Assembly: GCA_020846145.1 (NCBI GenBank)
Contig: JADLEL010000154.1
Span: 11,680 to 75,679, forward strand
DNA: 64,000 nt
From: Pirellulales bacterium
GTDB lineage: Bacteria; Planctomycetota; Planctomycetia; Pirellulales; Thermoguttaceae
Direction of reading: 5' to 3'
A program made the position numbers and the translations under genes. Each line of letters starts with the position of its first letter. Within the stretch, counting starts at the first letter, position 1. The notes under the pieces were generated by a model that did no database searches, had not been told where the DNA came from, and was given only the letters and a program-made list of their open reading frames with translations. Of the stretch, positions 1 through 64,000 are shown in pieces.

Positions 1-60
1 CTTCGACGCCAGCGCATGGGAACAAGGATGATTTTTCACGATCCACTGACCCCTCTCCCC

Positions 61-1551
61 TCAATCCGCCGGCACGCAGCGGCCTTTGGCCCAGGCGCGG
101 AGGGTTTCGACGCGCTCGCGGAGGACGACGGAGAGGGGCTGGCTCGCGCGGATCGCCGAGAGGATGTGTTCGGTTTGGCACTCGGCGCCTTCGGCGAAGG
201 CGGCGTACATGCCGGAGACGACGGCCTGCTCGATTTCCGCGCCGCTGTAGCCTTCGCTGGCTTCGACCAAGGCTTGCATCTCGAACGTCGTTTTCTCGCG
301 CCGCCGCTTGCGGAGGTGGATGCCGAAGATCGACTCGCGGTCCTCCTTTTCGGGCAGATCGACGAAGAAAATCTCGTCGAAGCGGCCTTTGCGCATCAGT
401 TCGGGCGGGAGTTGGCCGATGTTGTTCGCCGTGGCCATGAGGAAGATCGGCTGCCGGTGGTCCTGCATCCAGGAGAGCAGCGTGCCGAACATCCGCTGCG
501 AGAGGCCGCCGTCGGCCGATTCCGCGCCCGCCGAGGCGAACGCCTTTTCGATCTCGTCGATCCAGAGGATCACCGGCGACATCGACTCGGCCTGCGTGAG
601 CGCTTCGCGGAGCCGGGCTTCGCTCTCGCCGATGAATTTCTGATAGAGCACGCCGGGGTCCATCCGCAATAGCGGCATCCGCCAGGCCGAGGCTACCACT
701 TTCGCGCACAGGCTCTTGCCGCAGCCCTGCACACCGAGAAGCAGTATCCCGCGCGGCGGATCGAGGCCGAACTCCCGCGCCCGGGCGGAAAAGCCGCCGC
801 GCCGCAGATTGAGCCATTGCTTGAGGTTCTTCAGCCCGCCGATGTCGTCGGGCGAGACATCGACGGCGATCGCTTCGAGGCAGCCCATCGTGCCCAGCCG
901 GTTCCGCTTGGCCTCGATGACGCGCGTGAGATCGGCGCTGTCGAGGATGTTGTCTTCGTGAATCGCGCCGGCGACGATCCGGCGGGCTTCCTCGGTGGTC
1001 AGGCCGCGGAGCGTCTGCACGAGCTGCTCCATCTCGCGCTTGGTGAGCTTCGATTGCACTTCGACCAGGCTCTCGCGCTTGATGTGCCGGTACGTTTCGC
1101 GGACCAAATCGGTAAGCTCTTCCTCGTCGGGCCAACCGACCTCGAACGGGACCGTAAGCCGCTTGACCTCCGGCGGCAGCGACCCGCCATCGACCATCAC
1201 CAGGGTCCAGAGGCGGCTGTCGGGCGAATAATACAGCTCGCGCAGCAGGCGGACCACCTGCGCGTCCTTGCAGTGCGCGCCCAAGTCCTTGAACAGATAC
1301 AAGGCCGGCATCGTCGTCTGCCGCAGATGGCCGAGCGCGGGAATGACTTTGTTCGGCTCGATGACGGCCTTTCCGCCGATCGGCGGATAGGTTTGCCGCA
1401 GGCCATCGACGATCGACCATTCGTAAAACGGCAGCTTCAATTGCTCGCTGAACTCGCGGACAATTTTTATCGCCCGGGGTTCGTCGGGCGTTTGGATCGC
1501 GATGATCGGATTGCGGGCTTGGATCAACAGGCCGAGGTCGGAGGGGTGCAA
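61..1551 (-). CDS. AAA+ family ATPase (C-terminal AAA domain, uncharacterised N-terminal domain)
   Basis: Walker A GVQGCGKSL, Walker B ILWIDEIEK, ATANNIGQLPPELMRKGRFDEIFFVDLP. The track ORF extends to 1779, but its first ~76 codons are Arg-rich and cross a palindromic repeat. TTG at 1551 is preceded by AAGGAG. Confidence 0.8.
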   Translation of the reverse strand: MHPSDLGLLIQARNPIIAIQTPDEPRAIKIVREFSEQLKLPFYEWSIVDGLRQTYPPIGGKAVIEPNKVIPALGHLRQTTMPALYLFKDLGAHCKDAQVVRLLRELYYSPDSRLWTLVMVDGGSLPPEVKRLTVPFEVGWPDEEELTDLVRETYRHIKRESLVEVQSKLTKREMEQLVQTLRGLTTEEARRIVAGAIHEDNILDSADLTRVIEAKRNRLGTMGCLEAIAVDVSPDDIGGLKNLKQWLNLRRGGFSARAREFGLDPPRGILLLGVQGCGKSLCAKVVASAWRMPLLRMDPGVLYQKFIGESEARLREALTQAESMSPVILWIDEIEKAFASAGAESADGGLSQRMFGTLLSWMQDHRQPIFLMATANNIGQLPPELMRKGRFDEIFFVDLPEKEDRESIFGIHLRKRRREKTTFEMQALVEASEGYSGAEIEQAVVSGMYAAFAEGAECQTEHILSAIRASQPLSVVLRERVETLRAWAKGRCVPAD

Positions 1552-1567
1552 GGGGGAACTCCTTCGT

Positions 1568-1590
1568 GGGACAGGTTTCCAACCTGTCGT
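1568..1590. repeat. palindromic repeat family A (GACAGGTTTCCAACCTGTC), solo copy
   Basis: The same palindrome recurs at 2096-2164 and 42069-42147. Confidence 0.85.
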
Positions 1591-1684
1591 TGGTCGCGCA
1601 GGTCGCGCTTCAGCACATCGTTTTTGGCAAACGAGCGTTACGCAAAAGCATAACCTATTTTGTGTTGCTTCGCGGGTTCGATTA

Positions 1685-2002
1685 TTAGTATTTCTTCTCC
1701 GACGGTTTTGCAGCAGGCAGGCTCGATTCGGCTTGCGTGATTGGTACAAGCACGACACGAAAGGAACACTCCTGGTCAATCGTCAGCGACGTAACGGGGG
1801 TTCCCGCGCCGCCACTGTTGACTTTGGTTTTAACGGCACCGGGCGGTAGCTGGCTTACATCGATCTCAAACGGTCCGTCATAGGTGGAAGTACTCTGAAT
1901 TTGGTGAATCTCAAGGGTGCGGTCCGCCGCCCGATCCCCCAAGCAGCCACCCAGCGAAAGCGCAATCACGGCTGCCAAAAAGTGCATTAAAGTGCGTACC
2001 AT
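1685..2002 (-). CDS. hypothetical lipoprotein
   Basis: N-terminal signal peptide with lipobox LSLGGC. No family recognised. Confidence 0.5.
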   Translation of the reverse strand: MVRTLMHFLAAVIALSLGGCLGDRAADRTLEIHQIQSTSTYDGPFEIDVSQLPPGAVKTKVNSGGAGTPVTSLTIDQECSFRVVLVPITQAESSLPAAKPSEKKY

Positions 2003-2095
2003 AGAACCTCCTTTGGTTCAAAACAGTTTTATAGACCACAAAATCCCATCCCTACAGGTTGCCAGATTTCCCCAAGAAAGGCAAGATAGGGGTGT

Positions 2096-2164
2096 CGTAG
2101 GACAGGTTTCCAACCTGTCGTTAATTAATCGACACCGGGCGACAGGTTGGAAACCTGTCCTACG
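2096..2164. repeat. palindromic repeat family A, inverted doublet
   Basis: CGTAGGACAGGTTTCCAACCTGTCG ... CGACAGGTTGGAAACCTGTCCTACG. Confidence 0.9.
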
Positions 2165-2192
2165 CCCCCCAACCTTCCTTGAATAGTCACTC

Positions 2193-2939
2193 ATGAATCG
2201 AAAAAATCCTTGGCTCGTGTTTTTGCTGCCGTTTGTGGTCTTTATGCTCGTGGGAGCCTTCGAGCCGACGCCCGATAAGCCCAGCGGCGGGATCATCGGG
2301 CTGTCGATCCCCTACGACCAGTATCCACTCGTCTATTCGCTAAAAATCGCCCTTTCTTTGGCGGCGGTGATTTTCGTGTGGCCGGGCTATCGGGAATTTC
2401 CCTTCCGCATCAGTCCTTTGTCCGTGGCGGTGGGCGTGGTAGGAATTGCGCTCTGGATCGGGCTATGCAAGCTCGATCTCGAACATCGCTATTTGCAGCC
2501 GTTTTTGGATAAGTTGGGGCTGGGCTGGCTCATCGGTTCCGGCGAGCGGGCGGGATTCAATCCGCTCGAACGACTTGCGAATCAGCCGGTTTGGGCGTGG
2601 ACCTTCTTGGTCTTCCGTTTCTTCGGTCTCGCGCTCGTCGTGCCGATCATCGAGGAATTTTTCCTCCGCGGCTTCGTCATGCGGTTCGTTATGGAGAAGG
2701 ATTGGTGGAAAGTCCCGTTCGGCAGGGTGAATCGGCTGGCGGTTGTCGCCGGCACCGCGGTGCCGATGCTCATGCATCCGGGAGAACTGCTGGCCGCGGC
2801 CGTCTGGTTTTCGCTGGTAACCTGGCTCATGCTTCGCATGAAGAATATTTGGGACTGCGTCGCCGCCCATGCGGTTACGAACTTTTTGCTGGGCGTCTAT
2901 GTGGTAACGATGGGGGGGGAGGCATGGCGGTTGATGTAG
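2193..2939 (+). CDS. CPBP (CAAX/Abi) family intramembrane protease
   Basis: Polytopic membrane protein with EEFFLRGF (EExxxR) and HAVTN (H-x3-N) motifs typical of CPBP proteases. Confidence 0.75.
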   Translation: MNRKNPWLVFLLPFVVFMLVGAFEPTPDKPSGGIIGLSIPYDQYPLVYSLKIALSLAAVIFVWPGYREFPFRISPLSVAVGVVGIALWIGLCKLDLEHRYLQPFLDKLGLGWLIGSGERAGFNPLERLANQPVWAWTFLVFRFFGLALVVPIIEEFFLRGFVMRFVMEKDWWKVPFGRVNRLAVVAGTAVPMLMHPGELLAAAVWFSLVTWLMLRMKNIWDCVAAHAVTNFLLGVYVVTMGGEAWRLM

Positions 2940-3061
2940 TCAAATGGCAGCGTGAAAGTGCGATTTGCGTATTACATAAGCCCTTGCAATGCCCTGCGGA
3001 GTCGCTATATTATAGGTTTCCGATTTTTTGCCCTTAACGCCCATTGTGGGGAGTAGATGTC

Positions 3062-3337
3062 ATGGCTCGAGCGTGTCAAGTTTGTGGGAAGAAGCCCGTG
3101 TTGGGCAATTCGGTAACGCATCGCGGGAAGGCGAAATACCTCGGCGGGGTGGGCACCAAGGTAACCGGCATCACCCGCCGCAAGTTCAAACCGAACTTGC
3201 AGAGCGTGCATGTCAGCACGCCCAACGGGACGAAGAAGTCGATGCGCGTTTGCACGCAGTGCCTCCGCAGCGGCGCGGTGACGAAGACCATCCGCCAAGC
3301 GCCCTTCAAATTGCCGGTAGCGGCGGAAAAGAAGTAA
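3062..3337 (+). CDS. rpmB: 50S ribosomal protein L28
   Basis: MARACQVCGKKPVLGNSVTH...KFKPNLQ matches the L28 N-terminal signature. ATG at 3062 lies within track ORF 3044..3337. Confidence 0.9.
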   Translation: MARACQVCGKKPVLGNSVTHRGKAKYLGGVGTKVTGITRRKFKPNLQSVHVSTPNGTKKSMRVCTQCLRSGAVTKTIRQAPFKLPVAAEKK

Positions 3338-3342
3338 ATATA

Positions 3343-3408
3343 GTGGTCAGTGGCCAGTGGTCAGTGGCCAGAGAGTTTACTAGCCACTGACCACTGACCA
3401 CTGACCAC
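3343..3408. repeat. short-motif tandem-repeat hairpin (GTGGTCA/GTGGCCA vs CCACTGA)
   Basis: The left arm is tandem heptamers and the right arm their complement. Located between rpmB and gatC. Confidence 0.85.
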
Positions 3409-3418
3409 TCTCCTTGCC

Positions 3419-3712
3419 ATGCCTATCTCCCGTCAAGAAGTCGAAAAAGTATCGCTGCTGGGCCGGCTGCTGCTGGGCGAGGCGGAACTCGATACGATGA
3501 CCCATCAGTTGGGCGATATCCTGGCCTACATGGAGCTTTTGGGCGAGGTCGATACGGCGGGCGTCGAGCCGATGGCGCACGCGATCGACGTGTCGAACGC
3601 TTTTCGCGAAGACGCGGTGCAACCGAGCCTCGAACGCGAACAGGCTTTAGCCAACGCCCCGCACCGCGATGGGGAATGTTACCTCGTGCCGGCGGTGTTG
3701 GGGGAGGGGTGA
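3419..3712 (+). CDS. gatC: Asp/Glu-tRNA amidotransferase subunit C
   Basis: 97 aa. VEKVSLLGRLLL...EAELDTMTHQLGDILAYMELLGEVDT...VEPM is typical GatC. It lies directly upstream of gatA. Confidence 0.9.
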   Translation: MPISRQEVEKVSLLGRLLLGEAELDTMTHQLGDILAYMELLGEVDTAGVEPMAHAIDVSNAFREDAVQPSLEREQALANAPHRDGECYLVPAVLGEG

Positions 3713-3717
3713 AATGC

Positions 3718-3847
3718 AAAGCCGCGACCATTGGTCGCGGTTTACGGCGGCGCGGAGGTTGGGGTTTTTCGGGATTTCACCGATCACGCGCCGCGACGAC
3801 TGGTCGCGGCTTCGCATATCCGAACCGTGACCAATGGTCGCGGCTTT
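3718..3847. repeat. palindromic repeat family B (GCCGCGACCAWTGGTCGCGG), three copies between gatC and gatA
   Basis: Copies at about 3718-3743, 3790-3812 and 3822-3847. Confidence 0.9.
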
Positions 3848-3858
3848 GCAGGGACATC

Positions 3859-5442
3859 ATGCCGCTCATCGACCAAACCGCCGTCGAACTCCTGGCAATG
3901 CTGCAAGCGGGCGATGTTACTTCGGTCGAATTGACTCAGGCCTATCTGGATCGCATCGAGCAAATCGATCATCAAGTGAAGGCGTTCCTCCGCGTCGATC
4001 CCAATGCTGCGCTCGAGCGGGCGGAGGAGATCGACCGGCGGCGGAAGGCGGGGAAGCCGTTGGGCCGGCTGGCGGGCCTGCCGGTGGCGATCAAGGATTT
4101 GCTCTGCACAGCGGGGGAGCCGACCACCTGCGCGTCGAAGATGCTGGAAAATTTCCGCCCGCCGTACGACGCCACGGTCGTCGCCAAGCTCAAGGCGGCC
4201 GACGCGGTGTTGATCGGCAAGACGAACATGGACGAGTTCGCGATGGGCGGGTCGAACGAGAATTCGGCCTTCTTTCCCACGCGGAATCCCTGGGATTTGT
4301 CGCGGATTCCCGGCGGTTCGAGCGGCGGCGCGGCGGCCTGCGTGGCGGCGCGGATGGCCCCGCTTTCGCTGGGGACCGACACCGGCGGCTCGATCCGCTG
4401 CCCGGCGGGCCTGTGCGGCGTTACCGGACTGAAGCCGACCTACGGCCGCGTGAGCCGCTACGGGTTGGTGGCGTTCGCCAGCAGTCTCGATCAGGTCGGC
4501 CCGATGGCCCAGACCGCCGAAGACGCGGCGCTGTTGCTCGAAGTATTGGCCGGGCACGATCCGAAGGATTCCACGTCGGTCGATCTGCCCGTGCCGAAGT
4601 ATTCCGAGACCATCCGCAAGCCGCTGGAAAATCTCCGCATCGGTCTGGTTCGGGAGCATTTCGGCGAAGGATTGGACGGCGAGGTCGAGGCGGCGGTGCG
4701 CGAAGCGGTCAAGGTTTACGAGTCGCTGGGGGCGAAGGTCGTGGAGCTTTCGCTGCCGCACGGCAAGTACGCGGTGGCGACGTATTACGTGATCGCCCCT
4801 TGCGAGGCCTCGAGCAATTTGGCACGCTACGACGGCGTGCATTACGGGCATCGCACGGACGAAAAGAAGATGGCGGCCGAGTTGGAGGCCCAGCGAAGGC
4901 ACTGGCAAGATGCCAGTGGCACACGGCAGAAGCACTGGCAAGCTGCCAGTGGCACACACGAAGAATTGAAAAATCAGGATAACGCCTTGATCCGCATGTA
5001 TCGCCGCAGCCGGGCGGAAGGTTTCGGCGCGGAAGTCAAGCGCCGCATCATGCTCGGCACTTACGCCCTGAGCGCGGGCTATTACGACGCCTACTATAAA
5101 AAGGCGCTGCAGGTGCGGCGGCTGATCCGCGGCGATTTCGACCGCGCCTTCGCGGAGGTCGATCTGCTCGTCGGCCCGGTTACGCCCACCCCGGCGTACA
5201 AGATCGGCGAGAAGGTCGATGATCCGCTGTCGATGTATCTGTTCGATCTCTATACGGTGAGCACGAACCTAGCGGGCATCGGCGGGATGTCGATCCCCTG
5301 CGGATTCTCCCAAGCCGGGCTGCCCATCGGTCTGCATCTGCAAGCCCCGCCGTTTGAAGAGGAGCGCCTATTGCGCGGCGCGTTCATGTTCCAGCAGGCG
5401 ACCGACTGGCACGCGCGGAAGCCGGGCGGATTCTACGAATAG
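3859..5442 (+). CDS. gatA: Asp/Glu-tRNA amidotransferase subunit A (amidase family), carrying a repeat-derived insertion
   Basis: Amidase signature GGSSGGAAACVAA...LGTDTGGSIRCPA, then SNLARYDGVHYG and EGFGAEVKRRIMLGTYALSAGYYDAYYKKA. ATG at 3859. The upstream part of track ORF 3676.. is a translation of palindromic repeats. Confidence 0.92.
   Translation: MPLIDQTAVELLAMLQAGDVTSVELTQAYLDRIEQIDHQVKAFLRVDPNAALERAEEIDRRRKAGKPLGRLAGLPVAIKDLLCTAGEPTTCASKMLENFRPPYDATVVAKLKAADAVLIGKTNMDEFAMGGSNENSAFFPTRNPWDLSRIPGGSSGGAAACVAARMAPLSLGTDTGGSIRCPAGLCGVTGLKPTYGRVSRYGLVAFASSLDQVGPMAQTAEDAALLLEVLAGHDPKDSTSVDLPVPKYSETIRKPLENLRIGLVREHFGEGLDGEVEAAVREAVKVYESLGAKVVELSLPHGKYAVATYYVIAPCEASSNLARYDGVHYGHRTDEKKMAAELEAQRRHWQDASGTRQKHWQAASGTHEELKNQDNALIRMYRRSRAEGFGAEVKRRIMLGTYALSAGYYDAYYKKALQVRRLIRGDFDRAFAEVDLLVGPVTPTPAYKIGEKVDDPLSMYLFDLYTVSTNLAGIGGMSIPCGFSQAGLPIGLHLQAPPFEEERLLRGAFMFQQATDWHARKPGGFYE
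4899..4957. repeat. palindromic repeat family C (GCACTGGCAAGATGCCAGTGGCACAC), two copies inside the gatA reading frame
   Basis: Copies at 4899-4924 and 4932-4957, translated in frame as HWQDASGT / HWQAASGT. Confidence 0.9.
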
Positions 5443-5456
5443 GGCGACAAAAAAGC

Positions 5457-6335
5457 CTAATCACTTTTCTCCAACATCGCTTTCAGGGCGCGGATGAAGT
5501 CGGGGGAGGTGCCGCAGCAGCCGCCGAGGAAGGACGCGCCGGCTTCGAGGAGTTGGGGGACGTAGGCGGCGAAATCTTCAGGCGTTTGGGTGTAAACGGT
5601 TTTGCCGTCTTTCATTTGCGGGAGGCCGGCGTTGGCTTTGATCCAGATCGGAAGATCGGCGGCGGTTTTGAGGCGGCGGCAGATGGCGTCGAAGCCGGCA
5701 ATGCCTTGGCCGCAATTCGAGCCGATCGCGTCCGCGCCGGCGGCGGCGAGTGCTTCGGCGGCCCGTTCGGGCGTAACGCCCATCATCGTGCGGTCGTGGT
5801 TCGCGCCGGAATCGAAGCTCATGCAGGCCACGACGGGCAGGCCGGTTTCCTTGGCGGCGGCGACGGCGATTTTGATTTCGGCCAGATCGGACATGGATTC
5901 GATCGCGATGCCATCCGCGCCGGCGGCGGCCATGTGCCGGGCTTGATCGGAGAATCCGGCGAGGAGATCGGCTTCGGTAACTTCGCCGGTCATCAGCAGC
6001 TTGCCGCTGGGGCCGAGGGAGGCGAAGACCATCGCCTTTCCGGCGGCGGCGCGTTTCGAGATGGCGACGCCGGCCCGATTGATTTCGCCCAACTGCGCGG
6101 CCGCGCCTTGGCGTTCGAGGATGAAGCGATTCGCGCCGAAGGTGTTGGTGAGGATGACCCGGCTGCCGGCCGCGACGTAGGCGCGGGCGACTTCTTCGAC
6201 TTTTTCGGGATGGGACAGGTTCCAGGGATCGGGGCATTCGCCGATGGGCAGCCCGCGGAGTTGCAGTTGCGTGCCCCACGCGCCGTCGGTGAGCACCGGG
6301 CCGTGGGCGAGAAGATTTTCGAGGGTGGGATGCAT
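5457..6335 (-). CDS. homocysteine S-methyltransferase domain protein
   Basis: LTDGAWGTQL, ILTNTFGANRF and C-terminal GGCCGTSPDFI (zinc-binding Cys pair) are typical of the S-methyl_trans family. ATG at 6335 is preferred over GTG at 6359, which lies at the edge of a repeat. Confidence 0.8.
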   Translation of the reverse strand: MHPTLENLLAHGPVLTDGAWGTQLQLRGLPIGECPDPWNLSHPEKVEEVARAYVAAGSRVILTNTFGANRFILERQGAAAQLGEINRAGVAISKRAAAGKAMVFASLGPSGKLLMTGEVTEADLLAGFSDQARHMAAAGADGIAIESMSDLAEIKIAVAAAKETGLPVVACMSFDSGANHDRTMMGVTPERAAEALAAAGADAIGSNCGQGIAGFDAICRRLKTAADLPIWIKANAGLPQMKDGKTVYTQTPEDFAAYVPQLLEAGASFLGGCCGTSPDFIRALKAMLEKSD

Positions 6336-6358
6336 GGGGTTTCTTGATTTGTTTGACA

Positions 6359-6471
6359 CTCGTTCACACGCTCCGCGTGGAAACGAGGTAAGTGGTTGAG
6401 GAATGCTTGCGAGCAGTTCTGCGACGCGGAGCGTCGCGGAATTGCGTTCCCACGCGGCGCGTGGGAACGAG
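6359..6471. repeat. composite three-hairpin element, family D
   Basis: CTCGTTCACACGC..GCGTGGAAACGAG / spacer / GCGACGC..GCGTCGC + GTTCCCACGC..GCGTGGGAACGAG. It fills the whole intergenic gap. An inverted relative lies at 54520-54661. Confidence 0.85.
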
Positions 6472-7623
6472 TTATTGATTTTGCGCGGGTTTGAGCAGCG
6501 GTTTCAGGTCCAGCGTCTTCAGCGGTTTGGCGGAGGTCGGGCCGCGGCCGATGCTCAAGTGCAGCACGAGCTTCGACGGCTCGAAGACCATCGTCTGGAT
6601 CGTGCGTTTGCCTTGATTGACGTCGTTCAGCAGCCGGGCGACGTCGTCCACCGAGAGTTTCGCCAACTCGCGGCTCTTTTCGAGCTTGGGGTAGCGCCGG
6701 CATTTCGTTTCGGTTTTCATGGGGGCGGCGCGGAAATGATTCGTGCAGTAGAGCAGGCCGTCTTCCGGCGCGCGGACGCCGATGTTGCGGGTGGTGATTT
6801 CGAAGATCGCCTGCCGCTGGGGATCGCATCCCAAGAGGATGCCCATCGCGGTGCGGGTATGCGCGTGCATCCAGCGGTCGAATTCCTCGACCGAGCGGCA
6901 GCCTTCCATGACCTCGCGGGCGGCGATGAAGTAGGGCATGCCTTCGGGATCGAAGGGCGGCGCGCCGTCGCCGGTCCGCTTGGCGGTGTTCGCGCCGAGC
7001 GCGAGGCTGTCTTCGTTCATCCCCACGCTCGCCGCCAGGAGGCCGGGAAAGGTAACCATGACGAAGGCTTTCTTGCCCGTCGGACGATACGCGACGACCA
7101 GGCTGTATTCGGCGATCGGATCGTCGAAGGGGAAGTCGAAGTTCCGGCCGTAGAGCGATCCGCCGGTCGCGCTGCGCTCGGCGGAAACCAGCAGCCCGGA
7201 GCAGCCGACGAGTTGCTGCAAATCGAAGGCGGTATTGGCCAGCACGATCAGGTCTCGATCCGCGCCGGCGGCCTTGATCATGGATTCGATTTCCGTGCGG
7301 TATTCCTTGGGGAAGCGGGCGAACATCGCCTCGGAGGCCGCGTAGATCATCGGCAGAACCGGTTTCAGGCCCTTCTTTTCGAGATACTCCCGAAAGTGCG
7401 CGACCAGCGAATCGGCCGGCTTGAGCGCGAGCACGCCGACCTGCTCGCCCATCTCCTCCCAGGAACCGCCGACGGTGAGCACGGGCAGGCCCCGGAGATA
7501 ACGGAGTTCTCCCCCGCCGTGCTTTCCTTCGGGATAGCGGAACGGCTCGGCGGCGGCCGCCGCCGCCGCGGCGAGGAGCGAGAGAATAAGAACGATAACC
7601 GGTTTGCGAGGGAAGTTCGGCAT
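6472..7623 (-). CDS. secreted C45 family peptidase / acyl-CoA:6-APA acyltransferase-like Ntn hydrolase
   Basis: Signal peptide; VGCSGLLV (nucleophile Cys context); LYGRNFDF; overall layout of the AAT/C45 family. Confidence 0.65.
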   Translation of the reverse strand: MPNFPRKPVIVLILSLLAAAAAAAAEPFRYPEGKHGGGELRYLRGLPVLTVGGSWEEMGEQVGVLALKPADSLVAHFREYLEKKGLKPVLPMIYAASEAMFARFPKEYRTEIESMIKAAGADRDLIVLANTAFDLQQLVGCSGLLVSAERSATGGSLYGRNFDFPFDDPIAEYSLVVAYRPTGKKAFVMVTFPGLLAASVGMNEDSLALGANTAKRTGDGAPPFDPEGMPYFIAAREVMEGCRSVEEFDRWMHAHTRTAMGILLGCDPQRQAIFEITTRNIGVRAPEDGLLYCTNHFRAAPMKTETKCRRYPKLEKSRELAKLSVDDVARLLNDVNQGKRTIQTMVFEPSKLVLHLSIGRGPTSAKPLKTLDLKPLLKPAQNQ

Positions 7624-7717
7624 GTTTTTCGTTAGGATTCGTCGAGTGAAATGTTAGGGCTTGAATTGAAATGACGTTTTTCTCGTGCTTCGATCCGGAC
7701 TCGGATGAAATTAGTTT

Positions 7718-7830
7718 CCGTTGCGGAAGGTAGGGTGGGTCCAGCGCAGCGCCGACCCACCATGAGTTTTCTCCCGATTTTGGCGGATCGGCGCTGCGCT
7801 TGACCCACCCGACGCATGAATCCGCAACGG
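7718..7830. repeat. ~113-nt palindromic element (GGGTGGGTC.AGCGCAGCGCCGA.CC arms)
   Basis: Outer arms CCGTTGCGGA / TCCGCAACGG enclose two inverted GGGTGGGTCCAGCGCAGCGCCGACCCACC-type units. Confidence 0.8.
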
Positions 7831-7931
7831 AAGCCAATTATACCGAATTGATCGGTGTTAGGCTATAAACCGCACTTCCTTCCCAGGAGAACTGCCAATT
7901 CGGCAAAACCGGGAGCCAGACATTCCTGTTT

Positions 7932-7963
7932 CCCGCGAACCGCGACCAATGGTCGCGGCTTTC
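7932..7963. repeat. palindromic repeat family B
   Basis: CCCGCGAACCGCGACCAATGGTCGCGGCTTTC. Confidence 0.85.
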
Positions 7964-8262
7964 GAGCACGTCCTCCCGTGAAAAATGACTTTTCAGTACT
8001 CTGGCGGGATCGTTGGGCTGAGATCGTTTTCCGGGCCGTATGCACCTGTTTCGGAAAGGATTATTTTGATATATTGACCTTTGTTCTGGGTAATGGAGTT
8101 GGACTCCGCGAGATCTCAATCCGGCACGACCGTACCGCGTTGGTCGAGTCGGCCAAGAGTTTTACACCAAACGCGGTATTGCATATTAACTGGCGCGAAA
8201 CACCGGGCCGGTGGAAGATTTGGTGACCGGTTATTTGGCGACGTGAGGATTGGTGAAATAAA

Positions 8263-8368
8263 GGGGCTAGAGATCGGGGGCGAGGGGCTAGAGAATTACA
8301 GAATCATGCGCCACAGAAAAATCCTAATCCCTAATCCCCGATCTCTATCCCCTATCCCCTATCCCCTC
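8263..8368. repeat. short-motif tandem-repeat hairpin (GGGGCTAGAGATC vs GATCTCTATCCCC)
   Basis: Read directly from the sequence, immediately upstream of CDS 8371. Confidence 0.8.
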
Positions 8369-8370
8369 AC

Positions 8371-10389
8371 ATGCCCAGCTTCATGCCGATGCTGACCTGG
8401 TGGCAGTGGACGATCTTGGCGGCGGTGCCGCCGGCGATCGTGCTCTTGTATTTCTTGAAGCTCAAGCGGCATCCGGTCGAGGTGCCCAGCACGTTTCTCT
8501 GGCACAAGTCGATCGAGGATTTGCACGTCAACGCGATCTGGCAGCGGCTGCGAAATAATTTGCTGCTCTGGCTGCAACTCTTGCTGATCTTGCTGCTCGC
8601 CTTGGCGCTCTTCCGGCCAAGTTGGCAGGGGACGAAGCTGGTCGGCGAGCGGTTCATCTTCCTCATCGACAATTCGGCGAGCATGTCGGCCGACGATCGG
8701 CAGCCTTCCCGGCTGGCCTCGGCCAAGGAGAAGGTCCACGATTTAATCGAGGGAATGAAATCGGGCCAGGCGGCAATGGTCATCAGCTTTGCCGATGCCG
8801 CCCGCGTCGAGCAGAGCTACTCCGACAATCGGACCCTGCTGCATCGCGCCGTGGATGGCATCAAACCGACCGCGCGGGGCACGTCGCTCTTGGAGGCGTT
8901 GAAACTGGCCTCCGGCTTGGCGAATCCCGGCCGCAGCGCGGAAAAGGATACCGACACGCAAGTGGCCGAGGCCCTGCCGGCGACGCTCTACATCCTTTCG
9001 GACGGGAAATTTCCGCCCGTAGCCGGCATTAAACTGGGCAATCTCGAACCGAAGTTCCTTCCCATCGGTTTGGCCGAGTCGAAGAACATCGGCATTTTGG
9101 CCTTCAGCGCGCAGCGGAACGAATCGCGGCCCGACCGCTTTCAGGCGTTCGCCCGGCTGGAAAATTTCTGCAAGGAAAAAACCAAGGTCGCGGGGGAGCT
9201 TTACCTCGACGATCATCTGGTCGATGCCGACGAGGTGGAAGTTACGCCCGAAGAGCCGCGGGGGATCGCCTTCGATATCGCGGCGGTCGAGTCGGGCGTG
9301 CTCAGGCTCAAAATTAAGTCGAAAGACCAATTGAAAATCGACGACGAGGCCTTTTTGGTGTTGCGAATGCCGCAGCGGACGAAAGTCTTGCTGGTTACGC
9401 CGGGCAACGAGCCGCTGGCCATCGCCCTGACCACGAAATCGGCCCAGGAAATCGCCGAGGTGCAAATCGAACCGCCCGAATTCTTGAAAAACAAGGTGAA
9501 ATACCAAACTCCGGCGGCGGCGGGCACGTTCGATTTGGTGATTTACGACCGCTGCCACCCCGAGCAAATGCCCCAGGCGAACACGCTTTTCATCGCCGAT
9601 CTGCCGCCGAAAATCGCCAATTCGCCGCCGGAAAAGAACTGGACCGCCGGGGCGAAGGTCGATATCCCCCAGATCATCGACATCGATTCGTCGCATCCCC
9701 TGCTGCAATGGATGGACATGAGCGACGTGGTGCTGTTGTCGGGTACGCCGTTGAAACCGCCGGTCGGGGGCAAAGTGCTGATCGATTCCGATGCCGGCTC
9801 GCCCAGCGGCGCGATGTTGGCCATCGCCCCGCGGGATGCGTTTGAAGATGTCGTCCTCGGTTTTTCATTTTTCGAGGAGCAAGCTGGGGAAGGTGGGAAA
9901 ACTGCGCGATTTTACGGCACGAACTGGTACTCGCGGCAAAGTTTTCCGGTTTTTGTAAGAAATCTATTTGAATATTTCGGCCGCAACCGGGTGGGCGCGA
10001 ATTCCGAAGGTTATCGGCCGGGCCAATCCGTTCAATTAGACGTTACCGCCGCGGAGGCGAAAGTCCGCGTCAAGACGCCTTCGGGGAGCAATGTGGACCT
10101 GCGGTCGAACAAATCCGGCAAATTGAGCTTCACCGAAACGTCGGAATTGGGTATTTACGATGTGCAAACCGGCGGAAAGTCCGTCGATCGCTTCGCGGTG
10201 AATCTTTTCGATCCCGCCGAGAGTGATATCCGCCCCAATCCTTCGCCTTCGATCAAGGTGGGCGAAGTCGAGGTCGAGGGAGAAGCGACCTCCGAGGCCG
10301 CCCGAAAGGATTTTTGGAAGACGCTGGCGTTATTCGGCCTAGCGGTTCTGGCGGGAGAGTGGTATATCTATAGTCGCCGAATTTATTAA
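8371..10389 (+). CDS. BatA-N (double-transmembrane N-terminus) / von Willebrand A domain protein
   Basis: N-terminus WWQWTILAAVPPAIVLLYFLKLKRHPVEVPSTFLW; vWA MIDAS-like FIFLIDNSASMSA; C-terminal TM helix. Confidence 0.8.
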   Translation: MPSFMPMLTWWQWTILAAVPPAIVLLYFLKLKRHPVEVPSTFLWHKSIEDLHVNAIWQRLRNNLLLWLQLLLILLLALALFRPSWQGTKLVGERFIFLIDNSASMSADDRQPSRLASAKEKVHDLIEGMKSGQAAMVISFADAARVEQSYSDNRTLLHRAVDGIKPTARGTSLLEALKLASGLANPGRSAEKDTDTQVAEALPATLYILSDGKFPPVAGIKLGNLEPKFLPIGLAESKNIGILAFSAQRNESRPDRFQAFARLENFCKEKTKVAGELYLDDHLVDADEVEVTPEEPRGIAFDIAAVESGVLRLKIKSKDQLKIDDEAFLVLRMPQRTKVLLVTPGNEPLAIALTTKSAQEIAEVQIEPPEFLKNKVKYQTPAAAGTFDLVIYDRCHPEQMPQANTLFIADLPPKIANSPPEKNWTAGAKVDIPQIIDIDSSHPLLQWMDMSDVVLLSGTPLKPPVGGKVLIDSDAGSPSGAMLAIAPRDAFEDVVLGFSFFEEQAGEGGKTARFYGTNWYSRQSFPVFVRNLFEYFGRNRVGANSEGYRPGQSVQLDVTAAEAKVRVKTPSGSNVDLRSNKSGKLSFTETSELGIYDVQTGGKSVDRFAVNLFDPAESDIRPNPSPSIKVGEVEVEGEATSEAARKDFWKTLALFGLAVLAGEWYIYSRRIY

Positions 10390-10609
10390 CCTCGATGGTT
10401 TTGCCCCGCCGTCCACGGCGGGGGAAAAACGGCATCTCGAAACACTTCGCCTCGCAATAATGCAGGGGGCGATGCGATTTTGCCGCGGAAAACTTTTTCC
10501 CAAAATGCCAATCCGAACCGAACCACATCGCCGTCGGGGCCATCGGCAGGAGGGGGGGCCGCTCCGTCCCCGCCGAAAGTTCCTCAATCGGATCTTGGAA
10601 AACGATCTG

Positions 10610-11263
10610 ATGCGGCGGGTGAGCTTCGAGGAGTATCGGGAGAAAGTCCGCGACGTGTACGACGGCCCCCAGGGAGCCATGCTCGCCGCGTGCAGCCTCA
10701 TTTCGCTGCATACGCCGATGGGCGAGCGGCTCTTCCGAAGCGGAAAATTCGACCTCCGCGGCCTGCGGAGTTTTCTCGACGTCGGCAGCGGGGCGGGCCA
10801 GATCGCCAAGCACCTCATCAAGTACGCCGATCCGGATGCCGAAATCACCTGCTTCGACCTGTCGCACGAAATGCTCCGCCGAGCGCGGAGCCGTTTGAAG
10901 AGCGACCGGCCGCGGTTCGTGGTCGCCGACCTCTCGAGCCTCCCCTTCCCCGCCGAAACCTTCGATTGCGTTACCTGCGGCTACGTGCTCGAACACCTGC
11001 CCGACGCCAAGGTCGGCCTAGCCGAACTGAGCCGGGTCATGACGCCCGGCGCGAGGATGCTGCTGTTGGTTACGGAGGACACCTTTTCCGGCGCGTGGAC
11101 CAGCCTGATGTGGCGCTGCCGCACCTATAATCGCCGGGAATTGGCCCGAATTTGCGAGGAAGTCGGGCTGATCTGGCACGCGGAACTCTGGTTCACCGGC
11201 GTCCATCGGGTGCTCCGGGCCGGCGGAATCTGCGTCGAATTGGTGAAACGGACGAGGGGCTAG
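10610..11263 (+). CDS. class I SAM-dependent methyltransferase
   Basis: Motif I FLDVGSGAGQIA, then ITCFDLSHEML and FDCVTCGYVLEHLPD. Start is uncertain; the track ORF begins at 10460. Confidence 0.8.
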   Translation: MRRVSFEEYREKVRDVYDGPQGAMLAACSLISLHTPMGERLFRSGKFDLRGLRSFLDVGSGAGQIAKHLIKYADPDAEITCFDLSHEMLRRARSRLKSDRPRFVVADLSSLPFPAETFDCVTCGYVLEHLPDAKVGLAELSRVMTPGARMLLLVTEDTFSGAWTSLMWRCRTYNRRELARICEEVGLIWHAELWFTGVHRVLRAGGICVELVKRTRG

Positions 11264-11451
11264 GGGCTGGAGATCAGGGGCTAGGGATCTGGGATTCGTG
11301 GCTACTTGCTCCCAGGCTCTGTTGGGGAGCGAGCTTTCTCCAAGGCTTCTCTTCGCAATTCAGTTCACCAATTTCGAATTCTCCCGAATAGCTCATTCAT
11401 CGGATTCCGATCTCTAATCCCCAGCCCCCGATCTCTAGTCCCCAGCCCCTC
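11254..11451. repeat. short-motif tandem-repeat hairpin with ~100-nt loop (GGGGCTAGGGATC vs GATCTCTAGTCCCC)
   Basis: Arms at 11254-11299 and 11401-11451. The left arm overlaps the last codons of the methyltransferase. Confidence 0.8.
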
Positions 11452-11494
11452 GCGAAAAACTTTTCCCATTTTCTCTTTCGTCCGGCTTTTCCTC

Positions 11495-11522
11495 TTGACA
11501 TATTTTCTTAACATTGTATGAA
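11495..11522 (+). promoter_or_regulatory. candidate sigma70-like promoter upstream of kamA
   Basis: TTGACA (11495-11500), 16-nt spacer, TATGAA (11517-22), in a locally AT-rich non-coding stretch. Planctomycete promoter rules are poorly known. Confidence 0.3.
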
Positions 11523-11936
11523 TTGTTTTTATCGGGACGATTATTCCGCCGATTTGGATAGTGCCGTTCGATTTGCCCGCGGTTTGCAGCTCAATTTAAC
11601 GCCGGCAATCGAAAATTTAGACGCCGCACCTGGGATTCTTCAACCCTTTCGATAACGGATTATTCGCCGCCTGCGGGCCGGAAAAGCACGGTCTCCACGC
11701 GGCGGTTGCAGGAGCCGATCAGGACGTCGCGCTCCCAACGCTTTGTGGTGCTTCTAGGAGAAACCTGAATGTCCAGCTTTGAAGCTGCAGAAGCGTGCGC
11801 TTATTGCGAAGAAGAGCCTCCCGGTAGTACGACCTACCAATTGTCCTCGCGCCCCCCGGCGCCCCTCTCCCCGTCGAAACGGCAGCGTTCCGGCTCGGAA
11901 CGCGATCTTTTCGTCCCCGGTGGATTGCCCGGCCGG

Positions 11937-13070
11937 ATGCCGCGAAGCACCTTCCAAACCAAGGTTTTTCGCAAAACCTTCTACCCCGACGTCGCCGACA
12001 AGGAGTGGAACTCCTGGCACTGGCAGGCCCGCAACCGAATCCGCGCTCCCCAGCAACTCGAACTGGTTTTGGAGCTTTCGGACTCCGAGCGGGCAGCCTT
12101 GTCGCAGTCGAATTCAATGCTCCCGGTGAGCATCACTCCCTACTACATGAGCCTGGTTTCGGCCGACGATTGCCGCCAGCCGCTGCGGCGGACCGTCATT
12201 CCCACCCTCGATGAACTCGCGCGTTCGCCCGGCGAGGCCGACGACCCCCTCGGCGAAGACCACGACAGCCCCGTGCCGGGCCTGGTCCACCGCTATCCCG
12301 ACCGGGTTTTGCTCCTGGTAACCGACTTCTGTTCGAGCTATTGCCGTTACTGCACCCGCTCGCGGGTCGTGGGACAAGGACATATCGTCCCGCAGGAACA
12401 GCGGCTGGAACGGGCGTTCGAGTACATCCGCGCTACGCCGGCCATTCGCGACGTGCTCGTTTCGGGCGGCGATCCGCTGGCCTTGAGCGACGAGCGGCTG
12501 GATTGGGTTTTGACTTCGCTGCGGCAGATTCCGCACGTGGAGTTCGTCCGCATCGGCACCAAAATGCCCGCCGTGCTGCCGCAGCGGATCACGCCGGAAC
12601 TCTGCCGGATGCTCAGAAAGCACCATCCGCTGTTCATGAGCCTGCATTTCATCCATCCCGACGAATGCACGCCGGAATCTTTCCAAGCCTGCACCCGGCT
12701 GGCCGACGCGGGCATCCCCCTCGGCTCGCAAACGGTGCTCTTGAAGGGTGTGAACGACGACGTCGAGACGATGAAAAAGCTGGTCCACCGGCTGCTCGTG
12801 ATGCGGGTCCGCCCGTATTATTTGTACCAGTGCGATCCGATCAGCGGCTCCGCCCATTTTCGCACCCCGGTCTCGAAGGGCTTGGAGATCATTGACGGCC
12901 TCCGCGGCCACACGACCGGCTATGCCGTGCCGAACTACGTGATCGACGCCCCCGGCGGCGGCGGCAAGATCATTCTGACGCCCAACTTCGTCCTCGGCCG
13001 CGACGGCGACGACCTTCTCCTTCGCAATTACGAAGGCCAAGAGTTCCGGTATCCCGATCCGGTAGGATAA
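11937..13070 (+). CDS. kamA: KamA family radical SAM protein (lysine 2,3-aminomutase-like)
   Basis: CSSYCRYCTRS (CxxxCxxC), SGGDPL, and the N-terminal WNSWHWQARN region typical of KamA. ATG at 11937 lies within track ORF 11769..13070. Confidence 0.88.
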   Translation: MPRSTFQTKVFRKTFYPDVADKEWNSWHWQARNRIRAPQQLELVLELSDSERAALSQSNSMLPVSITPYYMSLVSADDCRQPLRRTVIPTLDELARSPGEADDPLGEDHDSPVPGLVHRYPDRVLLLVTDFCSSYCRYCTRSRVVGQGHIVPQEQRLERAFEYIRATPAIRDVLVSGGDPLALSDERLDWVLTSLRQIPHVEFVRIGTKMPAVLPQRITPELCRMLRKHHPLFMSLHFIHPDECTPESFQACTRLADAGIPLGSQTVLLKGVNDDVETMKKLVHRLLVMRVRPYYLYQCDPISGSAHFRTPVSKGLEIIDGLRGHTTGYAVPNYVIDAPGGGGKIILTPNFVLGRDGDDLLLRNYEGQEFRYPDPVG

Positions 13071-13078
13071 TCTCTTTC

Positions 13079-13117
13079 TCCCCTCTCCCTTTGGGAGAGG
13101 GGCCGGGGATGAGGGCA
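13079..13117. repeat. CTCCCCTCTCCC..GGGAGAGGGG hairpin repeat
   Basis: CTCCCCTCTCCCTTTGGGAGAGGGGCCGGGGATGAGGGC. An inverted relative lies at 34551-34589, and a related simple repeat at 62925-62960. Confidence 0.75.
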
Positions 13118-13186
13118 GGATTGGAAGCAACAAGTGGCATTCACCAAGAATGCGGGATATAAAATACTACGCAAGTTAGGGGTAAC

Positions 13187-14026
13187 ATGAGCGAGGTTCG
13201 GTATGATGAGATTGGCTACTGGTCAGAGATCAAGCTCGACATCGTTCGCAAATATGCGCAGGCGTATTCCAGCGTTCTATCCAAACAGTCAAGTATTCGC
13301 AAGTATCTCTATATCGATGCCTTTGCCGGTGCCGGAGTTCACATCTCGAAGCTAACCGGCGATTTCGTCCCCGGTAGCCCACTCCACGCCCTAAATGTAC
13401 AACCTCCATTCAGCGAATACCATTTTATCGACCTGGATGGCGATAAGGCGGATAATTTGCGGCAGTTGGCGGGTGACGTCCCGAACGTTTGGATTTATAA
13501 TGAAGATTGCAATTCAGTTTTGCCTGCCAAGGTGTTCACTCGTGCTCGTTGGGATGATTTTAATCGCGCGCTCTGTCTTTTGGATCCTTATGCGATGAAT
13601 CTTGACTGGGAAGTCATCCAGACAGCCGGACTGATGAAAAGCATTGAGATATTCATGAATTTCATGGTTATGGATGTCAACATGAATGTCCTTTGGAATA
13701 ATCCTGACAGCGTCCAGCCTTCGCAGTTGATGCGTATGGATGCTTTTTGGGGTGACCATTCTTGGCGCAATACGTTATATCAGAAACCGACGGGCTTGTT
13801 GCCGGGCTTCGATATTGAGGAGAAGGTATCAAATGCAGCCGTCGCTAAAGCATACCAGGATCGACTGAAGAGAGTCGCAGGCTTCAAATACGTTCCCGAT
13901 CCGATGCCGATGCGGAATTCGCGCGGCGCGATTGTTTATTACTTGTTTTTTGCGTCACCCAATGAAACTGGTGCGAAAATCGTTTCCGATATCTTCAATA
14001 CCTACCGAGACCGGGGGGCCGTTTAA
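13187..14026 (+). CDS. tcmP: three-Cys-motif partner protein TcmP (TIGR04474-like, Rossmann-type)
   Basis: [19 protein letters not shown]...[11 protein letters not shown]...PGSPLHAL matches my recollection of the TcmP family. It is adjacent to, and coupled with, a DUF5131 gene. AGGGG lies upstream of the ATG. Confidence 0.75.
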
Positions 14027-14787
14027 TGGCCACGAATTCTTCCATTGAATGGACCGAGTCCACTTGGAATCCAGTCACGGGTTGCACGAAAATCAGCCCA
14101 GGTTGCTTGAACTGTTATGCCGAACGCATGGCGAAACGGCTTCAGGCAATGGGCCAAGCGAATTATCTCGACGGATTCAAGGTTGCGACGCATGAACATG
14201 CCGTGGATTTACCGCTATCTTGGAAAAAGCCGCGGACGATCTTCGTTAACTCCATGAGCGATTTGTTTCATAAGTCGATTTCGGTCGATTTTATCAAACG
14301 GGTATTCGAGGTCATGCTTCGTGCGAATTGGCATCAATTCCAACTACTTACCAAACGGTCTGAACGCCTGCTGGAATTGGATAAGCAGCTTTCTTGGGTA
14401 CCTCATATCTGGATGGGTGTTAGCGTGGAGAATCGGGACTATACATTCCGCATTAACCACCTTCGCAAAACTCACGCTTATACGAAATTCCTTTCGCTTG
14501 AACCCCTGCTTGGTCCGTTGCCTAATCTCAACCTGGGCGGTATCGACTGGGTAATAGTTGGCGGTGAATCGGGCCCCGGTGCGCGGCCTATGAAACGGGA
14601 ATGGATTTCCGATATTCTCGATCAGTGCCAAGAGGCGAAGGTGCCTTTTTTCTTCAAGCAATGGGGGGGCATCCAAAAAAAACGCACAGGACGTGAATTG
14701 GACGGGCGCACTTGGGATGAACTGCCACTCTTACGCTCTGCACTTGATTCGAATATGCTTGCATGTCCCCATTCAAGTTCTCGTTAA
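14026..14787 (+). CDS. phage Gp37/Gp68 family protein (DUF5131, PF07505)
   Basis: [31 protein letters not shown] (CX6CX2C), [54 protein letters not shown]. The start overlaps the tcmP stop (TAATG). Confidence 0.88.
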
Positions 14788-14865
14788 ATGGTACTGGTCC
14801 ACTTCTTTAATCTTCATTTGACGGGTGGATGAAGTCAACTTTAGCGCTATTTACCTTAGGCAATC

Positions 14866-15846
14866 ATGCGCATCGGCCTCACCTACGACCTCCGCCAAGA
14901 CTATCTGGCCGAAGGCTACTCGCTCGAAGAAACGGCCGAGTGCGATAAAATCGAAACTATCGAGGGCATCGAATCCGCCTTGCGGGAGTTGGGCTACGCG
15001 ACCGACCGCATAGGCAACGGGAAAAAACTTATCGGGCGGCTGGCCGCGGGCGACCGCTGGGATTTGGTGTTCAATATCGCCGAGGGTTTGCACGGCGCCG
15101 CGCGCGAGGGGCAAGTGCCGGCGATCCTCGACATGCACCAAATCCCCTACACCTTTTCCGATCCGCTGGCGCTGGGCCTCGCGCTGCAGAAGGACCTGAC
15201 CAAGACCGTCATCCGCCAAGCGGGCGTGCCCACCCCGCGATTCGCCGTGGTCCGCCGCATGGAAGACCTCGAAACCGTCGATCTGCCCTTTCCGCTTTTC
15301 GCCAAGCCGGCGGCCGAGGGGACGAGCAAGGGAATCAATGCCGATTCGAAAATTTCGGACCGCGACGGCCTGAAAAAATCCTGCGCCGCCCTGCTCGAAC
15401 GGTTCCGCCAGCCGGTGCTGATCGAAGCGTATCTTTCGGGCCGGGAGTTCACGGTCGGCATCACCGGGACGGATGCGGAGGCCCGCGTGGTGGGTACGCT
15501 CGAAGTCTCGCTCACGTCCTCGGCGAAGGAAGATTTTTATTCCTATCATAACAAGCAACTCTACGATACTTGCATGGACTATACTCTGGTGCGGCCCGAA
15601 AAGGACGATGAAGTCCGCCAATGCGAAGCACTCGCGCTGACGGCTTATCGCTGCCTCGGCTGCCGCGACGCCGGCCGCGTCGATTTTCGTTCCGACGCCC
15701 AAGCCCGCCCGAATTTCATCGAGATCAATCCCCTGCCGGGCCTGAACGAAAAAGATTCCGACCTGCCGATTTTATGCCGGCAGTTGGGCATCGGCTACGT
15801 GGAATTGATCGAACGGATCGTAACTTCCGCCCGGCGAAGGATGTAA
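14866..15846 (+). CDS. D-alanine--D-alanine ligase family ATP-grasp enzyme
   Basis: Short Ddl-like layout: VFNIAEGLHG..REGQVPAILD, FAKPAAEGTSKGI, EAYLSGREFTVG, GRVDFR...FIEINPLPGL. Confidence 0.75.
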   Translation: MRIGLTYDLRQDYLAEGYSLEETAECDKIETIEGIESALRELGYATDRIGNGKKLIGRLAAGDRWDLVFNIAEGLHGAAREGQVPAILDMHQIPYTFSDPLALGLALQKDLTKTVIRQAGVPTPRFAVVRRMEDLETVDLPFPLFAKPAAEGTSKGINADSKISDRDGLKKSCAALLERFRQPVLIEAYLSGREFTVGITGTDAEARVVGTLEVSLTSSAKEDFYSYHNKQLYDTCMDYTLVRPEKDDEVRQCEALALTAYRCLGCRDAGRVDFRSDAQARPNFIEINPLPGLNEKDSDLPILCRQLGIGYVELIERIVTSARRRM

Positions 15847-15897
15847 TACCGAACGTCGCGCGATCGACGATCGCCCTGCATTACTCCCCGCGGACGC

Positions 15898-17331
15898 GTG
15901 AGCCAAACCGTGAACGATCGACCACCCGCCGCAATCGCTCCACCCGCGCTCGATTTGGCGGCTCGCCGTCGCGCCCGGCGGTTGGCGTACTGGAATGCGC
16001 TGCTCTGGTCGATCGGCAACGGCCTGAGCGGCAGCACGCTGGTGATTTATCTGGCGATGGAACTGCGCGCCGAGCGCATCGGGCTGAGCATCGGCTTGAT
16101 CCTGGCGGCGCGGCATTTCATCGGCGTCTTGCGGTTGGGTACGCCCGCCATGCTCGATCGCCGGCGGGACCGCAAACGATTCTGCACCATCACTTTCGCG
16201 CTGAGTGGAGTCTTGTTGCTATGTTTGCCGATTTGCGCCGCGCCGAAGGTGCTGCCCTCGGCGAACGCCTCGGTCTGGGCGTTGGTGATGTTGTGGTGTT
16301 CGCACCATTTAATGCAGTATCTCGGCACGATCGCGCTCTATTCGTGGCTGGCCGACCTGGTGCCGACGGCGGTTCGCGGCCGGTTTTTCGGACGGCGGGA
16401 ACGGTGGCTGGTCGCCGGCGAAGCGGCGGCGGCCATCGCTTGCGGATGGTTCGCCTGGGAGTGGTGCTTGCATTATCCCAAATCGCAACACTGGATCGGC
16501 TACGCCATTCCCGCCGGCTTCGGCGCGCTGTTCATACTCGCCGCGATCGTTCCCCTCCGGCGGATGCCGCGCGCGGAAAGATCCGCGGATAACGCGAATT
16601 GCAACGATCCACACCCCGTTCCGGCCAAAGGCAGGCCGGGAGAAACGACGAGGAATGCCTACTCCTGGAATCGGCTTTGGAAACCGCTGGGCGACCGTGC
16701 GTTTCTCGCCTTCTTGCTTTTCGGTTGCTGGTTTTCCGCCGCGAACGGCATCACGCAGACCGTGCAAAACTCGTATCCCAAGCAGGTTTTGCAGGTGGGA
16801 CTCTTTCTGATGCTCGCCGTGCAGACGGGAATGCGTCTGGGGCAGATCGGCGTCAGCCCTTATTTGGGCCGAGCGGCCGACCGGTTCGGCAACAAGCCGA
16901 TGATGCTCTTCTGCCTGTTGATCACCGCCCAAGGCCCGCTGTTTTATCTGTTCTCCACGCCCGAAAGTTGGTGCTGGTTCGTCGGCGCTTGGATCGCGTG
17001 GATCGCCTACGCGGGACTCAATATCGGCCTGCCGAACCTGATGCTGAAAATCGCTCCCCGCGACCAAAACGCCGATTACCTGGCGATCTATTACACTTGC
17101 GCCGGATTGTGCTATGGAGGAACGACGCTGCTGGGCGGGTGGCTCTTCGACCGCTATAAAAGTTTCACTTGGAGCTTAGGCGGCACGACCTGGGATGTCA
17201 ATCAAACCACGTTCCTCCTGGGTTGGATCGTCCGTTTGACGTGTCTGTTCTTTTTATGCGGGCTGATCGAGCCGAAAAGTCCGCAATTTCAGCGAATATA
17301 CGGCAAACAGGGCAATATAGGCAAACAGTAG
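15898..17331 (+). CDS. MFS-type transporter
   Basis: About 12 predicted hydrophobic helices with a central loop. GTG start. No substrate can be inferred. Confidence 0.6.
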   Translation: MSQTVNDRPPAAIAPPALDLAARRRARRLAYWNALLWSIGNGLSGSTLVIYLAMELRAERIGLSIGLILAARHFIGVLRLGTPAMLDRRRDRKRFCTITFALSGVLLLCLPICAAPKVLPSANASVWALVMLWCSHHLMQYLGTIALYSWLADLVPTAVRGRFFGRRERWLVAGEAAAAIACGWFAWEWCLHYPKSQHWIGYAIPAGFGALFILAAIVPLRRMPRAERSADNANCNDPHPVPAKGRPGETTRNAYSWNRLWKPLGDRAFLAFLLFGCWFSAANGITQTVQNSYPKQVLQVGLFLMLAVQTGMRLGQIGVSPYLGRAADRFGNKPMMLFCLLITAQGPLFYLFSTPESWCWFVGAWIAWIAYAGLNIGLPNLMLKIAPRDQNADYLAIYYTCAGLCYGGTTLLGGWLFDRYKSFTWSLGGTTWDVNQTTFLLGWIVRLTCLFFLCGLIEPKSPQFQRIYGKQGNIGKQ

Positions 17332-17478
17332 CGGTTATTCCGTTTTTCTCGATTCTTCCAATTCTTCCGTCGATAAGACCTTGCGGGGCATAATCGGGAG
17401 CGCGAGGCTCGCGAATGGGAAATCGAAAATCTCGCTTGCGAAACGCTCATTTTTCCGTCTCAGGGAGGCACGGATACG

Positions 17479-18030
17479 ATGAAGGCTCTATTATTCACCG
17501 GATTGCTCTTAGGATTATTGGTGGCGAATTCGGCCCGCGCGGGCGAGGGGAACTCCGCCCCGTATGCGGGCGATTTTTCCGCGCGAACCTACGAATGCGG
17601 CGCCCCGTGCGACGATTGCTCCGACGATTTCTGCGACGAACCGTGCGGACGGCCGTGCGGACGCGGCGCGTGCGGCGACCGGACCGCCTGCGGTCCATTA
17701 ACCCTTATTTTCTCGATCTTCAATTGCAACACTTGGCGCGGTCCATCCTGCGGCGAGCGCTACTGGGGCGACTTCTACAGCGATCCGCCCGATTGCTGCG
17801 ATCCCTGCGACCGCGGTGGAAATTACGCCGGCCGCTCCTACTACGATAGCGATTGGGGGAGCGTTCGCGGTTACGGTTCCAGCGGCGGCGGTTGCAGCAA
17901 CTGCAACAAGAATCGCGCCTACGACAGCCAGCCGATTCCCCAGGAGAGCCGCGTCGTATATCCTTCGACGCGCGTTTCGCGCCAGCCCACCCCGGCCAAA
18001 CAGCCGAGCAAGGCCGTTCGCACGCGGTAA
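17479..18030 (+). CDS. secreted Cys-rich hypothetical protein
   Basis: Signal peptide MKALLFTGLLLGLLVANSARA. Cys clusters (CGAPCDDCSDDFCDEPCGRPCGRGACGD, DCCDPCD, CSNC). GGGAGG RBS. Followed by an intrinsic terminator. Confidence 0.6.
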   Translation: MKALLFTGLLLGLLVANSARAGEGNSAPYAGDFSARTYECGAPCDDCSDDFCDEPCGRPCGRGACGDRTACGPLTLIFSIFNCNTWRGPSCGERYWGDFYSDPPDCCDPCDRGGNYAGRSYYDSDWGSVRGYGSSGGGCSNCNKNRAYDSQPIPQESRVVYPSTRVSRQPTPAKQPSKAVRTR

Positions 18031-18087
18031 AATGCTCGCGGAACCGCCCGCGCCGCCTTGAACGGCGCGCCGTCGCAAGCGTAACAA

Positions 18088-18118
18088 CCCACGCGCCGAA
18101 AAATCGCGTGGGTTTTTT
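18088..18118 (+). terminator. intrinsic terminator
   Basis: CCCACGCG-loop-CGCGTGGG followed by TTTTTT, downstream of CDS 17479..18030. Confidence 0.75.
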
Positions 18119-18125
18119 CGTCGGC

Positions 18126-19430
18126 TCATTTTGCCGGCGCGAGCGGGATGCCGGCCTTCTCGAACGCCTCCAAGATCCGCACGGTGAGCCGTTCGGTATG
18201 CTGGTTGAACTCCGCGGCTTTCGCCGGGACGTACCAGTAGGCGATCGCCAGTTGCAAATTATTGTTGACGATCTCCCCGCAGGTAACCTGCGGCGCGCTC
18301 GCTTCGCCGTTGATTCGCGGGTGGATCGGCTCGCGGAATTCCTCGCTTTCCAGCAACTCGCGCGCGATCGCCGCCGCCTGCTTCAGCTTTTCCGCCGGCG
18401 TGTTGGACGGAAGATTGATCGTTAAATTCCGCCGGATGCCCGGCCGGCGGCTGATGTTCTCGATGGGGCTGTTCACCACGTTGGCGTTGGGGATGCTCAC
18501 CAGATGCCCGGCCCCCGTGCGGACCTTCGTCGAGCGGAAGCCGATGTCCTCGATCACCCCCTCGTAGCCCGTGCAGATGATGCGGTCGCCGATTTTGAAC
18601 GGTCGGTCGAGGATGATGGTGATCGAGCCGAAGAGGTTTTTCAGCGAATCCTGCGCGGCCAGCGAGACCGCGATGCCGGCGATCCCCAAGCCTGCCAGCC
18701 ACGCGCCGATGTCCTGCCCGAACACGTCCTTGAAGACGTACATCACCGTGAGGATGAGGAGGAACACGCGCAGCGTCCGCCGCACGAGGGGCGCGACTTG
18801 CTTGTCCAGCGCGGAGGCCGAGTTGCGGCTCAAATGCCGCAACAGCGGATCGATCATCCCGATTAGGTTGTAGGCGTACCAGAAAACCGAGAGGGTGAAC
18901 AGCAAATGGATGACCTGGGCGGCGAATTCCTCGAGCGATTCGCCCAGCGTCAGCCAATGCAGGCCCACGAAGATGCCCAACGTCACCAGCGCGAGATTGG
19001 CCGGTCCGGCCATGTCGGAAAAGAATTTCGCGATCACGCCTTCCTTGCCCGACGCCACGCGGAGGAGGAGGACGGAAACGATTTTCCCCAAAACCATGCC
19101 GGCGAAGATATACCCCAAGAGCCACAGCCAGGCGACGATGCCGTTTTTTCGCCAAAGCAGTTCGGGATCGAGTTTCGCGAGGATACTCGAAAACTGTTCG
19201 CCCACCGACGCGCCGCTCGGCGGAGCTTTCGCCCCTTTTTCCGGGGCCTCCGTCGATTCGGCCGCCGCCTCTTTGGCCGCGATTTCCGCCGCCGCCGGTT
19301 GCTCGGCCGGCGGCGATTCGACAGCCGGCTGCTGGACGGGCGTCTGCGCAGGGCAGCAGGCCGGGCAGACCCCCATTAGTATGACGGGGATGACAATCAC
19401 GCAAAGGCAGGAATATGGCGTTCGTTTCAT
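18126..19430 (-). CDS. mechanosensitive ion channel (MscS family)
   Basis: LFGSITIILDRPFKIGDRI...GVIEDIGFRSTKVRT...HLVSIPNANV is typical of the MscS beta-domain. Multiple TM helices and a signal-like N-terminus. ATG at 19430 lies within track ORF ..19541. Confidence 0.85.
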   Translation of the reverse strand: MKRTPYSCLCVIVIPVILMGVCPACCPAQTPVQQPAVESPPAEQPAAAEIAAKEAAAESTEAPEKGAKAPPSGASVGEQFSSILAKLDPELLWRKNGIVAWLWLLGYIFAGMVLGKIVSVLLLRVASGKEGVIAKFFSDMAGPANLALVTLGIFVGLHWLTLGESLEEFAAQVIHLLFTLSVFWYAYNLIGMIDPLLRHLSRNSASALDKQVAPLVRRTLRVFLLILTVMYVFKDVFGQDIGAWLAGLGIAGIAVSLAAQDSLKNLFGSITIILDRPFKIGDRIICTGYEGVIEDIGFRSTKVRTGAGHLVSIPNANVVNSPIENISRRPGIRRNLTINLPSNTPAEKLKQAAAIARELLESEEFREPIHPRINGEASAPQVTCGEIVNNNLQLAIAYWYVPAKAAEFNQHTERLTVRILEAFEKAGIPLAPAK

Positions 19431-19544
19431 AGGCGGAATCATAGCGAATTGTGCGAAATACCGCAACGGAAAAACCGGCATCCTTCCGGCCCTCGGAATC
19501 CCGCCGGGAAGTCTGCAAAGTGTTTGTTTAAGGTGCGACACGTT

Positions 19545-19578
19545 GGAAAGCCGCGACCATTGGTCGCGGTTCGCGGGA
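19545..19578. repeat. palindromic repeat family B
   Basis: GGAAAGCCGCGACCATTGGTCGCGGTTCGCGGGA. Confidence 0.85.
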
Positions 19579-19646
19579 GACGGGACTGCCTACCCTCTTG
19601 ATTGAAAAAATTGTGCGGACCTCCTGGCACGGACCGCGGTTGCGGT

Positions 19647-20942
19647 TCAATCGAAACGGACCGACCAGAGATAGCTCGACCGTTCGTGGTGGTCGTTTTC
19701 GCCGAGATAGACGCGGCCGCGGTCGTCCACGGCCAGATCGTGAATTCGCGCCGGGCGCTGGCCGAGCGATTCATCCGCCAAGTCGGAGTAGGATTCGATC
19801 CGGTCGCCGCCGACGTTCCAGCGGAGTAGTTGGGTATGGCCGTTCATGCCGCCGGCGCCGTAGAGCACGCCGTCGCGGAGCGCCAAGGCGGGAAAACGGC
19901 CCGTGGCGATGGCGTTGGCGATCTTCTCCACGGTCCCCGTTTCGGAATCGATGCGGCACAACACGCCGGCCACCGTGCCCGCGTAGATAAAACGTTCGCC
20001 GTCGTAGGCCATCGAATCGCAGAAGCCGAAGTCCTGGGGATGCCGCGTCTCGGCGAGCGCGTGCGGGACCGCACCGGCGTCGGCGGGGTCGTCGAGCAAT
20101 CGTTTCTTCTCGTTCCGCCGCGGCAGCCCGTAATCGAAACAGACCAACTCGTCCCGGTCGGGATGGTACTTGAAGAGCCGCACGGGATGGGGGCCGAGCC
20201 GTTCATCCCAAGCGCGGGTTTCGGCCATCGTGCCCCAGAGCCAGCCGCGGCAATCAACGACCGCGTTGTGGGGTTGGGCGAAGAGGATGGCGTTCCCGAG
20301 ATAGGCTACCAAGTCGGAGTGCTTCGCAGCGAGGTCCGTCTTGTACACGGCTTCGGCCGGATAGGTGAAGCCGTAAAGGAGGTTCCGCCGCCAGTCCGCG
20401 GCGATGGATTGCAGGTACAGCCGCGGCGCGGGCACGGCCAGCAATTCGTACGTGCCTTGGGCCGGATCGAACCGCATCAGTTTGCCGCCGGCCGCCGCCT
20501 GCTGCCGATCCATGTCGTGCAGCATCGAGGTGCCGAAGTACAGGCAGCCGTCGCGCGGATTGTGCAACAGGGTGCGGTGAATCTTCACGTCGAATTCGTC
20601 GGCCCATTGCCTGGAGTTCAAGCACTCGAACCGTTCGCTCTCGGGATCGAAGCGGTAGAGCAGATCGCCGTCGAGGGAATTCAGGCCGCAGTAGATTTTC
20701 CGGTCGTCGGGATTGAAGGCGACGGCGTCGAAGCTGATCCAGCCGTGAGACCATGTCGGATCGGCGGCCAGTTCGCGGTAGGACCAGCGGCCGACGATTT
20801 TATCCCGCCAGCCTTCGAGTTTCACGTTTCGCAAGATGTGGGCTTTGACTATCATGGAGTATTTCGCTTCCGCTTCGAGCGAGGTGTTTACCGAATCCAT
20901 TTTAATCCGCCGGGAAAGTCTCCGATACCCTCGATCGCACAT
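19647..20942 (-). CDS. hypothetical protein, beta-propeller-like repeats
   Basis: Long ORF with coding-like composition and repeated ...LYG/.LYF..-type strand motifs. No family recognised. Start is uncertain (20942, 20900 or 20855). Confidence 0.5.
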   Translation of the reverse strand: MCDRGYRRLSRRIKMDSVNTSLEAEAKYSMIVKAHILRNVKLEGWRDKIVGRWSYRELAADPTWSHGWISFDAVAFNPDDRKIYCGLNSLDGDLLYRFDPESERFECLNSRQWADEFDVKIHRTLLHNPRDGCLYFGTSMLHDMDRQQAAAGGKLMRFDPAQGTYELLAVPAPRLYLQSIAADWRRNLLYGFTYPAEAVYKTDLAAKHSDLVAYLGNAILFAQPHNAVVDCRGWLWGTMAETRAWDERLGPHPVRLFKYHPDRDELVCFDYGLPRRNEKKRLLDDPADAGAVPHALAETRHPQDFGFCDSMAYDGERFIYAGTVAGVLCRIDSETGTVEKIANAIATGRFPALALRDGVLYGAGGMNGHTQLLRWNVGGDRIESYSDLADESLGQRPARIHDLAVDDRGRVYLGENDHHERSSYLWSVRFD

Positions 20943-21205
20943 TTCCGCAGTTCAGGCCCCGCTCGCCCTTGCGACGCGAACGGGGGGAAGATTTGGAGAG
21001 AAACGGCGGGCGGATATGCCGACTGAGTGTCCCGCCCGCCACGCGGGAGTTGCGGGAAATCGGTTTCATCACGACAAGTTTCCCAATCGCCTTGACGGTC
21101 ATCGTCGTCCGGGCTAAGATCGGAAGCGTTGCGATCGATCATCGGGAGTCGGCAGAAATGCCGCAACAGTCTTGGTTCGATCTTCACTTTTATCCATTTC
21201 CTAAC

Positions 21206-22303
21206 ATGACGCCGCGGGAGCGACAATTGGCGGCGATTCGACGGGAGCCGGCCGACCGGATTTCGTTGGATGCGATCTGCATCGAGAATATCCCGCGGAT
21301 CGTCGCGTATCTGGGCATGAAAGAGCCTGGCCCGAACGAATTCGCGGTGGAGGGCTGCGACGGCGGATTCGCGCACCTTCAGTATCTGAAGTCCGATCTC
21401 GATCCGCTGTACGATCGCTTGGGCATCGACGGGCGGGTCATTCAAGCGGTTTACCGCGGCCGGAAGCGGGTGAACGCCGCCGGACAAACGCTTTCGGAAT
21501 GGGGGACGCTGCCGGGCACGGTTTACGGCTCCTCGCACGCGTATCCGCTGACGAACGTGGCGAGCGTTGCCCAGGCCGAGCGGTTCCCCTGGCCCGACGC
21601 CGCGGAGTACGATTATGCGTTCGCGGCAGCCTGCGCCCGGCGATGGTCGGCCAAGTACGCCATTCGCGGTCCGTATTGGAAACCGCTGTTTTGCCAGGTC
21701 TGCGCGCTCGTCGGCATGGAAGAGGCCCTGGTGAAGATGGTGGCGGAGCCGGCCGTTTTCGAGGCCCTGCTCGATGGCGTGTTCCGGCACGTCGCCGAGT
21801 ATTGCCGCCGCTTCCTCGACGCCTGCGGCGACGATCTGCCGATTCTCTACCTGGCCGACGACTTCGCCGGCCAGCGCGGAATGATCGTTTCGCCGGCGCT
21901 GTGGCGGAAGATGCTGAAACCCCGGCTGGCGAAACTCTTCGAACTCGGCAAGCGGCGGGGAAAACTCGTCTGGTTCCATTCCTGCGGCGACATCACCGCG
22001 GTGCTGCCCGACCTGATCGAGATCGGAATGGACGTCTGGGAGACGGTGCAATTGCACGCGCTGCCGATCTCGGCGGAAAAGCTGAAGGCGGAATTCGGCA
22101 AGCACGTTACATTTTTCGGCGGGATCAACACGCAGCGGTTGCCCTTCGCCGCGCCGGAGGAGATCCGCCGCGAAGTGCGGTCGCGAATCGCAACGCTCGG
22201 CCGGGACGGGGGGTATATTTGCGGACCGGACCATGCGATCAAGCCCGACGTGCCCCCGGAAAATCTGCTGGCGCTGTTCGATGCGGCGCGTGGAGAAGAT
22301 TGA
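21206..22303 (+). CDS. uroporphyrinogen decarboxylase (URO-D) family protein
   Basis: N-terminus MTPRERQLAAIRREPADRISLD and C-terminal HSCGDITAVLPDLIEIGMDVWETVQ...FFGGINTQ resemble URO-D/MtaA-like enzymes. An alternative ATG lies at 21158. Confidence 0.65.
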   Translation: MTPRERQLAAIRREPADRISLDAICIENIPRIVAYLGMKEPGPNEFAVEGCDGGFAHLQYLKSDLDPLYDRLGIDGRVIQAVYRGRKRVNAAGQTLSEWGTLPGTVYGSSHAYPLTNVASVAQAERFPWPDAAEYDYAFAAACARRWSAKYAIRGPYWKPLFCQVCALVGMEEALVKMVAEPAVFEALLDGVFRHVAEYCRRFLDACGDDLPILYLADDFAGQRGMIVSPALWRKMLKPRLAKLFELGKRRGKLVWFHSCGDITAVLPDLIEIGMDVWETVQLHALPISAEKLKAEFGKHVTFFGGINTQRLPFAAPEEIRREVRSRIATLGRDGGYICGPDHAIKPDVPPENLLALFDAARGED

Positions 22304-22357
22304 ATCGAGAGCGCCGCGCCAAAGCGAGCGAGCAGGATGATAGGGACGCGGGGGGAA

Positions 22358-22383
22358 GCACTGGCAGGATGCCAGTGGCACAC
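22358..22383. repeat. palindromic repeat family C, intergenic
   Basis: GCACTGGCAGGATGCCAGTGGCACAC. Confidence 0.85.
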
Positions 22384-22663
22384 GGCGTTTTGGTCGATAC
22401 GGAACGGCTGTTTTTCGAAGCCATCGGCCCGATGTCAAACTCGGCCATCCCTCATGTGCCTGCGGCATCCCGATAGCAGAGCTATCAGGGCTACCGGCGT
22501 TCCGCACACGGGGACGAGCGGCGAAAATCGATCGGCTTGCCGATCGAACGGATCGAATGAGTGCAATGCCTCTTGGGCGTTCGCCCACCGGTTTGAAAAC
22601 CGGTGCCACCCTGCGGGCTTTTCAACGGATTGGGGTAAATTTTCCATTGGAACTGCTCCTTGC

Positions 22664-23611
22664 TCATTCGCACCCACGAGATTCAATCGTGCATTTGGGA
22701 TGCTGCCTTGCAAACTTGGCAATGGCGGCTTTCGATACTTTCGTATTAGACACATTTAGCTCTTGAATATTTGGCATTTTATTGAGGTAGTCCAAGGCAA
22801 CATCCGTAATTTGCGTCATTTCTAAATTGATCTTCTTCAACGAGGTAACTTCTGACAAATGCATTACCCCGTCGTCGCTAACAGTTGTGTGATATAAGAG
22901 AACTTCTTCAAGTCTTGGCAACTGTTTTAGATGCCGAAGCCCTTCGTCGGTGAATTTGCTTCCGTTTAGATATAAATGCGTAAGACCTTTGAGCGATTCA
23001 ATTTGCTCCAATCCTTTGTCGGTGATATTCACTCCTGTTATCATCAAATTGGTGAGCTTTGGTAACTTTGCCAAATCGGGGATAGCGGCATCAGTGATTT
23101 TCGTTTCGCCAAGGTTCAGATGATACAAATTTGGGAGGTTGCAAATGTGCTTTACACCAGCATCGGTTATCGAGGTCTCAGTAAGTATCAAACGTTGCAA
23201 CTTGTTCAATGAACGCAAATGGGCTAAACCAGCATCCGAGACTTTCGTTCTTTCGAGTCCAACTCCCTGAAGCTCCTTCAATCGCCCGATGAGCGGCATC
23301 ACTTCGTCACCGACTTTCAAATCTTTTAAATAGACAAACCCAACTTCGAGGATGCAGTCTTCACCAAACAGACTGATCCCCCACTTGCGAAAGAAGGACT
23401 CTTTTCCTGGAAAATATAGAGCAAATTGGACATTTGCTCCAACTTTTCTTAGTTCTGCGACTGTTTCTCCTCTTTGCCGAAAATAATAAACCGTAATGCT
23501 ACAGAAAATAGCGAAAAGCGTCATGGAGATGAGCAGCGACCGCAGGCTGTACTGATACCAGCGAAGCCTCCGCACCACCGGCTTTTCAACGGATTCAGGA
23601 GAATTTTCCAT
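22664..23611 (-). CDS. leucine-rich repeat protein with N-terminal membrane anchor
   Basis: About 9 tandem ~24-aa LRRs (L..L..L.L..T.ITDAGL..L). N-terminal TM helix LLISMTLFAIFCSITVYYF. The region is visibly AT-rich. Confidence 0.8.
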   Translation of the reverse strand: MENSPESVEKPVVRRLRWYQYSLRSLLISMTLFAIFCSITVYYFRQRGETVAELRKVGANVQFALYFPGKESFFRKWGISLFGEDCILEVGFVYLKDLKVGDEVMPLIGRLKELQGVGLERTKVSDAGLAHLRSLNKLQRLILTETSITDAGVKHICNLPNLYHLNLGETKITDAAIPDLAKLPKLTNLMITGVNITDKGLEQIESLKGLTHLYLNGSKFTDEGLRHLKQLPRLEEVLLYHTTVSDDGVMHLSEVTSLKKINLEMTQITDVALDYLNKMPNIQELNVSNTKVSKAAIAKFARQHPKCTIESRGCE

Positions 23612-23771
23612 CGGAACCGCTCCTTGCTCTCCGAAATTGTAGCCACCGACAGTGGTGGGACGCAAGAGGAATGAAAAAGTCATAGTTCTTGCCTTGAACC
23701 GCTGTTGCGATGAACTAAGCAGGAGGGGGCACGAACCGAATATCGGTGTTAAAGCAATTTGGAGGCGCGAC

Positions 23772-26612
23772 CTAATTTCGGGGGCGGGGGATGCGGCCGA
23801 GGATTCGCTCCGGGCGCCGCCGACTATATGCCAGCAAGCCGATTGCAGCCATGCCGAGGAGGACTAGGGTGGAACATTCGGGGACGGCTTGCGATGCTCC
23901 CGCGCTGCCGATGTAAAGCGCATTCACCTGGATGCTTTCGGCCGTGAGGGCGCCGAGAACGGCAAGGGAGTGGCTGCCGGTGATGCTATCGGAGATGGTC
24001 AATGCCCCCGGACCGCTAATGAGGGTGTCGTTCTCGATGATCACCGGCGCGTCGATGGCATGGCTTCCGGCCACGTCGATCGTCGAGGCGTTGCCGTTGT
24101 TATCCAAGGTAAGACTGAATCCGCCGGCGCTCTGAATGGTCGTGCCGGTCCCGGCATGAAAGACGAGGCTGCCGACGGTGCGGTTGGCCGAGTCGATATT
24201 CACCACATTGCCGGCGGCGTCCTGATCGCCGAAGACGACCTTGATTCCGGCGCCGTCCGGGACAACTGTGCCGGGGATCCAATTTTCGGTCAGGCTCCAG
24301 GAGGTTGGGGCCGAAGTCGCGCCGCCTTTCCAGGTGGCGGTGAGGACGTCGGGCAGGAGCTTGGTATCCGGGACCAGGATGATCGCGCGGAGCATCGATT
24401 CGTCGCCGAACAGGTTTCCCGATCCGTTATTGCCCAGCACGAAATCTACAATGCTGCCGCCGAAGATGGCCGCGTCGAAATCGAAGTAGGTTTCGGGCAA
24501 GGTCGGGCCGGCGGCGGCGGAGAAGCGGAGCGCGCCATCCACATAGATGTAGAAATCGATGCCGTCGCTGTTGTTGATGAGGTTCCGCACCGACCCGTTG
24601 ATGTTGGCCAATCCCGCGGAGGATTCGCCCGCGATCCAGCGGGCGACGGCGAAGGGCATCGCCGCGCTGCCGGCAAAAGCGCCGCTGGCGACCGTGCCCG
24701 CGGGATGCAGGGCCAATTCGTGATAGCCCGCTGCGCCCTGCACGCCGAGATTGTTGCCGCCGTCCGAAAAAAGGTACTGGTCGGAGATGGCGGCCAGATT
24801 GTGGCCGTTCTGTCCCCCGCCGTAGCCCTGATGCCCCGCGTTGCCGACGCCGCCGAAAACCAGCAACGCGGTCGTGGTTCCCGGACTCGAGAGGTCGGCC
24901 TTGCTCGACGACAGATAGAGCCACTGGCCGTCGCCCGCCGTATCGGGAAGACCGGCGAGCGCGAAGTCGTGGCCGGTTCGATAATTCGCGCCTAAGTCGG
25001 CGGCGGTCCGCAGCGCCACGGCGCCGGGCGCGCCATACCAGTAAGTCGCGGCCCCGTAATCCACCTGGGTCTCGTTCCAATGCCACATTTCCATATCGAA
25101 CTTGAACGACTCGTCGAAGGGGATCGCATCCAGCCCGCGAACGCGCGAGTTGACGGTCCGGCCGTTGGCGGTGTTGTTGCCGGCGCCGATCGGCTGGGCG
25201 ATAAAGGCCTTATCGACGAAGGTGTTCGTGTGGCACCACGCATAGCCGTAATAGTCTTCGGAACCGGTGCCGAAGTGGACGGGCCGAGCGTTGCCGCCCG
25301 ATCCGTTGGCGTCGAGGTAATCGACGTAAACCTTTTCGTCGCCTTCCCCCCACCAGCCGCTGGAGCCGTTGCGGACGGAGAGCGTATCGCCCACATACGC
25401 GCCGCGACCGCGGACCGTCAGCGAGCGGAAATCGGCCGTGCCGCTGGCGGCCCGCGTTTTGATGTTCTTTTCCTCGCGGAAGTTGGCATGAAAGTGCATC
25501 GAGTCGGCATTCCAGGCCCAACTGCCCGAATCGACCTTCAAGAGCGCGACGTTCACGTTCTGGCTCCCTTCATTGACGAGGCGGACCTGCGACGAACTTT
25601 GGTAGGGCATGACCCAACGCGCCGTCATCGTGCCATCGGCGGCCACGGTCCGGTAAAAATCCTCGAAGGTGTTATAGGGTTTGGCCGCACTGCCGTCGCC
25701 GTTGCCAAAAAAGTGTCCCAAGGGCACGCGCGCGGTCCGTTGCCCGTCGAACGTCAGTTCCAGGTAGGTGTCGCGGAGCGCGGCCGCCTGATCGGCTCCG
25801 GCGACCTTGACCTGGAGTTGCCGGATGGCGCCGGCATTGCCGAGACTATAGGTGAGATTCTGGCCGGTCGCCAGATTTACGTTGGCGTCGGTATGCTGGA
25901 GATTCACGTTGCCGGTAACCGTGGGCGTGGCCAGCGCCGCATTGGCGGCATTCCGTTGGGCGGAATAAGAGGTCGGATCGCCGGCGGAATAGCTTTGCAC
26001 CGTTGCCCCGGAATCGTATTTGCGATAGTTGATGTTGTAGTACACCGGCGGGCTGGAGGCCAGGCTGCCGCGATAGGTTACTTTCACGCTTTGCGAATAG
26101 GGGATCGGCGCATAGAGGTTGATGCCGCACGAATTCGGACTGGACGCATAGACGCGCGACTTGAAGGAAAGCTCCGCGCCGAAATTGTTGTTTTCGCCCA
26201 GCAAGGTCCGCATCGGTCCGGCAAGCACCGGCGTCGCGGCACCATCCACATAGACGCGGATCTCGCCGTCGGTGGCGCTGCTGCCGGTCATCCACCAGCG
26301 GGCGATCGCTCCCGGCCCCGTGTCGCTGAGCATGATGTATTCGGTCTGGCCGTCCACCACTTCCGTCCCCCAAAACTTGGAGGCGTCTCCGTTGGCGAAG
26401 TTGGCCGGGGCGCCCAGGCTGGTCGAATTGCGGTCGTGGCTGCTCGCCTGCAACAAGTCGTAGGTTTGGCCCGAGTAGGAAGACATGGCCAACCGGTCGC
26501 GGTCAACCAGTTCATTTAACATCGTTCCGAACGTGGTCTGAGCGATTGCCGTCGCCGCTCCCAAAAGAGCGATCGCAACGGCGAAACAAACGAAATGCGA
26601 GAGACGCTTCAT
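23772..26612 (-). CDS. DUF2961/GH172-like domain protein fused to beta-helix repeats and a PEP-CTERM-like anchor
   Basis: Signal peptide; GWWGEGDEKVYVD...FGTGSEDYYGY motif (DUF2961-like); C-terminal autotransporter-associated-type beta-strand repeats; terminal VPECSTLVLLGMAAIGLLAYSRRR. Confidence 0.65.
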   Translation of the reverse strand: MKRLSHFVCFAVAIALLGAATAIAQTTFGTMLNELVDRDRLAMSSYSGQTYDLLQASSHDRNSTSLGAPANFANGDASKFWGTEVVDGQTEYIMLSDTGPGAIARWWMTGSSATDGEIRVYVDGAATPVLAGPMRTLLGENNNFGAELSFKSRVYASSPNSCGINLYAPIPYSQSVKVTYRGSLASSPPVYYNINYRKYDSGATVQSYSAGDPTSYSAQRNAANAALATPTVTGNVNLQHTDANVNLATGQNLTYSLGNAGAIRQLQVKVAGADQAAALRDTYLELTFDGQRTARVPLGHFFGNGDGSAAKPYNTFEDFYRTVAADGTMTARWVMPYQSSSQVRLVNEGSQNVNVALLKVDSGSWAWNADSMHFHANFREEKNIKTRAASGTADFRSLTVRGRGAYVGDTLSVRNGSSGWWGEGDEKVYVDYLDANGSGGNARPVHFGTGSEDYYGYAWCHTNTFVDKAFIAQPIGAGNNTANGRTVNSRVRGLDAIPFDESFKFDMEMWHWNETQVDYGAATYWYGAPGAVALRTAADLGANYRTGHDFALAGLPDTAGDGQWLYLSSSKADLSSPGTTTALLVFGGVGNAGHQGYGGGQNGHNLAAISDQYLFSDGGNNLGVQGAAGYHELALHPAGTVASGAFAGSAAMPFAVARWIAGESSAGLANINGSVRNLINNSDGIDFYIYVDGALRFSAAAGPTLPETYFDFDAAIFGGSIVDFVLGNNGSGNLFGDESMLRAIILVPDTKLLPDVLTATWKGGATSAPTSWSLTENWIPGTVVPDGAGIKVVFGDQDAAGNVVNIDSANRTVGSLVFHAGTGTTIQSAGGFSLTLDNNGNASTIDVAGSHAIDAPVIIENDTLISGPGALTISDSITGSHSLAVLGALTAESIQVNALYIGSAGASQAVPECSTLVLLGMAAIGLLAYSRRRPERILGRIPRPRN

Positions 26613-26750
26613 GGGAATACAGCTTTTCGCTGCCTCCAGTCGGCTTGGAGAGGGATATTTCGCGGACGATTTTCAAAGGATGTCACAAGAAGATCGACCA
26701 GATTGTCTTTAGAATACCATACCTTCACCAAAGCGTCAATTGTTTTGCCA

Positions 26751-27755
26751 CTACGGCGATTCCCGATAGGGACGAGTTTCGCTTTCGCGGCCGAGGAGCC
26801 GGGCGGCGAGATCCACGTAGAGGAAGCCGTATTCTTTCGCCGGCTCGATCTGCAGGCAATACGCCCAATCGTTCCAGCCGGAAATGAAGATCAACTTGGG
26901 ATCGACCTCGCGCGCCTTGAGAAGCTGCTGCTCGAAGTATTTGCCGCCGGCGCGCTCTTCGACGACGGCCTTTCCGTGCGCGCGGAGTTTATCGTCATCG
27001 ACCGCCTTCTTTTTGACGTACTTGTTGATGAAGGCGTGCTCCATATAGCCGTCGGCGCCGGGATTGGCGGTCATGCACTCCTTGTCGCCCGCCGGACCGA
27101 GGTAGCGCCAGCCGGGCGTCTTCGCGCTCGACGAGATGCGGCGCATCGTGAAATACTGCTCGTACTCGGATTCGATCTTCTCCAGCGCGGGCGCGGGTCC
27201 GTTCAAATAGGTCATCACCAGCGGCTTGCCGTCGAAGCGGTAATAGCAATCGAGCGGAGCCAGATTTTTCCGCACGTATTCGAGGCCGAAGCGGTATTGC
27301 TCGGCGGTGGGATTCGAGTTCCACTTTTCGATCCAGAGCACGAGCTTCAGCTTGCGGGACTCTTTTTCCTGCCGGGACAATTCTTCGACGAGCAATTGCA
27401 GCGTTTTCTGCTTGGGTAAATCGAACAGCGTCAGTTCGGGTTGGATGCGGCACACGTCGTAGAAGATCACATCGACGCCCGCCCGCCGCAGCCACTGCAA
27501 GTGCCGGCGGATGATTTTCGGATCGTTGGTCCGGTATTCGCCGAGCAGCGGATGGAAAGGCCCGTTCCACTCGCGGATCGGCTCCCAATCGTGGCTGATG
27601 GAATCTTCGAAATGGCTGCCGTACCAAACGGCCACGGCGCCTTCGTAGCGCGTTTTTTCCGCCAGGGCAGCCGTCATGGGGGGCTGCGCTTGCAGGGCGG
27701 ATGAAGACAGAACCAGGGCGAGGATAGTACGCGTCGCGGCGAGTCGGATGCTCAT
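26751..27755 (-). CDS. secreted glycoside-hydrolase-like protein (GH99/GH71-like motifs)
   Basis: Signal peptide; WYGSHF..., LGEYRTNDPKIIRRHLQWLRRAGVDVIFYD, ISGWNDWAYCLQIEP resemble GH99-type TIM barrels. The assignment is tentative. Confidence 0.4.
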   Translation of the reverse strand: MSIRLAATRTILALVLSSSALQAQPPMTAALAEKTRYEGAVAVWYGSHFEDSISHDWEPIREWNGPFHPLLGEYRTNDPKIIRRHLQWLRRAGVDVIFYDVCRIQPELTLFDLPKQKTLQLLVEELSRQEKESRKLKLVLWIEKWNSNPTAEQYRFGLEYVRKNLAPLDCYYRFDGKPLVMTYLNGPAPALEKIESEYEQYFTMRRISSSAKTPGWRYLGPAGDKECMTANPGADGYMEHAFINKYVKKKAVDDDKLRAHGKAVVEERAGGKYFEQQLLKAREVDPKLIFISGWNDWAYCLQIEPAKEYGFLYVDLAARLLGRESETRPYRESP

Positions 27756-27853
27756 TTTCCGTTCTCTTTTCGCGGAGCAAAATCGTGGTTTCGGAGCAAG
27801 CACTTTCGCAAACGTATGGCGCGCTGGAAATCATACCATAGATCATTCCATTT

Positions 27854-27887
27854 GGAAAGCCGCAACCAGTGGTCGCGGTTCGCGGGA
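27854..27887. repeat. palindromic repeat family B
   Basis: GGAAAGCCGCAACCAGTGGTCGCGGTTCGCGGGA. Confidence 0.85.
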
Positions 27888-30800
27888 GGAAGCAATGCGT
27901 AGCCTCCCGACTTGCCAGACTTCGCAGTCCTTCCGTCGTTCCGCCGACGATCGTTGACAACGAATTCGCGTTTGGCGACAATGGATATCATTGGAAATAT
28001 CGGCAGACCGAGGAAATCGAGTTGGGGAACCGCAACAAAAAACTCGCCCCGAAAACGCCGGCTCCTCCGCCCGAAAGGCGGGAGAAGCCGGAGGTGCCGC
28101 GCCGCGAGCCGTATTGGCCGGGGGCGCAAACGTTTCTGTTCGCCGCCACGCTTTTTCTTAGCGCCGCGCTGCTGTTTTCCGTCCAGCCGATGTTCGCCAA
28201 GATGGTCCTGCCGCGGTTCGGCGGGGCGCCGGCGGTTTGGAACACCTGCCTGGTGTTTTATCAGGCCGTCTTGTTGGCGGGCTACCTGTACGCCCACCTC
28301 TCGGTGAAATGGCTCGGTCCGCGAAAACAAGCGGCGCTGCATCTGGCGGTGCTCTTGGCGCCGTGGATCGTGCTGCCGATCCGCATTGCGGAGAACTGGT
28401 CGCCGCCGGCGGACGCCTTTCCGGTCCCCTGGGTGTGGCTGCTCTTGTCGCTTTCGGTGGGCTTGCCCTTTTTCGTGGTTTCGGCGAGCGCGCCCGTGTT
28501 GCAGGCGTGGTTCGCCGAGACGGGCAACCGTTCGGCCAGGGATCCGTATTTTCTGTATTCGGCCAGCAATTTGGGGAGCCTCCTGGCCTTGTTGAGTTAT
28601 CCCCTGGCGATCGAGGCCTATCTTTCGCTCGGCGCGCAAGCCTGGACGTGGACCGCCGGTTACGGCTTGCTGATCGCGCTTTTGTGCGCGTGCGCGACGC
28701 GGATGTGGCTTTCGCCGAAAGCTCTCTTCGCGGAAGCCGAGCCGCGCGTGGCCGGTCCAAGCGAAGAAGATTCAAGCCCCTTGGGATTCGCGCGGCGGTT
28801 GCGGTGGGTATTGCTCGCCGCGATCCCCTCCAGCCTATTGCTGGGGGTTACCGCGCATGTTACCGTCGATATCGTGTCGATGCCGTTGTTGTGGGTGATC
28901 CCGCTTGCGCTCTATTTGCTGACCTTCGTGATCGTCTTTGCGCGGCGGCCGATTCTCGCCCATCGTTGGATGGTGCGGATGCAGCCTCTCGTGCTCGTGG
29001 CGGCGGTGGGCAGCCTGATCTGGAAAGCCACCGAGCCGACCTCGGTGTTATTGGTCGGATCGCTGCATCTGCTGGCGTTCTTCCTCACGGCCATGGTCTG
29101 CCACGGCGAGCTTGCCGCCGATCGCCCCGCCGCCGGGCGTTTGACGGAATTTTACCTCTGGATGTCGGTGGGCGGCGTGCTCGGCGGTCTTTTCAACGCG
29201 CTCGCGGCTCCGCTGCTCTTCGCGACCGTGCTCGAATATCCGCTCGCGCTCGCGGCGGCCTGCATGGTGCGGCCGCGGATCGCGGCGATGCGGAAGGGAC
29301 CGCCCTACCGCGAATGGATCGTTCCCGGCATGGCGCTCGTGATCGCCGCAATGATTTGGGGAATCGGCGAGATCTTTGCGATTTCCGGCAGGCGTTACTA
29401 CGGCATGGCGGTCGTCAATCTGTCGCTCGCGGTTCTGGCCGCCTGCGCCGCTTTTTCGCTGCGCCGCCGGCCGTTGCCCTTCGGATTGGCCGTGGCCGCT
29501 TTGGCGGCCTTGAGCCTCAAATGCGCGGAATCGGCCTCGCAAACGCTCCACGTCGAGCGGAGTTTCTTCGGCATCTTGCAGATTAAACGCGATCCGGCGG
29601 CGAATACGAACTTCCTAATCCACGGGCTGACGAACCACGGCCAGCAGTGCCGCGACGACGACCGCCGCCGCGAACCGCTTTCCTATTACCACAAGCAGGG
29701 ACCGTTGGGCGGGGTGTTCCGCGCGCTCCAGAAGCGGCGGCCGCTCAAGGAGATCGGCGCGCTGGGTCTCGGCGCCGGCACGATCGCGGCCTACGGCCTG
29801 CCCGGCGAACGCATCACGTTCTACGAGATCGATCCCGCGGTGGAGCGCATCGCCCGCCGGCCGGAGTATTTCACCTACCTCGCCGATTGCCGGGCGAACG
29901 TGGAAGTGGTTTTGGGCGACGCGCGGCTCTCGCTGGCGCGCGGGCCGGCGCGGCAATTCGACCTGCTGATCCTCGATGCGTTCAATTCCGACGCCGTCCC
30001 CCTGCACCTGCTCACCCGCGAGGCGTTCGCCGTGTACTTGAAACGCTTGGCGGAGCGCGGCGTCTTGGCCGCCCACGTTTCGAGCCGCTACCTCAATTTG
30101 GAGCCGGCCTTGGGGCGCGTGGCGGAGGACGCCGGCTTGACCGCCCTGATTTGCCGCGACGAGGAGGTGGAGGAGATCGGAAAATTCGCCACCGACTGGG
30201 TCGTGATGGCGCGGCGCGCGGCGGACCTGGGGCCGCTGGCCGACGATCCGCGTTGGGAACCGCTGCCCACCATCGCCGGGCGGATTTGGACCGACGATTT
30301 CTCGAACATCGTCGATGCCATCGAACTGGAGAATTCTTGGGACTGGCTCGTGCCTTCGTCGCGGCAACGGAACGCCGAGGCGCGGGAGCATGCGGCGAAG
30401 GGCACGAAATTGGCCCGACAAGGACGAATGGAAGAAGCCATCGCCGAATTCGAGAAGGCCTTGGAAATCGATCCGCAATATGCCGAAGCGCACGGCAATC
30501 TGGGCGCGGCTTTGGCGAGTTTGGATCGGCTCGACGAGGCCATCGATCATTACCGCCAGGCCCTGGAGCTTCGGCCCGAAGGGGCGAAAACCCACAACAA
30601 CCTCGCCCTCGCCCTGGCGCGGCGCGGAAAAATCGACGCGGCGATTCCCCATTGGCAGTGCGCGGTGGAACTGAATCCGACGCTCGCCGAAGCGCATCAG
30701 AATTTGGGAATGATGCCGTACATGCGGGGACAAACCGCAATGGCGTTGGCGCGCTGGCGGCAAGGGCTGAGGGATTGCCCCGACGACGTGATGCTGCTCT

Positions 30801-31114
30801 GCCTGATCGCCCGGACTTTGGCCACCCACGAAGATTCCGCCCTGCGGCACGGTTCCGAAGCGGTGGAACTGGCCGGTCGCGCGACCCGGATTTCCGGCGG
30901 GCGGGATGCGGCCGTCCTCGACGTGCTCGCGGCGGCCTACGCCGAAGCGGGCCGCTTTCCCGAAGCCGTGGAATCCGCCGAAAAGGCCCTCGCCCTCGCC
31001 GGCAACAACGCGGCGCTGAAAACCGCCCTTGAAGAAAAATTGAAACTCTACCGCGCCGGCGCGGCGTTCCGCGAACCTCATCCATCTCCGCCGCCAAAAC
31101 TGCGCGCGCCCTGA
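27869..31114 (+). CDS. fused polytopic membrane / spermidine synthase-like / TPR repeat protein
   Basis: N-terminal ~480 aa are multi-TM. The centre has GALGLGAGTIA...FYEIDP...LLILDAFNSDAVPLHLLTREAF (SpeE-like Rossmann fold). The C-terminus has several TPR units (ALEIDPQYAEAHGNLG...). The true start is probably downstream of 27869, which lies in a repeat. Confidence 0.7.
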   Translation: MVAVRGRKQCVASRLARLRSPSVVPPTIVDNEFAFGDNGYHWKYRQTEEIELGNRNKKLAPKTPAPPPERREKPEVPRREPYWPGAQTFLFAATLFLSAALLFSVQPMFAKMVLPRFGGAPAVWNTCLVFYQAVLLAGYLYAHLSVKWLGPRKQAALHLAVLLAPWIVLPIRIAENWSPPADAFPVPWVWLLLSLSVGLPFFVVSASAPVLQAWFAETGNRSARDPYFLYSASNLGSLLALLSYPLAIEAYLSLGAQAWTWTAGYGLLIALLCACATRMWLSPKALFAEAEPRVAGPSEEDSSPLGFARRLRWVLLAAIPSSLLLGVTAHVTVDIVSMPLLWVIPLALYLLTFVIVFARRPILAHRWMVRMQPLVLVAAVGSLIWKATEPTSVLLVGSLHLLAFFLTAMVCHGELAADRPAAGRLTEFYLWMSVGGVLGGLFNALAAPLLFATVLEYPLALAAACMVRPRIAAMRKGPPYREWIVPGMALVIAAMIWGIGEIFAISGRRYYGMAVVNLSLAVLAACAAFSLRRRPLPFGLAVAALAALSLKCAESASQTLHVERSFFGILQIKRDPAANTNFLIHGLTNHGQQCRDDDRRREPLSYYHKQGPLGGVFRALQKRRPLKEIGALGLGAGTIAAYGLPGERITFYEIDPAVERIARRPEYFTYLADCRANVEVVLGDARLSLARGPARQFDLLILDAFNSDAVPLHLLTREAFAVYLKRLAERGVLAAHVSSRYLNLEPALGRVAEDAGLTALICRDEEVEEIGKFATDWVVMARRAADLGPLADDPRWEPLPTIAGRIWTDDFSNIVDAIELENSWDWLVPSSRQRNAEAREHAAKGTKLARQGRMEEAIAEFEKALEIDPQYAEAHGNLGAALASLDRLDEAIDHYRQALELRPEGAKTHNNLALALARRGKIDAAIPHWQCAVELNPTLAEAHQNLGMMPYMRGQTAMALARWRQGLRDCPDDVMLLCLIARTLATHEDSALRHGSEAVELAGRATRISGGRDAAVLDVLAAAYAEAGRFPEAVESAEKALALAGNNAALKTALEEKLKLYRAGAAFREPHPSPPPKLRAP

Positions 31115-31359
31115 AGCCGCGATTCCCGCCCCCGTTTTATGCTCCGGCCCTCTCGCCTGCACGAAAATTCCAAAACTCCCCACTCCGGGCACCGACCGAA
31201 GGTTGGTCGGCGGGCACCACGGAGTGGTCGGGACCGGGGAGGAAGGCTATCGGCAATCTGATTTACGCAATGGGAAAAAGGAGCCATAAACCGGCTATTT
31301 CGATCCTTCATGCGATCCTTTGGCTGACTTGATGAAGAAATTTAGGTTCATCCGGTTTG

Positions 31360-31620
31360 AGCGTACCTGTTCGATGGGTTTCGCGGCAGGAAGTCGCCGC
31401 GGCCCAAAGGGCCAACAGTTCGCCCAGCCCCAGGCATCGCCTGGGGTTTGCGGCAACGCGACGAATGAAGGTTTCGGCCCAACGGGCCAACGGTTCTTCT
31501 CGCGCCGGAGAATGGCCGGGAAAGTTGGGCCTCTCAATGCGTTGCGAGGGCTACGTTCCCCAGGGCGCTGCCCCGGGCTGGGTGAACGGCTGGGCCTTCG
31601 GCCCGAATCGAGGAAATCCA
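31360..31620. repeat. cluster of degenerate GGCCCAA(A/C)GGGCCAAC-type repeat units
   Basis: GGCCCAAAGGGCCAACAGTTCGCCCAGCC, GGCCCAACGGGCCAACGGTTC and GGGCCTTCGGCCCGAATCG in a non-coding gap. Confidence 0.6.
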
Positions 31621-31836
31621 TTTCAGAAGAATCATTGATCTGATTCTATTCTCACGAACATGAAGCCTCGACTTCTCAAGTGCGCTCTTTTAGGATAAAC
31701 TTTTTCTTCTCATTGTCCTTATTCTCCTTCAGTGACGTTCGGAATAGGACCGCGGCACGAACGCGACTACACCCTGCCTCGTTCCAGAGCGAGAGAAATC
31801 GAGGGAAATAACGCCCCTCGCAGCCAAAGCAGGTTG

Positions 31837-34269
31837 CTATCTCCGTCGCGGCGCGGTCCGTTGCCGATTTCCGCATAACCCGAACGCGATCGGGAGCACT
31901 GAAAATAATAACGCGAGCATCCCCGGCTCCGGCACGGCGATCGAAAGGGTGGTGGAGCCGATGGCGAGCGCATTGACTCGAATGCTCGTCGCCGTGAGCG
32001 CGGTGGGCGAACCGTCCGCGCCCACGCCGAGCGCGCCGCCGCCGACGATTTCGTGCAGATCGGCCGTAGCGCCGTTGAAGAGCAGAGTCCCCTCGGCAAT
32101 GGTGGTGAGTCCCCGATAGTCGGCGTTGCCTTTCACGACGACGGCGCCCGGTCCTTCTTTTATCAGATCGCCGACGTCCGTGAGCCGGCCGTTGAGAACG
32201 AGTTCGTCGGAGGCGTTCGGCGCGAGAAGCCGCGCGCGGGAAGTGATTTTGAGGTACGGATCGATCGTGCCGCCGCCGGCGATCGTGCCGCCGGCCATTT
32301 CGATAAAATCGGCGAAGACGGCGGCGGTGGGATCGAGGGTAAGCGAACTGCCTTCCCAGATTTTGACGGCGACGGGCAGTTCGATCCGGCCGAAGTCGGA
32401 GACCGAGACGTCGCCCGTCCCGCCTTTGGTCATGGCATCGCCGCCGATGACGAGCGTTTCGCCGATGGCCCAAACGGAATCCGCGCCGGAGATGGAGACG
32501 CCGCCGATCGAACCGGGGTATCGGGCGACGATGCCGTAGCCCGACGCGACGCGGCCGCCGTTCTCGATATTCAAGGTCCCCTGGCCGTAAAAGCCCACGT
32601 TCAAGGTTCCGTCGTGGGTCCAGATCGAGCCGGTGTCCTTGACGGTTACGTTGCCCGCGCCCCGTTTTCCCGGTCCGCCGTCGTAGGCGCCGAGAATGGC
32701 GGCGGAGTTGGAGGGGGAGAGATGCGGATGGGATTCGACCCGCGCGCCGCCCTCGATTTCCAGAATGCCCAGGTTTTCCGTCCCGACTTTGATTTGCGCG
32801 TTGGCGACCAGGGCGGAGGGCGTGCCGTTGGAATCGTGTCCGCGGACGGCGACGAAACCGATGGCGTTTTGCCCGATTTCGACGATTCCCTTGGTTCCCT
32901 CTGGGAGGTTCGGATCGGCGTTTTCGGTGGTGACGGAGACCAGTCCGCCGTTGGCGATGAACATTTGCGCGAAGCCGAGATGCCCGATTTCCAGGCGGAA
33001 TCGATTGTGCAAATGCGCGTCCATGCCGTTGACTTCGACGACGCCGATTCCGGTGCCGTCGCCGCCGACGAGAGTGAGGTATTCGTTGGAGAGATAGCCC
33101 CCGTGCAGCACTTTCACCGTGGCGCTGGTGGTTTTTCCGACGAGCAGGCCGACGTAATCGCCGCCGGGATCGGGATTGTTGGGATCGCCGGCGCCGCGGC
33201 CTTTGACGAACAGTTGCGAATCGGGGCCTTCGACGCGGACTAGCGCCTTGACGTCGTCGTTGACGTAATCGCCCCTGCCGAGCGAGAGCGATTTTTCGAT
33301 TTCGGCCAGACCGCCGGATTGGACGATCAATTCGCCAGAGCTAAGTTTCTTTTCGGCGAGGGTAACGTGTCCGAAATTATGCAAATGCCCTTGGTTTTGC
33401 ACGGTTACGGAGCCGTCCCCTTCCATGCCGACGACCAGGCTGACTTCGGGATCGCTCAACAGTTCCCAGGTCGAATCGAGGCCGTCGATCGTGGCGCTGC
33501 CCTTTCCGAAAGCGCTGGAGGGGCCGCCGGGAACGTCGCGGACCTCGCCCATCACGCAGCGGCCGACGCGGGCGGTCGCGCTGAGGCTCACGTTCAAGTT
33601 TCCCTCGCCGCGTCCGCCGAGCGCGAAAAAGCCCGTGCAGTGCCAAAGCGAGTTGGGATCGCGGACGGTGATATCGCCGCGGCCGCCGACCGAAGCGCCC
33701 GCGCCGCCATGGCCGTGCTCGACGGTCGCGCCGTTGTCGATCCACAAGGAGCCGATGCCCGAATCGCCGACGGTCATTCCGTGTTGGAAGGCCGTCCAGC
33801 GGTCGTCGGTCGCGGGATTGTTGTCTCCGCGCATGCAGAGTTCGGCCGAGCTTCCGGGCAGCCGCGCGATGAAGCAATCGTATGCATCGACCACGCCGTG
33901 AACGACCGCCAGGCGGGTATTCGTCGAGGAATCGCCGATGACCGCGGCGGGATCGTCCAAACCCGGAGTCCAAACGTGATGCAGCGTGTAGGTGTGATTG
34001 CCCAAGTTCAAATTCACGTCGGTCGATTGCGTTACATCCGCCAAATCGACGAGCAGTTGGCCGTTCGTTACGTCGTTGGCGAGCGAGATCGTGCCGGTGA
34101 GCGGCATGTTGATGATCGCCCGGTCGTTCGCGCCGGGCGGACCGGCGGGAGTCCAGTAGGTGATCGTGTTGAAATCGCCTCCCGCCGCATGATTCCAAAC
34201 ATAATCGGCGGCGAACGAATTCGCGGGCAAGAATAATGTCGCCAAGAGGAGCAATGAGAAGACTTTCAT
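31837..34269 (-). CDS. PEP-CTERM-anchored beta-helix (autotransporter-passenger-like) surface protein
   Basis: Signal peptide MKVFSLLLLATLFLPANSFA; Gly/Asn/Val-rich beta-helix repeats; terminal VPEPGMLALLFSVLPIAFGLCGNRQR (PEP-CTERM). Confidence 0.8.
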   Translation of the reverse strand: MKVFSLLLLATLFLPANSFAADYVWNHAAGGDFNTITYWTPAGPPGANDRAIINMPLTGTISLANDVTNGQLLVDLADVTQSTDVNLNLGNHTYTLHHVWTPGLDDPAAVIGDSSTNTRLAVVHGVVDAYDCFIARLPGSSAELCMRGDNNPATDDRWTAFQHGMTVGDSGIGSLWIDNGATVEHGHGGAGASVGGRGDITVRDPNSLWHCTGFFALGGRGEGNLNVSLSATARVGRCVMGEVRDVPGGPSSAFGKGSATIDGLDSTWELLSDPEVSLVVGMEGDGSVTVQNQGHLHNFGHVTLAEKKLSSGELIVQSGGLAEIEKSLSLGRGDYVNDDVKALVRVEGPDSQLFVKGRGAGDPNNPDPGGDYVGLLVGKTTSATVKVLHGGYLSNEYLTLVGGDGTGIGVVEVNGMDAHLHNRFRLEIGHLGFAQMFIANGGLVSVTTENADPNLPEGTKGIVEIGQNAIGFVAVRGHDSNGTPSALVANAQIKVGTENLGILEIEGGARVESHPHLSPSNSAAILGAYDGGPGKRGAGNVTVKDTGSIWTHDGTLNVGFYGQGTLNIENGGRVASGYGIVARYPGSIGGVSISGADSVWAIGETLVIGGDAMTKGGTGDVSVSDFGRIELPVAVKIWEGSSLTLDPTAAVFADFIEMAGGTIAGGGTIDPYLKITSRARLLAPNASDELVLNGRLTDVGDLIKEGPGAVVVKGNADYRGLTTIAEGTLLFNGATADLHEIVGGGALGVGADGSPTALTATSIRVNALAIGSTTLSIAVPEPGMLALLFSVLPIAFGLCGNRQRTAPRRR

Positions 34270-34550
34270 GGCAAATCTCCTGAATAATGAAAATTGTGAG
34301 CTGCGGGAACGCGGAATTATCTCGCCTGCAACCGCAACGAATTGGCGATGTTGTGTAATGCCGAGAAGTCCACACGGCTCCCAAATTACCTATTTTATTA
34401 TTTTCAATTATTCAGTAAATACCTCTATGGGGTGTTTTTTTATTGCAAAAAATTGAACTTGGAATTTTTTGCTCATGCACTGAGTGAGAGGAGTCTCGGA
34501 TGAGGGCCTGGCAAAACACGCAAACAGGGAAAGGTATTCAAACCGAAAAT

Positions 34551-34589
34551 GCCCTCACCCCCACCCCATCTCCTCGTGGGAGAGGGGAG
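34551..34589. repeat. CTCC..GGGAGAGGGGAG hairpin repeat (inverted relative of 13079-13117)
   Basis: GCCCTCACCCCCACCCCATCTCCTCGTGGGAGAGGGGAG. Confidence 0.7.
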
Positions 34590-34736
34590 TTGCTGTCGAT
34601 TCGATGTCATGAATGTACTGGAAACGGCTAAAAATGTCTTGTGTCAAACGGGGAATCACGGTACAAGTACCGACCCGACTATTGCGGCTTATTGCCGCGC
34701 TCGTCAAAAATCTCCTCACGACACCGGATCGCAATC

Positions 34737-35609
34737 ATGTCCAGTTCCACGATCGAAATCGCTGAAGTCCCACGGCGAAGTTTGGCGAGCGTCGCCGTCG
34801 ATGGGATCGCGGCTCTGGGCGAGATGCTGGTCGGCGGCATGATGGAACTGGGGAGCATATCGATCTTCATCTGGCGGACGATGCAGTGGCTCTTCACGCG
34901 CTTGCCCAAGCGGGAGACGCTGCTGCCGAATTTCTATCAGATCGGCGTATTGAGCATGCCGGTGGTGGCGCTGACGGGCACGTTCATCGGCATGGTGCTG
35001 GTCGTGCAAACGTTCGTGCAGTTCCGCATGATGAACATGGAAACGCGGCTGGGGGCGGTGATCAACATGTCCTTGGTGCGCGAGTTGGGGCCGGTACTGG
35101 CGGCGACGATGCTCGCCGGCCGGGTGGGCAGCGCGATGGCCGCCGAGTTGGGGACGATGCGCGTCACCGAGCAGATCGACGCGCTGGCGAGCATGGGCGC
35201 GAATCCGATCCACTATCTCGTGGTGCCGCGGTTCCTGGCCTGCTTGCTGCTGATCCCCGCCTTGACGCTGATGGCCGATTTCATGGGCGCGTTGGGGGCG
35301 TTCTTTTACGCCGTCTATCTGCAGGGGATCGATTGGCATCATTACCTGGAGAATTCGCAGCGCTTCGTGGGCGTCTTCGACGTTTTCGCGGGCGTGTTCA
35401 AGAGCTTGTTTTTCGGCGCGGCGATCGCCTTCATCGCCTGCCACCGCGGATTCCACTGCGATCCCGGCGCGGAGGGCGTCGGCCGCGCCGCCACCAAGGC
35501 GTTCGTCGCCTCGTTCGTCGCCATCATGCTGCTGAACCTTCTGTTGGGCATTTTCCTCGACGGCGTTTATTACACGCTCTGGCCGGAAGCGCCGAAGATT
35601 ACGAGCTGA
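34737..35609 (+). CDS. mlaE: MlaE family ABC transporter permease
   Basis: VRELGPVLAATMLAGRVGSAMAAELGTMRVTEQIDAL is the MlaE/TTG2B signature. Confidence 0.88.
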   Translation: MSSSTIEIAEVPRRSLASVAVDGIAALGEMLVGGMMELGSISIFIWRTMQWLFTRLPKRETLLPNFYQIGVLSMPVVALTGTFIGMVLVVQTFVQFRMMNMETRLGAVINMSLVRELGPVLAATMLAGRVGSAMAAELGTMRVTEQIDALASMGANPIHYLVVPRFLACLLLIPALTLMADFMGALGAFFYAVYLQGIDWHHYLENSQRFVGVFDVFAGVFKSLFFGAAIAFIACHRGFHCDPGAEGVGRAATKAFVASFVAIMLLNLLLGIFLDGVYYTLWPEAPKITS

Positions 35610-35611
35610 GA

Positions 35612-35676
35612 AGCAGTAGGCGGTAAGCAGTAGGCAGTAGCCAGTAAGCGGTAGGCAGTAGGCAGTGGGCAGTTAG
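35612..35676. repeat. tandem GCAGTAGG-type repeat, left arm flanking the four-helix-bundle gene
   Basis: GCAGTAGGCGGTAAGCAGTAGGCAGTAGCCAGTAAGCGGTAGGCAGTAGGCAGTGGGCAG. Confidence 0.85.
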
Positions 35677-35725
35677 CCGTGAGTAGATCGGTGGGATAGG
35701 TTAGGCAATTATTGGAGGTTTTATA

Positions 35726-36094
35726 ATGTCCGGGAAGAATTATCGCGATTTGATCGTTTGGCAGAAAGCGATCGAACTGGTGGTGGAAATATATCGGCTT
35801 ACCCAGACCTTTCCCAAGGAAGAACTGTACTGCCTGACCAGCCAAATAAGACGAGCGGCGATTTCGATTCCTTCAAACATCGCCGAAGGCCAAGGCCGGA
35901 GGACGAAAAAGGAATTTGCGAATTTTCTTTCGTTCGCCCACGGTTCCCTGCGAGAGACCGAAACCCAACTGACAATCGCACAACGCCTTGGATACGCCAA
36001 GCCAACAACCGTGGAAGCCACATTAAACCGATGCGCGGAAATCGGCCGTCTGCTCAACGGCCTATCCAACTCCCTCGCATCTCCACCCATGTAA
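35726..36094 (+). CDS. four-helix-bundle protein (23S rRNA intervening-sequence protein family, TIGR02436-like)
   Basis: YRDLIVWQKA..L...IY.LT..FPKEE...LTSQIRRAAISIPSNIAEG..R....EF..FL..A.GSL.E..TQL is the family signature. Confidence 0.85.
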   Translation: MSGKNYRDLIVWQKAIELVVEIYRLTQTFPKEELYCLTSQIRRAAISIPSNIAEGQGRRTKKEFANFLSFAHGSLRETETQLTIAQRLGYAKPTTVEATLNRCAEIGRLLNGLSNSLASPPM

Positions 36095-36110
36095 TCTTCC
36101 CCATCCTTTC

Positions 36111-36150
36111 CTACCACCTACCGCCCACTGCCTACTGCCTACCGCCTACT
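36111..36150. repeat. tandem CCTACTGC-type repeat, right (complementary) arm flanking the four-helix-bundle gene
   Basis: CCTACCACCTACCGCCCACTGCCTACTGCCTACCGCCTACT. Confidence 0.85.
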
Positions 36151-36153
36151 AAA

Positions 36154-37005
36154 ATGGCCGAAGCACTTTTCAACGCCGAACCGCGCGGGAATCTGGTCGA
36201 GATCGAGGGTTTGTCCGTCGATTTCGGGCGGCATCGGGTGCTGCGCGGGATCGATTTGAAGATTCCCCGCGGGCAGACGCTGGCGATCATCGGCGAAAGC
36301 GGCTGCGGCAAGACGGTGCTGTTGAAAACCATCATCGGACTGATCCGCCCGACCGTCGGCACGGTGTCGTTCGAAGGCAAGGATTTGGCGCGGCTGGGCG
36401 AGCGGGAGTTGACCGGCGAGCGGATTCGCTTCGGATTCTTGTTCCAGGGGGCGGCGCTGTTCGACAGCATGACCGTCGCGCAGAACATTTCTTTCCCACT
36501 GCGGCAGCATACGAAAAAACCGCCGGAGGAGATTAAACGCATCATTCAGGCCCGGCTGGCCGAAGTGGGCTTGCCGGAAAACGTGCTGGGCAAAAAGCCC
36601 GGAGAACTTTCGGGCGGAATGCGGAAGCGGGTGGGACTGGCGCGGGCGCTGGCCTTGGAGCCGGAGATCATCCTCTACGACGAGCCGACCACGGGCCTCG
36701 ATCCGATCATGAGCGACGTGATCAACGAGCTGATTCTCGGCACGCGGCGGCAGCATCCGGTAACGAGCATCGTGGTGACGCACGACATGCGAACCGCGCA
36801 GAAGGTCGCCGACCGCGTGGTGATGCTCTATCCCTTGCCGCGGTTGCGGATGGACGAGACGCAGATCATTTACGACGGTCCGCCCGACCGGATCGAACGC
36901 AGCCCGGACAGCCGCGTTTCGCAATTCGTCCGCGGCGAAGCGGGCGAGCGGCTGATGGAAATGCGGAAGCAAAACGTAACTTACGACGTGCAGAACGGGG
37001 TGTAA
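36154..37005 (+). CDS. mlaF: ABC transporter ATP-binding protein (MlaF-like)
   Basis: Walker A GESGCGKT, signature LSGGMRKRVGLARA, Walker B ILYDEPTTGLD, H-loop VVTHD. Confidence 0.88.
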   Translation: MAEALFNAEPRGNLVEIEGLSVDFGRHRVLRGIDLKIPRGQTLAIIGESGCGKTVLLKTIIGLIRPTVGTVSFEGKDLARLGERELTGERIRFGFLFQGAALFDSMTVAQNISFPLRQHTKKPPEEIKRIIQARLAEVGLPENVLGKKPGELSGGMRKRVGLARALALEPEIILYDEPTTGLDPIMSDVINELILGTRRQHPVTSIVVTHDMRTAQKVADRVVMLYPLPRLRMDETQIIYDGPPDRIERSPDSRVSQFVRGEAGERLMEMRKQNVTYDVQNGV

Positions 37006-37048
37006 GGGTGGGTGGCAGCGGCGGCATTTTTGCCGGTGCAATCCCGAA

Positions 37049-37106
37049 GCACTGGCAAGATGCCAGTGGCACACTACCGTATCACTGGCAAGATGCCAAT
37101 GGCACC
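37049..37106. repeat. palindromic repeat family C, two copies between mlaF and mlaD
   Basis: GCACTGGCAAGATGCCAGTGGCACAC and TCACTGGCAAGATGCCAATGGCACC. Confidence 0.9.
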
Positions 37107-37133
37107 CTGCGAGACATTACCAGGAAATATATC

Positions 37134-38207
37134 ATGGAAGACCGAAAAATGCTCTTTCGCGTGGGACTCATGGTAACGGTTACCCTGATCATCGCGGGGA
37201 TTTTCGTGGTCGTCTTCGGCGATCTCTCGAAATGGATTTACGGGGATTACACCGTTACCGTCCGCTTCCAGCAGGCGTCGGGCGTGGCCCAATATACTCC
37301 CGTGCGGAAGAACGGCATTCGCATCGGCTACGTTACGAACGTCGCGATGGACGAGCGCGACGTGGGCGTGATCGTTACCGCGGCGATCCAGAAAAAATGG
37401 AAGATCTACGACAACGAGGTCTGCCTGCCGCAGTCGAATATCATGGGCGACGCCTATTTGAACATCGTGCGCGATCCCGACAAGGCCGGCCCGGCCAAGC
37501 AGATCGCGAACGGCGGGGAGATTCCCGGCGGCAGTTCGAAGGACCCCCTGCAATTGGTGACGGACGTGCAAGGGCAGTTCACGACCACGATCGGCTCGGT
37601 CCACAGCACGAGCGAAAGTTTCCGCGGCACCAGCGACGAACTGGCGCGCACCTTGCGCAAGCTTAACGCGATGCTCGACGAAAATAAAACGGGCATCAAA
37701 ACCGCCATCGAGCACGCGAACGAAATCCTCAGCGACACGCGGGAAGTCATCGGCGACGAGACGACCAAGAAAAATCTCCGCGCGGCGGTCCAGGAACTGC
37801 CGCAAATGATCAAGGACACCCACGAAACCGTGCTAAAAATGCAGCAGTCCATGCAATTGGTCGATGAAAACTTGCGCAACGTGCGAGGCTTCACTAAGCT
37901 CTTGGACGACCGCGGGGGCGTGCTGATCGGGAATTTGGAAAAGGGGACCAAGAATCTCGGCGCCTTGGTGAGCGACATGGCCACGTTCACCGACAAGCTG
38001 AACAGCTCCGAAGGGACGGTCGGGCTGCTGATCAACGATCCGCAACTTTACCAACACCTGAACCGCGCGGCGCGGAACATCGACGACATCACCCGGCAAT
38101 TGAAGCCCATCGTCGAGGACGCCCGCGTCTTCTCCGACAAGATCGCGCGGCATCCCGAATCGCTCGGAGTGCGCGGGGCGCTCGAAAAGCGGGCGGGAAT
38201 CAAGTAG
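37134..38207 (+). CDS. mlaD: MlaD/MCE domain protein
   Basis: N-terminal TM helix followed by an MCE-type domain (VTVRFQQASGV...VRKNGIRIGYV) and a long helical C-terminus. It follows mlaF. Confidence 0.75.
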   Translation: MEDRKMLFRVGLMVTVTLIIAGIFVVVFGDLSKWIYGDYTVTVRFQQASGVAQYTPVRKNGIRIGYVTNVAMDERDVGVIVTAAIQKKWKIYDNEVCLPQSNIMGDAYLNIVRDPDKAGPAKQIANGGEIPGGSSKDPLQLVTDVQGQFTTTIGSVHSTSESFRGTSDELARTLRKLNAMLDENKTGIKTAIEHANEILSDTREVIGDETTKKNLRAAVQELPQMIKDTHETVLKMQQSMQLVDENLRNVRGFTKLLDDRGGVLIGNLEKGTKNLGALVSDMATFTDKLNSSEGTVGLLINDPQLYQHLNRAARNIDDITRQLKPIVEDARVFSDKIARHPESLGVRGALEKRAGIK

Positions 38208-38467
38208 GGAAGGGGGAAGGCGGAAGGCGGAAGGGGGAATACTCGATCCATAAAGCACTTGCAAGGATCGCGTTAGACTTCGTTCACCTTTCATTCTTCC
38301 GCCTTCCCCCTTCCGCCTTCATCCTTCCGCCTTCATCCTTCCGCCTTCATCCTTCCGCACTCATCCTTCCGCACTCATCCTTCCGCCTTCATCCTTCCCC
38401 CTTCCCCCTTCCGCCTTCCGCATTCATCCTTCCCCCTTCCCCCTTCCGCCTTCCCCCTTCCGCCTTT
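38207..38467. repeat. purine/pyrimidine-asymmetric tandem-repeat hairpin (GGAAGG(G/C)GGAAGG vs ~170 nt of CATCCTTCCGCCTT-type units)
   Basis: Left arm 38207-38239, right arm 38296-38467. The related GAAGGGGGAAGGCGGAAGGGGGAAGG lies at 49243-49275. Confidence 0.85.
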
Positions 38468-38524
38468 ACAATGGCGGCGGTTGTCTTTCGCTAATCTCCA
38501 CCCCCCTTTTTGAAAGGACCGCTG

Positions 38525-39769
38525 ATGACTTACGGGAAAATTTTTGGTTGGTTGAGTGCGGGGCTGTTGGCGCTGCTTTTGGGCAGCGAATCGAGCATCG
38601 CGCAGGTCAACGACGCGAACCGAGGAGAAGGGAAAATGCCGGCGTTCAACGGCCTGGACATGCACTTGGGCAATCTCTACCGGCTCTCGAACGCGCAAAC
38701 GCGCTCCATCTGCCCGGAAAACTTCACCGGCGAAAAAGGCAAGGCGGCGATGTCGATCGACGGCCCGGCCAAGAACGCCGCGCGGGAGTTGGGTCAAGGC
38801 TGGAAGGTCTCGCCGTACATTTTCGTGAAGCCGAAAACGCCCTTCACGCTGGCCGAGATCGACGGCTCCGGCGCGATTCAGCAGATTTGGATGACGCCCG
38901 CCCCGCTGGAGAAATGCCGCTATCAGATTTTACGATTCTATTGGGACGGCGAGACCGAGCCTTCGGTGGAAGTGCCGCTGGGCGATTTCTTCGCGTGCGG
39001 TTGGGGACAATACTGCCAGATCAATTCCCTGCCCGTGTGCCTCAATCCCGGCAGCGCGTTCAATTGCCAGTGGAACATGCCGTTTAGGAAGCATTGCAAG
39101 ATCACGCTGGAAAACCTGGACGACAAGGATTTCCGCCTGTACTACCAGATCAATTACACGCTGACCGAAGTGCCGAACGACGCCGCCTATTTTCACGCCC
39201 AATTCCGCCGGGTCTTGAAGCTACCCTACAAGGAGGAATACGCCATCCTCGACGGCGTGAAGGGCCGCGGGCAGTACGTAGGCACCTACATGGCCTACGA
39301 ATCGAAATCGACCGGCTGGTGGGGCGAGGGCGAAATCAAGTTCTTCATGGACGGCGATAAGCAGTTTCCCACCATCGCCGGGACCGGCACCGAAGACTAT
39401 TTCTGCGGCTCCTACGATTTCGCCGACCGCAAGACGCGGCTGTACATCCCCTTCAGCACGCCCTATACGGGCCTGCCGCAGGTGATTCCGCCGGAGCGCA
39501 CGCACACCGCGCCGCAGCGATTCGGCATGTACCGCTGGCACATTCCCGATCCCGTGCGCTTCCAACAGGATTTGAAAGTAACGATCCAATCGCTGGGCTG
39601 GAAGAAGAACGGGGCGTATCTGCCGCAGCGCGACGACATCGCCTCGGTGGCGTATTGGTATCAGACCGAGCCGCACGCCAAATTCCCCGCCCTGCCCGGC
39701 AAGGACGTTTTAGAAGTTCGACCGCTCGAAGAGAGCAAGGTGATTAAGGAGGAAGATATCGAGAAATAG
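38525..39769 (+). CDS. DUF2961/GH172-like protein (secreted)
   Basis: Signal peptide; GWWGEGEIKFFMDGD...IAGTGTEDYFCGSYDF motif shared with CDS 23772..26612. Confidence 0.65.
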   Translation: MTYGKIFGWLSAGLLALLLGSESSIAQVNDANRGEGKMPAFNGLDMHLGNLYRLSNAQTRSICPENFTGEKGKAAMSIDGPAKNAARELGQGWKVSPYIFVKPKTPFTLAEIDGSGAIQQIWMTPAPLEKCRYQILRFYWDGETEPSVEVPLGDFFACGWGQYCQINSLPVCLNPGSAFNCQWNMPFRKHCKITLENLDDKDFRLYYQINYTLTEVPNDAAYFHAQFRRVLKLPYKEEYAILDGVKGRGQYVGTYMAYESKSTGWWGEGEIKFFMDGDKQFPTIAGTGTEDYFCGSYDFADRKTRLYIPFSTPYTGLPQVIPPERTHTAPQRFGMYRWHIPDPVRFQQDLKVTIQSLGWKKNGAYLPQRDDIASVAYWYQTEPHAKFPALPGKDVLEVRPLEESKVIKEEDIEK

Positions 39770-39796
39770 TCGGGCAATCGATGTTTCTCCGTGCTC

Positions 39797-39905
39797 CTCG
39801 TTCCCGTGCAAATAGGCGCGGGAGCGAGGGGATTCGTAGGTTATGCTTTAGCATAACTTATTCATCGAAGGCGACGGCGTTATGCTAAAGCATAACCTAC
39901 GAATC
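39797..39905. repeat. hairpin cluster: CTCGTTCCCGTGC/GCGCGGGAGCGAG plus inverted GTAGGTTATGCTTTAGCATAAC doublet
   Basis: Read directly from the sequence. A degenerate solo GTTACGCAAAAGCATAACCTA lies at 1637-1657. Confidence 0.8.
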
Positions 39906-39922
39906 AAAATGAGATCCGCGCA

Positions 39923-40522
39923 TCATTCTTCCGGCAGCAGGCGGAGCGAAGAGGGATTGTTTTTCAAGCGGATGGCCAATTTACCGCCTGCTTCTTCGCG
40001 GAAGAGAATGCCCGTCGCAAGGCTCTCCAGCCAACCGCTCGACGATGCCTCCGATTCTTGATATTCGCCTTCGGCAAGCACGAATAAATGAGGCGTTTTC
40101 TCGTCGCGGTCGATGATCCATACCTCCGGCACGCCCAGCCGCGCGTAAAACGGTAGTTTTTCGTAGGATTCGTCGCCGGGACTGCGAATCTCGACGACCA
40201 CCGACGGCGGGCCCTCGAAATATTCATCGTGGTCGATGGCGAACGCCTCGGGCTTGAGCAGCACGAGATCGGGAATGCGAAAATCGTTGGGCCAACCGCC
40301 GATCGAAGCCAAATTAATTTCGCCGTGAACGCGGTTGCCGAAAGGTTTCGCCCAGAAATTCCGCAGCCAAAAAACCAATTCAAATTGAAAATCCTGATGC
40401 GTCCGATTCGGTCCAGGAGCCATGTGCAGTTCCCCTTCCCACATTTCGTCCCAACGATCGATGCCCGTTCTTTTACGCCACTTGAGAAGTTCCGGCGAGA
40501 TTTCGGGGATGATTGCTTTCAT
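39923..40522 (-). CDS. Uma2 family (DUF820) putative endonuclease
   Basis: GELHMAP.PN..H......L...L, PDLVL, PPSVVVEIRSPGD...KLPFYARLGVPEVWIID is the Uma2 PD-(D/E)xK-like core. Confidence 0.8.
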   Translation of the reverse strand: MKAIIPEISPELLKWRKRTGIDRWDEMWEGELHMAPGPNRTHQDFQFELVFWLRNFWAKPFGNRVHGEINLASIGGWPNDFRIPDLVLLKPEAFAIDHDEYFEGPPSVVVEIRSPGDESYEKLPFYARLGVPEVWIIDRDEKTPHLFVLAEGEYQESEASSSGWLESLATGILFREEAGGKLAIRLKNNPSSLRLLPEE

Positions 40523-40764
40523 GGCGCATGGCCTCCACTTATACCCCCCCGTATTGTAGTATGGCAGTGCTTGTTTTGTCAAGTTGAGAAAAATCACCGA
40601 GAAGATATGGATAAAAACCGATGGCCAGTGAAAATGAGCAGACTTTTCTAATTTCGCAGACTTTTCCAAAAGTTCCGGCGGCAAAATCCCGATAAGGGTC
40701 TGCGACTCGATTCCGGTTTCGACTCGAATCGACGGCTGTCCCCACTTATCGAGGTGTCCCCCCC

Positions 40765-42072
40765 ATGTCTCGCGCCAAAATTACCCTGGCCGGGCTGATG
40801 ATCGTCGGCCTGTGCCTGCCGGCGGTTGCGCAAACCCGATCGGCAATCGTCTTTCCCGAAGAGGGAAATCACCGAGCGGCCAGTCGGTCGCCGACGGTTC
40901 GGTCGAGTTCAGGCAACCGTGCCATCCAGCGAACGGGAGATTCTTCGGCGCCGCATTCGTCGCAGACGTCCGCGCATCGCTTGCGTCAGGCAAGTTACGA
41001 AGGTCCTTACGGCGAGCGGGTATCCGCCGGGCAGACTTTCCATCTCGGCCCGATTCCGCAAGAAACCGCTATAGAAGAGACGGAAGTTGCGGGCGATCCG
41101 CGCGCCATGCAGTACGAACCGCTCACCGAGGGCGGACCGCTCGCCGGACCGGCTCCTGGCGACGGCGGCGACTGCGACGGCTGCTGCGAATGCGGCGGCG
41201 ATTATTGCAACGCCGAGAATCGGCCGGTCTTCGGTTATCTTTGCGATTGGGGGCATCGGAACTTGGCGCTGTTCGGCGGCGTTCACGGCTTCAAAGGGCC
41301 GCGCGACCGGGGCATGAACGGCAATTTCGGTTTTCAGGAAGGCGTGAATTTCGGCTCGCCATTGGGCGATCCCTGGGGATGCGGATTCCAACTCGGGTTC
41401 CAAGCCCTGCAGAGCAATATTTCCGGCAATCAGGTTAACGGTTCGCCCCGGGCCGACCGGCGCCAATACTTCGCCACGGCGGGAATCTTCCGCCGGGCGG
41501 AAGTCGGCAAAGTTCAATGGGGCGTGGTCTTCGATTACCTGTACGACACCTACGCCGAGAGTTCCAGCTTCAAGCAAATCCGCTCCGAGACCGGCTGGCT
41601 GTTCAACGAACGCACCGAGATCGGCTACGCCGGCGCGTACGGCATCGGCGGCGACAGCACGACGGTCTCTACCCCGCGGCAAACCTTGCTCGTCAGCCGG
41701 CTCGATCCCACCGACCAATTCGTGGTCTATCTCCGCCGCTACTTCGAGAACGGCGGCGACGGACGGCTGTACGGCGGCGTTACCGGCAAGGGGGACGGAC
41801 TGCTCGGCGCCGACGTTTGGATTCCGCTCTCCGGCAGTTGGGCCTTGCAGAACGACTTCACCTTCCTCATTCCCAAGGAAGGACGCGGCAGCACGGTGGA
41901 TGCCAACGGCGTAACGGTCGGCGGGCAAGTGCGGGAAACCTGGGGCGTGGCGCTGAATCTGGTCTGGTATCCCGGCCGTTCGGCCCGCTGCGTCGGCGAG
42001 AGCTGTTATCGCCCGGTATTGAACGTGGCCGACAATTCGCAATTCATCGTGAACGAGAGCATTTCGCGGTAG
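40765..42072 (+). CDS. secreted hypothetical protein (possible beta-barrel C-terminal half)
   Basis: Signal peptide; Cys cluster DCDGCCECGGDYC; C-terminal half with alternating beta-like pattern. Followed by a canonical terminator. Confidence 0.5.
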   Translation: MSRAKITLAGLMIVGLCLPAVAQTRSAIVFPEEGNHRAASRSPTVRSSSGNRAIQRTGDSSAPHSSQTSAHRLRQASYEGPYGERVSAGQTFHLGPIPQETAIEETEVAGDPRAMQYEPLTEGGPLAGPAPGDGGDCDGCCECGGDYCNAENRPVFGYLCDWGHRNLALFGGVHGFKGPRDRGMNGNFGFQEGVNFGSPLGDPWGCGFQLGFQALQSNISGNQVNGSPRADRRQYFATAGIFRRAEVGKVQWGVVFDYLYDTYAESSSFKQIRSETGWLFNERTEIGYAGAYGIGGDSTTVSTPRQTLLVSRLDPTDQFVVYLRRYFENGGDGRLYGGVTGKGDGLLGADVWIPLSGSWALQNDFTFLIPKEGRGSTVDANGVTVGGQVRETWGVALNLVWYPGRSARCVGESCYRPVLNVADNSQFIVNESISR

Positions 42073-42147
42073 GACAGGTTTCCAATCTGTCGGAAAGAAG
42101 TGGTATGGATTTGTACACATCATGACAGGTTGGAAACCTGTCCTACG
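42069..42147. repeat. palindromic repeat family A, inverted doublet
   Basis: GTAGGACAGGTTTCCAATCTGTCGG ... GACAGGTTGGAAACCTGTCCTACG. The left copy overlaps the stop codon of CDS 40765..42072. Confidence 0.9.
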
Positions 42148-42172
42148 ATATTTTGGTGTGGGGACGCCAAAA

Positions 42173-42201
42173 GGGGCCGCGCAAGCGGCCCCGATTTTTT
42201 T
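42173..42201 (+). terminator. intrinsic terminator
   Basis: GGGGCCGC-GCAA-GCGGCCCC followed by GATTTTTTT, downstream of CDS 40765..42072. Confidence 0.8.
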
Positions 42202-42209
42202 GGTGGAGC

Positions 42210-42286
42210 GTGGGCAGTGGACAGTGGGCAGTGGATAGTAGAGCGTCCTCGGCACTGACCACTAACCACTAACCACTAACCACTCC
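42210..42286. repeat. short-motif tandem-repeat hairpin (GTGGGCAGTGGACAGT vs ACTAACCACTAACCAC)
   Basis: Located between convergent genes 40765..42072 and 42291..44039. Confidence 0.75.
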
Positions 42287-42290
42287 CCCA

Positions 42291-44039
42291 TCATTTCACC
42301 GGTTTGAGCACGATCGAGCGCAGATTCATCGGATGCCAGCCGGCGGCGACGGGTTTCACGGTCAAACTCGCGGGGCCTTCGGCGGCAATCGCGAGTTCGC
42401 CGAGGGTAACGGTTTCGAACTTGCCGTAATCGCCGGTTTTGGGAGCGGCGGCTGCGATTTTTTCCGCGCCGACGCTGACCTCGAACTTCCCGCCCTCGAC
42501 CGCGGCGATTTCGGCCGTTACCACGAAACTTCCCGGCCGGGTGACTTTGAATTCCCAGCCGACCCAATCTTTGGGCCTCGTCCAAAAGCCGAGGTTGGTT
42601 TTTCCGCCGCGCTCTTCGGTCTTGACTTCCCGGCCGTAGCAGGAGGCATCGGCGGCGTGGAGCGTGATATTGCCGTCGGCGTCTTGCGCGACGAGCGGAT
42701 TTTCGACGTTCAAGTCGCCGGATACTTCCAGCACCACGACGGAGCAGATTTTGTCGGGCACGGTTGGCGGCAGGGCGATGGTAAGACCGGCTTCATCGGC
42801 TTGGATGGGCAGCGTCTTTTTATTGGGATCGGACAGCAAATAGGCCGTTTGCGCTTGATTCTTGAGGCCCGGCACGACGAGCATGCCGTCCTTAGGCCAG
42901 TCGAAAACGTGCAGATAGAGCGTGGCTCCGCCCTCGTGAACTTTTTTCGTGCATCGCCCCCACGCGAGTTTTTTGAACGGGCTGGCGGTGGTGCCGTAGA
43001 TCGCTTCGCCGTTGATTTTCATCCACTTGCCCACTTCTTTCAATCGCTCGACCGATGGCTGGGGAATCAGGCCTTCGGAAGTCGGGCCGACGTTCAGGAG
43101 ATAATTGCCGCCCTTCGAGGCGATATCGACCAGGTTGCGAATCAGCGTCTCGACGTTTTTCCAGTTGTGGTCGTAGCTCTTGAAACCCCAGGTGTCGTTC
43201 ATGGTCATGCAGGTTTCCCAATCGCGGCCGGGGAAGCCGGTGGGGGGAATGTACTGTTCGGGCGTTTCCGAATCGCCGTCGTATCCGCCGCCCAAGCGGT
43301 TGTTGGTGATGATGCCCGGCTGCAGCACCAAGAGCGGCAGAAGCTTTTCGGCGCGCTGTTTGGTCATATCGACGGGCGTATCCCACCACAATATGGCCAA
43401 CGGGCCGTAGTTCGAGAGGATTTCCCGCACCTGCGGCACGGCGACTTTATCGAGGTATTCGTCCATGTTGCCATCTTGGGCCTTGTCCCAATGCCCGCCG
43501 GAAGCCGCGCCCCCCTTATTGTTCCAATCCTGGGCCTGCGAATAGTAGAAGCCCAGCTTGAGGCCGTGCTTTTGGCAGGAGGCGGCCAGTTCCTTGAGCG
43601 GATCGCGGCCGAAGGGCGAACCCTTGACGATGTTCCAATCGCCGGCCTTGGAGTCGAACATGGCGAAGCCGTCGTGATGTTTCGACGTGATGACGATGTA
43701 CTTCATGCCGGCTTCCTTGGCCAGGCGGACCCACTCATCGGCGTCGTATTTGACGGGATTGAACTGTTGGGCGTATTTTCGATATTCGGCGACGGGGATC
43801 TTTCCATGATGCATGATCCACTCGCCGATGCCGCCGATCTGCTTGCCGTTATAAGTGCCCGCGGGCACCGAATAGACACCCCAGTGGATGAACATGCCGA
43901 AGCGGGCGTCGCGCCACCATTTCATGCGGGCGTCGCGCTGGGCGGGCGTTTCCGGAGCGGCCTCCGCGGCCGGCAGCGACGAACCACAGAAAAGCGCGAC
44001 CAGCAACGGCGCGACGAGGGCTTTGACGGTGAGTTTCAT
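42291..44039 (-). CDS. alpha-L-fucosidase (GH29) with C-terminal beta-sandwich domain
   Basis: WWRDARFGMFIHWGVYSVPA, AKEAGMKYIVITSKHHDGFAMFDS, YYSQAQDW are typical of GH29. Signal peptide present. Confidence 0.88.
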   Translation of the reverse strand: MKLTVKALVAPLLVALFCGSSLPAAEAAPETPAQRDARMKWWRDARFGMFIHWGVYSVPAGTYNGKQIGGIGEWIMHHGKIPVAEYRKYAQQFNPVKYDADEWVRLAKEAGMKYIVITSKHHDGFAMFDSKAGDWNIVKGSPFGRDPLKELAASCQKHGLKLGFYYSQAQDWNNKGGAASGGHWDKAQDGNMDEYLDKVAVPQVREILSNYGPLAILWWDTPVDMTKQRAEKLLPLLVLQPGIITNNRLGGGYDGDSETPEQYIPPTGFPGRDWETCMTMNDTWGFKSYDHNWKNVETLIRNLVDIASKGGNYLLNVGPTSEGLIPQPSVERLKEVGKWMKINGEAIYGTTASPFKKLAWGRCTKKVHEGGATLYLHVFDWPKDGMLVVPGLKNQAQTAYLLSDPNKKTLPIQADEAGLTIALPPTVPDKICSVVVLEVSGDLNVENPLVAQDADGNITLHAADASCYGREVKTEERGGKTNLGFWTRPKDWVGWEFKVTRPGSFVVTAEIAAVEGGKFEVSVGAEKIAAAAPKTGDYGKFETVTLGELAIAAEGPASLTVKPVAAGWHPMNLRSIVLKPVK

Positions 44040-44252
44040 GGCGGTCTCCTTCCAAAGGGATGTTGGGATGATTCGTGGTAGAGAGGATGGGGATAGGGGA
44101 TTGCGTGCAAGGGGACAGGGGACGGGGGACAGGGGACGGGATTTTTCTGCGCTGTTTTTTATTCCTTTGAAAAGAACCGGCGAGCCGGGCCGTCCCCGGT
44201 CCCGCCAATAGTTCTACACCCCATCAGGGCAACTTCCCTATTTCGTAATCGT

Positions 44253-44448
44253 CACAGGGGACTGTCCCGATTTTCGCGGCGCAAAAGTTTATGGTGCTCT
44301 AAAAGTGCTTAATCGCCACGAAAATGGGACTGTCCCCCTCGCGCCGCTGGAAGGGGACAGGTCCATGTTTTCGGCCTACCGTTTGTCCGCAAAATACGTT
44401 ATCCCGCCGAAAAATGGACCAGTCCCCGACAGGGGCGTGAACGCTTAC
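44253..44448. repeat. 196-nt double-hairpin element (GGGGACTGTCCC / ATTTTCGCGGCG units), left copy
   Basis: Its reverse complement recurs at 46285-46480, roughly 90 % identical by eye. Confidence 0.9.
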
Positions 44449-44527
44449 TAAAAAACGATAACCTCGAGAGCATGAGCGTTTTCGGCGAAATCGCCTGCTT
44501 TCGCGACCGCATCCGCCTGCGCGCGAA

Positions 44528-44860
44528 TCACTCGGTCTTAAGCGGGAACTCGCTGCCGTTCAGATCGAAGCCCTTCATGGCTTGGGATTTTTCTTCGGTT
44601 GGTTCCGCGGGAATCGGCTTGGCCGCAAGTCCCGATGCCGGCCCCGCGTCGAGCTTGGGCGATTGCCCGATGCTGGGGCGCTTGAGAAAAGCCGTCCAAG
44701 TCATGGCGGATTTAATGTCTTTGTAGTAGAGTATTTCGATGGCTTCCCATCCCTGTTGACCGAGGTCGTTCAGTTTGACGAGGAGGGAATTCTCGGTCCG
44801 GCCGTTCTCGATGCCGTACTCCCACTTCTGTTGCGCCTGGATAGTGACGGTTTTCGTCAT
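44528..44860 (-). CDS. small hypothetical protein (DUF4177-like N-terminus)
   Basis: KWEYGI......LN.LGQQGWEAIE...FLKR resembles DUF4177. The C-terminal tail is low complexity. Confidence 0.45.
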   Translation of the reverse strand: MTKTVTIQAQQKWEYGIENGRTENSLLVKLNDLGQQGWEAIEILYYKDIKSAMTWTAFLKRPSIGQSPKLDAGPASGLAAKPIPAEPTEEKSQAMKGFDLNGSEFPLKTE

Positions 44861-45005
44861 GAAGAGATCCTCCGGTTGGGCAGGTTCCGCACATCGCCGG
44901 GCGATGCGCGGGAATTGAGGTGAAATTAAAATCAGAAACGCGCAATCGAATCGCAGTCCTCAATAAAGTAATGATATAGACAATCGGGCGACCGTTGTCA
45001 ATAAT

Positions 45006-45237
45006 CGGGTGGTCTCGGCAAGAGAACTGCAAAGTTGTTTCTTGTTCCCAGGCTCCTGCCTGGGAACACATTGTCCTGGAGGCTCCGCCTCCTCTGCGGT
45101 AGTGGAAATATCGTATCGAAATTGATCCATACTGCTTAATTTCCCGCGCTGTCGCTTCGAGGCGGAGCCTCTCCAACATTGCGTTCCCAGGCAGGAGCCT
45201 GGGAACGAGGACTTTTCAAACCTCCGGGTGGTCTCGG
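45006..45237. mobile_element. MITE-like palindromic element flanked by 13-nt direct repeats
   Basis: CGGGTGGTCTCGG occurs at 45006-45018 and 45225-45237. The interior has GTTCCCAGGCTCCTGCCTGGGAAC / GGAGGCTCCGCCTCC ... GAGGCGGAGCCTCTCC / GTTCCCAGGCAGGAGCCTGGGAAC in mirror order. Confidence 0.55.
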
Positions 45238-45331
45238 TATCTCCCTTGATTTGCCCACTCTCACGGTTTATGATCAGTCCGGTCGGAGAAAATCGAATTT
45301 TCTCTCTGTCCCAGCAAATTTTCACTCATTA

Positions 45332-45454
45332 GGCGTTGCCCGACAATAAGTTGCCGGAATCGTAGTAGGCACACTCCGTGTGCCGTCCACGAATTACGGC
45401 ACACGGAGTGTGCCTACTACCTAGGAATTCGGTAGTTTATTGTCGGACAGCGCC
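45332..45454. repeat. 123-nt long near-palindromic element, copy 1
   Basis: Core TAGTAGGCACACTCCGTGTGCCG..CGGCACACGGAGTGTGCCTACTA with outer arms CCGACAATAA.. The inverted copy is at 52557-52679, with about 4 mismatches. Confidence 0.9.
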
Positions 45455-45470
45455 ATAGGAGAATGCCGCC

Positions 45471-46217
45471 ATGAAGCGCTTCCTCGGTTTGATCACCATT
45501 TTTTGTCTTGTCGTTCCGCAAACTGGGGCCGCGGAGCAGGCGAAGGTCGAGGAGGGATTCAAGCCCCTTTTCCCCAAGGACGGCGTTCCCGCCGGTTGGG
45601 CCGTTCGCGATTGGGCGGACGTGAAAAACGCGCCCCCCGCCGGCGCCAAGTGGAAGGTCGTCGATGGCGTGTTGCAGGGGAGCGATCCGCGCGGCACCTG
45701 GCTGGTGAGCGAAAAGGAGTATGCCGATTTCACGTTGAAATTCGAGTTCAAGCTGGGCGATCGCGGCAACAGCGGCTGCGGGCTCCGGTTCCCGGGCTTC
45801 GGCGATCCGGCGTTCGACGGCCTTGAATTGCAGATGGTCGATCCCCGCTATTACCCTCCCGAAATGAAAGTTCCTCCGAATGAGCTTACCGGCAGCCTTT
45901 ACCGGGCCATCGCTCCGCGGAAACAACTTTTTAAGCCCAACGCCTGGAACGCCTACGAAGTGACGCTCCGGGGCAGAAAAATCAAAGTGAACCTCAATGG
46001 CGAGCCGGTGTTGGACATCGATCTGAAAGATCAGAACACTCCCGTAAAACGCCACGATGGCCGGGACGCCGTGGGATTGAAGGACCGCCCGCTCAAGGGC
46101 CATCTCGGTTTTCAGGAACTGAGCCGCGGCGGTGCCCACGTCGAGATTCGCAACGCCCGAATCAAAGAGTTTCGAGACGCAAAATCGAGTCCCGCGGGAA
46201 ATGATGCGGTGAAATGA
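45471..46217 (+). CDS. DUF1080 (3-keto-disaccharide hydrolase-like) secreted protein
   Basis: Signal peptide; W.V.DGVL.G......L.S.KEYADF.L.FEFKL....NSG...R, GHLGFQ...G..VE.RN.RIKE pattern of DUF1080. Confidence 0.8.
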   Translation: MKRFLGLITIFCLVVPQTGAAEQAKVEEGFKPLFPKDGVPAGWAVRDWADVKNAPPAGAKWKVVDGVLQGSDPRGTWLVSEKEYADFTLKFEFKLGDRGNSGCGLRFPGFGDPAFDGLELQMVDPRYYPPEMKVPPNELTGSLYRAIAPRKQLFKPNAWNAYEVTLRGRKIKVNLNGEPVLDIDLKDQNTPVKRHDGRDAVGLKDRPLKGHLGFQELSRGGAHVEIRNARIKEFRDAKSSPAGNDAVK

Positions 46218-46284
46218 ATCCCGGCGAAAAAATGGCGAAGTGCCTCAAACACGCAGAATCAGCACTGAATAAGTAAAGAAATTG

Positions 46285-46480
46285 GTAAGCGTTCACGCCC
46301 CGGTCGGGGACTGGTCCATTTTTCGGCAAAATGACGTATTTTGGGGACAAACGGTAGGCCGAAAACATGGATCTGTCCCCTTCCCGCGGCGCGAGGGGGA
46401 CAGTCCCATTTTCGCGGCGATTAAGCATTTTTACGGCACCATCATCTTTCGCGCCGCGAAAATCGGGACAGTCCCCTGTG
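46285..46480. repeat. 196-nt double-hairpin element, right (inverted) copy
   Basis: Reverse complement of 44253-44448, with about 15 mismatches by eye. Confidence 0.9.
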
Positions 46481-46637
46481 AACGGTTACAGAAATCGCAT
46501 CAACAAGGGGTAAATGGGCTGATTCGAAATCCCACCCCTTCAGAGACAGGTATCCGATCCGTTTTTCGACGCAGGCATGGAGTCCGCCGTAAAACGAGGA
46601 AATCCGTCCCACTTCTGGAAATTCTCGGCAACCGATA

Positions 46638-46666
46638 TTGACCGTTTGCCCCTGCTTCGCTAAAGT
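46638..46666 (+). promoter_or_regulatory. candidate sigma70-like promoter upstream of the receiver-like gene
   Basis: TTGACC, 17-nt spacer, TAAAGT. Confidence 0.25.
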
Positions 46667-46788
46667 ACCACCCCGCTAATAGCTGAAAAAATCGGCGCGT
46701 CGGGATTGGGATGCATCGACTTCCACGAATAAAAGAATAAAGTCGAGATAGGGCGGGCGAAATCAGCCCTACGTTAGGGAACTTCATC

Positions 46789-47718
46789 ATGGTTACCACG
46801 CTGCAACCGCGAAAGCCGGAAAATCGGCTCGAAGTTCGGGCATGGCGGCAACTGCCTCCGCGGATGAGGGTGTTGTATATCGCCACCCACGAGCGCACCG
46901 GCGGGTGGCTGGCCGAAGCGCTCGAGTCGGACAGCGCCGTCGAGATCGAGATCGTCGAAGCGCCGGGCACGGCGTCCGGCATGGTTCAATTGCGCGATGA
47001 GGTCTTCGACGCCGTGCTGGTCAGCCATCTGCCCGGCGAGTTGGACGCCCTCGATTTAATCGAAGGCTATCGGGCGGGCGGCGCGGACGAGCCGATCCTG
47101 GTGCTCGGCACCCAGAGCGAACAGGAGATGGCCGCGCTGTGTTTCGAGGTCGGCGCGGACGGCTACCTTTGCGTCCATACGGCCACCACGCGCAATCTGC
47201 TCTGGACCTTGGCCCGCGCGGTGCAGCGGCATCAACTGCTGCGGGAGAACCATCGCCTGAGTCTGGCCGAGCAAACGCGGCTGCAGCGCGAGCACGACGA
47301 AGCCGACAAGTTGATCTCCCAACAGCGGGCGCTGATCGGCGATTTGGAAGCCTTGCGGCAAGGCGATCCCCGCGACAAAACCGCTTTTTTGCATTTGCCC
47401 GACGAGTTGATTCTGCACTATCGCGAACTGTTGCGGACCTACGTGATCATGGGATCGGGCAATTTGGGCGGGGAATTGAAACGGCTGGCCGAAATGCTGG
47501 TCGCCGCCGGGATGTCCGCCCCGCAGACCATGCAACTTCATCTTCGCGCGGTCGAGGAATTGGTTCACGGCCTCGGCGCCCGCAGCAGCCGCCACGTCAT
47601 GACCCGCGCCGACCTGCTCGGCCTGGAAGTGATGGTCCATCTGGCCGAGGGTTATCGGCGGCGGTACGAGGAGAAGATCCATCCGCCGCGGCAGCAAATT
47701 CTGCCGGGATTCGCATGA
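46789..47718 (+). CDS. atypical receiver-like protein with coiled coil and RsbU-N-like helical C-terminal domain
   Basis: CheY-like layout (RVLYIATHE...FDAVLVSH...ILVLGT...GADGYL) that lacks the acidic pair and the conserved Lys. C-terminal LILHYRELLRTYV...LKRLAEMLVAAGMSAPQTMQLHL resembles the RsbU N-terminal domain. An alternative ATG lies at 46864. Confidence 0.5.
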   Translation: MVTTLQPRKPENRLEVRAWRQLPPRMRVLYIATHERTGGWLAEALESDSAVEIEIVEAPGTASGMVQLRDEVFDAVLVSHLPGELDALDLIEGYRAGGADEPILVLGTQSEQEMAALCFEVGADGYLCVHTATTRNLLWTLARAVQRHQLLRENHRLSLAEQTRLQREHDEADKLISQQRALIGDLEALRQGDPRDKTAFLHLPDELILHYRELLRTYVIMGSGNLGGELKRLAEMLVAAGMSAPQTMQLHLRAVEELVHGLGARSSRHVMTRADLLGLEVMVHLAEGYRRRYEEKIHPPRQQILPGFA

Positions 47719-47873
47719 AGGCCGGCGCACCGACCGCCCTCGGAGATTATGAAAAAAATCGGAACGGGCACCTCACGACAATACCTTGTACTCGAGTGAT
47801 TATCGACAACTCGGTTCGGAGCCAGTCCCATTTTTTCACAACCTCTCAGCCTTCATCTTTCGGCATCCATGCT

Positions 47874-49232
47874 TCAATTCTCATCTCCGCCGGTCAATTG
47901 GGTTTCGACCTGGTCGGCCTGCCAGGCAATGGCGGAGAGGATGCGGCTGACGTCCAACGGGGCGAGGGTGTCGGCGAGTTGGTTGGCTTGGAGGACGACC
48001 ATCGGCGTCGCGCCGATGTTTTTCACCGCGAACGCGCCGTGGACCGTCGTGGTGTTGTATTGCAGCAGCAAGGCGGCGTTTTTTTCCAAAAACGGGCCGC
48101 AGATGGACCAATAGTTCACCACCGCCGCGCCGGAAGCGTCCTGCCGGCTGAAATCGACCGTCACCAATTGCTTGCGCAACGTGCCGATGGGCACGGTAAT
48201 CTTCATCGAGTCGCCGGTTTCTTCGATCTTGTATCCGGCGGCAGCCGCCACCGAACGGACGATCGCCTTGGGATCGACGGGGGCCGCGGGAGCAAGTTTG
48301 GAAAAATCGGGCATCCCCGCGCCCACCGCGGCGCCGGTTCGAGCAGTTTGCGACGCAACCGGCGCGGGCTGGCCGGCGGCCATCGCCTGCTGGATCATGC
48401 CGGGCATCATCATGCCGAACCCGGCGCCCATGCCCATGCCCATCGCGCCGGCTCCCATCCCGCCGCCGGCCATGCCGCCTTGTTCGGCGAGTTTCGCCAT
48501 GCTGTTGGCGGCCTGAAACTTCATGTAGGCGTTCAGATCGCCGACCGCGCCCATCGAACTGCGGGCGTCGATCGCCTTTTGAACTTCTTCGGGCGGCGTG
48601 ATGGCGCTGATGAAAAAGTCCATCAACTCGAGTCCGTACTGGGCGAACTCATTGCCCACCTTGGCTTTCGTCTCTTGGGCGACCTGATCGTACCGGCCGG
48701 GCAAGTCGAGCACGCCGAATTTCAGCGCGCCGAGCACGTCGGTCATGCGGGAGACGATCAGATCGCGGAAATAGTTCGTGGCCGCGTCGGTCGAATAGAT
48801 GCCCTGCGTGCCGACCAGCGAGTTGACGAGCGTTTTCGCGTCGGCCACGCGGAACGAGTATTTGCCGAAACCCCGCAGGCGAACCACGCCGAAATCGGGA
48901 TCGCGGAAGATGATCGGCTCCCGTGTCCCCCATTTCTGGTCGAGGAACGTCTGCTTGCCGATGAAATACACCTGGCCTTGGAAGGGCGATTTCTCCCAGG
49001 GAATGGTTAGCAGCCGCGTGAGGATCGGCACGTTGGCGGTGATAAGGGTGTGCCGGCCCGCGTAGAAAGTGTCCTGGGCTTGGCCGTTATAGAAAAAAAC
49101 AGCCTCCTGGTTCTCCTGGACGATAAGTTGCGCCCCGATTTTGATGTCGGCGGAGCCTTCCGGGGGGATGCGGGCGACGAGCGAGGTGTTCGCTTGGTCG
49201 AAAAACTGGAGGACTTCAATGCGAATGCCCAT
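47874..49232 (-). CDS. SPFH/Band-7 domain protein (COG4260-like) with Gly/Met-rich linker and YbjN-like C-terminal domain
   Basis: N-terminal two-thirds match the COG4260 SPFH layout ([19 protein letters not shown]......G.H.L...N.P....L...). Linker [28 protein letters not shown]. The C-terminal ~150 aa end in ...[14 protein letters not shown] at 49232. Confidence 0.7.
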
Positions 49233-49568
49233 GATGGACCTCTTTTTGAAGGGGGAAGGCGGAAGGGGGAAGGTACTTTGCAGCCTGTTGAAACAGGGGA
49301 CAGGCACATCGCTTCAGGCTGTTTTCAGCGGGAATTCCGGTATTTGGCTCTGAGCCAGTCCCCCTTTTTCAACGCGCTCTTAGGACAAATATTCGTTTGG
49401 CACGATCCAAACGCGAACGAGCGGCGTGGCGTACAAACAGCATCATAACGGGAAGCATTGGGCGATGGAAGTATAAGGAATTCGGGATGGCGTGAAATCC
49501 CGTTCAGGTTTTGGGCATTAACAGCAGGCGAATTGCAGGGTGGTCATTGCCCGTCAATAATCCATTCC

Positions 49569-49595
49569 AAAAAAAAGGGTGGGCAAAGCCCACCC
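49569..49595 (-). terminator. intrinsic terminator
   Basis: On the minus strand, GGGTGGGC-TTT-GCCCACCC followed by TTTTTTTT, downstream of CDS 49756..50064. Confidence 0.75.
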
Positions 49596-49755
49596 TGCAA
49601 TTCTTTTCACGCCGAGCGCAAACCGAAGATTTCGCTCGCAAAGGTGCTAAACTACTCCTGAAAAACCATACCGGCCGCGAACGTCTTCCTTGACGATCCC
49701 GGCCGGTTGCGTGTCGAACGCGAAGTGGTTTTATCGTAAAAGATTAGCAAATGCT

Positions 49756-50064
49756 TTACGGACCGATGCTTTGCGGATTGCGTTCGAGGAAATCGCGCGG
49801 TCCGCGAAGGTTATAATAGGGATACGCCACCGCGCCGCTCGCGGGGCCGGGATCGCCGACTTGCTGCCCTCCGGCGCACCGACGATGCAGGCAACAGCAG
49901 CCGTTGAGCAACCGGCAACGCGGGCAATCGGCATCGCCCACGACGGCGGCGGCTTGCGGGCAGCTTCCATCGGGGCAGGCGTTTTCGCGGCATTGACGCC
50001 GCAGACATCCGGTCGTGATCGCCAGCGTTACTACCGCAAGCAGGACAAAAATCGTGCGTTTCAT
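49756..50064 (-). CDS. Cys-rich small lipoprotein
   Basis: Signal peptide with lipobox LAITTGC; 11 Cys in the mature region; C-terminal YPYYNLRGPRDFLERNPQSIGP. Followed by a canonical terminator. Confidence 0.6.
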   Translation of the reverse strand: MKRTIFVLLAVVTLAITTGCLRRQCRENACPDGSCPQAAAVVGDADCPRCRLLNGCCCLHRRCAGGQQVGDPGPASGAVAYPYYNLRGPRDFLERNPQSIGP

Positions 50065-50304
50065 ATCCGACGATTCCTTTTTCTTCGATTTGGGTCGTTA
50101 ATGCGAAAAGTTGATTGGTCCCTTAAAATTGAAATCGGCGGAAGAATCGTTGCAGTCCAGAAAATCGGCAAAACCCGCGTTTTCCCGAAAAGTCGCCGCC
50201 TCCGCACCCCCTTCCCGTCGTAGGTTAGATAAGATAGCCTGACTTTGCGGGCAATGTCGGCTCGCAGATCGCCATTCACCGTACCGTCCTCGATCCTTCC
50301 TCAA

Positions 50305-50988
50305 ATGCTATCATCCCGTTTTTCCGACGCTCTGCTTTACGCCGCGAATTTGCACGCCGGGCAGCGGCGAAAAGCGAGCGGCGAACCGTATCTCGCGCAT
50401 CTGCTGGGCGCGGCTTCGATCGTGCTGGATTACGGCGGCAACGAGGACGAAGCGATCGCGGCCCTGCTGCACGACGCCATCGAAGACCAGGGCGGGCCGG
50501 CGGCGCGGGCGGAAATTCGGCAACGCTTCGGCGAAGGCGTCGCGGCCATCGTCGAGGGCTGCACCGACGCCGACGCGATTCCCAAACCGCCCTGGCGGCC
50601 GCGCAAGGAAGCTTTTTTAGACCGGCTTCGCGCCGCGCCACCTTCAGTCCTCTTGGTCGTGGCGGCCGACAAACTGCACAACCTCCGCGCACTCGCGCGC
50701 GAATACCGCCGGCGGGGCGAGAGTCTCTGGCAACACTTTCGCGGCGGCAGGGAGGGAACGCTGTGGTATCACCGCTCGGTCGTCGAAATCCTGCGACAGT
50801 TCATTCAATCTCGCGATGCCGGCAGCCCGCCTGCGGGCAAAGCAGCCGAAACGGCCGCGCCACAAGGCGCCGCGGATGATATTGCCAACCTCGGGGGCCT
50901 AACTTTGTTGGTCGAGGAATTGGATCGCGCCATGCAGGAATTCGAACGGCTCGTTTCGGAAAACGTTTCCGGGACTGTTGCAACGTGA
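50305..50988 (+). CDS. HD domain protein, RelA/SpoT-type (p)ppGpp-hydrolase-like
   Basis: A...H.GQRRK.SGEPYL.HLLGAASIVL......DEAIAALLHDAIEDQG is the SpoT/RelA HD signature. No synthetase domain. Confidence 0.75.
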   Translation: MLSSRFSDALLYAANLHAGQRRKASGEPYLAHLLGAASIVLDYGGNEDEAIAALLHDAIEDQGGPAARAEIRQRFGEGVAAIVEGCTDADAIPKPPWRPRKEAFLDRLRAAPPSVLLVVAADKLHNLRALAREYRRRGESLWQHFRGGREGTLWYHRSVVEILRQFIQSRDAGSPPAGKAAETAAPQGAADDIANLGGLTLLVEELDRAMQEFERLVSENVSGTVAT

Positions 50989-51028
50989 AAAAGACCGGGC
51001 AGGCGTTCGCCGAAATCGGCCGGGTTAA

Positions 51029-52501
51029 TCAAATCCGCTTGAAGTCGATGAAACCTTGTTCGACGTCGGTTTGCAGCAGTCGCACGCGGATTTTATCGCC
51101 CACGTCCAGGCCGGCCGCGCCTTGCGCGAGTTTTCCTTCGACGGGCGGATCGAGCAGCCGGACCCACGTGCCCTTGGGGGATGCGCCGGTAACGAGGGCG
51201 TCGAACTCCGCGCCGATTTGCGACTCGAGCAGCAGCGCCGCGGCCGATTTACCGACTTGCCGCTCGACTTTCTTCGCGGCATCCTCTTGTTTGCTGCAAT
51301 GCTTGGCCAGCAGCTCCATTTCCTCCCGCTCGTAAGGCGCGGATTCGGCGATCAGCGCCGCCTTGAGCAGTCGCTGCGTGATGATGTCCGGGTAGCGTCG
51401 GTTGGGGGCCGTGGAATGGCTGTAGTCGCGGACCGCCAGCCCGAAATGCCCCGGCGCGGCGTCTTCGCCGGGAAAGATCGCCGCGTATTCGCCGTTTCCC
51501 AGGAGTTTGATCACCGTGAGCGAGAGGTCGGGAAACCGCAGCGGATCGGCCGCTTGCTCTTTGATGAGGAACTCGTCGAGCGGCTTCGGATCGGGCCGTT
51601 CGGGGAGCTCGAATCCGCGGCGGCGGGCGATTTCGACGATCGCCTCCCAGCGCTTCGGCGTGCGCACCACGCGGCGCAATGAAGGAAATTTCCTTTCGGC
51701 AAGAAAACGGGCGGTTACGCCGTTGGCCGCGATCATGAAATCGGCGATCAGCTCCTTGGCGCAATTGGATGCTTCCACTGCAAGCTCATCGATTCGATCG
51801 CCCTCGAAAACCGGCCGCGCCTCGAGCGTCTCCAAACTCAGGGCGCCGTGAGTCTGCCGGAGATTTTTCATCTTTTGGGCCACGCGGTTTTGCAGGCGAA
51901 GGTTTTCCTCCAGCCCCGACAGGGCGGCAACGGCTTCGGGCGCGGCCGCGCCGTCTTCGAGCCAGGCGGCGACGCGGTTATAGGCGAGTTTCGCCCGATT
52001 ATGTACGCCCGCCCGGTAAATGGCGGAATCCGCGAGCGCGCCGTCCGCGCCGACTACCATTTCGACCACGACCGCCAGCCGATCCACGCCGGGATTCAAG
52101 GAGGTGATATCGGTCGAGAGTTTTTCGGGGAGCATGGGGAAGATCGTCGCCGCCGTATAGACCGAGGTGGTGTTGTGGCGGGCGTCTTCGTCGATCGCCG
52201 TGCCTTTCTCGACCACGGTATCCACATCGGCGACCGCCACGAAAATTTTCGCCCGGCCGCCGGGCAGTTCCTCGGCGACGGTGAGCTGGTCCAAGTCGCG
52301 GGAATCGTCGTTGTCGATGGACGCCCAGAGCAGGCCGCGCAGGTCGCGGATCCGCCCGTCGCCCTCGATGCCCGCCGCTTGCAGACCGCCGAGTTCGTAC
52401 TTCGCCGCCAGCGAAAAATCGGGACGCAAGCCGCGGGCGACCATCGCCTGGCGGGCGATGCGGTTCAAACGGGCGCGGTCGTGTTGGTCTGCGGCGTTCA
52501 T
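51029..52501 (-). CDS. RNB domain ribonuclease (RNase II/R family) with C-terminal S1-like domain
   Basis: IDNDDSRDLDQL, VAVADV, DEDARHNTTSVY, HFGLAV.DYSHSTAPNRRYPD are RNB catalytic motifs. Confidence 0.85.
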   Translation of the reverse strand: MNAADQHDRARLNRIARQAMVARGLRPDFSLAAKYELGGLQAAGIEGDGRIRDLRGLLWASIDNDDSRDLDQLTVAEELPGGRAKIFVAVADVDTVVEKGTAIDEDARHNTTSVYTAATIFPMLPEKLSTDITSLNPGVDRLAVVVEMVVGADGALADSAIYRAGVHNRAKLAYNRVAAWLEDGAAAPEAVAALSGLEENLRLQNRVAQKMKNLRQTHGALSLETLEARPVFEGDRIDELAVEASNCAKELIADFMIAANGVTARFLAERKFPSLRRVVRTPKRWEAIVEIARRRGFELPERPDPKPLDEFLIKEQAADPLRFPDLSLTVIKLLGNGEYAAIFPGEDAAPGHFGLAVRDYSHSTAPNRRYPDIITQRLLKAALIAESAPYEREEMELLAKHCSKQEDAAKKVERQVGKSAAALLLESQIGAEFDALVTGASPKGTWVRLLDPPVEGKLAQGAAGLDVGDKIRVRLLQTDVEQGFIDFKRI

Positions 52502-52556
52502 GGAGCGGTCCTTTCGAGCCGTTTGCCGTTTGCGGGAATGGAATTCCGCCTGCTAA

Positions 52557-52679
52557 GGCGCTGTCCGACAATATACTACCGAATTCCTATGTAGTAGGCA
52601 CACTCCGTGTGCCGTAATTCGCGGACGGCACACGGAGTGTGCCTACTACGATTCCGGCAACTCATTGTCGGGCAACGCC
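52557..52679. repeat. 123-nt long near-palindromic element, copy 2 (inverted)
   Basis: Reverse complement of 45332-45454, about 97 % identical by eye. It abuts the stop codon of CDS 52679..53497. Confidence 0.9.
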
Positions 52680-53497
52680 TACTCGCCGAGGTAGCGCCGA
52701 ATGGCGGCAAGCGACGCCCGCGAGTCGGCCATGCGGGGAAAATATTCCAAGCCGAAGCAGCCGCGGTAGCCCAACGCCTCGATCCGTTTAACGATCGCCG
52801 GATAGTTCAATTCGCCGTCGAACAATTCTCCGCGGCCAGGCACGCCGGCGCTGTGGAAATGGCCGATGATGTCGATATTCCGTTCGATCGTCGCGAGGAC
52901 GTTCCCCTCCATGATCTGATTATGATAGACATCGTAAAGCATTTTCAAGTACGGATTGCCGATGCCGCGGACGATTTCGGCGGCTTCGGTCGACGAGTCG
53001 AGATAATAGCCGGGGTGATCGACCAACGTGTTGAGCGGCTCCAAAAGCAGCGTGAAATCGGCCTTGCCCGCCATTTCCGCGGCTTCGCCCAAGGCGCGTT
53101 CGAGGTTTTCGCGCATTTGCGTCCGGGAGAGCGCCGGATCGACGACGCCGGAGAGCGTGATGCCCCGTGTGCAGCCGATCGATTTGCCGAAGGCGATCAT
53201 CCGCGCGATCTGTTCGAGGTATTTCGCGCGATCGGCCGCTTTGACGGGCGAGCCGCCGATCGAGCCGTCCCAAGCGTGCATTGCAAAGTCGTTGATCGCG
53301 ACGCCGTGCTTGCGGCAACAGTCTTTCAATTCCGCGGGGTCTTTCGCCAGGTCGAAACGCACGGTTTTTCCGTCGAAGGTCCCTTCCGGATGCCAGAATT
53401 CGAGATCTCGAAATCCCAGTTGGGCGATGGCGGCGATCCGCTCCGCCACCGGCAGATCGGTAAATACCGTTTCCAGGCAAACCGCAATTTTGACCAT
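52679..53497 (-). CDS. hydroxypyruvate isomerase family / xylose-isomerase-like TIM barrel protein
   Basis: LLLEPLN......PGYYL.....A..IV..IG.P.LK.LYDVYH.Q.MEGN.......N...IGHFH.A..PGR.E is typical of the Hyi family. Confidence 0.8.
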   Translation of the reverse strand: MVKIAVCLETVFTDLPVAERIAAIAQLGFRDLEFWHPEGTFDGKTVRFDLAKDPAELKDCCRKHGVAINDFAMHAWDGSIGGSPVKAADRAKYLEQIARMIAFGKSIGCTRGITLSGVVDPALSRTQMRENLERALGEAAEMAGKADFTLLLEPLNTLVDHPGYYLDSSTEAAEIVRGIGNPYLKMLYDVYHNQIMEGNVLATIERNIDIIGHFHSAGVPGRGELFDGELNYPAIVKRIEALGYRGCFGLEYFPRMADSRASLAAIRRYLGE

Positions 53498-53520
53498 AAT
53501 CGTCTCCTTTCGCCTGGATT

Positions 53521-54465
53521 CTACACGAACAACCGGCTTACCGATTCGTTGCGGTGGATGCGCTTGATGGCTTCGCCCAAGAGCGGGGCGATGCTGATGA
53601 CGGTGATTTTCGACGATTCCTTGCCCGCCGGCAGCGGGACGGTATCGGTGACGAACAGGCCGTCGATGGGCGAATTCTCGAATCGCTCGAACGCCGATCC
53701 GCAGAACAGCCCGTGCGTGGCGGCCAGGAAAATCCGCTTCGCGCCGTGCGCCTTCATCACTTCGGCCGCGCCGCAGATCGAGCCGCCGGTGCTGATCAGG
53801 TCGTCGAAGATGAGCGCGGTCTTGCCTTCCACGCCCGAACCGATGACGTTCGCCTGCTTGGTGTTTTCGGCGCTGGTGCGGCGTTTGTCGATGATCGCCA
53901 GATGCCCGCCCAAGCGGGAGAGATGCACCAGCGCCCGCTTGATGCTCCCTTCGTCGGGGCTGACGACGACGAAATCGTCGGAGTTCAAGCCCAGCGTCTT
54001 GAGGTGCGCGTCGATCACCGGCGCGGAGTAGAGGTGGTCCATGGGGATGTCGAAGAAGCCCTGGATTTGCGCGGTGTGCAGGTCCATGCCCACCACGCGG
54101 TCGGCGCCGGCCCGGGTGATCAGGTTGGCCACCAGCTTCGCCGAGATCGGCACGCGGCCTTCGTCCTTGCGGTCCTGCCGGGCGTAGCCGAAGTAGGGCA
54201 TCACCGCCGTGATCCGCTCGGCGCTGGCGCGTTTGAAGCTGTCGATCATCAGCAGCAGTTCCATCAGGTTATCGTTGACCGGCGGGCAGGTGGGCTGCAA
54301 GATATAGACGTCCCGCCCGCGCACGTCTTCGTCGATCTTGCAGGAGATTTCGCCGTCCGGGAAATTGCCGATCAGCGCGCGCCCCAGGGGCAAGCCGAGA
54401 TACTCGCAAATTTTCCTGGCCAGCGCCGGGTGGGCGCGGCCGGTGAATAATTTCATCGCGTTCAT
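53521..54465 (-). CDS. prs: ribose-phosphate pyrophosphokinase
   Basis: FPDGEISCKI.EDVRGRDVYI.Q, MPYFGYARQDRK, VVVSPDEGS, IFDDLISTGGS. Confidence 0.93.
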   Translation of the reverse strand: MNAMKLFTGRAHPALARKICEYLGLPLGRALIGNFPDGEISCKIDEDVRGRDVYILQPTCPPVNDNLMELLLMIDSFKRASAERITAVMPYFGYARQDRKDEGRVPISAKLVANLITRAGADRVVGMDLHTAQIQGFFDIPMDHLYSAPVIDAHLKTLGLNSDDFVVVSPDEGSIKRALVHLSRLGGHLAIIDKRRTSAENTKQANVIGSGVEGKTALIFDDLISTGGSICGAAEVMKAHGAKRIFLAATHGLFCGSAFERFENSPIDGLFVTDTVPLPAGKESSKITVISIAPLLGEAIKRIHRNESVSRLFV

Positions 54466-54519
54466 GGGAGAGTTATCAGTTGACAGTTATCGGTAATGAG
54501 TTTTTTTGATCGTCTTTTC

Positions 54520-54661
54520 CTCGTTCCCACGCTCTGCGTGGGAACGCAATTCCGCGACGCTCCTGCGTCGCAGAAGTTTTAACCAGCGTTGAATCCTCTT
54601 CTTACGCTCCAGAAGCTGGTGTGTCCACAAATTGCGTTCCCACGCAGAGCATGGGAACGAG
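54520..54661. repeat. composite three-hairpin element, family D (opposite orientation)
   Basis: CTCGTTCCCACGCTCTGCGTGGGAACGCAATTCCGCGACGCTCCTGCGTCGCAGAA ... ATTGCGTTCCCACGCAGAGCATGGGAACGAG. Confidence 0.85.
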
Positions 54662-54756
54662 TAGATAGTCTATTATTTTATGGATTCGCTCCCCGACTAT
54701 GCTAGGGGACCCCGACATCGAAAAATAACCCCAAGAATGGCCGTATCCTGCCCACT

Positions 54757-55398
54757 CTACAGAATTCTCGCGGCCGCGATCAGCCGTTCCCCGATCACGC
54801 GGAGAATTTTCCGCCCGATCTGGCTCTTTCCGCCGGAGAACGCGGCAACCACCCCGCCGGATTTGTCCAGAATCTCGACCGCAGTTTCCGCGGCATGGAC
54901 CGCTTCCGGGCCGTTGACGACGATCAAATCGCAGCTTTTCCGCTCCAGTTTTTGCATCGCCCGCAGGTGCTTGTCTTCAGTCTCCAAGGCGAAGGCGACC
55001 ATCCACTGATGTATTTTGATTTCGCTCAGGCTCGCCACCACGTCGGGCGTTTCCAGCAACTCCAACGTAAGCGAGTCGCCGGTCTTGCGGATTTTGTGCT
55101 TCGCCACCGCCCGGGGACGATAATCGCAGGGCGCCGCCGCCGCGATTAAGCCGTCGCATTCGGGAAAAATTTTCAAGCAGGCTTCCAATAGCTCTTCGGT
55201 CGAGACGATGCGCACGACTTCCGCCTCGGCGGGATACGGCACATCCACGGGGCCCGAGACGATCACCGCCCGATGCCCCGCCTCGATCGCCGCCTCGGCC
55301 AGCGCCGCCCCCATCCGCCCGCTCGAGGCGTTCGTCAAGAATCGCACCGGATCGAGGTATTGTCGCGTCGGGCCGGAAGTAATGAGGATGCGAGTCAT
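54757..55398 (-). CDS. coaB: phosphopantothenate--cysteine ligase (stand-alone CoaB)
   Basis: ILITSGPTRQYLDPVRFLTNASSGRMG, AAAPCDYRP, KIRKTG matches the CoaB half of Dfp. Confidence 0.85.
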   Translation of the reverse strand: MTRILITSGPTRQYLDPVRFLTNASSGRMGAALAEAAIEAGHRAVIVSGPVDVPYPAEAEVVRIVSTEELLEACLKIFPECDGLIAAAAPCDYRPRAVAKHKIRKTGDSLTLELLETPDVVASLSEIKIHQWMVAFALETEDKHLRAMQKLERKSCDLIVVNGPEAVHAAETAVEILDKSGGVVAAFSGGKSQIGRKILRVIGERLIAAARIL

Positions 55399-55406
55399 GG
55401 CAAGCA

Positions 55407-55676
55407 CTAACAATATAACACCGAAGTTGAAATCGCCCAGATCAGAAGAAAAAAAGCAAAGACCGTCGAAAAAGCGAAAGTTATGCGCTCCTTGTTGCCA
55501 GACTTCCACGCGAGAATTATCAAGCCCGTAATCGCAGCAATTAGACTTGTGAATAATACAATCGTTTTAATGTCTATGCCGCCCATCGACGGAAAATATA
55601 ACGCGGACTCAAACAAACCATAGGCAACGAAAAGAGTCGCGAAATGTACGGCAATTATTGCAGTTCTGACCCGCAT
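55407..55676 (-). CDS. small hydrophobic membrane protein (3 predicted TM helices), hypothetical
   Basis: 89-aa ORF. The ATG directly abuts the coaC TGA stop. Three hydrophobic stretches. The segment is visibly AT-rich. Confidence 0.4.
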   Translation of the reverse strand: MRVRTAIIAVHFATLFVAYGLFESALYFPSMGGIDIKTIVLFTSLIAAITGLIILAWKSGNKERITFAFSTVFAFFLLIWAISTSVLYC

Positions 55677-56216
55677 TCAAGGAATCTTTCCGAGTTGCTG
55701 GACAATAGCTCGAAAAATCTGCTCCGGCTCGGCCATTCGGCCCGCGCCGATATCGCCGCAACTCAGGCGGCCTTCGCCGGGCTCGATGAAGATTACGCCG
55801 TCGGCGCGAAGTTGCTCCAGATTTCGCTTCACGGCGGGTTTTTCCCACATTTTGGTGTTCATCGCCGGGGCCATCAGCACCGGTCCGTCGAAAGCCAGAT
55901 AGACCGTGCTGACCAGATCATCGGCCAAGCCGCAGGCCGCCTTGGCGAGGATGTTGGCCGTGGCCGGGGCGATGCAGAATAGCTCGGCCTTTTGGGCCGC
56001 TTCGATGTGCGGATGCGCGCCGCGGCCGAAGACCTTCACGCCCACCGGCCTGCCCGTCAAGGCCTCAAACGTTTTCGGGCCGACGAGTTGTGTGGCGCTA
56101 CGGGTCATAACGACCGAAACGCCCGCCCCCGCTTGCACCAATTTGCTCACCAAGGCCGCCGTCTTGAACGCGGCGATGCCGCCCGTTACGCCGATCAGTA
56201 GCTCGCGGCCGTTCAT
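55677..56216 (-). CDS. coaC: phosphopantothenoylcysteine decarboxylase flavoprotein (stand-alone CoaC)
   Basis: LLIGVTGGIAAFK, APATANILAK.A.G.ADDL, PAMN..MW, G.L.CGD.G.GRM. Confidence 0.88.
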   Translation of the reverse strand: MNGRELLIGVTGGIAAFKTAALVSKLVQAGAGVSVVMTRSATQLVGPKTFEALTGRPVGVKVFGRGAHPHIEAAQKAELFCIAPATANILAKAACGLADDLVSTVYLAFDGPVLMAPAMNTKMWEKPAVKRNLEQLRADGVIFIEPGEGRLSCGDIGAGRMAEPEQIFRAIVQQLGKIP

Positions 56217-56221
56217 GGGCA

Positions 56222-56360
56222 GGGGATAGGAGATAGGGGACAGGGGACAGGATACAGGGGACAGGATACAGGGGACAGGGAATAGGGTTCAAGATTCGCG
56301 TTGGCTGATCGTTCCGACTGTTGTTCCCCTGTCCCCTGTATCCTGTCCCCTGTCCCCTCC
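56222..56360. repeat. short-motif tandem-repeat hairpin (GGGGACAGGATACA vs TGTATCCTGTCCCC)
   Basis: Arms at 56222-56287 and 56324-56360, between rpoZ and coaC. Confidence 0.85.
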
Positions 56361-56363
56361 TTG

Positions 56364-56624
56364 CTACAGCGCGTCGAAATCCAAATCCGAGAGGCCGACC
56401 GCGGGTTGGCCGCCGGCGATTTTCACGTTCAGATCGGTGTCGAGATAGATTTTATCCTGCAAAATCTCTTGGACCACGATCTGCATTTTGTTGTCCGATT
56501 TCATGTTCACCAACGGCCGGGCGCCGCCGTTGATGGCCACCAGACGCTTTTGGATCAAGGTCGAAAGCTTGAACCGCCCGCCGACCTTCTTCACGATTGC
56601 CTCTTCCCGAAGTTCGTCGATCAT
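56364..56624 (-). CDS. rpoZ: DNA-directed RNA polymerase subunit omega (planctomycete type)
   Basis: 86 aa, [15 protein letters not shown]. Sits immediately after gmk with an ATGA overlap; the gmk-rpoZ synteny is conserved. Confidence 0.65.
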
Positions 56625-57238
56625 CGTTTTTTCTCCCGTTCGCTTGTCAAAATATCGCAAATTTCCGCAACGGCCCGATCGAGATCGTCGTTGATTACTT
56701 GATGTCGATATCGATCGGCCAGTTTCAATTCGTGTTTCGCCCGTTCGAGGCGCCGCTCGAGGGCTTCTTCGGACTCGGTGCCGCGGCCGCGGAGCCGCTT
56801 TTCCAATTCGGCGAAGGAGCCGGGGCGGATGAAGATCGAAAGGGCGTCGGGGAACCGCTCCATCGCGGCCAGCGCGCCTTGCACGTCGATCTCCAGCACG
56901 ACCCACTCGCCCGCCGCGAATCCCTTGCGGATCTCGCTCCACAAGGTTCCGTACCAATAATCCCGCCCGAAAACCGCGAAACATTCGAGGAATTCGCCGC
57001 GCTTGCGACGCGCGTCGAAATCCTCGGGCGCGAGGAAATAATAATCCCGCCCATCCAGCTCGCCCGCTCGCGGCGGCCGCGTGGTGGCCGAAACGCTATG
57101 CCTCAGCGGCAGCGGGCATTTTTCGAACACCCTTCGCATCACCGTCGTCTTTCCCGCCCCCGACGGACCGGAAACGATCACCACCTTGCCATTCTTTGTC
57201 GCCGCATTGCCCCCCGTTGTATTCGTGTCGTCGGTCAT
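56621..57238 (-). CDS. gmk: guanylate kinase
   Basis: P-loop [25 protein letters not shown]. Confidence 0.92.
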
Positions 57239-57332
57239 GGAAGTTTGAATGTCGATTGGCTTTCCATATTGGCCGGCAATGCAATGCTAAGCCGCAAGCG
57301 GCTGACAATTCATCATTCAGCACTCATCATTT

Positions 57333-58214
57333 TCACTCGATATTCTGAATCATCTCCCGTATCCGCTCGATGGCCGTTTTGATGTCGATCACCTGCCGGG
57401 CGATCTCCACGTCGTTGGCCTTCGAGCCGATGGTGTTCGCCTCGCGGACCATTTCCTGCGTGAGGAATTCGAGTTTGCGGCCGGCGCTTTCCGGTACTTT
57501 AAGGATGCCTAAAAACTGCTCGACGTGGCTCCGCAAGCGGACGATCTCCTCGGAAATGTCGGCCCGATCGGCGTACAAACTCACTTCCCGAATCAAGTCG
57601 GCCGGCTCGAGCGCCACCGCGTATTCCTGGAGCACTTTCTGCAAGCGATCGTGCAGCCGGGCGCGGTAATCGTCCACCACCACGGGGGCGCGGACTTCGA
57701 TCTTCGCCAAATTGTCGGCCACCGTTCGGCAATTGGCGGCGAGGTCGGCGGTCATCGCGCGGCCTTCTTCGGCGCGCATGTGCCCCAAGTTCTCCATCGC
57801 CCTTTCCAGCGTGCGACCGATCGTCGGCCAAGCGGCCGACATATCGTGCGGAACGACCGATTCTTCGACCACGCCCGGCAAAGGCAGCAACGCGCCGAGC
57901 GAAAGTTCGCTTTTCGCCCCCCACTTGTTTTGCACTTCCTGCAATTGCCGATGATATCGCTGGAGCACTTCGAGATTGATGCGGAAGTCTTCGGCCGGCC
58001 GCTGCCGATCGACGCGCAAGTTCACCTGGATCGTGCCGCGATGGACGGTCTTGCGGATCGCCTCCTCGATTTGCGGTTCGAGCGAACTATAACCCTCGGA
58101 CGAACGGACCGAGAGCTTGAAATAGCGGCTGTTAATGGTGCGGATTTCAATCGAGACGGTCAGCCCGTTCTCCTGACAGCGCGCCTCGCCGAAGCCGGTC
58201 ATGCTCAGAAGCAT
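57333..58214 (-). CDS. yicC: YicC family stress-induced protein
   Basis: SMTGFG N-terminus, IRTINSRY, C-terminal LEFLTQEM.REANTIGSKA. Confidence 0.88.
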   Translation of the reverse strand: MLLSMTGFGEARCQENGLTVSIEIRTINSRYFKLSVRSSEGYSSLEPQIEEAIRKTVHRGTIQVNLRVDRQRPAEDFRINLEVLQRYHRQLQEVQNKWGAKSELSLGALLPLPGVVEESVVPHDMSAAWPTIGRTLERAMENLGHMRAEEGRAMTADLAANCRTVADNLAKIEVRAPVVVDDYRARLHDRLQKVLQEYAVALEPADLIREVSLYADRADISEEIVRLRSHVEQFLGILKVPESAGRKLEFLTQEMVREANTIGSKANDVEIARQVIDIKTAIERIREMIQNIE

Positions 58215-58240
58215 GAAGGGGTTTCTCCACGGGTGGGAAG

Positions 58241-58306
58241 GATCGGGGATTGGGGATGAGGGATTGGAAACGACGATGTTCGGCTTCCAATCCCTCATCC
58301 CCGATC
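58241..58306. repeat. short-motif tandem-repeat hairpin (GATCGGGGATTGGGGATGAGGGATTGGAA / complement)
   Basis: Located between secG and yicC. Confidence 0.8.
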
Positions 58307-58320
58307 TCGAATCCCGCTGG

Positions 58321-58677
58321 TTACTTTTTCGGTGCGGGCGTGGAATCCGGTTTCTTTTCGGGCGTTTTTGCGTCCCCTGCCGCCGGTTGTTCCTTTTGTT
58401 CCGCCGCCTGCTTGCTCAATTCCTTTTCGAGTTCGCTTTTGGGAGGGACCAGCGCCTTGCCGGCGACGAGGCACAGGATAATCCAGAACGCCGCGACGCC
58501 GATGGTGATTTTCGTGAACAAATCGCCCGCTTTCGTGCCGAAGGCGCTCTGTCCGCCCATGCCGCCCAACGCGCCGGCCAACCCGCCCCCCTTCCCGCGT
58601 TGGATCAGCACCAGCACGATCAGAAATATCGCGGTGAAAAACAACACCACCAACAACAGCATTTGTCCGAAAGTCAT
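58321..58677 (-). CDS. secG: preprotein translocase subunit SecG
   Basis: [16 protein letters not shown]...FG motif, two TM helices, Lys/Pro/Glu-rich tail. Confidence 0.85.
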
Positions 58678-58715
58678 CTGAGCCGGTCCTCTCGATAAAA
58701 TCAGATCCGGGGCGC

Positions 58716-58791
58716 CATGCCCACGCTTACCGTGGGCATGAAGGAGGCGGAGGGCAAATCACGTCTCATGCCCACGACAAGCGTGGGCATG
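58716..58791. repeat. two CATGCCCACG-N-CGTGGGCATG hairpins between tpiA and secG
   Basis: Hairpins at 58716-58740 and 58767-58791. Confidence 0.8.
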
Positions 58792-58862
58792 GCACCCGAA
58801 ATATCTTTCGTGGGCGAAACTAATAAGTATGGTCGATTTTCAAAAAAGCCGCAATGGGAGGT

Positions 58863-59636
58863 TTATCGGTTTTCCTTCGCCCCGGCGATAATTCCCAGGA
58901 ATTGATCGACCTTCAAGCTTGCCCCCCCTACCAGGGCACCATCGATATTCGGCTGTCCTAGAAGTTCCGCGGCATTCTCCGGCTTCACACTCCCCCCGTA
59001 TTGTATAACAACGCCTTCCGCGACGGAAGCATCGTAATGCTCGGCCAAGATTTTTCGCAACGCAAGATGCACTTCTTCCGCCTGCTGGGGGGTGGCAACC
59101 TTGCCCGTGCCGATCGCCCAAACCGGCTCGTAGGCGATTACGACTTTGGCCATCCGTTCGGACGCGAGGCCCGCGAGCGAACCGGCAAACTGGCATTGAA
59201 TGACACCGAGCGTCTTGCCCGCTTCGCGTTCGGCCAGCAATTCTCCCACGCACACGATGGGCGTCAGTCCGGCGGCCAGCGCGGCGTGGACTTTCTTATT
59301 GATTGCGGCGTCGGTCTCGCCCAGAATGTGCCGCCGTTCGCTATGGCCGAGGATCACGTACTTGCAGCCCATATCGACCAACATTCCCGCGCTCAACTCG
59401 CCGGTGAACGCCCCTTCCTTTTCGTGATACATGTTCTGCGCGCCCAGGCCGACCTTCGAGCCGGCCAGCGCCTTGCCCACCGCTTCCAAGTAGCAACACG
59501 GCGGGCAGACGGCGAGATCGACGTTCGCAACCGAGGCGGCAGCCTTCGCAATGCCTTCGGCCAAGGCGACGGCCGCGGCCCGATTCGTATTCATTTTCCA
59601 ATTACCGGCGATAAACTGACGACGCATGATAGACAT
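58863..59636 (-). CDS. tpiA: triosephosphate isomerase
   Basis: [34 protein letters not shown]. Confidence 0.95.
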
Positions 59637-59674
59637 TAGGGGATAGGGGATAGGGGATGGGGGAACTAAAGTCG

Positions 59675-59833
59675 GAATGCTGAATGATGAATGATGAATG
59701 AAAGTCGGTTGCGGCTTAGCAATAAGTTTTTTTTAGCGACTCGCCTCATGATCGCAGCCTGCATTCAGCATTCATCATTCATCATTCATCATTCAGCATT
59801 CATCATTCATCATTCATCATTCAGCATTCAGCC
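59675..59833. repeat. short-motif tandem-repeat hairpin (GAATGAT units vs ATCATTC units)
   Basis: Arms at 59675-59704 and 59761-59833, between pheA and tpiA. A half-copy sharing the loop motif TTGCGGCTTAGC lies at 57281-57335. Confidence 0.85.
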
Positions 59834-59839
59834 TTTCCT

Positions 59840-60985
59840 TCACTCCACCGTGGTTGCGGCGGGGAAGGAGCCTAAAATTTCCAAGCGCAAGGTTTTTTTC
59901 AGCAACTGGCCGACCGCCTTGCGAAAGCGGCCGTCGGACTCGTGGGCTTCCATTTCGACGAAGAAAAAGTAGCCCCGCTTCGATCCGGGGATGGGGAACG
60001 ATTCGATCCAGGTCATGTTCAAGCGGTTTCGCTTGAAGATCATCATCGCTTCGGCCAGCGCGCCCGGCCGATGCTCGATTTCCAGCAGAATCGCCGTGCG
60101 GTCGTTGCCCGTCCGCGCGGGCGGCTCGCCGCCGATGACCGCGAATCGCGTGAGGTTGCCGGGATTGTCCTCGATTTTCTCGGCCAGCACGTCCAGCCCG
60201 TAATGCACGCCGGCCTGTATGCCGGCGATGGCCGCCGCGCCGCTCTTCTCGGAGGCCAGTTGCGCCGCCGTCGAAGTGCTCGTCACCTCGATCGTCCGTG
60301 CGCCGGGCAGATGCTTCGCCAGCCAATTGCGGCACTGCGAGATCGCCTGCGGCTTGCTGTAAATTTCCTTCACCTCGGCCCGCGGGCATTTTCCCAAAAG
60401 CGCGTGGTGAATTTTCAAATCGATCTCGCCAGTGATCCTCACCGGCAGGCGGATGAACATGTCGAGCGTGTCGGCGATCCGCCCGTCTGTCGAATTCTCG
60501 ATCGGCGCCAGGCCGTAATCGGCATGACCGCCGCGCACCTCCTCGAAAACCGCGGCGATGTTCCCCACGGGCACGAATTCCACGCTCTGGCCGAAGCGGT
60601 GGATGGCCGCCAGATGGCTGAAGCTGTAGAGCGGCCCCAAGATCGCGATCCGCGGCGCCCGGACCAGCGCCCGGCACCCGCTGACGATCTCGCGAATGAC
60701 GGCCTCGACGCTTCGCTGGGACAACGGCCCGCCGATCTCGCCCGCAAGCTGCTGCAACTGCTCGCCGGTCAACGCCGCGGCCAATGCTTTTTGCCCCGCC
60801 GCCCCGCTCTCGCGCGCCACCTCCAACACCTTCTCCGCCCGCTGCCGCAGCAATCGCAGCAGTTCCCGGTCGATTTCCGCCAGTTCCCGCGGCGAGGGCG
60901 TAACGGTTTTATTTCCGCTCCGAACGGTTTTTTTCTTCGTGGCGGCGTCGATATCGGATTGGGATTTCGATTTGGACATGGTCAA
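59840..60985 (-). CDS. pheA: bifunctional chorismate mutase / prephenate dehydratase
   Basis: N-terminal CM helix (IDRELLRLLRQRA), PDT domain (GLAPIENSTDG, TRF) and ACT domain (ESFP...YFFFVE). Confidence 0.88.
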   Translation of the reverse strand: MTMSKSKSQSDIDAATKKKTVRSGNKTVTPSPRELAEIDRELLRLLRQRAEKVLEVARESGAAGQKALAAALTGEQLQQLAGEIGGPLSQRSVEAVIREIVSGCRALVRAPRIAILGPLYSFSHLAAIHRFGQSVEFVPVGNIAAVFEEVRGGHADYGLAPIENSTDGRIADTLDMFIRLPVRITGEIDLKIHHALLGKCPRAEVKEIYSKPQAISQCRNWLAKHLPGARTIEVTSTSTAAQLASEKSGAAAIAGIQAGVHYGLDVLAEKIEDNPGNLTRFAVIGGEPPARTGNDRTAILLEIEHRPGALAEAMMIFKRNRLNMTWIESFPIPGSKRGYFFFVEMEAHESDGRFRKAVGQLLKKTLRLEILGSFPAATTVE

Positions 60986-61056
60986 CTCATTCTCGGAAAG
61001 GTTTCTTTTAATAGCCGGACTGCTTTATGTCAATCCGCTGACCTATCAAATCATAA

Positions 61057-61683
61057 CTATCCCATCTCTCCCTCATCCACCAATCCCATCAATTGAGGGA
61101 TGATTCGGCGGGCGGCCCGGGAGCGGTGGCTGAGGCAGAACTTGGCGGTGGGGCCGAGTTCGGCAAAGGAGCGATGGTATTCGAGAATCGTGAACAGCGG
61201 ATCGTATCCGAAACCGTGATTGCCTTGCGGCGCGAAGAGGATTCGTCCGCGACAGGCGGCGTCGCTTTCCGCCCGGATGGTTCCCGTCGGATCGGCCAGG
61301 GCGATATGGCAGACGAACCGGGCGCCTCGCCGTTCGGGAGGAACGTCGGCGAGTTTTCTCAGCAAGAGTTGGTTGTTTTGCTCGTCGGTGGCCTCGGGGC
61401 CGGCATAGCGGGCGGAATAAACGCCCGGCTCGCCGCCAAGGGCATCGACCAACAGTCCGCTGTCGTCGGCCAAGACCCAATGGCCCAGGAGTTTGGCATA
61501 GCCCGACGCCTTGAGAATCGCATTCGCCGCGAAAGTTTCGCCGTCTTCGGGCACTTGCGGGACATCGGGAAAATCGGCCAAGGCGAGTAATTTCACCCCC
61601 ACCTTGGCGAACAACTGTTCCAATTCCGCGCCTTTTTTGCGATTCGCCGTGCCGATGACTAATAGCGGGAGTTTCGACGACAT
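61057..61683 (-). CDS. rdgB: non-canonical purine NTP pyrophosphatase (RdgB/HAM1 family)
   Basis: IGTANRKKGAE, ADDSGL.VDAL.G.PGVYSARYAG, GFGYDP.F. Confidence 0.9.
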   Translation of the reverse strand: MSSKLPLLVIGTANRKKGAELEQLFAKVGVKLLALADFPDVPQVPEDGETFAANAILKASGYAKLLGHWVLADDSGLLVDALGGEPGVYSARYAGPEATDEQNNQLLLRKLADVPPERRGARFVCHIALADPTGTIRAESDAACRGRILFAPQGNHGFGYDPLFTILEYHRSFAELGPTAKFCLSHRSRAARRIIPQLMGLVDEGEMG

Positions 61684-61721
61684 GGATAATGGGATATTTT
61701 ATGCGGAGTTTTCGTCCTTCG

Positions 61722-62741
61722 TCATTCGGATTTCGCCATTCCCCGAAAAACGTGCTGCATCATCAAATTCTTTTTCGACGTTACCGGGCCGGGATTGGCG
61801 TCGTCGCGGAGCACACTCATCATGACGTGGAATTTCGCGTCGATGTCGTCGGCATAGTGGATGAGCATCGCTTCGGGCGTCATCGGCGGCTTGGGCGATC
61901 CCCATTCGGGCAACCGCTGATGGGCGATAATCGCATGTTCCAGCCGCAGCAGCATTTCGGCGTCGAGCGGCGTTGGCAATTTCGCCGCCGCCTCGCGGAC
62001 GATGTCGCGGCCCAAAAGCATGTGCCCGATCATCGCCCCCGCGGCCGAAAAAACCGCCCCTTCCGGCCGCGTTTCGTACTCCTCGAGCTTGCCGATGTCG
62101 TGCAGAATCGCCCCCGCCACGACGAGGCTTTTATCCAACGGCGGCCGCATTTCGGGATAGTAATCGGCGTACTTGTCGGCCAGAAACAGCGCGGTTTTCG
62201 TCACGCTCAGGGTGTGTTCCAACAGCCCGCCCACGAAGGCGTGATGATTGCGCCGCGCGGCCGGAAAGACGAGCACCTCGTTGCGGTTCTCCGTCAGAAT
62301 CGATTCGACCAATCGACCTAGCTCCGGCCGCTCGATCCGCTGGCGGACGATCGCCAAAAGTTCGTCGAACATTTCCAGCGGATCGAACCGCGATTTCGGC
62401 TGGCAGGCGGTCGGGTCGAAACCGTCGGCGGCATCGGCCTCGGCCACTTCGCGGATTTTATGGATCTCCAACTGCGGCCCGTAATTCGTCTCGCGATACA
62501 CCGCGCGCACTTTGTAATAAACGCCCGGCGTCCACGCGGCCCGGCAATCGGCCGACCACGGCGAGTCGTCCCAGATCGGAAAACTCAATTCCCGCCGGCC
62601 GCCGCGAAACGTTACCTTATGATAAGGCTTGCCCGCTTTGGTCTTTAACTCTTCCTTGGCCGCAAGCAGCAGAAAAACATCGGCCTCCTGGCCGGGTATC
62701 ATCTCATCGAGCGCAAGCAGCGGAATCGTGCGCGGGGCCAT
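61722..62741 (-). CDS. OB-fold plus HD domain protein (YhaM-like 3'-5' exoribonuclease family)
   Basis: N-terminal OB-like region (GKPYHKVTFRGGRRELSFPIWD) followed by HHAFVGGLLEHT...AILHDIGK and HH...YADDIDAK. ATG at 62741. Confidence 0.7.
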   Translation of the reverse strand: MAPRTIPLLALDEMIPGQEADVFLLLAAKEELKTKAGKPYHKVTFRGGRRELSFPIWDDSPWSADCRAAWTPGVYYKVRAVYRETNYGPQLEIHKIREVAEADAADGFDPTACQPKSRFDPLEMFDELLAIVRQRIERPELGRLVESILTENRNEVLVFPAARRNHHAFVGGLLEHTLSVTKTALFLADKYADYYPEMRPPLDKSLVVAGAILHDIGKLEEYETRPEGAVFSAAGAMIGHMLLGRDIVREAAAKLPTPLDAEMLLRLEHAIIAHQRLPEWGSPKPPMTPEAMLIHYADDIDAKFHVMMSVLRDDANPGPVTSKKNLMMQHVFRGMAKSE

Positions 62742-63016
62742 GATAATAAGCGTTGAGCAAAAAAACGATCGGTGTAGCGGCCGCGTTCGCGCGGCCTGCT
62801 TGGCGTTCCATGGGCAAATCTTTTCCGATTGTAGCGGAATCTCCCATTGCGGGGGAGGGGAGGGGCCGTTTGCAGCAACCGCTCTTGGTTCCGTCATGTC
62901 GTTTCGAGTAAAATTCCGAAAAGTGGAGAGGGGTGAGGGGTGAGGGGAGAGGGGTGAGTGCTTCGTTCAATTTGAAATTTAAGATTTGAAATTACCAATT
63001 TGCGATCCTTCCCATA

Positions 63017-63955
63017 ATGTCCCTCCGCCGCAAACTCACGAAGCCCAAGCCCCCTTCGCCCCTCAGTGCGGCGAAGGGTTGGGTCGAGTCGTTCACCGAC
63101 TACGCGGCGGGCGAGTGCCATCTTGCGGAGAACACCGTGGCGGCCTATCGCCGCGATTTGACTCGCTTCATGGCGTGGCTCGACGGCCGCGGCATTCCGA
63201 AACTGAGCATCCAGGATTTGGCCGATTACGCCGGCTGGCTGCACGAAAAAAAACTCGCGCCGGCGAGCATCGCCCGGCATCTGGTTTCGCTGAAAGTCTT
63301 TTTCCGCTATCTGCAACTGGAAAACGTGCTGACCGAAAATCTGGCCGAACTCTTGGGCAGCCAAAAACTCTGGCAGCGGGTGCCGAAAGTCCTGAGTCCG
63401 CAGCAGATCGACAAACTGTTTGCGGCGCCGCAATCGTACGATCCCTGCTTCCGCCGCGATCGGGCGATGCTCGAGCTGCTCTACGCCACCGGCTGCCGCG
63501 TTTCCGAGATCGCCCATTTGAAGATGCAGGACGTGCACCTGGATGAAAGTTACTGCCTCTGCCGCGGCAAGGGCGATAAGGAACGGCTCGTCCCCTTGAA
63601 CGCGCGGGCGATAACGGCGGTGCGCGCGTATCTCGAGCACGAGCGCGGCAAACTCCAGGCCCGACGCGGTTCGCCCGCCGAATGGGTGCTGCTGAGCTAT
63701 CGCGGCCGCCGCCTGCGCCGCGAGCGGATTTGGGAGCTGCTGAAACACTACGCCCAGCGCGTGGGCGCGCCGCCGGAGATCAGCCCGCACACGTTCCGCC
63801 ACAGTTTCGCCACGCATTTGCTGGCCGGCGGCGCGGACCTTCGCCAGGTCCAAGAGATGCTCGGCCACGCCAGCATCGCCACCACACAAATCTACACCCA
63901 CGTCGATCCGACGAGGTTAAAAGCCGTGCATAAGAAGTTCCATCCGCGGGCGTAA
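63017..63955 (+). CDS. xerD: tyrosine site-specific recombinase XerC/XerD family
   Basis: LAENTVAAYRRDL, ELLYATGCRVSE, HTFRHSFATHLL..GADLR.VQE.LGH.SI.TTQIYTH. Confidence 0.85.
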   Translation: MSLRRKLTKPKPPSPLSAAKGWVESFTDYAAGECHLAENTVAAYRRDLTRFMAWLDGRGIPKLSIQDLADYAGWLHEKKLAPASIARHLVSLKVFFRYLQLENVLTENLAELLGSQKLWQRVPKVLSPQQIDKLFAAPQSYDPCFRRDRAMLELLYATGCRVSEIAHLKMQDVHLDESYCLCRGKGDKERLVPLNARAITAVRAYLEHERGKLQARRGSPAEWVLLSYRGRRLRRERIWELLKHYAQRVGAPPEISPHTFRHSFATHLLAGGADLRQVQEMLGHASIATTQIYTHVDPTRLKAVHKKFHPRA

Positions 63956-64000
63956 CGCGAAAAATCCGCCGATTCTCAACGGACGGAGTCCAATATGCGC

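What the first reader, a model, noticed from the sequence alone, without database searches (positions are those of the whole stretch)
13130..14860. AT-richer, translationally coupled TcmP + Gp37/Gp68 (DUF5131) cassette wedged between kamA and an ATP-grasp gene
Seen in the sequence:
- Two genes (13187..14026 and 14026..14787) overlap as TAATG.
- The whole ~1.7 kb block is visibly poorer in G+C (roughly high-40s % by eye) than both flanks (over 60 %).
- The second protein carries an N-terminal CX6CX2C cluster (C20, C27, C30) plus the DUF5131 motifs SMSDLFH, EPLLGP, GGESGP and FFKQWGG.
- The first carries a Rossmann-type glycine loop, YIDAFAGAG.

Established knowledge: the TcmP family (TIGR04474) is defined by its obligate adjacency to PF07505 proteins. 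PF07505 is named after mycobacteriophage Gp37/Gp68. To my knowledge no biochemical function has been assigned to the pair.

Inference: this is a horizontally acquired, phage-related two-component module. It pairs an Fe-S or radical-type enzyme with a methyltransferase-fold partner, and could act in nucleic-acid modification, defence or counter-defence. It is the best candidate in this window for an undescribed system.
Basis: partly seen in the sequence, partly recalled or inferred. Interest (0 to 1): 0.8.

Follow-up and report, generated by a model that had tools for sequence, protein, structure and literature searches.

The report
Acquired TcmP–DUF5131 two-gene cassette
A foreign two-gene cassette, pairing a methyltransferase-like protein with an iron-sulfur (radical-SAM-like) protein, sits inside a conserved operon of a planctomycete; the pair is already listed as an untested anti-phage candidate and its chemistry is unknown.

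Summary
Two + strand ORFs (13187..14026 and 14026..14787) overlap as TAATG. They lie in the lowest-GC 1.7-kb stretch of the window (48.4% vs 59.9%; GC3 0.53-0.55 vs 0.76-0.80). ORF1 is TcmP (TIGR04474, 205 bits). ORF2 is DUF5131/PF07505 (335 bits) with invariant C20/C27/C30.

In 80 kamA loci from several phyla, about 70 have the ATP-grasp gene directly after kamA and none has the pair. The cassette is therefore an insertion into a conserved operon. No recombinase, repeats or conserved ends were found.

The same overlapping pair recurs in defence islands (RM, TIR, NERD, Abi, NB-ARC, Hna) and alone between housekeeping genes.

The TcmP model (pLDDT 83) is a class I SAM methyltransferase fold closest to the m6A methylase RlmJ, with matching K16/D82/D107/D133-P-Y. 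The DUF5131 model is a partial TIM barrel with no close solved relative.

PADLOC already lists the pair as PDC-M41, one of 145 untested candidates. No biochemical study was found.

Best reading: a horizontally acquired, SAM-dependent nucleic-acid-modifying pair, probably used in phage-host conflict. A DNA-damage-response role is the main rival. This is a new member of a known but uncharacterised kind.

The parts
13187..14026 (+). tcmP: three-Cys-motif partner protein, 279 aa, class I SAM-methyltransferase fold
   Evidence: TIGR04474 at 204.6 bits, cut-off 53. PADLOC PDC-M41A at 246 bits. AF2 model pLDDT 82.8, pTM 0.85. Best Foldseek PDB match is RlmJ, E = 1e-6, TM about 0.5.
14026..14787 (+). 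DUF5131 / phage Gp37-Gp68 family gene, 253 aa, CX6CX2C protein classed in the radical SAM superfamily
   Evidence: PF07505 at 335 bits. PDC-M41B at 398 bits. PHROG 2045. TIGR04471 at 76 bits, E = 2e-21, below cut-off. AF2 model pLDDT 74, a partial TIM barrel.
14024..14028 (+). TAATG stop/start overlap (translational coupling)
   Evidence: Read directly from the sequence. The same stop/start overlap (1 base in most loci, 10 bases in L105; L101 abuts with no overlap) occurs in homologous loci L081, L087, L089, L090, L100, L103 and L105.
13120..14865 (.). Low-GC, atypical-codon inserted block; boundaries approximate
   Evidence: GC 0.48-0.49 against 0.60-0.63. The change-point fit gives 13120-14974. 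No equivalent DNA lies between kamA and the ATP-grasp gene in 80 related loci.
14083..14115 (+). Codons for C20-X6-C27-X2-C30, the presumed [4Fe-4S] ligands
   Evidence: Invariant in 46 homologues. Cluster binding itself is inferred, not shown.
13310..13336 (+). TcmP motif I, Y42-IDAFAGAG-50 (SAM-binding glycine loop)
   Evidence: F46, G48 and G50 are invariant in the subfamily. The motif is retained in distant plasmid and phage homologues except BaxterFox.
13583..13591 (+). TcmP motif IV-like D133-P134-Y135
   Evidence: D133 and P134 are 97% conserved across 98 diverse family members of 24-59% identity. The motif corresponds by order and spacing to RlmJ D164-PPY.
13178..13182 (+). AGGGG, Shine-Dalgarno-like, 4 nt before the tcmP ATG
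   Evidence: Read from the sequence; function is inferred.
14013..14018 (+). GGGGGG, Shine-Dalgarno-like, 7 nt before the DUF5131 ATG and inside the 3' end of tcmP
   Evidence: Read from the sequence; function is inferred.
13080..13102 (+). Perfect 10-bp-stem hairpin just after the kamA stop codon; marks the host side of the left junction
   Evidence: Inverted repeat I10. Contigs L094 and L095 both begin at window position 13079.
11769..13070 (+). Host flank: KamA-family radical SAM aminomutase
   Evidence: TIGR00238 at 345 bits, TIGR03820 at 497 bits (below its 525 cut-off), LAM_C and Radical_SAM.
14866..15846 (+). Host flank: ATP-grasp (D-Ala-D-Ala-ligase-type) gene, normally directly downstream of kamA
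   Evidence: Dala_Dala_lig_C at 107 bits. Adjacent to kamA in about 70 of 80 loci.

Best explanation
A 1.7-kb, two-gene cassette (tcmP then DUF5131) was acquired horizontally. It inserted, co-oriented, into the short spacer of a conserved kamA / ATP-grasp operon of a Pirellulales bacterium.

The two proteins are made in coupled fashion and most likely act together as one SAM-dependent enzyme system on a nucleic acid.
- TcmP is an RlmJ-like class I methyltransferase-fold protein. It probably binds SAM and a flipped-out base through K16, D82, D107 and D133-P-Y.
- DUF5131 probably holds a [4Fe-4S] cluster on C20/C27/C30 in a partial TIM barrel and carries out radical-SAM-type chemistry on the same target.

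The biological role is most likely in phage-host conflict, as the catalogued but untested PADLOC candidate PDC-M41.

Shown here: gene identity, coupling, foreign composition, insertion, recurrent pairing, fold of TcmP, conserved residues.
Inferred: physical complex, Fe-S cluster and SAM cleavage, nucleic-acid substrate, defence role.

Approximate probabilities: acquired insert of this family pair about 0.95; the two act together on a nucleic acid about 0.6; the role is anti-phage defence about 0.45. The overall confidence of 0.5 refers to the whole layered statement.
For: Identity.

Foreign origin:
- GC 0.48 vs 0.60, z = -3.8, GC3 0.53-0.55 vs 0.76-0.80.
- Codon adaptation 0.50-0.53 vs 0.69-0.78, and change points at 13120-14974.
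- 0 of 80 kamA loci carry the pair, while about 70 of 80 have kamA directly followed by the ATP-grasp gene, across Planctomycetota, Acidobacteriota, Desulfobacterota and Proteobacteria.
- The nearest relatives that have the ATP-grasp gene have only a 77-195 bp spacer there.
- The closest TcmP homologues (71-81% identity) sit in unrelated contexts.

Functional linkage:
- Every TcmP examined has a DUF5131 gene within 1.5 kb. These are the window, L081, L087, L089, L090, L100, L101, L103, L105, L099, L098, L096, L097 and L109-L113.
- The stop/start overlap is conserved within the subfamily.

TcmP active site:
- The fold matches RlmJ and other class I SAM methyltransferases.
- K16, D107, D133-P134 and W141 are conserved at 92-97% across 98 members of 24-59% identity.
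- RlmJ needs K18, E118, D143 and D164-PPY (PMC3814359). The motif II to III spacing is 25 residues in both proteins.

DNA hint: the longer partner variant in S. meliloti (PDC-M30A type) has a C-terminal winged-helix domain.

DUF5131:
- Three invariant Cys.
- Full-length similarity to TIGR04471 'radical SAM mobile pair protein A', E = 2e-21.
- Partial TIM barrel with weak matches to MiaB, LIAS, SPL and NifB.
- Listed as a radical SAM subgroup next to spore photoproduct lyase (PMC9477430).

Defence association:
- PADLOC PDC-M41 was derived by embedding inside BREX, DISARM and type I RM loci.
- Neighbours include HsdS, SLFN/AlbA, NB-ARC-TPR and PLD+SNF2 (L081); AAA_15 plus an N6/N4 methylase (L087); SNF2, RmuC, TIR and NERD (L100); an MmeI-type enzyme 49 bp upstream (L101); two Abi genes (L099); and Hna (L098).
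- In phage BaxterFox the pair lies between the integrase and the immunity repressor.

Selection: two alleles of DUF5131 differ with dN/dS = 0.09.
Against: - No experiment on any member was found. PDC-M41 is explicitly untested.
- This copy, like L089 and L103, is not in a defence island.
- No nuclease or other obvious effector is present.
- DUF5131 lacks the canonical CX3CX2C motif and gives no PF04055 hit even at E <= 10. hhalign against KamA is not significant. No solved structure matches at E < 1e-3. The Cys region of the model has low confidence.
- TcmP has DPY, not DPPY. It has no Pfam hit, and TM to RlmJ is only about 0.5.
- Most phage DUF5131 genes have no TcmP partner, so DUF5131 can work without TcmP.
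- No TcmP-DUF5131 fusion protein was seen, and no heterodimer model could be made.
- The mycobacterial homologue is wired to recA, which points to DNA damage and not to defence.
Confidence: 0.5

Rival explanations
1. DNA-damage-response or DNA-repair pair. DUF5131 would act like its radical-SAM neighbours, the spore-photoproduct-lyase / SplB-type DNA repair lyases, on a damaged or adducted base. TcmP would supply base-flipping recognition or methyl transfer. Expression would be tied to the SOS / RecA response.
For: - RadicalSAM.org places DUF5131 (Megacluster-5-2) beside spore photoproduct lyase (5-3). SPL appears among the weak fold matches.
- In M. tuberculosis the TcmP-domain gene is co-transcribed with recA-recX. 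The identification is Rv2735c = BCG_2748c, the gene just downstream of recX = BCG_2749c (PMC3062782, PMC7387457).
- Rv2734, Rv2735c, recX and recA form one mitomycin-C-responsive cluster (PMC5057432).
- In L105 the pair follows LexA and a PolB gene.
- Phage DUF5131 genes sit in recombination/replication blocks with RecT, RuvC and Bet.
Against: - Distribution is patchy and horizontal, and the pair is absent from 80 relatives at this site.
- Rv2735c is absent at that site in M. smegmatis and frameshifted in many clinical isolates. It looks like another insertion behind a host operon and not part of the core recA function.
- The pair is embedded in RM, BREX and DISARM loci and lies beside Abi, TIR and NERD genes.
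- I did not verify that Rv2734 is the DUF5131 partner.
- Induction by DNA damage is also typical of prophage-linked defence genes.
Confidence: 0.2
2. Restriction-modification-like or addiction module with a radical effector. TcmP would methylate self nucleic acid as the protective 'M' component. DUF5131 would damage unmarked nucleic acid by 5'-deoxyadenosyl-radical chemistry as the 'R' component, which would also make the cassette addictive.
For: - The two-gene, methylase-first, translationally coupled layout resembles many RM operons.
- The catalytic constellation resembles N6-adenine methylases.
- Contexts include RM loci: directly after a type IIG enzyme in L101 and near HsdS in L081.
- An orphan TcmP lies next to Hna in S. 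meliloti.
- In L088 and L104 the DUF5131 gene is frameshifted at the same codons while TcmP is intact, as in decaying RM systems.
Against: - About 175 phage genomes carry DUF5131 without a recognisable TcmP. That is hard to reconcile with an unrestrained toxic effector.
- No radical-SAM restriction enzyme is known.
- The two frameshifts may be long-read basecalling artefacts.
- L094 pairs an identical TcmP with a DUF5131 allele of only 89% identity, which shows no tight specificity matching.
Confidence: 0.12
3. RNA-modification enzyme pair acting on rRNA or tRNA. It would be a horizontally spread accessory modification, for example conferring antibiotic or toxin resistance as Cfr does, and not an immune function.
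For: - The best structural matches of TcmP are RNA methyltransferases: RlmJ, TYW4, KsgA and a tRNA cmo5U methylase.
- Radical SAM enzymes paired with methyltransferases are common in RNA modification (established knowledge: RlmN/Cfr, MiaB, the TYW1-4 pathway). MiaB is among the weak DUF5131 fold matches.
Against: - A winged-helix DNA-binding domain is fused to the PDC-M30A partner variant.
- Genomic association is with DNA-targeting defence systems and recombination genes.
- RlmJ's active site is itself shared with DNA m6A methylases.
- There is no linkage to ribosomal or tRNA genes in any locus examined.
Confidence: 0.08
4. Inert passenger. The cassette would be a recently arrived, non-functional or decaying remnant with no role in this host, and the compositional signal would be all there is.
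For: - No promoter-like site was found upstream of tcmP.
- The copy is isolated from any other defence gene.
- Related copies are sometimes disrupted, as in L088 and L104.
Against: - Both ORFs are full length, with all family-invariant residues intact.
- SD-like sequences and the coupling overlap are preserved.
- dN/dS = 0.09 between two population alleles.
- Co-orientation behind kamA allows read-through expression.
Confidence: 0.05

Closest known systems
PADLOC candidate systems PDC-M41 (A+B) and PDC-M30 (A+B) (Payne et al. 2024, bioRxiv 10.1101/2024.01.29.577857)
   Same: Both window proteins hit the PDC-M41 models strongly: A at 246 bits and B at 398 bits. The genes are adjacent, as that two-gene candidate requires. 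Homologues sit inside or next to RM and other defence loci.
   Different: PDC-M41 is a computational candidate with no tested activity or mechanism. This copy is not embedded in a defence system. It sits inside a metabolic operon. PDC-M30 uses a longer partner with a C-terminal winged helix, which the window protein lacks.
RlmJ, 23S rRNA m6A2030 methyltransferase (PDB 4blu/6qe5/7p9i; PMC3814359)
   Same: It is the best structural match of TcmP (E = 1e-6, TM about 0.5). Both have an N-terminal helix with a conserved Lys (K16 vs K18). Both have acidic residues after beta2 and beta3, at the same 25-residue spacing. Both have an Asp-Pro-aromatic motif IV.
   Different: No sequence-level relationship is detectable: no Pfam or PDB profile hit. 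TcmP has DPY instead of DPPY. TM of only about 0.5 indicates different insertions. RlmJ works alone, is chromosomal and housekeeping. TcmP is always next to DUF5131 and is horizontally mobile.
Radical SAM superfamily, Megacluster 5 of RadicalSAM.org (spore photoproduct lyase, MJ0683-like, DUF5131) and TIGR04471 'radical SAM mobile pair protein A'
   Same: DUF5131 has three Cys near the N terminus followed by a (beta/alpha)6-like partial barrel. It is listed as a subgroup of the superfamily. It shows full-length similarity to TIGR04471, E = 2e-21.
   Different: Cys spacing is CX6CX2C, not CX3CX2C. There is no PF04055 match. The TIGR04471 score is far below its cut-off (76 vs 355). No solved structure matches at E < 1e-3. 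SAM cleavage has never been shown for the family in the literature searched.
M. tuberculosis Rv2735c (with Rv2734), downstream of recA-recX
   Same: A TcmP-domain protein is inserted co-directionally behind a host operon and is transcribed with it. It is dispensable and patchily distributed.
   Different: Its gene layout relative to its presumed DUF5131 partner (Rv2734, not verified here) differs from the co-directional overlap in the window. It is about 330 aa long. It is DNA-damage inducible because of its position. Nothing comparable is known for the window copy.
Type II restriction-modification operons
   Same: Both are compact, horizontally mobile, translationally coupled two-gene units with a SAM-methyltransferase-fold protein. 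Both are found in defence islands.
   Different: The pair has no recognisable nuclease. The second gene is a Cys-cluster TIM-barrel protein. No target motif or methylation is known.

Membership tests
TcmP (NCBIfam TIGR04474) | Profile score above the curated cut-off | tested here: met
   204.6 bits vs cut-off 53, covering 1-262 of 263 profile positions.
TcmP (NCBIfam TIGR04474) | Encoded next to a PF07505 three-Cys protein | tested here: met
   Overlapping genes in the window. The same adjacency (within 1.5 kb) holds in 17 other TcmP loci examined.
DUF5131 / phage Gp37-Gp68 (Pfam PF07505) | Profile score above the gathering threshold, full length | tested here: met
   335.2 bits vs 28.9, covering profile positions 1-243 of 243.
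DUF5131 / phage Gp37-Gp68 (Pfam PF07505) | N-terminal three-Cys motif CX6CX2C | tested here: met
   C20, C27 and C30 are invariant in 46 homologues.
Radical SAM superfamily | CX3CX2C motif, or a match to the Radical_SAM (PF04055) profile | tested here: not met
   The spacing is CX6CX2C. There is no PF04055 hit at E <= 10. hhalign against the KamA family gives probability 0.4%.
Radical SAM superfamily | Partial (beta/alpha)6 TIM-barrel core | tested here: inconclusive
   The model has six beta-alpha units. Best matches are TIM barrels, with MiaB, LIAS, SPL and NifB among the weak hits, but no hit reaches E < 1e-3 and pLDDT is only 74.
Radical SAM superfamily | [4Fe-4S] cluster that reductively cleaves SAM to a 5'-deoxyadenosyl radical | not testable with these tools
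   This needs anaerobic purification, spectroscopy and 5'-dA assays. The curated classification lists DUF5131 as a subgroup (PMC9477430).
PADLOC PDC-M41 candidate defence system | Both component HMMs matched, in adjacent genes | tested here: met
   PDC-M41A at 245.9 bits and PDC-M41B at 398 bits, in overlapping genes.
PADLOC PDC-M41 candidate defence system | Protects against phage infection | not testable with these tools
   The source paper states that the 145 PDC systems are untested.
RlmJ-type / N6-adenine (amino) methyltransferases | Class I Rossmann methyltransferase fold with SAM-binding motifs I-III | tested here: met
   51 Foldseek hits at E <= 1e-3; all of the 50 listed except one (rank 37, a plant GID1A-RGA-SLY1 complex) are SAM methyltransferases, and RlmJ is first. 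Motif I, D82 and D107 are conserved.
RlmJ-type / N6-adenine (amino) methyltransferases | Catalytic motif IV (D/N)PP(Y/F/W) | tested here: not met
   The family-wide motif is D133-P134-(Y/F)135, with one Pro instead of two. RlmJ has D164-P-P-Y.
RlmJ-type / N6-adenine (amino) methyltransferases | Sequence-profile membership (Pfam or PDB profile) | tested here: not met
   No Pfam family at E <= 10. No PDB chain at E <= 10 with the family profile.
Self-mobile element (transposon, integron cassette, prophage, integrative island) | Recombinase gene, terminal or direct repeats, attC-like site or tRNA target | tested here: not met
   No tRNA in the window. No flanking repeats. No conserved DNA beyond the ORFs in five loci. 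No Rfam match. Neighbours are ordinary cellular genes.
Restriction-modification system | Methyltransferase plus a recognisable restriction nuclease | tested here: not met
   The second protein matches only DUF5131 and PDC models, with no nuclease family.

The most novel reading that the evidence does not exclude
The TcmP-DUF5131 pair is a new kind of immune or genome-guarding enzyme system that uses radical-SAM chemistry directly on nucleic acid. An RlmJ-like base-flipping, SAM-binding subunit would select or mark a base. A CX6CX2C iron-sulfur subunit would then install or remove a so-far-unknown DNA (or RNA) modification, or damage unmarked invader DNA. This would be a 'radical restriction-modification' principle with no characterised precedent.
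Probability: 0.2. Interest if true: 0.85.

Novelty: new member of a known kind. Interest (0 to 1): 0.5.

Why it matters
The TcmP family has about 4,460 clusters at 50% identity, and DUF5131 returned at least 8,000 homologues. The pair occurs across many bacterial phyla, plasmids and phages, and it includes a recA-operon gene of M. tuberculosis. No function was found in the literature searched. If the pair performs radical-SAM chemistry on DNA or RNA together with an m6A-methylase-like partner, it would add a new enzymatic principle to phage defence or DNA-damage biology, and possibly a new nucleic-acid modification.

This window adds three things. It gives a very clean natural 'insertion experiment': a minimal, intact, two-gene unit with no accessory genes, dropped into a conserved operon, which defines the minimal functional unit to clone. 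It adds residue-level predictions for mutagenesis (K16, D107, D133 in TcmP; C20, C27, C30 in DUF5131). It adds the observation that the conserved unit has no mobility machinery of its own.

Tried and rejected
1. Sequence and profile searches of both proteins against PDB sequences found nothing useful.
2. hhalign of DUF5131 against a KamA-family alignment, as a test of radical-SAM homology, was not significant. Only the CxxC stretch aligned.
3. Junction mapping by aligning intergenic DNA of relatives failed, because relatives at about 80% KamA identity are too diverged.
4. A search for conserved ends, repeats, tRNA targets, promoters, terminators or RNA families around the cassette found nothing convincing. 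I therefore rejected the idea that it is a self-mobile element.
5. The hairpin at 13080-13102 was tested as a multi-copy REP-like repeat. It has only one copy in the window.
6. Looking up exact KamA and ATP-grasp proteins, to find a same-population empty site, failed because neither is indexed.
7. A search for TcmP-DUF5131 fusion proteins among long family members found none. The long hits are read-throughs from host PfkB or glycosyltransferase genes.
8. The idea that the cassette replaced a gene was rejected. More distant relatives do have a 175-aa CxxCxxCC-domain gene between kamA and the ATP-grasp gene. The nearer relatives have only a 77-195 bp spacer.
9. The apparent DUF5131 'split' in L086 is an assembly gap with Ns, not a mutation.
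10. A quantitative defence-island enrichment test was considered and dropped. The family-scan tool returns only per-family counts for batches, which would not give a clean statistic. I rely on about a dozen annotated contexts and on the published embedding analysis.
11. A heterodimer model could not be made with the single-chain prediction tool.
Full report
**Observation.**
The window has two + strand ORFs, 13187..14026 (279 aa) and 14026..14787 (253 aa). Their stop and start codons share one base, giving TAATG.

The block 13130-14860 has 48.4% GC against 59.9% for the window. It is the lowest of all same-length windows (z = -3.8). GC3 is 0.55 and 0.53, against 0.76-0.80 in seven neighbouring genes.

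A two-change-point fit places the low-GC segment at about 13120-14974 (0.487 inside, 0.629 outside). A codon-adaptation index trained on the window's own genes gives 0.53 and 0.50 for the pair, against 0.69-0.78 for the neighbours.

**Identity.**
ORF1 is TcmP: TIGR04474 at 204.6 bits, cut-off 53, with no Pfam family even at E <= 10. ORF2 is DUF5131/PF07505 at 335 bits. ORF2 also shows a full-length but sub-threshold similarity to TIGR04471, 'radical SAM mobile pair protein A' (E = 2e-21), and it belongs to PHROG 2045, of unknown function.

PADLOC recognises the two proteins as PDC-M41A (246 bits) and PDC-M41B (398 bits).

The source organism is a Pirellulales MAG, since a 100% identical protein is on record. 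The flanking genes are a KamA-family radical SAM aminomutase and a D-Ala-D-Ala-ligase-type ATP-grasp protein, followed by an MFS transporter.

**It is an insertion.**
I fetched 80 kamA loci from one-genome-per-species collections and mapped the neighbouring genes. In about 70 of them the ATP-grasp gene follows kamA directly. These loci span Planctomycetota, Acidobacteriota, Desulfobacterota, Gamma- and Alphaproteobacteria and others. None of the 80 has tcmP or DUF5131 anywhere in the fetched DNA.

More distant relatives carry a conserved 175-aa CxxCxxCC-domain gene between the two host genes. The window's nearer relatives (L004, L007-L010) have only a 77-195 bp spacer. The cassette therefore entered a short spacer and did not replace a gene.

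The closest TcmP homologues (71-81% identity) lie in entirely different contexts. The refutation condition 'uniformly present at this position in all relatives' clearly fails.

**What moves.**
Nucleotide similarity between the window and four homologous loci starts at the tcmP start codon and fades before the DUF5131 stop codon. There are no flanking direct or inverted repeats, no tRNA, no recombinase gene and no Rfam element. The conserved unit is just the two coupled ORFs.

In 8 of the 10 loci examined (the window and nine related loci), the pair is co-oriented with the gene upstream. Some database 'proteins' are read-throughs from a host gene into tcmP. Both facts are consistent with a promoter-poor cassette that relies on host transcription, but this is inference.

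The pair is lower in GC than its flanks in 10 of 11 comparisons. The gap is largest in this window (-0.118). That suggests a relatively recent arrival from a lower-GC donor.

**Context survey.**
Defence-type neighbours:

| Locus | Neighbours |
|---|---|
| L081 | HsdS, SLFN/AlbA ATPase, NB-ARC-TPR, PLD+SNF2 |
| L087 | AAA_15 ATPase + large N6/N4 methylase |
| L100 | SNF2+DUF4391, RmuC, TIR, NERD |
| L101 | MmeI-type type IIG enzyme 49 bp upstream |
| L099 (Leisingera plasmid) | two Abi genes |
| L098 (S. meliloti pSymA) | Hna, a validated defence gene |

Solitary insertions between housekeeping genes:

| Locus | Position |
|---|---|
| this window | kamA / ATP-grasp |
| L089 | sigma-70 / thiL-tsaE |
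| L103 | guaB / guaA |

L105 lies after LexA and a PolB gene.

Every TcmP examined has a DUF5131 gene within 1.5 kb, but the arrangement varies. In this subfamily it is a co-directional overlap, TcmP then DUF5131. The order is reversed in Leisingera and in one viral contig. It is convergent in Gordonia phage BaxterFox and in a Synechococcus phage.

The converse does not hold. DUF5131 occurs in 180 phage records, while a TcmP-like gene is detectable in only 5. A family-wide TcmP HMM finds no partner within 3 kb of the DUF5131 genes of two mycobacteriophages. Only 6 IMG/VR contigs matched the TcmP subfamily patterns.

**Structure and residues.**
The TcmP model is confident (pLDDT 82.8, pTM 0.85). 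Foldseek returns 51 PDB hits at E <= 1e-3. Of the 50 listed, all but one (rank 37, a plant gibberellin-receptor complex) are class I SAM methyltransferases. They are led by RlmJ, the 23S rRNA m6A2030 methylase (E = 1e-6, TM about 0.5).

Across 98 diverse family members (24-59% identity), the best-conserved residues are K16, Y23, Y42, F75, L91, D107, R127, D133-P134, W141, G189 and W193. Motif I (YIDAFAGxG) is largely kept.

The RlmJ paper shows that K18 (motif X) and D164 of the DPPY motif are essential. E118 binds the SAM ribose and D143 binds the adenine (PMC3814359). TcmP offers K16, D82, D107 and D133-P-Y in the same order. The motif II to III spacing is the same, 25 residues.

I conclude that TcmP very probably binds SAM and a flipped-out base. 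Whether it transfers a methyl group is not shown. The motif is DPY and not DPPY, and there is no sequence-profile link to RlmJ.

The DUF5131 model is weaker (pLDDT 74; the Cys loop scores 50-60). It is a six-stranded beta/alpha partial barrel. The best PDB matches are TIM barrels at E > 1e-3, with MiaB, lipoyl synthase, spore photoproduct lyase and NifB among them.

Radical-SAM membership therefore rests on four things. They are the curated RadicalSAM.org listing, the TIGR04471 similarity, the three invariant Cys, and the fold. The canonical CX3CX2C motif and a PF04055 match are absent, and hhalign to KamA is not significant.

A longer partner variant in S. meliloti (PDC-M30A type) carries a C-terminal winged-helix domain. 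That is a hint that DNA is the ligand.

**Literature.**
Searches for DUF5131, PF07505, TIGR04474, TcmP, Gp37Gp68, COG4422, PDC-M41 and PDC-M30 returned only annotation-level mentions.

The PDC systems come from a 'guilt-by-embedding' screen of genes nested in BREX, DISARM and type I RM loci. The authors state that the 145 candidates are untested.

There is an unexpected line of evidence from mycobacteria:
- The BCG gene with the TcmP domain (BCG_2748c) lies directly downstream of recX (BCG_2749c), so it is the Rv2735c orthologue.
- Rv2735c is co-transcribed with recA-recX.
- Rv2734-Rv2735c-recX-recA is a mitomycin-C-responsive cluster.
- The gene is missing at that site in M. smegmatis and is frameshifted in many clinical isolates.

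I did not verify that Rv2734 is the DUF5131 partner.

**Mechanism.**
Best explanation: an acquired, minimal, translationally coupled two-enzyme module acting on a nucleic acid. TcmP would be the SAM- and base-binding, RlmJ-like subunit. DUF5131 would be a [4Fe-4S], radical-SAM-type subunit. The module would be used in phage-host conflict.

- Shown: identity, coupling, insertion, recurrent pairing, fold, conserved residues, purifying selection (dN/dS 0.09 between two population alleles).
- Inferred: complex formation, cluster binding, SAM cleavage, substrate and biological role.

The main rival is a DNA-damage or repair function. It is supported by the SPL neighbourhood in radical-SAM sequence space, the recA operon in M. 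tuberculosis, LexA/PolB in L105, and phage recombination-module contexts. Lesser rivals are an RM-like 'methylase plus radical effector' addiction module, an accessory RNA-modification pair, and an inert passenger.

**Novelty and score.**
The gene pair, its obligate linkage, its radical-SAM classification and its candidacy as a defence system are all already in public resources. This locus is therefore a new member of a known, uncharacterised kind. It is not an undescribed system.

The family-level question is open and easy to test. This window supplies a clean minimal unit and specific residues to mutate. Interest is 0.5. The most novel reading not excluded is a radical-SAM-based restriction/modification or hypermodification principle. 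I give it a probability of about 0.2, and it would deserve about 0.85.

Noticed in passing
L094 (aligns to window 13079-14805): A metagenome contig from a sister sample is 100% identical to the window across tcmP, with a single mismatch at 13165. From about 14073 onward it diverges by about 13% in DNA through the whole DUF5131 gene (89% protein identity, dN/dS 0.09). This sharp breakpoint at the gene boundary suggests recombination that swaps DUF5131 alleles behind one TcmP, or an assembly chimera of two co-existing cassettes.
   Followed up: partly
L088 vs L087 and L104 vs L103 (DUF5131 codons 184-185); window equivalent about 14575-14582: In two independent lineages the DUF5131 gene is frameshifted by the same 'GC to T' change at the same codons, inside the invariant [10 protein letters not shown] motif, while the TcmP protein is unchanged. 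This may be real recurrent inactivation of the putative effector, or a systematic long-read basecalling error at a methylated GCGC-type motif.
   Followed up: partly
window 14663-14669 and 14675-14682: A G7 run and an A8 run lie 5 bp apart inside the DUF5131 coding sequence. They are 2 of only 20 homopolymers of 7 or more bases in the 64-kb window. This is a possible slippage or phase-variation hotspot. No length variation was seen in the three sister contigs.
   Followed up: partly
window 11769-17331; loci L004-L080: kamA followed by a D-Ala-D-Ala-ligase-type ATP-grasp gene is a conserved gene pair in about 70 of 80 loci from at least five phyla. A 175-aa CxxCxxCC (PF03692) gene often lies between them, and here an MFS transporter lies downstream and a class I methyltransferase upstream. 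This looks like a conserved pathway for a beta-amino-acid-containing product, which I did not identify.
   Followed up: partly
window 22664-23683 (- strand): This is a second compositional outlier: a 339-aa leucine-rich-repeat protein with an N-terminal hydrophobic segment. GC is about 0.39-0.47 and codon adaptation is 0.46, so it is probably another foreign gene.
   Followed up: partly
window 13079-13102; L094 and L095: Two independent short-read contigs start exactly at window 13079, at the perfect 10-bp-stem hairpin just after the kamA stop codon. This may mark an assembly-graph branch at the left junction of the insert (genomes with and without the cassette) or a hairpin-induced break.
   Followed up: partly
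L096 (Gordonia phage BaxterFox NC_031226.1, record 32200-32928, + strand): A full-length DUF5131 ORF (HMM E = 1e-107) is not annotated in the RefSeq record. That record instead annotates three small opposite-strand genes (39-41) over it. The related phage Fairfaxidum annotates the DUF5131 gene. The BaxterFox TcmP-like gene 42 has lost motif I and the DP(Y/F) motif.
   Followed up: partly
L098 (S. meliloti pSymA NC_003037.1, record 1249408-1264247): Next to the validated defence gene hna lie three related genes. They are a PDC-M41A-type TcmP (SMa2243), a convergent DUF5131 gene, and between them a 415-aa PDC-M30A-type TcmP-like gene with a GMT-like winged-helix domain. This locus therefore has one DUF5131 and two different partners.
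   Followed up: partly
L107 (Mycobacterium phage prophiT36-2a, genes 14-16): A solo DUF5131 gene, annotated there as 'RNA methyltransferase', lies directly downstream of a conventional 523-aa DNA methyltransferase and a small DNA-binding protein, in the RecT/RepA/RuvC early region. In phages a different methylase may take the place of TcmP.
   Followed up: no
L001, L002, L003, L005, L012 (closest KamA relatives, about 80% identity): These loci lack the ATP-grasp gene downstream of kamA. L001 has an Acyl_transf_3 membrane acyltransferase there instead. The region just downstream of kamA is therefore evolutionarily plastic in this clade.
   Followed up: partly
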